From Thermoanaerobaculia bacterium (GTDB taxonomy: Bacteria; Acidobacteriota; Thermoanaerobaculia; Gp7-AA8), in assembly GCA_036498125.1 (NCBI GenBank), contig DASXIH010000165.1, positions 1 through 28,423 on the forward strand: a stretch of 28,423 nt of DNA, given 5' to 3'. Below the pieces are notes generated by a model. The model saw only the letters and a list, made by a program, of their open reading frames with translations, made no database searches and was not told where the DNA came from. Numbering within the stretch: position 1 is the first letter of the stretch; the number at the start of each line of letters is the position of its first letter. Positions 1-28,423 of the stretch are shown here, piece after piece. Made by a program: the position numbers and the translations under genes.

Positions 1-1
1 C

Positions 2-400
2 CTGCAGCAGGAGCTCGCCCGTCTCGCCGCCACGAAGAACGATCAGCGCGGCCTCGTCGTCACGCTCCCCGGCATCTTCTTCGACACCGGCAAGTCGACC
101 CTGAAGGCCGGCGCGAAGAACACCCTCGCCAAGATCGCCGAGCAGCTAAAAGGCGACAGCGACGTCCGCGTCTCGATCGAAGGGCACACCGACAGCGTCG
201 GCAGCGACGAGAAGAACCAGCAGCTCTCCGAGAAGCGCGCGAACGCCGTCCGCGATTACCTCGTCAGCACCGGCGTCCCCGCCGACCGCGTCTCCGCCAC
301 CGGCAAAGGCGAAGCCGACCCCGTCGCCTCCAACAAGACCTCCGCCGGCCGCCTCCAGAACCGCCGCGTCGAAATGATCATCACCACCTCGAAGACCTAA
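2..400 (+). CDS. OmpA/Pal-like peptidoglycan-binding domain protein, C-terminal part (5' end outside window)
   Basis: Hand translation of frame 2 (not in ORF track): LQQELARLAATKNDQRGLVVTLPGIFFDTGKSTLK...IEGHTDSVGSDEKNQQLSEKRANAVRDYL...GKGEADPVASNKTSAGRLQNRRVEMII, TAA at 398-400. Contains the OmpA C-like motifs FDTG, EGHTD, LSxxRA and NRRVE. Confidence 0.93.
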   Translation: MQQELARLAATKNDQRGLVVTLPGIFFDTGKSTLKAGAKNTLAKIAEQLKGDSDVRVSIEGHTDSVGSDEKNQQLSEKRANAVRDYLVSTGVPADRVSATGKGEADPVASNKTSAGRLQNRRVEMIITTSKT

Positions 401-445
401 CTTCCCGTCGCATGCATCGTCCAACTCCTGAAGTTAGGAGGATGC

Positions 446-1330
446 ATGCGACGGTTTCTGCCTTTTCTCGCTCTCTCTTTCCTCGCTCTTCCGGCGTTCG
501 CGTATCGCGGCCACGGATTGAACGTCAATATTTCGACAGACGATGACGAGCCGCTGACGCGCTGCGATCAGATCCGGGCGACGGTCGACGGCGAACGCCT
601 GCCGGTGACCGAGGAGACGCTCGATGCGCACGGCGTGCGGTCACTGGCGGTGCACACGTCGAAAAACGGCGGCGTCTATGTGATCGGAACGGACGACGGC
701 GCGTATTCGGTCAAGGCGTGCAAGGCGGCGGCGTTCGCCGATGTGTCGTCGATCCGGGCCGGCATCAGCGGCGGGACGGTGACGGCGGACGGGCCCGACC
801 GGAGCGATTGGGTCGTCTACTTCATCGTGCGCGCGCCGCGGAATGCGTCGCTCGATCTCTCGGCCTACAACGGGCCGATCGCTGTGCGCGACGTCGTCGG
901 GACGATCACCGCCCACACGCAGAACGGGCCGCTTTCGCTGAAGAACACGAGCGGCACGATCGACGCGAGCGCCGTCAACGGTCCCGTGAGCTTCGCGGGC
1001 GACTCGGGCGACGTGAAGCTGCGCGTCCAGAACGGCCCGCTCTCGGTCAAGCTCTCGTCGGACTTCTGGGGGAGGGGATCGCTCGACGCCTCGACGGAGA
1101 ACGGACCGCTTTCTCTGAAACTCCCGCAGAACTATCGGTCGGGTGTTCTCGTCGAAACAGATGGGAATGGACCTGTGAGCTGCAAAGCAGAAGCGTGCCG
1201 CGGAGTGAGAGCGTTCCGGGACGACGGCGATGAAGATCGCTATCCCCGCCGCATCGAGCTCGGCAGCGGCGCGAAGGTTGTGCATCTTTCGACGACGAAC
1301 GGACCTCTGTCGATCAAAGAGCGCGACTAA
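446..1330 (+). CDS. Exported beta-strand-repeat (DUF4097/adhesin-like) protein, 294 aa
   Basis: SD AGGAGG at 436-441; signal peptide MRRFLPFLALSFLALPAFA; about 8 repeats of an xxNGP(L/V/I)S motif (SAYNGPIAV, HTQNGPLSL, SAVNGPVSF, RVQNGPLSV, STENGPLSL, STTNGPLSI). Confidence 0.75.
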   Translation: MRRFLPFLALSFLALPAFAYRGHGLNVNISTDDDEPLTRCDQIRATVDGERLPVTEETLDAHGVRSLAVHTSKNGGVYVIGTDDGAYSVKACKAAAFADVSSIRAGISGGTVTADGPDRSDWVVYFIVRAPRNASLDLSAYNGPIAVRDVVGTITAHTQNGPLSLKNTSGTIDASAVNGPVSFAGDSGDVKLRVQNGPLSVKLSSDFWGRGSLDASTENGPLSLKLPQNYRSGVLVETDGNGPVSCKAEACRGVRAFRDDGDEDRYPRRIELGSGAKVVHLSTTNGPLSIKERD

Positions 1331-1339
1331 GGCCGTGGC

Positions 1340-1368
1340 GGTGCGCGCCGGTGGGCTCGGCGCGCACC
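1340..1368. repeat. GC-rich hairpin (REP-like or terminator stem)
   Basis: GGTGCGCGCCG (1340-1350) and CGGCGCGCACC (1358-1368) are a perfect 11-bp inverted repeat with a 7-nt loop, 10 nt after the 1330 stop. No U-tract. Confidence 0.6.
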
Positions 1369-1378
1369 AGCCCGCCAT

Positions 1379-1384
1379 TACAAT
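1379..1384 (+). promoter_or_regulatory. Putative -10 element of a leaderless transcript
   Basis: TACAAT, then exactly 6 nt, then the GTG start at 1391; no SD. Confidence 0.6.
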
Positions 1385-1390
1385 GCCGCC

Positions 1391-2688
1391 GTGCAGCGAG
1401 CCGCGCGCCGGTTGCCCGCCGTTCTTGGAGTCACCTTCGGCCTCGCCGTCACGATCGGCAACATCATCGGCGTCGGCATTCTCCGCGCCCCCGGCGAGAT
1501 CGCCGCCCGCCTCCCGAATTTCTGGCCGTACCTCGCCGTCTGGATGATCGGCGGCGCCTACGCGCTCCTCGGCGCGAACTCGCTCGCGGAGCTCGGCGCG
1601 ATGACGGCGCGCTCCGGCGGGCAGTACGTCTTTGTCCGCCGCGCCCTCGGCGACTACGCCGGCTTCGTCGTCGGCTGGAGCGACTGGATCTCGACCTGCG
1701 GCACGACCGCCGCCGTCGCGATCGTCATCGGCGAGTACTCGATCGTTCTCTTCCCCTCGCTCCGCGGCATCGAGATCGTCGCGTTGGTCGGCATCGCGAT
1801 CCTCACGGTCGTGCAGTGGTTCGGCACCAAGCCCGGCGCCGTCGCCCAGGACCTCACGAGCGTGCTCAAGACGGTCGTACTGTTGCTGCTCATCGTGGCG
1901 TGCTTCGTCGCGGGATCGCGTAACCCGTCGCACACCACGCTGAGCGCCGACGTCGAAGGTTCGGTCTTCGTGGCGTTCATCATCGCGCTGCAGGCGGTGA
2001 TCTACACCTACGACGGCTGGACGGCGGTCCTCTACTTTGGCGAAGAGGTGAAGGACCCCGGCCGCGACGTGCCGCGCTCGATGTTCGGCGGGCTGCTGCT
2101 GGTCATCGCCATCTACCTGCTGATCAACCTGGCGTTCCTGCGCGTGCTGCCGCTCGGATCGATCGCGGGGGAGAAGCTCGCGGCGGCGACCGTGTCGCGG
2201 CACATCTTCGGCCCGTACGGCGACACGATCGTCCGGTCGATTCTCGTGATCGCGATGATCAGCGCGCTCAACTCGAACGTGCTGATGGCGCCGCGCGTGA
2301 TCTTCGCGATGGCGAAGGACAAGCTGTTCTGGCGCCACGCGGCCGAGGTGAATCCGGGAGGGACGCCGGACGTGGCGTTGCTGATCAGCAGCGCGCTCGC
2401 GGTGGTCTTCATCGTCACGCAGACGTTCGACCAGGTGATCGCGAAGCTCGCCTTCTTCTTCGTCGCGAACTACACGCTGTCGTTCGCCGCGGTGTTCGCC
2501 TTGCGGCGCCGCGAGCCGGATGCACCACGCCCCTTCCGAGCGATTGGCCACCCGTTCACGACCGGCATCGCGCTCCTCGCCTCTCTCGTGTTCCTCGGCG
2601 GCGCCATCGCCAGCGACCCCCACAACTCGCTCTGGGCTCTCGGGCTTCTCGTAGCGAGCCTTCCGATCTATCTTCTCGTCCGCTCACG

Positions 2689-2692
<4 letters not shown>
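1391..2692 (+). CDS. APC-family amino acid/polyamine permease, 433 aa
   Basis: Many hydrophobic TM segments; APC motifs GNIIGVGI, AELGAMTARSGGQYVF, YDGW, EEVKDPGRDVPRSM, RRREPDAPRPF. Confidence 0.93.
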
Positions 2693-3750
<1,058 letters not shown>

Positions 3751-4247
3751 ACCGGACACGTTTCGTCGTGGGCTCCCGGCAGGTAGCCGATGCTGAGCAG
3801 GAACGACGTCGTGATCTCGCCGCCGGTGAACACGAACGTCTTCTTGAACAATTTCACCCACTCGTCCTTGCTCCGAGGATGGTGCTCATCCAGCCACTCC
3901 GCGAACGACCCGATCTTCCGAAGCCGTTTCGCATTCTCGACCGCCGCCTCGATCTTCAGCCGGTTCCGGATGATGCCCGGGTTCGACATCAGCTTCGCCT
4001 TCCGCGCTTCCGTGAACCGCGCCACGCGGTCGATGTCGAAGCCGCCGAACGCCTCACGGAACGCGTCCCGCTTCTTCAGGATCGTGAGCCACGACAGGCC
4101 CGCCTGGTTGATCTCGAGCACGAGCCGCTCGAACAGCGCGTCGTCGTCATCGACGGGAAACCCGTACTCGTGGTCATGATACGGCCCATGGTACGGATCC
4201 CCCGGCGCGATGTCGCAGTAGCTCACTCGACCCGCAGTCTATGCCTG

Positions 4248-4329
4248 GGAGGGGCGGACGCCCTCGTCCGCCCGGCCGCGCGACAGCGCGGCTTCGCCGC
4301 GCAGGGCGGACGGGGGCGTCCGCCCCTCC
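4248..4329. repeat. Composite REP/BIME-like palindrome (three hairpins)
   Basis: 26-bp arms GGAGGGGCGGACGCCCTCGTCCGCCC (4248-4273) and GGGCGGACGGGGGCGTCCGCCCCTCC (4304-4329) are inverted with 1 mismatch. Each arm is itself a hairpin, and a central hairpin GCGCGGC-TTC-GCCGCGC lies at 4286-4302. Confidence 0.85.
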
Positions 4330-4332
4330 GGG

Positions 4333-7074
4333 TCATTGTGCCGCGAGGTTGGCGGCGAGGTACGTTGGATCGTTCGTGCCGTTGTCGTTCATCGTGGCGT
4401 AGGCGCCGATGAGGCCGGAGAGCGGGGTGATGCGAATGAGGGCGGCGGTGGGGCCGTCGCCGAGGCCGCGGGCGTGGAAGATGTCGTTGATCTGCACGCC
4501 GCCGGCTGACGGGACGTTCATCGTGAAAGTGTCGATCGTCTTTCCCTTGTCATCGATGACGTCGACGCGCGCCTGCACGTTCTGGCCGGTTGAATTCGGG
4601 GTGCATTCGACGAACCCGACGTTCGTGCGGAAGCCCTTGCCGCCGACGACGCCGAGGATCTCGAGCGTGTCGCCGGGGCCGCCGAGCTGGAAATTGTTGA
4701 ACGGCGGCATGAGGAAGCCGTACGTGCCCCCCTTGCCATCGACACCGTCGTCGATGCTGTAGGTGCGCGACGTGACCCGCACCGTCTGGCCGGGGTTGTT
4801 GAAGTACAGCGCCTGGTAGCGCAGGCGTGCGATGCCGGTCTTTCCGAACAGCTTCACGAGCACGTCGGGGATGATTCGCGCCTCGCCGGGCAGCATGGTG
4901 AATTGAACCGAGAGCGGCGCATAGGAGTTGTCCCACGGCCTTGCCTGCAAGTTGACCGTCCGTTGCTCCGTGGTCGGATTGTAGAGATAGAGGTCGCTGC
5001 GGAACTTCGATCCGTTCGCGCCCTCGATGTGGCCGATCGCCGGAATCGTTCGCGCCAGGAGGGTCGACGACGAAAGGTCGGGCGGGAAGTAGGTCGGATC
5101 GTTGGTGCGATTGTCGATCGCGATGACCGAGGCGATCGCGGTGCCGCTCGCCGGCTTCACGATCAGCGCGCCCGGCTCGAAGTCGAGGATGCCGAGGGCC
5201 GGCGTGATGCCGTTCATCTGCACCTGACCGTTCGGCGGTGCGGAGAAATGTGGCGTCGCCGTTCCGATCGATCCGAGCAGTCCGGCGCCCGACAACACCG
5301 CCTCGGTGCCGCGGCCTGACGTGTCGGTGATCACCAGATTCGTCCTGAAATTCGCGCCGGGGAACGCGCCCGAAAACGTGACGGGGAAGCGCGAGCTGGC
5401 CGCCGCGGCGAGGAAATCGATTCCGTTCATGCTGAAGCCGTACGTCCCGTTGGCGGCCGTCGTGTACGTCCGGCTGGTGACGTTCACGGCGAGATCGGGC
5501 GTGAGGAAGAACACGCCGCCGCCGGAATCGACGTTGAAGAGCGCCTTCAACGCGTCGGGAATGACGCGGATCTCCTTGCCGGCGAGCGTGAGCGTCGTCG
5601 TCTTTGCTTCGAGCGTCGTGAAGCTGTCGCCCGTCTGGACGTAGTCGATCCGGACGTTCTGAGAGTCGGGCAGCGGGTTGTAGAGCACGATGTCGCTCTG
5701 CCAGTAGCTGTTGAATGCGCCGGCGGTTCGCGCCATGCCGGGGAGCGCCAGCTTCTGGTTGAGCGACGCACGCACGACGCCCCACTCCTGGAGCACGTCG
5801 CTGCCGCCCGCCGACGGAGGCAATGGGTCGCTGACGGGGATCGCGAGCTGCTGCACCACACCGGAGTCGAAGACGAAGGGCTCGCCGCCAGCGATCTTGT
5901 CGACGTCGACGTGCACGAAACCCTTGTTGAGCTGCTCGTTCATGAAAAGCTCGTCATAGGCAGCCGGCGCGGGCTCGCCCGTATGCCAGAGGGCGAGTGC
6001 GGGATCGATGAAGGTCGTCGCCGTATCGACGGCGCGGGGGCGATGGACCTGCACCAGGAGCGTGTTTCCCGACACGCCGGCGTGGAGCGCTTCCACCGAC
6101 GGCGACGTGACGTCGCTCCACTGCACGACCGGATCTGCCAGCAGCGTCTGGTAGTAGAGGGTCGTCGGGTTGCCGCGTTTGATGATCCACGCGCCTTCGT
6201 AGTCGGACGTCGGAACGGCGAAGACGCCGATCGAGTCGGAGGGAGAGGTGTTCTGCGCCAGGGTCTTTTCGCTGATGCCGTCGATGCGAACGATGCGATG
6301 GTCGAATGACGCGCCGAGGCCGCTGCGGCGATCGAGGTACAGCGCATTCGTCGACGTGATCCACCCTTCGAACTGTGCATCCGTCGTCGCCTTGATCCCG
6401 AGGAAAGAGCCGTCGATGCCGAGGATCGAGAGCGTCGCCGTGTTGCCGGAGACGGTACGGAGGATGAACTTCGTGCCGTCGCGGTTCCGGCCGTTCAGCG
6501 TGACCGTTTGTCCCAGCGGATTCGCGTAGAGCACGCGCGTGCTGCCGTCCGCGTCGACGCTATAGATCTTGAAGGGGGAGAAGGCGACCACGAACGGTGT
6601 GGCGTCATTGCCGATCCGAAGCTGGTTCCAACGTTCGTGCGTGATCGGGCCGCCGACGTCGACGGTGCCATCGACGTTGTAGTAGGCGAAAGGGATGTCG
6701 ATGGTCTTCCAGCTCTGGCCGCTGTCGTTCGAGAAGTACCACTTGATGTCCCAGGCGGGCGCCACCAGCGCTTGCAACAGGATCGTGAGGACGCCGTCTT
6801 TCTCGTGGACCGCGCCGCCGTTGAAGTACATGGCCGCGGCGGAGAAGACGACGCGCGGCTCCTCGGCGCCCGTCGAGTCGTAGACGACGATCTCTCCGTT
6901 CTGCGACGTCGTCTGCTCGTAAAGCACGAAGTAACGGTTGCTCCGCGCCTGCTCCAGCGGATGTGCCGTGCGGTTCGTGTACGGCGCATACGAAATGACG
7001 CGAGCCGAAGCGGCGGAAGCGGCGAGAAGAACGACGGAGACGAGCGCGAAGCGCACCCGGGAGACGAGCCGCAT
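4333..7074 (-). CDS. Large exported protein with a duplicated ~230-aa C-terminal beta-rich module, 913 aa
   Basis: SD AGGAGG; signal peptide MRLVSRVRFALVSVVLLAASAASA; internal duplication (YWQSDIVLYNP/FRSDLYLYNP, VTSRTY...GTYGF twice, FRTN twice, NDPTY twice). Confidence 0.85.
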   Translation of the reverse strand: MRLVSRVRFALVSVVLLAASAASARVISYAPYTNRTAHPLEQARSNRYFVLYEQTTSQNGEIVVYDSTGAEEPRVVFSAAAMYFNGGAVHEKDGVLTILLQALVAPAWDIKWYFSNDSGQSWKTIDIPFAYYNVDGTVDVGGPITHERWNQLRIGNDATPFVVAFSPFKIYSVDADGSTRVLYANPLGQTVTLNGRNRDGTKFILRTVSGNTATLSILGIDGSFLGIKATTDAQFEGWITSTNALYLDRRSGLGASFDHRIVRIDGISEKTLAQNTSPSDSIGVFAVPTSDYEGAWIIKRGNPTTLYYQTLLADPVVQWSDVTSPSVEALHAGVSGNTLLVQVHRPRAVDTATTFIDPALALWHTGEPAPAAYDELFMNEQLNKGFVHVDVDKIAGGEPFVFDSGVVQQLAIPVSDPLPPSAGGSDVLQEWGVVRASLNQKLALPGMARTAGAFNSYWQSDIVLYNPLPDSQNVRIDYVQTGDSFTTLEAKTTTLTLAGKEIRVIPDALKALFNVDSGGGVFFLTPDLAVNVTSRTYTTAANGTYGFSMNGIDFLAAAASSRFPVTFSGAFPGANFRTNLVITDTSGRGTEAVLSGAGLLGSIGTATPHFSAPPNGQVQMNGITPALGILDFEPGALIVKPASGTAIASVIAIDNRTNDPTYFPPDLSSSTLLARTIPAIGHIEGANGSKFRSDLYLYNPTTEQRTVNLQARPWDNSYAPLSVQFTMLPGEARIIPDVLVKLFGKTGIARLRYQALYFNNPGQTVRVTSRTYSIDDGVDGKGGTYGFLMPPFNNFQLGGPGDTLEILGVVGGKGFRTNVGFVECTPNSTGQNVQARVDVIDDKGKTIDTFTMNVPSAGGVQINDIFHARGLGDGPTAALIRITPLSGLIGAYATMNDNGTNDPTYLAANLAAQ

Positions 7075-7093
7075 GAGATCCTCCTGACTTCCG

Positions 7094-8353
7094 TCAGGTT
7101 GTACGGAGCTCGCGCGCAGCGCGTCGCCCGCTTTCGATTGCTCCGGCTACCGTCCCTGTCTGATCGCCCGAGGTCGCCTCTCCCGCGAAGAAGAGCGTGC
7201 GCGCGACCGGCCTGCCGAGCTGCTTGTGCGCTTCGGCGCCGCCGACGCCGGCGTACGAGTACGCGCAACGGCTGAAGGGGTCGGACTGCCAGTCGTGCAT
7301 GTACGTCGCGACGAGCAGCGACTCGATTTTCCGGCGTTTGACGTTGAACGCCGCGGCCATCGAGTCGATCGCGCGGCTCACCCGCGCTTCCTCCGATTCG
7401 GCGAGGAGGGCATCCGCTGCATGCCCTCCCGCCCAGCCGATGAGGATCGACGCGCGGACGGGAGCGTACGTCCACCACGTCGGCACGTAGCGGTCGTTCG
7501 AGTGGAGGAAGTTCACCTCCGGCTCCCAGAACGGCTCGCGGAAACGGAAGACGATCTTGACGACGTGTCCCAGCTCGATCTTCTCGATGGCGCGCTCTTT
7601 GTCGCGCAGCGGCGGATCGAATTCGATGGCGCCGTCGGAGTCGCGCGGCGCCTTCCAGACGCCGATCGGAATCGTGATCACCGCGGCGCGTGCGCGGATC
7701 GTGTCGCGCGTCGTCTCGACGGCGACGTCGTCTTCGCGCCACCGGATGCGCTTCACGGCCGTGTTCAGCCGCAGCTCGCTGCGGTCGGGCGCTACTCCGG
7801 CGAGCAGCCACTGGATCACGCGGTCGTACCCGTTCACGATCCGGAACTGCGCGGGCGCCTCGGTCTCCTCGTCCGACGAGCGCAAGGCCGCGGCGCTGAT
7901 CCGGTCGGCGTGCGCCGCGTGGTAGCCCTCGACGAAGTTGTACGCGAGCTCGCGCAGCGGCGGATCGAGGCCGCGCTGCGAGCGGAGGAACTGCGCGAAC
8001 GAGACGTCGCGCTTCCGGTTCGGGATCTTCGCGCGGAGTCGGGCGATTCGCGTCCAGAAGTCGTCGCGCTTCGACCACTTCCCGTGATGCGACCAGAAAT
8101 GCGTGTCGGGAAGCTGCATCGCGATGAGCGGCGCCGCGTTCACGGCGGCGAACGTCGCTTCCGCTTCGCCGTGGATGAACTCCGCTCCGAGCTCGACCGG
8201 CATCGCCACGCCGTCGATGCGGCGCGTATCGACGCGGCCGCCTACCCGCTCGCGCGCTTCGACGATGCAGACACGCTTTCCGGCGCCGGAGAGGTCGCGC
8301 GCTGCGGATAAACCGGCAGCGCCGGCGCCGATGACCACGACGTCAAACTTCAC
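7094..8353 (-). CDS. Flavin monoamine oxidase family FAD-dependent oxidoreductase, 419 aa
   Basis: VIGAGAAGLSAA, EARERVGGRV, ELGAEFIHG, FFAGEAT, GTVAGAIESGRRAA; GTG start. Confidence 0.92.
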   Translation of the reverse strand: MKFDVVVIGAGAAGLSAARDLSGAGKRVCIVEARERVGGRVDTRRIDGVAMPVELGAEFIHGEAEATFAAVNAAPLIAMQLPDTHFWSHHGKWSKRDDFWTRIARLRAKIPNRKRDVSFAQFLRSQRGLDPPLRELAYNFVEGYHAAHADRISAAALRSSDEETEAPAQFRIVNGYDRVIQWLLAGVAPDRSELRLNTAVKRIRWREDDVAVETTRDTIRARAAVITIPIGVWKAPRDSDGAIEFDPPLRDKERAIEKIELGHVVKIVFRFREPFWEPEVNFLHSNDRYVPTWWTYAPVRASILIGWAGGHAADALLAESEEARVSRAIDSMAAAFNVKRRKIESLLVATYMHDWQSDPFSRCAYSYAGVGGAEAHKQLGRPVARTLFFAGEATSGDQTGTVAGAIESGRRAARELRTT

Positions 8354-8385
8354 TCAACCGTGGGAGGTGCAAATCGGGTGCTGTT

Positions 8386-8604
8386 CTACTCAGCGCAGAT
8401 CTGCGACCACGGGAGCTGGCGGACGAGCATCACTTTCTCGTCGATCTCCCCCTGCGTGGCCCGGTCGCCCAGCACACGGCGCAGGTACTCGACTTCCGTC
8501 GAGACCAGCTTGTTGTGCTTCGGCAGCAGCCGGATCGCCGCAGTTTGGAGATTCCGTTCCGAGACAGTGACGAGCTTCGGGGTCTTGGTGACGTTCTCGC
8601 GCAT
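8386..8604 (-). CDS. Small hypothetical protein, 72 aa
   Basis: MRENVTKTPK...LPWSQICAE. High GC at third codon positions like neighbouring genes. ATG 8604 (preceded by GGAAAAGAT) preferred over the track's TTG 8631. Confidence 0.65.
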   Translation of the reverse strand: MRENVTKTPKLVTVSERNLQTAAIRLLPKHNKLVSTEVEYLRRVLGDRATQGEIDEKVMLVRQLPWSQICAE

Positions 8605-8653
8605 ATCTTTTCCAACGACGATTGCCGGCAAAGTAATCCTAATGCTGAGCTGT

Positions 8654-8821
8654 TTACCTTTTACGCGTATTCGCCGGCACCCGGAGCGGGATCGACGACC
8701 GGAACGCGAGCGACTCCTGGATGAGCTCCCGCGGACGCGAGACGCAGCTGCAGAGGGCGCACTTCGTCCCCTCGGCGTGCGCCGCTTTGGAGTGGCCGCA
8801 GTAGGGACAGGTCGCTCGCAT
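8654..8821 (-). CDS. Small Cys/His-rich putative zinc-finger protein, 55 aa (below ORF-track cutoff)
   Basis: Hand translation: MRATCPYCGHSKAAHAEGTKCALCSCVSRPRELIQESLAFRSSIPLRVPANTRKR*. Pattern CxxCxH-x4-H-x5-CxxCxC; fills an otherwise empty intergenic gap. Confidence 0.7.
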   Translation of the reverse strand: MRATCPYCGHSKAAHAEGTKCALCSCVSRPRELIQESLAFRSSIPLRVPANTRKR

Positions 8822-8900
8822 CTTCAGTTATTCATAGCGATAATGGTGCCGTTTGTCTGATATCCAGCATTTCTCTCATGCGCGTAGAATTTCTTCCTGC

Positions 8901-11900
8901 ATGCGCCCCCTCACGATCACGCTCGCTCTCCTCCTCGTAGCCCCGCTGCTGCACGCCGCCATCACCGGCTCGATCGTCGACGCGAACGGAAACCCGGTCG
9001 CCGGCGCCACGGTCCGCGCGTACACGGTCGAGACGCGGCCCGACGTGCTCCGGCAAATGGTCAGCGGCAAGACCGAGCTCCAGCCGCTCGCATCGGCGAA
9101 GACGTCCGACAGCGGCGACTTCCGGCTCGACAAGGTCGGCCAGCCCACCGTCGACGTCGTCGCCGAGCTCGCGGGACACGAGACGGTCACGCGCTTCACG
9201 GCAGACGGCGAAGACGTGACGCTGATGATGCGCGACGCGAAGCCGCGGCGGATCAAGGTGACCGCCGCCGGCAAGCCGGTCGCGAACGCGATCGTGATGT
9301 ACGGGCGTCCGCTCTTCACGAAGACGGGAGATGACGGGACGGTCGATCTGCCGACGCTCTCGATGACGCCGCACCTCACCGTCTACCACCCCGACTACGC
9401 GCCGTTCGATTCGACTCTGCAGCGGACGGACACCGAGGTGAAGCTCGACCGAGGCACGAAGCTGACAGGCTCGGTCGTCGGAACCGACGGCAAGCCGGCC
9501 GCGAATCTCGACGTCGTCACCGGCGGTTGGCCGCTCGGGAAGAGCGGCGACGACGGCTCATTCACCATCGCCCACGCGCCCTCGGCCTGGCGCGATCTGC
9601 ACGCCGAAACGAAGACCGACGTCGCCATCGCCACGCGTGCGACCGGCTCGTCGTACACGCTGCACCTCCGCCGCGGCACCACCGCCGCAGGTGTCGTGCG
9701 CGACGCGAAGACGCACATGCCGGTCGCCGGCATGCTCGTCAGCTTCCTCGGCTCCGGCGCGGTCACCGACAGCTCGGGCGCGTTCACCTTCTCGCCGATT
9801 CTGCCGGGCCGCTATCAGTTCATCGGCTCGCACCCGCTGTACGAGGCGATCGGCCAGGGCTCCTCGTTCATCATCCCGGCAGCCGGCGCGAAGGAGGCGA
9901 TCGCCGCGACACCGCTGCCGCTCCTCAGCGGCACGGTCGTCGATGAGGAGCGCAAGCCGGTCGCCGGCGCCACGGTCGGCCGCTTCACCCGCTTTTTCGA
10001 CCCGTTGGGCTCCTCGACCGTCACGCGGCGCAACGGCACGTTCACCTTCCATTCGCAGTCGAGAGCGTTCGACCGGCAGTACGCCGTCGCCAAAGACGGC
10101 TATGCGGAAGCCTCCTTCAGCGTCACTCCGGGCCAGGGGAAGAGCGGGATCAACGTGACACTCACCCGCGGCGTGCCTCTGGCCATGCGTGTGGTCGACG
10201 GCGCGAAGAATCCGGTTGCCGGCGTCAATGTCCACGTCTCTCCGACGGCGGAAGGCATGTTCGCCACTCGGGAGATGCAATGCGGCGGCGGCGACTGCCT
10301 GACCGCGAACGACGGCAGCCTCACCCTCCGCGTCGCGCCGGCCAAATACGACATCATGGTCGGCGGAGCCGACATCGTCATGAAGCGGCTCGCCGGGCAG
10401 AGCGTCGACGCCCGCAGCGCGCCGCTGATCATCACCGTCGAGCGCGGCGTCGGCGTCTCCGGCCGCGTCACGTACACCGATGGAAAGCCGCTCACGTCGC
10501 CGGTGCGAGTGTCGATGGACGCGAATGGACCGCAGTTCACGGCGTCGACGGACGACTCCGGCGCATTCACCCTGTATGGCGTTCCGAAGGGGAAGGTCTC
10601 CTTGCGAGCCGAGATCTTCGAGGGGGGGCGGTTCATCGGTCCGGCGAAGGAAGTCACGGCTCCGGCGACGAACGTCGTGCTGACGATCCCGCGCGGCGGG
10701 CACGTGAGCGGACGCGTCGTCGACGCCTCCACGGGCGGCCCGCTCACCGACTTCGAAGTGAGCGTCGTCCGGAACACCGGCTTTCCGATGCCTCCAACGA
10801 CCGCTCCCACGCACGCCGATGACGGGTCGTTCACCCTCAACGACGTGATGCCGGGGCGCGTTGAAGTCGTCGCGAGTGCCGATGGATATGTGCGCGGCAG
10901 TGCGGCGATCGAGATCGCGGAAGGACAGTCGGTCGACAACGTCGAAGTGCGCCTCGATCGCGGCGCACGCGTACGGGGAAAGGTCACTTCGACCGACGGA
11001 CAGCCGCTCGCCGGCGCCTCGGTCGCCGTCATCGAGGCGAGCCGCCGGCCCGGCATGGGAGGCGATCGCGCCACCACCGATGCCGACGGCATGTACGAGA
11101 TGACGAGCGTGCCTCCCGGCGACCGCAACGTCACGTTCAGCAAAGAAGGATTCGTCAACGCCACGAAGACAGTCAGCGCGGCGGCAGGGAAGGAATCGCA
11201 GCTCGATGCGTCGCTCGACCGCGGGCGCGAGGTGACCGGCCGCGTCATCGACGACTCCGGCCAGCCGGTGAGCGCTGCCGACGTTCGCATCGAGGGAGAA
11301 CCGTTCCGGCCCGTACAGTCCGACAACGACGGCACGTTCCTGCTCGCCGGTCTGCGCGACGGCAAGTTGCGCGTCGTCGCCCATAAGACCGGCTACGTCG
11401 ATGCGCGCGAAGAAGTCGATACCGTCGCGCAGCCGAACGTCACGCTGACGATGGGCCACGGCGCCACGATCGCCGGACGGATCACCGGCCTGTCCGCCAC
11501 CGAGCTCGGAAATACGTTCGTCAGCTTCTACAGCACCACCGGCGGGTACGGTAACGGGCGGCCGGATACGTCCGGCAACTTCACGCTGGGCGGCGCGAAG
11601 GACGGCACCGTGACGGTCCAGGCGAACGTCGGCGGCATGTCCGGCGGCCGTTCGGCGCGCAAGGTCATCGAGGTCATGAACGGAACGGCGCCCGACGTGG
11701 AGTTGACGTTCACGCAGGGCTTCACCGTGCATGGCCGCGTCAATGCCCACGGCCGCCCGGCGAGCGACCTCCGCGTGATGTTCTCTCCCTCTGATGCATC
11801 CAACCCTCCCGGCGGTTCGGGATCGCTCGACGCCGACGGCAACTACTCCGTCTCCGGCCTCGGCGCGGGCGACTATCGCGTCAGTGTCCTCGGGCAATCG

Positions 11901-12728
11901 CTCGGTTTCATCTACGGCGAGAAATACACGGTCTCCGGCGACGGCGTGTACGACATCGACCTCCATGCCTCGAGCATTCGCGGCCGCGTCACCGATCGCG
12001 ACGGCAAACCATTGCCGGACGTCCGTATCATCGCCGAACTCATGAAAAAGGCGGGCGGAACGGCGGCGTCGGCGCTCACCCCGACGCCGCGTCCCGCGAC
12101 CAGCGACTCGAGCGGCCAGTACATCATCGACTTCATCGCGGACGGCGATTGGCGCCTCGTTGCCCAGAAGGAGCAGTACCAGTCGGCCTCGCACGACGTG
12201 ACCGTCGCGGGCGGTGCGCCGCCGGTCGATTTTCAGCTCGACACCGGCAGTGCAAGCACGGTCCGCGTAGTCGATTCCACCGGCGCGCCGCTCTTCGCAT
12301 ATGTGTCGGCGACCGATCAGGCGGGACATAACGTTGCGTCGGCGCAGACGCGCGCGGACGACGGCGTCGCCGAGCTGTGGCTGCCTCAGGGTCACTACCA
12401 GCTCTCGGTCGGCGCGCAGGGGTACGCGCGCGCCCGATCGGCGATCGATGCGCCGGGTCCCGAGGTCCGGGTCACACTCTCACACGGCGGCACGATCATC
12501 GGAGTGGTCAAAGATCCGGCGACGCAGTTTGTCGCCATCGTCCCGCTCGGCCAGCCGCTGGCAACCGGTCCCGGGGGCGGCATCGCGGTGAGCGGAACCA
12601 ATACGTACCGGAACATCGCCGCAGGCCAGTACGAAGTGCGACTGATGGTGAAAGGCAACAAGACGCCGGTTCAGACGAAACAGGTGACGGTGCTGGACGA
12701 CCAGACGGTGACCGTCACGTTCGACTGA
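8901..12728 (+). CDS. Exported carboxypeptidase-regulatory-like (CarboxypepD_reg/Cna-B) tandem-repeat protein, ~1275 aa
   Basis: Signal peptide MRPLTITLALLLVAPLLHA from ATG 8901 (track's 8853 start is probably too long); a dozen or more repeats of G.V.D..G.PV.GA.V with T...G.F...G motifs; no catalytic domain recognised. Confidence 0.88.
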   Translation: MRPLTITLALLLVAPLLHAAITGSIVDANGNPVAGATVRAYTVETRPDVLRQMVSGKTELQPLASAKTSDSGDFRLDKVGQPTVDVVAELAGHETVTRFTADGEDVTLMMRDAKPRRIKVTAAGKPVANAIVMYGRPLFTKTGDDGTVDLPTLSMTPHLTVYHPDYAPFDSTLQRTDTEVKLDRGTKLTGSVVGTDGKPAANLDVVTGGWPLGKSGDDGSFTIAHAPSAWRDLHAETKTDVAIATRATGSSYTLHLRRGTTAAGVVRDAKTHMPVAGMLVSFLGSGAVTDSSGAFTFSPILPGRYQFIGSHPLYEAIGQGSSFIIPAAGAKEAIAATPLPLLSGTVVDEERKPVAGATVGRFTRFFDPLGSSTVTRRNGTFTFHSQSRAFDRQYAVAKDGYAEASFSVTPGQGKSGINVTLTRGVPLAMRVVDGAKNPVAGVNVHVSPTAEGMFATREMQCGGGDCLTANDGSLTLRVAPAKYDIMVGGADIVMKRLAGQSVDARSAPLIITVERGVGVSGRVTYTDGKPLTSPVRVSMDANGPQFTASTDDSGAFTLYGVPKGKVSLRAEIFEGGRFIGPAKEVTAPATNVVLTIPRGGHVSGRVVDASTGGPLTDFEVSVVRNTGFPMPPTTAPTHADDGSFTLNDVMPGRVEVVASADGYVRGSAAIEIAEGQSVDNVEVRLDRGARVRGKVTSTDGQPLAGASVAVIEASRRPGMGGDRATTDADGMYEMTSVPPGDRNVTFSKEGFVNATKTVSAAAGKESQLDASLDRGREVTGRVIDDSGQPVSAADVRIEGEPFRPVQSDNDGTFLLAGLRDGKLRVVAHKTGYVDAREEVDTVAQPNVTLTMGHGATIAGRITGLSATELGNTFVSFYSTTGGYGNGRPDTSGNFTLGGAKDGTVTVQANVGGMSGGRSARKVIEVMNGTAPDVELTFTQGFTVHGRVNAHGRPASDLRVMFSPSDASNPPGGSGSLDADGNYSVSGLGAGDYRVSVLGQSLGFIYGEKYTVSGDGVYDIDLHASSIRGRVTDRDGKPLPDVRIIAELMKKAGGTAASALTPTPRPATSDSSGQYIIDFIADGDWRLVAQKEQYQSASHDVTVAGGAPPVDFQLDTGSASTVRVVDSTGAPLFAYVSATDQAGHNVASAQTRADDGVAELWLPQGHYQLSVGAQGYARARSAIDAPGPEVRVTLSHGGTIIGVVKDPATQFVAIVPLGQPLATGPGGGIAVSGTNTYRNIAAGQYEVRLMVKGNKTPVQTKQVTVLDDQTVTVTFD

Positions 12729-13830
12729 GGGCGAAGTGTGGCAGCGGCGCCGGCTCGGGAAACGAGCCGCGCGCGAAGAAGATGTGGCTCGCCAGTGCGC
12801 GCAGCGGCGGCGTTCGCAGCAGCGCGCAGGCGAGCTCCATCATCGCCGGCGTCTCGACGAGCCGCATCGCGCGCCGCATCCACGTGCGCGTGACGAACCG
12901 CGCCCGGAACGCGTCGCCGCTGTAGTGCCGCAGCACGTCCGCATCTCCCGTCGCCAGGTACGTCTCCGTCACCTCGGCCGCAAAGCGCGAGAGGCGCAGC
13001 GCGGCATCGAGGCCGCCCGCCGTCAGCGGCGACACCGCTCCCGCCGCGTCGCCGACCACCAGCCCGCGCGTGCACGCAATCCGCCGCAGCATCCCTCCGA
13101 CTGGAATGAGTCCGCCTCTTCGCTCCAGTGTGGCGCCGGCAATCCTGCCGGCGATCTCCCGTCGAAACCGCGCCAAAGCCGCACTCGGATCGAACCGGTC
13201 CGGATATCCGGCGACGCCGAGGTGCGCTTCCACGCCGTCATCGACCAGCCAAGCGATGTACCCAGGCGCAAGGCGGGGATCGAGATAGCAGTGCAGCTCT
13301 GGTACGCCGTTCGTGGCCGAGGGGAGGACTTCCTCGACGCCGACGAGCATCTGTTCGTTCGTGTCGAGCTGCAGCGCACGGGCGACCGTCGAGCGCGGCC
13401 CGTCGGCGCCGATGACGAAGCGCGCCTCGATCGACTGCCGGTCGGTGACCACCGTCGTTCCGGCGATGGCGGTCACGCGCGACGACGGCATCCAGGTGAC
13501 GCCGGCGCGCGCGCACTGTTCGAGCAGGTAGACGTAGATCCACGACATGCGCCCGACGCGGAACTCGTCGTGGTCCGCCTCGAGCTGCAGGGCACGGCGC
13601 ATCGGCGAGTAGAGCGTCACGCGGCGGATCGGCGCGCCGAGCTGTTCGTCCGGCAGCGCGAAGTCCTCCCACGTCTTCCGGACGAAGATCCCGGTCGTGT
13701 GGATGGCATCGCCGACCGAGCGCTTCCGGTCGAGGAGCGCCACGCTCAGCCCGCGCGTCGCGAGCAGCCGCGCGCACTGCAAACCGGCGAGCCCGGCACC
13801 GATCACGGCAACATCGAAAGCCTTACGCAT
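12715..13830 (-). CDS. Geranylgeranyl reductase-family FAD-dependent oxidoreductase, 371 aa
   Basis: VIGAGLAGLQCA, VIGADGPRSTVAR, GYIAWL, VVGDAAGAVSPLTAGG. Confidence 0.85.
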   Translation of the reverse strand: MRKAFDVAVIGAGLAGLQCARLLATRGLSVALLDRKRSVGDAIHTTGIFVRKTWEDFALPDEQLGAPIRRVTLYSPMRRALQLEADHDEFRVGRMSWIYVYLLEQCARAGVTWMPSSRVTAIAGTTVVTDRQSIEARFVIGADGPRSTVARALQLDTNEQMLVGVEEVLPSATNGVPELHCYLDPRLAPGYIAWLVDDGVEAHLGVAGYPDRFDPSAALARFRREIAGRIAGATLERRGGLIPVGGMLRRIACTRGLVVGDAAGAVSPLTAGGLDAALRLSRFAAEVTETYLATGDADVLRHYSGDAFRARFVTRTWMRRAMRLVETPAMMELACALLRTPPLRALASHIFFARGSFPEPAPLPHFALSRT

Positions 13831-13836
13831 ACGCTC

Positions 13837-13842
13837 ACTTTA
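13837..13842 (-). promoter_or_regulatory. Putative -10 element of a leaderless transcript
   Basis: Minus strand TAAAGT, 6 nt (GAGCGT), then ATG at 13830; no SD. Confidence 0.55.
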
Positions 13843-13873
13843 CGATGCAAAGCACGCGCCGCGCAAGAACCAG

Positions 13874-13900
13874 TGACTGGTTACTAGTCACTGGTTACTG
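13874..13900. repeat. Heptamer tandem repeat (STRR-like), 4 units
   Basis: TGACTGG TTACTAG TCACTGG TTACTG; reverse-complement orientation relative to the array at 13990-14017. Confidence 0.8.
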
Positions 13901-13904
13901 TTCT

Positions 13905-13977
13905 CTCGTGTAGCGCAGGCTTCCAGCCTGCGCCCCGTTGAAGAATGGACGCAGGCTGGAAGCCTGCGCTACACGAG
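13905..13977. repeat. GTAG-type REP doublet
   Basis: CTCGTGTAGCGCAGGCTTCCAGCCTGCG (13905-13932) and its exact 28-bp reverse complement (13950-13977). Each arm carries GTAG followed by the hairpin CGCAGGC-TTCCA-GCCTGCG. Confidence 0.9.
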
Positions 13978-13989
13978 GGAGGAGACACT

Positions 13990-14017
13990 CCAGTGACTAG
14001 TGACCAGTAACTAGTGA
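13990..14017. repeat. Heptamer tandem repeat (STRR-like), 4 units, containing the fabF stop
   Basis: CCAGTGA CTAGTGA CCAGTAA CTAGTGA; the CTA at 14011-14013 is the TAG of fabF. Confidence 0.8.
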
Positions 14018-15249
14018 CTCGAGAAGATCAGCGTGGCGTTCGTGCCGCCGAAGCCGAACGAGTTCGACATCGCGTGCGTCAGCTTCTGCTTCCGCGCGAC
14101 GTTCGGGACGTAGTCGAGATCGCACTCGGGGTCGGGCGTCTCGTAGTTGATCGTCGGCGGGAGGATGCCGTGCTCGATCGCGAGCGCCGTGATGGCCGTC
14201 TCCAGGCCGCCGGCGGCGCCGAGGAGGTGGCCGGTCATCGACTTCGTCGAGCTGATCGCGACCTTCGACGCGTAGTCGCCGAAAACGCGCTTGATGGCGA
14301 CCGTCTCCGTCTTGTCGCCGACCGCCGTCGAAGTGCCGTGCGCGTTGATGTACTCGATCTGCTCCGGCGCGAGACCGGCGTCCTTCAGTGCGCGCTGCAT
14401 GACGCGCATCATCCCGCTTCCGTCTTCGGCGGGGGACGTGATGTGGTGCGCGTCGCTCGACATCCCGTAGCCGGTGACCTCGCAGTAGATGTGCGCGCCG
14501 CGGGCGAGGGCGTGCTCGCGTTCCTCGAGGATCACGACGCCGGCGCCTTCGCCCATGACGAAGCCGTCGCGATTCAGGTCCCACGGCCGCGAGGCCTTCT
14601 CCGGCTCGTCGTTGCGCGTCGAGAGCGCCCGCATCGCCGAGAAGCCGCCGACCGCGAGCGGCGTGATGACCGCCTCCGACCCGCCGGCGAACATGACGTC
14701 CGCCTCGTCGTGCCGGATGATCTTCATCGCGTCGCCGATCGCATGCGCGCCGGTGGCGCACGCCGTCGCGGGCGCCGAGTTCGGTCCGAGGGCGTGGAAG
14801 CGGATCGAGACGTGTCCCGCCGCCAGGTTGACGATCAGCCCGGGGATGAAGAACGGCGAGATCCGCGACGGGCCGCGCTCCATGAGCTTGCGGTGCATCT
14901 CCTCGATGAGCGGCAGCCCGCCGATGCCCGACCCGATGACGACGCCGACGCGGTCGGAGTCTTCCTTGCTGGTGTCGAGCTTCGCGTCATCGGCGGCCAT
15001 CTGCGCCGCGGCGACGGCGTAGTGGATGAAAGTGTCCGACTTCTTCACTTCCTTTTTTTCGATCCACTTTTCGGGATCGAAGCCGTGGACCTCGCCGGCG
15101 ATCTGGCACGGGTAGGCGCTCGCATCGAACTTCGTGATGCGGCCGATGCCGGATTTCCCCTCGATCAGCCCCTGCCACGTGGCATCGTTGCCGATGCCGA
15201 GGGGAGAGATCATGCCGATGCCGGTGATGACTACGCGTCGCCTGGTCAA
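14011..15249 (-). CDS. fabF: Beta-ketoacyl-ACP synthase II, 412 aa
   Basis: [15 protein letters not shown], catalytic ACATG (Cys), YINAHGTST (His), [12 protein letters not shown] (His), [10 protein letters not shown]; TTG start; directly downstream of acpP. Confidence 0.97.
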
Positions 15250-15267
15250 GCGTGTAGGTGTGTTCCG

Positions 15268-15507
15268 TTACTGCGCTTTGGTGTGCTTCTCGATGTATTC
15301 GACGGCGTCTTTCACCTTGCGGATCTTCTCCGCCTCATCGTCGGAGATCTCGACGCCGAACTCTTCCTCGAAAGCCATGATCAACTCGACGGTATCGAGC
15401 GAGTCCGCGCCGAGGTCCTCAACGAACGAAGCCTCAGGTGTGACCTCCTCCGCGTCGACGCCGAGCTGCTCGACGATGATCGATTTGACTCTTTCCTCTA
15501 CCGCCAT
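15268..15507 (-). CDS. acpP: Acyl carrier protein, 79 aa
   Basis: [20 protein letters not shown] phosphopantetheine motif; SD GGAGG. Confidence 0.98.
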
Positions 15508-15587
15508 CGGTTTTCTCCTCCAATCAATTGAGCGGGGCGAAATGCAGGGTGGTTTTTAGCACAAGTCATAAACTGTTCGCACCGCCC

Positions 15588-16379
15588 ATGATCCGTGCCA
15601 TCGCCTTCGACCTCTGGGAAACGCTGATCACCAACACGCCGGAGCAGTCGCGGCTGCAGAAAGAGGCGCGGCTGACGCGGCTCGAACAGATCCTCACGCG
15701 ACACGGCTTCGCGCGCGAGGCGGAGCGCCTCGAGCATGCGCATCATCGCCAGTGGAACCGCTGCCAGGAGCTCTACTGGTCGGCCGATCTCGACATCCCG
15801 TGCCGCCGCCAGGTCGACCATCTGCTCGAGGAGCTCGAGCTCGATCCCGCCTCCTTCGACGAGCCGACCCTGGCCGAGATCGAAACCGCCTTCGCCTCGG
15901 CGCCGCTGCATGCGCTGCCTGCGACGGTCGACGGCGCGCGTGACGTTCTCCGCGAGCTGCACGCCCGCGGCCTGCGCATCGGTCTGATCAGCAACACCGG
16001 CCGCACCCCCGGCTCGATCCTCCGCGAAGTGCTCGCCCGGCTCGCCCTCGCTCCCTCGATCGACGCGATGGTCTTCTCGAACGAGCACGGCGAGTGCAAG
16101 CCGCGCGCGTCGATCTTCGACGCGCTCCAGCGGCAGCTCGGCGCCGCCTACGGCGAGATGGCCTTCGTCGGCGACAACCTCTACGTCGACGTCTACGGCG
16201 CCCAGCGCTGCGGCATGCGCGGAATCCACTTCATCCCGAAGACGCGCGGCGACGCCGTCGCCCCCGACGTCGACCACGGCCTCACGATCGAGCCTGACGC
16301 CACGATCCATGACCTCCGCGACGTCGTAGCCGTCATCGACCGGCTGAACGCTCTCACTGTGAGTAGCGCATCGAGGTGA
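15588..16379 (+). CDS. HAD-superfamily hydrolase (subfamily IA), 263 aa
   Basis: MIRAIAFDLWETLI (motif I), LISNTG (II), ECKP (III), VGDNLYVDVYGAQRCG (IV); ATG 15588 preferred. Confidence 0.9.
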   Translation: MIRAIAFDLWETLITNTPEQSRLQKEARLTRLEQILTRHGFAREAERLEHAHHRQWNRCQELYWSADLDIPCRRQVDHLLEELELDPASFDEPTLAEIETAFASAPLHALPATVDGARDVLRELHARGLRIGLISNTGRTPGSILREVLARLALAPSIDAMVFSNEHGECKPRASIFDALQRQLGAAYGEMAFVGDNLYVDVYGAQRCGMRGIHFIPKTRGDAVAPDVDHGLTIEPDATIHDLRDVVAVIDRLNALTVSSASR

Positions 16380-18075
16380 TGAACTGGGTGAGGTTGTTCT
16401 CGCTCGGGCCGAGGCGGAGTGCGGACGTGAACTGATCGTTCGCCGCTTTCGCGTCGATCTTCTGCGCCACTTCCGCTTCCTCCGCCGCCTCCGAATGACG
16501 GCCGAGGTTCGCGAGGACGAGGGCGCGGAAGACGTGCGGCTCGACGGACGTCGGCGAAATGCGTGACGCGGCGGCGAGCTGCGCGAGCGCCTGGTCGTTG
16601 CGGTTCGTGGCGGTGAGCAGCGCGACGTAGTTCATCCGCGCGTCGTAGAGGTTCGGATCGAGCCGGATCGCCTCGGTGAACGCTTTCTCCGCTTTCACGG
16701 CGTCGGTCGTATGCTCGTACGCCACGCCGAGGTTGTTCCAGTCGGCGGCTTTGGCGAGCGCCGGATCGAGCGCCAGTGCCTGCTCCAGCGGCGAGATCGC
16801 GTCGGCGTAGCGCTTCGCGCGGAGAAACGCGTTGCCCGCTTCGAACAGCGGCACCGGCGCGCCGTGGCTGGCCCGTGCCGCCTCCGCGTAGTGCGGCATC
16901 GCCTCGTCGACCCGTCCTTCCACTTCGAGCGCGTTGGCGAGATGCATCTCCGCCGAGGGGTTGTCGTTCGTGACGGCGGCGGCGGCGCGCGCCCAGACCG
17001 TGACGCTGCTCTTCCAGAACGTCGTCTGGTAGATTGAGAGGAGCGAGAGGATCGCGACGGCAGCGATCGCGGCGTACTTGGCGGTGGTCGCCGCGAGATG
17101 ATCGGCTGCGAACCAGACGAGGGCGAACGTCAGGCCGATCGACGGGATGTACAGGAAGCGGTCCGCGATCGACTGCGCCCCCACCTGCACGATGCCGATC
17201 ACCGGCACGATCGTGATGACGTACCAGAGCCAGCCAACCCCGAGGTACCGATGCTTGTTGCGGAACACGAGAAACGTGATCGCCGCGAGGATCAGCAGAG
17301 AGATCGCGAGGACGAACGGCGCGATGCCGTAGTCGTACGGGTAAAGAATCGCGAGCTGCGTCGGGACGAAGAACTTGCGCAGGTACGCGGCGTAGGCGGT
17401 GATGGCATTGGCGATCCGGACGCTGACCGGGATCGACGCGAGCGCGTGCTCCTGTCCGACGAACGTGATCCCGACGACCGCCGCGGCGATGGCGAAGAGC
17501 GGGAGCTTGTCGAGCCACGTCGGTTTGCGCTGCAGCGGCCAGACGTCGAGGAGCAGCAGCGCCACCGGCAGCGTCAGCGCCATCGGCTTCGCCATGACGG
17601 CGAGGATGAACGCCAGGATCACGAGTGCATATCGCCGGTTCACATACGCGAGCATCGCCGCGATGAAAAAGAGCGTCGAGAGCACGTCCTTCCGCTCCGC
17701 GACCCACGCGACCGACTCGACGCGCAACGGATGAATCGCCCAGATCGCGGCGACGGCGGCCGAGCGGTTCACATTCTTCGTCGCAGTGAAGAAGGTCAGG
17801 AACAGCAGCAGCGCGCTGATCGCATGCAGCAGCACGTTCTCGATCAGCATCACCCCCGCGCGCTCGCCGAACAGCCGCACGTCGAGCATCAGCGAGAGCC
17901 ACGTCAGCGGCTGCCAGTAGAACGGCTTCAGCGACGTGAACGCATACCGAATCCCGTGGTGCGCCCCAGCCAAATAGTCCGGATCGTCATAGTTGATGAA
18001 CCCATGCGTCGCCACGCTTCCGAACACGAGCGCGACCAAAAGAACGAGACCGGCAAGGACGAATGAACGCTTCAC
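16354..18075 (-). CDS. TMTC-like GT-C membrane glycosyltransferase (putative protein O-mannosyltransferase) with C-terminal TPRs, 573 aa
   Basis: YDDPDY, YWQPLTWLS, HPLRVESVAWVAERKDVL, AKPM, IADRFLYIP, then TPR repeats. Real start is GTG 18075 preceded by GGAGAC; the track's extension to 18978 is antisense to rnz. Confidence 0.85.
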   Translation of the reverse strand: MKRSFVLAGLVLLVALVFGSVATHGFINYDDPDYLAGAHHGIRYAFTSLKPFYWQPLTWLSLMLDVRLFGERAGVMLIENVLLHAISALLLFLTFFTATKNVNRSAAVAAIWAIHPLRVESVAWVAERKDVLSTLFFIAAMLAYVNRRYALVILAFILAVMAKPMALTLPVALLLLDVWPLQRKPTWLDKLPLFAIAAAVVGITFVGQEHALASIPVSVRIANAITAYAAYLRKFFVPTQLAILYPYDYGIAPFVLAISLLILAAITFLVFRNKHRYLGVGWLWYVITIVPVIGIVQVGAQSIADRFLYIPSIGLTFALVWFAADHLAATTAKYAAIAAVAILSLLSIYQTTFWKSSVTVWARAAAAVTNDNPSAEMHLANALEVEGRVDEAMPHYAEAARASHGAPVPLFEAGNAFLRAKRYADAISPLEQALALDPALAKAADWNNLGVAYEHTTDAVKAEKAFTEAIRLDPNLYDARMNYVALLTATNRNDQALAQLAAASRISPTSVEPHVFRALVLANLGRHSEAAEEAEVAQKIDAKAANDQFTSALRLGPSENNLTQFITSMRYSQ

Positions 18076-18094
18076 GTCTCCCGATGATAAAAGA

Positions 18095-18122
18095 CCAATC
18101 ACCAGTGACCAATGACCAGTGA
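18095..18122. repeat. Heptamer tandem repeat (STRR-like), 4 units, containing the rnz start codon
   Basis: CCAATCA CCAGTGA CCAATGA CCAGTGA; ATG 18112-18114 lies in unit 3. Confidence 0.8.
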
Positions 18123-18966
18123 CCGCGACCTCCGTCTCCGCACCGAGCACTTCACCATCGAAGGCCGCTCCCGGGCGGGGCATGAGACGTACTTTCGCGT
18201 GCGCGAGCTCGGCATCGCGCTCGACGTCGGGCGTTGTCCCGACCTCCTGATCGGGACGCCGAACCTCCTCGTCACGCACGCGCACCTCGACCACGCGGCC
18301 GGGATCCCGTTCTATGCGGGGCAGCGGCACCTGCAGCGGATGCCGGGGGGGAACATCTTCGTCCCGTCGGAAACGCTCGATGACTTCCGCGAGCTGATGC
18401 GCATTCACGAGCGGCTCGAAGGGACGAAGTACGACGTCGAGCTGATCGGACTCGCGCCGGACGACACGTACCGCCTCGGCCGCAACCACACCATCCGCGC
18501 GCACCAGTCGACGCATCGCGTGCCGGCGCGCGGCTACGAGATCATCGAGCGGCGGCACCACCTCCGTCCCGAGTACGCGGGCCTCGACGGACCGCAGATC
18601 GCGGCGCTGCGGCACGAGGGGCGGACCATCCACGACGAATCCGAGGTCTCGATGCTCTTCTACAGCGGCGACACGGACGCGGGGATCTTCGAGTCGTCGC
18701 CGGCGCTCTTCACGTCCGAGGTGCTGATGCTCGAGTGCTCCTTCATCGCGGAAGGCCACGAGGAGCGCGCGGTGAAGTACCGCCACATCCACTTCAACGA
18801 CATCGCGCGCGTGGCGGACCGCTTCGAGAACCGCCTCATCGTGCTGACGCACTTTTCCAAACGCTACGCGCCGTCCGACGTGATCGACCACCTGCGCGAC
18901 GTCTGTCCGGGCGTGCTCCGCGAGCGGCTGCGGTTCGCCTTCCCCGAGCCGTTTGACCGTTTGTAG
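18112..18966 (+). CDS. rnz: Metallo-beta-lactamase-fold ribonuclease, TM/plant-type tRNase Z, 284 aa
   Basis: IEGRSRAGHET (EGxSxxG), DVGRCP, THAHLDHAAG (HxHxDH), STHRVPARGY, short exosite LRPEYAGLDGPQI, YSGDT, LMLECSF, HIHF, LTHFSKRY. Exact start uncertain because it lies in a repeat. Confidence 0.8.
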   Translation: MTSDRDLRLRTEHFTIEGRSRAGHETYFRVRELGIALDVGRCPDLLIGTPNLLVTHAHLDHAAGIPFYAGQRHLQRMPGGNIFVPSETLDDFRELMRIHERLEGTKYDVELIGLAPDDTYRLGRNHTIRAHQSTHRVPARGYEIIERRHHLRPEYAGLDGPQIAALRHEGRTIHDESEVSMLFYSGDTDAGIFESSPALFTSEVLMLECSFIAEGHEERAVKYRHIHFNDIARVADRFENRLIVLTHFSKRYAPSDVIDHLRDVCPGVLRERLRFAFPEPFDRL

Positions 18967-19004
18967 CGGTCGTGTCACCGAATTTGCAGTTATCCTCGCC
19001 TCGA

Positions 19005-20522
19005 ATGTCGCCTCGTCGTTTGCGCGCCTTGGGTGTCGCGCTTCTTTTCCTAATCACGAATTTGCAGATCGCCGACGGAGCGGTGGCGAAACGCCGCCGC
19101 CGTTCCTCGCGGCGCAAGGCCGTTGCTGCCGTTCCCGCGGACGTTGCGGTCGGCGGAAACCTGGCGGAGCGATTGACCTCGCTCATGAACGGCTCCGTCG
19201 CGCGGTCGGGGCAGTCGAGCCTCCAGGTCGTGGAGCTCGACACCGGCAACGTCGTCGCGCAACGCGATCCCGACCTCCCGCTGGCGCCGGCGTCGAACAT
19301 GAAGCTCTTCACCACCGCGGCGTCGATCGACCTCCTGAAGCCGACGTTCGAGGTGACGACCACCGTGTACAAGCGCGGCACCGTCGGCAGCGACGGCACG
19401 CTCGACGGCGACCTCAAAGTCGTCGGCCACGGCGACCCGACCATCGGCGGCCGTTTCCACGACGGCCACGCGACCGCGGTCCTCGAGGAGTGGGTGAGCG
19501 ACATCAAGCACGCCGGCATCAAGACCATCAAGGGGAACCTGGTCTTCGAGTACGGCTACATGGACACGGAGTACATCCATCCGACCTGGCCGGCCAACCA
19601 GCTCGTCAACTGGTACGAGGCGCCGGTCTCGGCGTTTTCGATGCAGGAGGGCTGCGCGCAGGTGCGCGTGCTGCCGAGCAAGCCGGGGAAGCAATGTGTG
19701 GTGCAGTTCGAGCCGCCGACCAACTTCCTGCAGCTGCAGAACAGCTGCGTCACCGGCCGCGGGCTGCCGTTCATCACGCGCATCCGCGGCACGAACACGG
19801 TCGTCGTGCGCGGCGGCGTGCCGTCACGATCGGGAGCGACCGAGGTGTTCGTGACGGTCGAGAATCCGATTCAGTACTTCGCCACCGTCACGAATGAGAC
19901 GTTCGCGCGCAACGGGCTCAAAGTCGACGGACAGATCGTCATCACGCCGCGCGACGAGCGTCCGGGCTGGTCGCCGGTCGCACAGCACTCCACGCCGCTC
20001 AACATCCTCGTCTACGTCATCAACAAGAAGAGCCAGAACACCTACGCCGAGCAGGTGGTGAAGATGATCGGCGCCGAGACGAAGCACGAAGGCACGTGGC
20101 AGGCCGGCACCTCGGCCGTCACCGAGTGGCTGACCGGGAAGATCGGCGTGCCGGCGAACGAGTACCACCAGGCCGACGGCTCGGGGATGTCGCGCGATAA
20201 CCGCGCATCGGCGAACGCGTTCATTCACCTCCTGCGCTACATGTGGGCCAGCCCGTGGCGCGAGGACTTCGTCTCGTCGCTGCCGTACTCCGGCGATCCC
20301 GACTCGAAGTTCGGCCACCGCCTCCGCACCGCGCCGTACGCGCGCCAGGTCTACGCGAAGACCGGCTACATCTCGGGCGTGGTCGGCCTCTCCGGCTACG
20401 TCCACGCCCACAGCGGCAAGATCTACGCGTTCTCGTTCGTCTTCAACGGCTATCACGTCGGCGTCTACGCGATTTACAACCTGCAGGACACGATGTTGAA
20501 GGAGATCATCACGAACGGGTAG
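19005..20522 (+). CDS. dacB: D-alanyl-D-alanine carboxypeptidase/endopeptidase (PBP4, peptidase S13), ~505 aa
   Basis: PASNMKLFT (SxxK), KSQN (SxN), AKTGYI (KTG), GHGDPT, DGSGMSRDN; N-terminal export signal. ATG 19005 preferred over GTG 18972. Confidence 0.93.
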   Translation: MSPRRLRALGVALLFLITNLQIADGAVAKRRRRSSRRKAVAAVPADVAVGGNLAERLTSLMNGSVARSGQSSLQVVELDTGNVVAQRDPDLPLAPASNMKLFTTAASIDLLKPTFEVTTTVYKRGTVGSDGTLDGDLKVVGHGDPTIGGRFHDGHATAVLEEWVSDIKHAGIKTIKGNLVFEYGYMDTEYIHPTWPANQLVNWYEAPVSAFSMQEGCAQVRVLPSKPGKQCVVQFEPPTNFLQLQNSCVTGRGLPFITRIRGTNTVVVRGGVPSRSGATEVFVTVENPIQYFATVTNETFARNGLKVDGQIVITPRDERPGWSPVAQHSTPLNILVYVINKKSQNTYAEQVVKMIGAETKHEGTWQAGTSAVTEWLTGKIGVPANEYHQADGSGMSRDNRASANAFIHLLRYMWASPWREDFVSSLPYSGDPDSKFGHRLRTAPYARQVYAKTGYISGVVGLSGYVHAHSGKIYAFSFVFNGYHVGVYAIYNLQDTMLKEIITNG

Positions 20523-20533
20523 GCTGCGACAAC

Positions 20534-23839
<3,306 letters not shown>

Positions 23840-24228
23840 CAATCACCTCTGATCCGCCGGCTTGTGGATGTGCGGCGAGCGCTCTGAGTTGCTCTTTCCC
23901 GAGATTCAGGTTGCCCATCGCGCAGTGCAAGCGCGCCTTGCGCAGATGTGCGGCGATCGCGTACGCGCCCGTCGGCGCGCATTCGAGGTATGAGGCGAAC
24001 AAGTCGAGGGCCTTGGCGCCTTCACTTTCGTCGTGAGTGCTGAAGTAGGACGTTTCGTACTGACGCGCCGTGCTGTATTGGCCGACGTAGTACGTCTCGT
24101 CGTAACACTGCGGCTGCTGCGGCGGTGGCGTGAAGGGGATCGGTGGCGGCGTGGAAGGCGGCGGTGGCGGTGGCGGCGGGGCTGACGCGCACGCCGCCAG
24201 GAAACCGGCGAGGACGGCGGCGGCGACC

Positions 24229-24978
24229 CTACCGCTCGAGAAACTCATAGCCTTTCTTCTTTGCGACCGCTGCATGTGCGGCCTTGACGGCCGGCAGGAG
24301 GTCCGCCGCCTTCACGAAGTACGTGGTCCCGTTCCATTCGCCCTCCGCGTCCTGGACCACGCTGACGACCATTCCGATGACGGTCTGTTCCGCGGAGAAA
24401 ACGGGTGAACCGCTGCATCCCGGCAATGCAAAAGCATCGGTAGCCGCAAGATTCTTCCGCTCGCGGAGGACACCAGCGCCTGGCGACTCTGTGTTCCATT
24501 CCAGGAGGTCGCCGGGCGTGACCATGAGGCGCGGCCGCCCGTACGGAACGTCGGGAAAGCCGGTGATGAGCAGCGTTCCTCGCGGCGGTGGGGCGGCGTC
24601 GGGGCGGAGGCTCACCCGCGTCTTGGGTGCGTTCGGGAACCAGAGAACGGCGACGTCGCGGTCCGGGCTCGCGTACACGACGGCGCAGCCTTCGTAACGG
24701 TTCGCCGCCGTCGACCAACACTGGACCGAACGAGCATGCGAGCCGTCTTCGTACACCACTGTATGCTTCGCCGTCGCAACGAGGTTCTCATCGACGACGA
24801 AACCGGTTCCGTACTCGAAATCGTCACGCACCAAGCCGCTCGCGTCCTTCAGCAGCTTCGTTCCCTTGTACGCGCGTACCTTGATCACACTTCTCGCGGC
24901 GGCGTCCATGACGTCCGCCTCGCGCGCGACTGATGGACTCAGAAGAATGCTCAGAACGATCGCGGCTCGGAGGTTCAC
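24229..24978 (-). CDS. Exported trypsin-like serine protease (S1), 249 aa
   Basis: Signal peptide; GTGFVV, TAKHTV (His), DRDVAVL (Asp), LPGCSGSPV (Ser), VIGMV; GTGA overlap with the upstream gene. Confidence 0.88.
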   Translation of the reverse strand: MNLRAAIVLSILLSPSVAREADVMDAAARSVIKVRAYKGTKLLKDASGLVRDDFEYGTGFVVDENLVATAKHTVVYEDGSHARSVQCWSTAANRYEGCAVVYASPDRDVAVLWFPNAPKTRVSLRPDAAPPPRGTLLITGFPDVPYGRPRLMVTPGDLLEWNTESPGAGVLRERKNLAATDAFALPGCSGSPVFSAEQTVIGMVVSVVQDAEGEWNGTTYFVKAADLLPAVKAAHAAVAKKKGYEFLER

Positions 24979-25412
24979 GGTGATGTTCCGCCGAAGCGGG
25001 CGATCACCTCATCCGCATAGTCGCGGTACCGGCGGATGTTCCGTTTAGAGCCGGAGACGACCTTGAGCATCTTCGTGTTCTGGAGTGCTTCGTCACACAC
25101 CTCACGAAGCTCGCGTGCGCTCTTGAGGATCTCGTCATGGGACACGCTGTCGTCAAGTGGATTCAGCGGATCGCCGTTTTGCTGACTCTGCTCGTGGATC
25201 TCGATGTCGTGCTTCACCGCTTGTTTCAACGACGCCAGCCGCTCCTGCACGTCGCGGTAGGTGCTGCGTTGTGCGCGCACGAACGAGCTCGTGGTCTTTC
25301 GCCGATGATGCGCGTGCGTCGTCGGTTTCTGGACATACGTCACTCCCGGCACGCACTTCGCGGCGATCAATACGAGCGCAAGGGGCACCAGCCAAAGCCG
25401 CCGGCTGAGCAT
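24975..25412 (-). CDS. Exported or membrane-anchored helical hypothetical protein, 145 aa
   Basis: SD AGGAGG before ATG 25412; MLSRRLWLVPLALVLIAAKC (Cys present, non-canonical lipobox); amphipathic helical body. Confidence 0.7.
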   Translation of the reverse strand: MLSRRLWLVPLALVLIAAKCVPGVTYVQKPTTHAHHRRKTTSSFVRAQRSTYRDVQERLASLKQAVKHDIEIHEQSQQNGDPLNPLDDSVSHDEILKSARELREVCDEALQNTKMLKVVSGSKRNIRRYRDYADEVIARFGGTSP

Positions 25413-25488
25413 TTGCTGCCTCCTTCTGACTTGTCGGACCCGGAGCGCGCAGTTTATCGCAGGCAAGACGCGGTTTGCACGTAGGGGC

Positions 25489-25494
25489 TACACT
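25489..25494 (+). promoter_or_regulatory. Putative -10 element of a leaderless transcript
   Basis: TACACT, 6 nt (GTTCCG), then ATG 25501; no SD. Confidence 0.6.
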
Positions 25495-25500
25495 GTTCCG

Positions 25501-25851
25501 ATGGCCATCACCGGCGCGCACTCGGTCATCTACTCGAAGGATGCGGACGCCGACCGTGCCTTCTTCCGCGACGTCCTGAAGTTCCCGTTCGTCGACGTCA
25601 ACGACGGCTGGCTGATCTTCGGATTGCCGCCGGCCGAGGTTGCGGTGCATCCGAGCGAGGAAAACGGCGTGCACGAGTTCTTTCTCATGTGCGACGACGT
25701 CAACGCCTTCGTCGCCGAGATGAAATCGAAGAACGTTCCGTGCGGCGAATTGCACCAGCAGCCGTGGGGAATGCTCGTGCAGCTCACATTGCCGGGCGGC
25801 GGCAAGCTCGGGGTGTATCAACCGCGCCACGCGAGACCACCCGCGGCCTGA
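25501..25851 (+). CDS. VOC/glyoxalase (extradiol dioxygenase-like) family protein, 116 aa
   Basis: HSVIYSKDADADRAFFRDVL, FFLMCDDVNAFVAEMKSKNV, QPWGMLVQLTLPGGGKLGVYQP. Confidence 0.88.
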   Translation: MAITGAHSVIYSKDADADRAFFRDVLKFPFVDVNDGWLIFGLPPAEVAVHPSEENGVHEFFLMCDDVNAFVAEMKSKNVPCGELHQQPWGMLVQLTLPGGGKLGVYQPRHARPPAA

Positions 25852-25853
25852 TT

Positions 25854-26105
25854 TGACGCGGTTCATGCCATCGTAGGCATGACTCACGTCAACGAAGTAG
25901 CGACCCGCGCCAAATTGGGCCGATCGTGCCTTTCATTGGCGTCGGTCGAGCCATGGTTGACATATTTCATGTCAGTGATGGCGTATCTCAACTCAAAATG
26001 ACCGACTGTTGATGTAATTTGAAACGACTCGCGCCTTTGATGACATGAACCATGCCATCAATGGCGTACCTGTCGCCATTTTGACGCATCCGTCGCTCAT
26101 TTTGA
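25854..26105. promoter_or_regulatory. Array of repeated operator-like sites
   Basis: Three 27-bp modules with consensus TGACRY-N5-ATGYCA-N4-WGGCRT start at 25854, 25958 and 26041. A second motif, GTCG(N)YCATTTTGA, occurs at 25993-26006 (reverse), 26072-26084 and 26092-26105. Confidence 0.7.
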
Positions 26106-26111
26106 TAGACT
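26081..26111 (+). promoter_or_regulatory. Putative sigma70-type promoter with long spacer
   Basis: TTGACG (26081-26086), 19 nt, TAGACT (26106-26111), then 7 nt to ATG 26119 (leaderless geometry). Confidence 0.5.
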
Positions 26112-26118
26112 TCGCATC

Positions 26119-26490
26119 ATGGCTGACAGCGTTGACACCATTTCGGACCTCGCCACGCGCATCGCCGATATCCGAAGCCGTTTGCGTGACCTCGAAGCCG
26201 AGCGAGTGGCACTCCGAAGCGAGCTCGATGACTGTACCGCCCGTTTCACACGCCTGACGACCGGCGTCTATGAGCCGACGACCGGCTCCTCTCAGATCGA
26301 CGTCGAGATCGTCCGCCTCTTCCGCCAGTATCCCGACACGTTCTTCACTTCTACCGATCTCGCATCGCACCTTCGCAAGCGAAACTGGTCGAATATCGAC
26401 GGCGCCTACCTCCGCACCAAGCTCGCCCGCCTCGCCAAACGCGGCGTGATCCGGCGGGTGGGGCATGGGCGGTACATGGATAAGGGCTAG
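26119..26490 (+). CDS. Coiled-coil plus winged-helix putative DNA-binding protein, 123 aa
   Basis: Heptad region LATRIADIRSRLRDLEAERVALRSELD; C-terminal FFTSTDLASHL...YLRTKLARLAKRGVIRRVGHGRY, a wHTH recognition helix plus wing of AbiEi/Rok style. Confidence 0.75.
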   Translation: MADSVDTISDLATRIADIRSRLRDLEAERVALRSELDDCTARFTRLTTGVYEPTTGSSQIDVEIVRLFRQYPDTFFTSTDLASHLRKRNWSNIDGAYLRTKLARLAKRGVIRRVGHGRYMDKG

Positions 26491-27278
26491 TCGCCGACCA
26501 GCGAGAACGGATCGACGCGCGCTCCCTGGACGCGCATCGCCCAATGCAGGTGCGGAGCGGTGACGCGGCCGGTGGCGCCGGAGAGGCCGACGAGCTGGCC
26601 GTTCTTCACGATGTCCCCGCGCTTTACGTCGATCCGCGAGAGGTGCGCGTACAGCGAATAGATGCCGAGGCCGTGGTCGACGATCACGGTGTTTCCGGTG
26701 AAGAAGAGCGGCTTCGCGAGAACTACGCGGCCGCGATTCGTCGCATGCACCGGCGTCCCTTTCGCTGCGTGCAAGTCGGCGCCGGAGTGCGGCGCGCGCG
26801 GCTCGCCGTTGAAGATGCGTCGTGATCCGAAGTTCGTTCCCGTCTCACCCGGAATGGGAACCGAGAACGGCTCATCGGGAACGATCTCGCTGGTGATCCG
26901 GCGGTAGATCGCGCCGACTTCTTTGTTCTCGCGGGCCGACCGATCGATGGCCGCCTTGCTCAACTCGACGAATTTCTCCGCGACCTGAAGCGGCTGCGTC
27001 GGATACTTTTTCGCCTCGACGTCGATCGTGATCTCGCGCCGTTCGACGCGCCCATCCGCCATCGCCATCACCGCCTCCGCCTCATGCGCGCCCGGCTTCG
27101 CGTCGAGGTCGACGCCGAGGATCGTGGCCCAGCCGTCGCCCGCCCGAAACGCCGGGACGGATTTCTGCAGCCACATCACATGCACCGACTTCACGCCCGG
27201 CTCGTTCGGCACCCTCACCCGGACGGCGCTGCCTTGATGTGCGGAGAAGGCGAGTACGGCGAAGAAGAGAGGGATCAT
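26487..27278 (-). CDS. M23-family metallopeptidase, 263 aa
   Basis: PHSGADL (HxxxD), GNTVIVDHGLG, LYAHLS, TGRVTAPHLHW (HxH); signal peptide. Confidence 0.93.
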   Translation of the reverse strand: MIPLFFAVLAFSAHQGSAVRVRVPNEPGVKSVHVMWLQKSVPAFRAGDGWATILGVDLDAKPGAHEAEAVMAMADGRVERREITIDVEAKKYPTQPLQVAEKFVELSKAAIDRSARENKEVGAIYRRITSEIVPDEPFSVPIPGETGTNFGSRRIFNGEPRAPHSGADLHAAKGTPVHATNRGRVVLAKPLFFTGNTVIVDHGLGIYSLYAHLSRIDVKRGDIVKNGQLVGLSGATGRVTAPHLHWAMRVQGARVDPFSLVGD

Positions 27279-27338
27279 CAGTCCCAGTTGGCTTGCGAAT
27301 CATCCGCCAACGAGCGGCTGGATCGATATAAGCCGTCT

Positions 27339-27602
27339 CTAGCGGCGTTTCTGTTCCGCCAGAAACTTCCGGATGATCGCGCGTTGATTCTCATTCTTGA
27401 TCCGCGTGAACATTCGTTCTCCCAGCGAAACGACCGTCCCCGGCCGATCGAACGGGAGCTTGCCGTACATCTTGCCGCCCGCGAAGTGACAAGGCATGCA
27501 CCGCTTCTCGAGGATCGGTTCCACCGACGCATGGAACGTATCGGCTTTATCCGTACCGGAGACAGCGATGAGCAGCGGTAGAAGGCACGCCAGCAGGCGC
27601 AT
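27339..27602 (-). CDS. Small exported monoheme c-type cytochrome (planctomycete-cytochrome-like), 87 aa
   Basis: Signal peptide MRLLACLLPLLIAVSG; FHASVEPILEKRCMPCHF with CxxCH. ATG 27602 is supported by TATCGT-N6-ATG. Confidence 0.72.
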   Translation of the reverse strand: MRLLACLLPLLIAVSGTDKADTFHASVEPILEKRCMPCHFAGGKMYGKLPFDRPGTVVSLGERMFTRIKNENQRAIIRKFLAEQKRR

Positions 27603-27608
27603 GGGAAA

Positions 27609-27614
27609 ACGATA
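27609..27614 (-). promoter_or_regulatory. Putative -10 element of a leaderless transcript
   Basis: Minus strand TATCGT, 6 nt (TTTCCC), then ATG 27602; no SD. Confidence 0.5.
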
Positions 27615-27681
27615 GGCTCCGGGAACCCTGCCCGCCCGAAAATCTTCCGTCAACTTCGGGCGCCGCTACAATTACCGCAGC

Positions 27682-27867
27682 ATGCAACCGAGGGCCGAGG
27701 TGACTCTCATCGCGCTGGATGGCGAAGAGATTTTCGAAGTCACTCCGGAACTGAAAGCCGTTCTTCTGGAGTCCATGGCGCAGGGCGATCGTGGCGAAAC
27801 CATTTCGGGTGACCAACTGCTTCGGGAGTTGCGTAGCCGCTTAGGCCCATATCAGCTCGCGACATGA
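27682..27867 (+). CDS. Small acidic antitoxin-like protein (ParD/RelB-type C-terminus), 61 aa; no cognate toxin present
   Basis: ...LLESMAQGDRGETISGDQLLRELRSR resembles the toxin-binding tails of ParE/RelE-partner antitoxins (recognition, not search); TACAAT lies 9 nt upstream. Confidence 0.55.
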   Translation: MQPRAEVTLIALDGEEIFEVTPELKAVLLESMAQGDRGETISGDQLLRELRSRLGPYQLAT

Positions 27868-27926
27868 ACGCCCGTGAGCGGAGATCGTATGACACGCTTG
27901 AAGAAGATACCCAAGTTCAAGGATGA
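27840..27926 (+). pseudogene. brnT: 3' remnant of a BrnT (DUF497) toxin gene
   Basis: Alternative frame reads LRPISARDMNARERRSYDTLEEDTQVQG*, the typical BrnT C-terminus (R.ISAR.M...ER..Y), overlapping the brnA ATG. An in-frame TAG lies two codons upstream and there is no start for a full-length gene. Confidence 0.8.
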
Positions 27927-28161
27927 AGACGCTGAGCGAGAGTTCTGGTCGAAGGCGGATTCGACCGAATACATCGACTGGTCGGAGGCGCAGAAGCTCG
28001 TTCTTCCGAACTTTCGCCCTACGCTTCGGACGATCTCGCTACGACTGCCCGAGTCGATGATCGCGGAGCTGAAGCTTCTTGCGAATCAGCGGGATGTTCC
28101 GTACCAGTCGTTGCTCAAGGTCTTTCTCGCGGAAAAGATCAAGGAAGAGCGATTCAAATGA
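27889..28161 (+). CDS. brnA: BrnA/CopG-family antitoxin, 90 aa
   Basis: IPKFKDEDAEREFW...DSTEYIDWS...TISLRLPESMIAELKLLANQRDVPYQSLLKVFLAEKI, with a C-terminal ribbon-helix-helix. Confidence 0.88.
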   Translation: MTRLKKIPKFKDEDAEREFWSKADSTEYIDWSEAQKLVLPNFRPTLRTISLRLPESMIAELKLLANQRDVPYQSLLKVFLAEKIKEERFK

Positions 28162-28337
28162 CGCACGGGAACGAAGTGCTTCACGGCCGCACGGCGCGTT
28201 GACGGGAGTGGGGGCGGTTCCTTGATGGGTGTGTTGAACAGGATAACGGCTAGGAAAAGCTTCATCGGCGACGTACTACTTCGAATCCATTGTGAATCAC
28301 TCTCCAGCGAAAGTAATCTTTTCGTTCTGTGGTGAGC

Positions 28338-28377
28338 CGAAGGGGTGTGAAAACTGCCGTTCCGCGTCACTCCTTCG
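28338..28377 (+). other. Stem-loop in a probable 5' leader
   Basis: CGAAGGGGTG (28338-28347) pairs with CACTCCTTCG (28368-28377) with one G-U pair. It lies after a TAATCT hexamer (28314-28319) and before SD AAGGAG (28402-28407). Confidence 0.45.
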
Positions 28378-28414
28378 ATGTAGGAAACTGACGATTCAAG
28401 GAAGGAGCTAAAGG

Positions 28415-28423
28415 ATGCGCTTT
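28415..28423 (+). CDS. Start of a CDS running off the window (MRF...)
   Basis: AAGGAG SD 7 nt upstream of ATG CGC TTT at the window edge. Confidence 0.5.

Follow-up and report, generated by a model that had tools for sequence, protein, structure and literature searches.

A phased 21-bp array of palindromic modules before the gene of a coiled-coil/winged-helix protein in a soil acidobacterium, a candidate autoregulatory operator

The window analysed here is a stretch of 28,423 nucleotides on contig C165 of the genome of a soil acidobacterium of the Thermoanaerobaculia (G000, 4.6 Mb), and it carries on the plus strand, at 26119-26490, a gene for a 123-aa protein with a coiled coil and a winged helix, delimited by its open reading frame, its homologues and a structure model. 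A glyoxalase gene lies upstream and a convergent M23 peptidase gene downstream, and the 267-bp gap before the 123-aa gene (25852-26118) has a GC content of 50% against 65% for the window; the hand counts by which an earlier note on this DNA had described the region as AT-rich (26/60 at 25981-26040, 41/60 at 1441-1500) were both correct. Similarity to a second copy of the region, on contig C556 of the same genome, delimits a whole conserved regulatory unit at 25850-26165 on the plus strand, which comprises a phased array, the core promoter and the first ~15 codons of the gene. The same gene order, guaB, a variable stretch, glyoxalase, the 123-aa gene, variable TA genes and M23 peptidase, recurs in six or more further assemblies or contigs and houses most of the homologues of 51-76% identity, and because this order from guaB to M23 is conserved, the 123-aa gene is taken to be vertically inherited and chromosomal. 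A four-gene cassette is inserted at 23009-25466 and is missing from a related genome (G001), in which guaB directly abuts the glyoxalase gene; the glyoxalase gene, itself conserved, stands between the cassette and the 123-aa gene. Consequently, two descriptions given in the earlier note had to be abandoned: the gene is no orphan, having syntenic homologues of 51-76% identity and 132 clusters of relatives in a profile search, and it does not sit at the edge of an accessory region, being part of the conserved synteny and parted from the cassette. The statement that it has no toxin, sensor or enzyme partner holds, as a conserved partner gene (toxin, NTPase, enzyme) was sought beside the family genes and none was found across 27 loci.

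The close homologues, found in soil metagenomes and in Thermoanaerobaculia MAGs, share 22 invariant positions with the 123-aa protein, centred on YxRTKLxRLA...GxGRY. A profile search over 1.84 billion representatives retrieved the 132 clusters at E <= 1e-3, nearly all of 110-140 aa and matched end to end. Within the class, sampled in 400 genomes, matches are confined to family f1 (11 of 96 genomes), often several per genome, and the window's own genome encodes four paralogues; a phylum-wide profile search returned nothing outside family f1 but marginal partial matches, one of them in a genome of the sample that is unpublished (G042), is also counted in the survey totals and supports no claim made here. 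Modelled with AlphaFold2 on the orthologue alignment (pLDDT 89), the protein forms a long helix at residues 2-48, followed by helices at 56-70, 78-87 and 95-107 and a beta wing at 111-121, so that the winged helix-turn-helix (wHTH) spans 56-121 and the chain ends 2 residues past the wing. When two copies were folded together, the homodimer model scored 0.60 against 0.02 for the best control, a mark attained by 21 of 30 proteins whose solved structures are pairs of one chain and by 0 of 23 whose structures are single chains, and its interface is made of the heptad positions 4-47 of both copies. The modelling thus supports a homodimer paired through a parallel N-terminal coiled coil, and the architecture of coiled coil plus wHTH proposed earlier is borne out by the predicted helix and fold. 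Foldseek searches of the PDB and AFDB with the 123-aa protein returned generic winged helices alone (Fur, Zur, BlaI, DpnI), a profile search against PDB sequences gave nothing beyond coiled-coil noise, and in the literature no published description was found of this coiled-coil/wHTH family or of its phased-array layout.

The gap before the gene holds three exact matches (0 mismatches) to TGACRY-N5-ATGYCA-N4-WGGCRT, at 25854, 25958 and 26041, when 0.00 are expected from 100 dinucleotide-preserving shuffles, so that the three modules of the earlier note do lie where it had placed them and are not random. Their starts are 104 and 83 bp apart, equal to 9.9 and 7.9 helical turns. Each match is part of a longer palindrome of 35-40 bp with four half-sites, for which no strand is assigned. 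Specifically, module 1 (25853-25892, centre 25872.5) reads TGACGC-N5-ATGCCA-N4-AGGCAT-N5-ACGTCA, matches the pattern on both strands and has arms of 17 nt that are 82% complementary; module 2 (25950-25984, centre 25966) has a perfect core, TGACAT-N5-ATGTCA, between outer half-sites GCCAT and ATGGC; module 3 (26030-26067) reads GCGCCT-N4-TGACAT-N5-ATGCCA-N4-TGGCGT, with 16-nt arms (88%) and its N5 dyad centred 70 nt before the ATG. The spacers run 5-4-5 in module 1 and 4-5-4 in modules 2 and 3, and from four half-sites with spacers of 5 and 4 nt (6+5+6+4) it follows that the full unit measures 21 bp. The earlier description of three-half-site modules in alternating orientation was therefore right in its spacers and positions but a truncated reading of four-half-site palindromes, and its argument from orientation carries little information because the half-site ATGNCAT is itself palindromic. 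Between module 3 and the gene, two lattice copies of CATTTTGA follow as a plus-strand direct repeat with a spacing of 21 bp (26077-26105, starts 26077 and 26098), the first of which overlaps a -35-like TTGACG at 26081-26086.

A scan of the 4.6-Mb genome for the module pattern, as the earlier note had proposed, found it at the window locus and on contig C556 alone. There, the segment 25850-26165 is duplicated at 781-1080 on the minus strand, in opposite orientation and with ~80% identity; the similarity sets in directly behind the stop codon of the glyoxalase gene and extends to ~26165, thus taking in the first ~15 codons of the gene, and the flanks of the two copies are unrelated (30-46% identity). 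The reading frame of the C556 copy stops after 20 codons and is followed by a gene for a PTPS-related membrane protein. A comparison of the copies gives 89% identity for the modules and 70% for the spacers (Fisher p = 0.0016). Module 1 is kept at 93% and the core of module 2 at 89%, and the outer arms of module 2 are changed symmetrically on C556, giving a perfect palindrome with 16-nt arms; modules 1 and 2 both differ between the copies by symmetric double substitutions of this kind. The orthologue of the membrane-protein gene in a further genome (G002) has no array upstream, for which reason the C556 copy is regarded as a lineage-specific duplication and a co-evolving trans-regulon reached through it found no support. 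For the other three paralogues of the genome, no orphan copies of their arrays were found.

Symmetric substitutions within a palindrome would also fit a constraint on hairpins, and the modules could accordingly be imagined to act as RNA or single-stranded DNA structures, either in a structured non-coding RNA or as a terminator or attenuator following the glyoxalase gene, instead of serving as protein sites. The three long palindromes, the compensatory-looking pairs of changes in modules 1 and 2 and two terminator-like matches in the region, both weak, speak for such structures, but module 1 has no T-tract behind it, an Rfam scan of 25400-26600 found no family and just a chance snoRNA match far below threshold, most paralogues carry direct and not inverted repeats, and the half-site words and the lattice phase persist in orthologues whose palindromes differ; hairpins as the working form of the array are hence considered very improbable.

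The core promoter was placed by conservation. A putative extended -10 element, TG-A-TAGACT, lies at 26103-26111 on the plus strand and ends 7 nt before the ATG; TGATAGA is present in 9 of 11 upstream sequences, TTTGATAGACT ends 7 nt before the ATG where it could be read out, and most paralogues have TGnTAnnnT ~7 nt ahead of their ATG or GTG. The family genes lack an evident Shine-Dalgarno sequence, and the placement of the -10 element suggests a leaderless mRNA that would start at the start codon itself, with the transcription start deduced from the position of that element. A scan of the upstream region for canonical sigma-70 promoters found none, because the spacer from the -35-like TTGACG is 19 nt long.

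How far this arrangement is shared was examined in the upstream sequences of the homologues. The strict three-half-site pattern is absent before every other homologue, including the one in G001 that is 76% identical and has a much weaker version of the site array. Unbiased word counts over 11 upstream regions nevertheless returned the half-sites CATGTCA/TGACATG and CATGCCA, together with AATTTGA, as the top enriched words (z 17-20, or 14-20 when the half-sites are taken as CATGYCA/TGACAT); AATTTGA itself is enriched in the orthologues with z = 17.7 and keeps the same phase within the 21-bp rows in every one of them. In the nine sequences from outside the window's own genome, counted with the two discovery sequences left out, the N4 dyad ATGYCA-N4-TGRCAT occurs 11 times vs 2.3 in shuffles and the N5 dyad TGRCAY-N5-RTGYCA 17 times vs 5.3. 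The thinned dyad centres of the same nine sequences fall on a single helical phase when counted from the ATG, with R = 0.88 at 10.5 bp, where a scan of periods also peaks, its values outside 10.25-10.75 being 0.4 or less; because the sequences are related, the nominal Rayleigh p (2e-7) overstates the significance. Seven of the 11 sequences have an N5 dyad with its centre at -70/-71. Moreover, several orthologues carry a half-site ATGCCAT in codons 5-9, around +17 to +23 and, by hand count, 84 bp from the half-site at -64, which may be the reason why the C556 copy retains the first codons. The helical phasing on one DNA face that the earlier note had read from three modules is in this way upheld by independent orthologues, and of the grammar that it expected upstream of homologues, the half-sites, the dyad types and the phase are shared but the exact three-half-site order is not.

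The period extends well beyond the orthologues. Autocorrelation of 6-mers (up to 1 mismatch, 270 bp upstream) gave peaks confined to lags 21, 42, 63 and 84, with z = 21.6, 11.4, 17.0 and 19.9 for the orthologues and z = 82.6, 62.0, 54.9 and 51.3 for the paralogues (22 loci from several genera), and this periodicity, at an enrichment of more than 5-fold, was found in 30 of 35 family loci. Many paralogues have 9-14 direct repeats of a unit of their own, such as GACATAGnAGTnTGTCGCGnT, TnTCATGCGAATGAAnnAGTG and CGnAAnGCGTGCAnnnnTGCA, arranged in 21-bp rows stacked from the start codon; direct, not inverted, repeats are the form carried by most paralogues, and their arrays, of up to ~14 units, run continuously into the promoter -10. 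Of three metagenomic members, a distant one (35% identity) shows an array, one shows a moderate array and one none. The sequences of the sites differ between paralogues and the units follow the clades of the proteins, an agreement that fits cognate recognition yet could, judging from sequence comparison, simply mirror the joint inheritance of gene and array. The orthologue group of the window's gene has a degenerate unit, roughly C-AATTTGA-N12-C; the extended -10 is the final copy of this unit, and the TGAC half-sites of the modules are instances of the lattice motif. Under a matched control, no other stretch of the same locus attains the upstream score in 25 of 32 family loci, and 69% of the 32 loci exceed the 99th percentile of their genome for the 21-bp score; the window's own locus reaches only the 88th percentile of its genome by the direct-repeat measure. 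Here the lattice is visible mainly in the positions of the dyads, and the window locus is a degenerate, weak example of its family. In-frame coding heptads, with 21 bp equal to 7 codons, were also considered and rejected: upstream of the genes the reading frame stays open for a median of 20 codons, no more than 4 of the 33 arrays are free of stops throughout, and the arrays lack the GC3 bias of the genes (0.36-0.73 vs 0.67-0.89).

Arrays with the same period occur elsewhere in the window's genome. A genome-wide scan picked out 276 stretches of strong 21-bp periodicity and, besides, 49 sizeable arrays of 5-27 copies, built from ~45 different units, in a genome with no more than four family proteins. 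Most lie in non-coding DNA beside unrelated genes, and no contig with a family gene carries any of them. A repeat-making process independent of the coiled-coil/wHTH family therefore exists in the lineage, and since these 49 arrays adjoin unrelated genes, 21-bp arrays are not exclusive to the family; the proposal of a new system in the earlier note has to be qualified accordingly. These arrays and periodic stretches are also the ground for regarding the array of the 123-aa gene as a 21-bp repeat generated by the lineage itself, REP-like or by slippage, with no specific relation to the protein, which would then regulate elsewhere or bind DNA non-specifically. Such an origin is judged improbable: the association of family genes with arrays is strong under the matched controls, the arrays end in register with the promoter, orthologues with diverged spacers retain the half-site and its -70/-71 position, and the modules are better conserved than the spacers.

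The reading that is preferred, and held with somewhat more belief than doubt, is that the array is a phased multi-site operator which the dimer of the 123-aa protein would fill cooperatively, giving negative autoregulation; both the binding and the direction of regulation are deduced from the layout. The protein would be a sequence-specific dimer in which a parallel N-terminal coiled coil carries two AbiEi-like winged helices, and the ~270 bp before its gene would be its own multi-site operator. On a lattice of 21 bp, that is, of two helical turns, bound dimers would all lie on one face of the DNA and be able to touch each other, and this lattice passes through the extended -10 and into the first codons of the probably leaderless transcript. 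With the promoter-proximal units and the site at +20 occupied, the leaderless promoter would be blocked and the gene would repress itself, and the diverged array on C556 would place the membrane-protein gene under the same control. Several points weigh against negative autoregulation by a multi-site operator, among them the 49 other arrays of the genome, the 88th percentile of the window's own locus and the much weaker version in G001; moreover, two motif sets, the dyads and AATTTGA, share the one 21-bp lattice, and either may be the one that the protein reads.

With all three modules upstream of -52, activation would fit their position as well as repression does. Alternatively, then, the autoregulation could be positive or could switch from activation to repression with concentration, in that dimers on one face at -70, -153 and -246 would recruit RNA polymerase and the filling of the promoter-proximal sites would then repress. 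The dyad centred at -70/-71 in 7 of the 11 sequences has a position like that of a class I activator, as is established for CRP, and the promoter, non-canonical with its 19-nt spacer, would be weak. A switch from activation to repression on arrays of heptads is shown by omega-2 (PMC4627068). The arrays of the paralogues, however, run unbroken into the -10, which favours occlusion, and an activating role is regarded as quite improbable.

A further possibility is that the array and its binder form a nucleoprotein complex with a structural role, as something like a centromere, as an anchor or insulator, or as a roadblock to replication or transcription, whose effect on its own transcription would be a by-product. 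Ten to 14 in-phase sites over 250-300 bp exceed the needs of simple autoregulation; the layout resembles the arrays of parC/ParR, tubC/TubR, sopC/SopB and the omega heptads (PMC4627068, PMC3074150) and the iterons (PMC4980987); and the several paralogues per genome, with distinct units, are reminiscent of incompatibility groups. Against this stand the lack of a ParA/ParM/TubZ-type NTPase or any other conserved neighbour, the chromosomal and syntenic location, and the degenerate state of the window's array, with just three modules, so that a primarily structural role, too, is considered unlikely.

Operator function could also be part of something larger. It is a tentative and rather doubtful idea that the family and its arrays form self-contained cassettes of an array and its reader, in which a dimer filament of ~300 bp over up to 14 in-phase sites would have a role beyond autoregulation and be tied to the other 21-bp arrays. 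If so, the cassettes may serve as a heritable on/off switch, a chromosome anchor, an insulator, a roadblock or an identity tag similar to incompatibility, and they would represent an undescribed DNA-organising system of soil Acidobacteriota. If the protein reads its array, the family would provide a natural set of orthogonal protein/operator pairs, with one fold, many specificities and a strict two-turn spacing, which might be used to study the co-evolution of winged-helix specificity and cooperative filaments and as parts for synthetic circuits. It would also offer a testable partner for at least some of the unexplained 21-bp arrays in the intergenic DNA of uncultured soil Acidobacteriota. 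The window locus by itself would be a modest, degenerate case of an autoregulated transcription factor.

Among known systems, the nearest sequence relative of the wHTH of the 123-aa protein is AbiEi of the type IV AbiE TA system, and the AbiEi wHTH antitoxins autorepress through inverted repeats in their promoter (PMC7319586, PMC3985639). The likeness shows in Pfam AbiEi_4 (PF13338), which matches the window's protein with E 5.5e-4 and 20.4 bits, below its cut-off of 25, and which across the family is matched more often than any other Pfam entry (by 12 of 44 members, with E 4.7e-7 at best), and in the AbiEi models of PADLOC, which match 6 of 6 members tested (E ~1e-4 in five, 7e-3 in one); NCBIfam TAA_AbiEi gives the window's protein 15.5 bits against a cut-off of 150. 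Unlike AbiEi, the 123-aa protein has no AbiEi C-terminal domain and no adjacent gene for an AbiEii/DUF1814 nucleotidyltransferase toxin, instead it begins with a coiled coil, and the phased array of sites before its gene is far longer.

The Foldseek comparison suggested in the earlier note gave generic wHTH matches but no specific one to Rok of Bacillus subtilis, with which that note had compared the protein: the DNA-binding domain of Rok (PDB 5ZUZ) came at rank 17 (E 0.066, TM 0.47), behind Fur, Zur, BlaI and DpnI, and no sequence relation between Rok and the 123-aa protein was found, which reduces the likeness to that of a generic wHTH. Rok binds AT-rich DNA broadly and has no known use of phased arrays before its own gene. 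What the 123-aa protein has in common with Rok and with the archaeal Lrs14/Sso10a-type nucleoid proteins (PMC11841832) is the combination, in a small protein, of an oligomerising helical part with a winged helix, and the AT-rich targets.

A repeat array before the gene of its own binder is shared with omega (inc18, pSM19035), ParR/parC, ParG/parH, TubR/tubC and SopB/sopC. The small dimers of the omega type bind cooperatively to rows of short direct or inverted repeats, including those in their own promoter, the arrays recur at other promoters, and the specificity for the unit varies among relatives (PMC4627068, PMC3074150, PMC9499535); the C556 copy is comparable to the omega-type arrays at other promoters. 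Omega, ParR and ParG have a ribbon-helix-helix fold and units of 7-11 bp, whereas here a wHTH with a coiled coil goes with a period of 21 bp, and, unlike in the partition systems, no ParA, ParM or TubZ open reading frame stands beside any of the 27 loci, nor did Pfam matches of the genes around the window's locus reveal one, and the locus is chromosomal and syntenic. In its pitch, the array is close to the iterons, which are likewise direct repeats at a two-turn spacing of 19-22 bp overlapping the promoter of the gene itself; in theta plasmids (P1, F, pPS10, RK2), the iterons are repeats of ~19-22 bp that are bound by winged-helix proteins and overlap the rep promoter, with autorepression as the result (PMC4980987). 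The Rep initiators have two winged-helix domains and at least twice the length, whereas the 123-aa protein has a single wHTH and is encoded in the chromosome beside guaB.

The entire array upstream of gene X, which encodes a 123-aa protein with a coiled coil and a winged helix, has an orphan copy elsewhere in the genome, on the minus strand of contig C556 (locus L004, 781-1080), where the array, the promoter and the first 15 codons of gene X are all present at ~80% identity. Downstream of this copy lie a 20-codon remnant ORF and then the gene for a PTPS-related membrane protein, and its upstream neighbours are Holin-X and DUF3618-like genes. The palindromes of the two copies differ from each other by symmetric double substitutions.

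Leaderless expression looks like a trait of the family, because nearly all of its members (loci L010-L036) lack a Shine-Dalgarno sequence and carry TGnTAnnnT ~7 nt upstream of their start codon, ATG or GTG. A half-site of the TTGACAC/ATGCCAT type lies inside the conserved N-terminal codons V-D-A/T-I (window 26131-26143), in the same codons (5-9) in the orthologues and in phase with the lattice upstream, and the N-terminal peptide may be under constraint at the DNA level.

Four minus-strand genes at 23009-25466, one coding for a trypsin-like protease, are missing from the same-genus genome G001, in which the glyoxalase gene directly follows guaB; this block is a lineage-specific insertion. A hot spot for insertions lies where gene X meets the M23 peptidase gene, since the slot between them is vacant in the window, where the convergent genes share a 4-nt overlap (26487-26490), and is occupied in relatives (L011, L045, L046, L047, L049) by differing toxin-antitoxin-type genes (RelE-like, Unstab_antitox, MazE-PIN, DUF433). 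Near the window end, the stretch 27682-28161 contains a 61-aa ORF that matches nothing in Pfam, followed by an antitoxin gene of the CopG/BrnA type (PF12441, E 4e-31), and no ORF for a toxin was seen.

On contigs outside the window, the 4.6-Mb genome holds 49 substantial, near-perfect tandem arrays of 21-bp period, including C362:2576-3151, C143:1511-1904, C286:4381-4730, C334:2874-3203, C493:3254-3517 and C9:7806-8203, and 276 sequence windows with 21-bp periodicity were counted genome-wide. The arrays have 5-27 copies each and together use ~45 different units, one of which, GGCGGAGGTCCTGACGNGCGT, is common to three loci. The majority are non-coding and neighboured by unrelated genes, but some 15 of them may encode heptad repeats.
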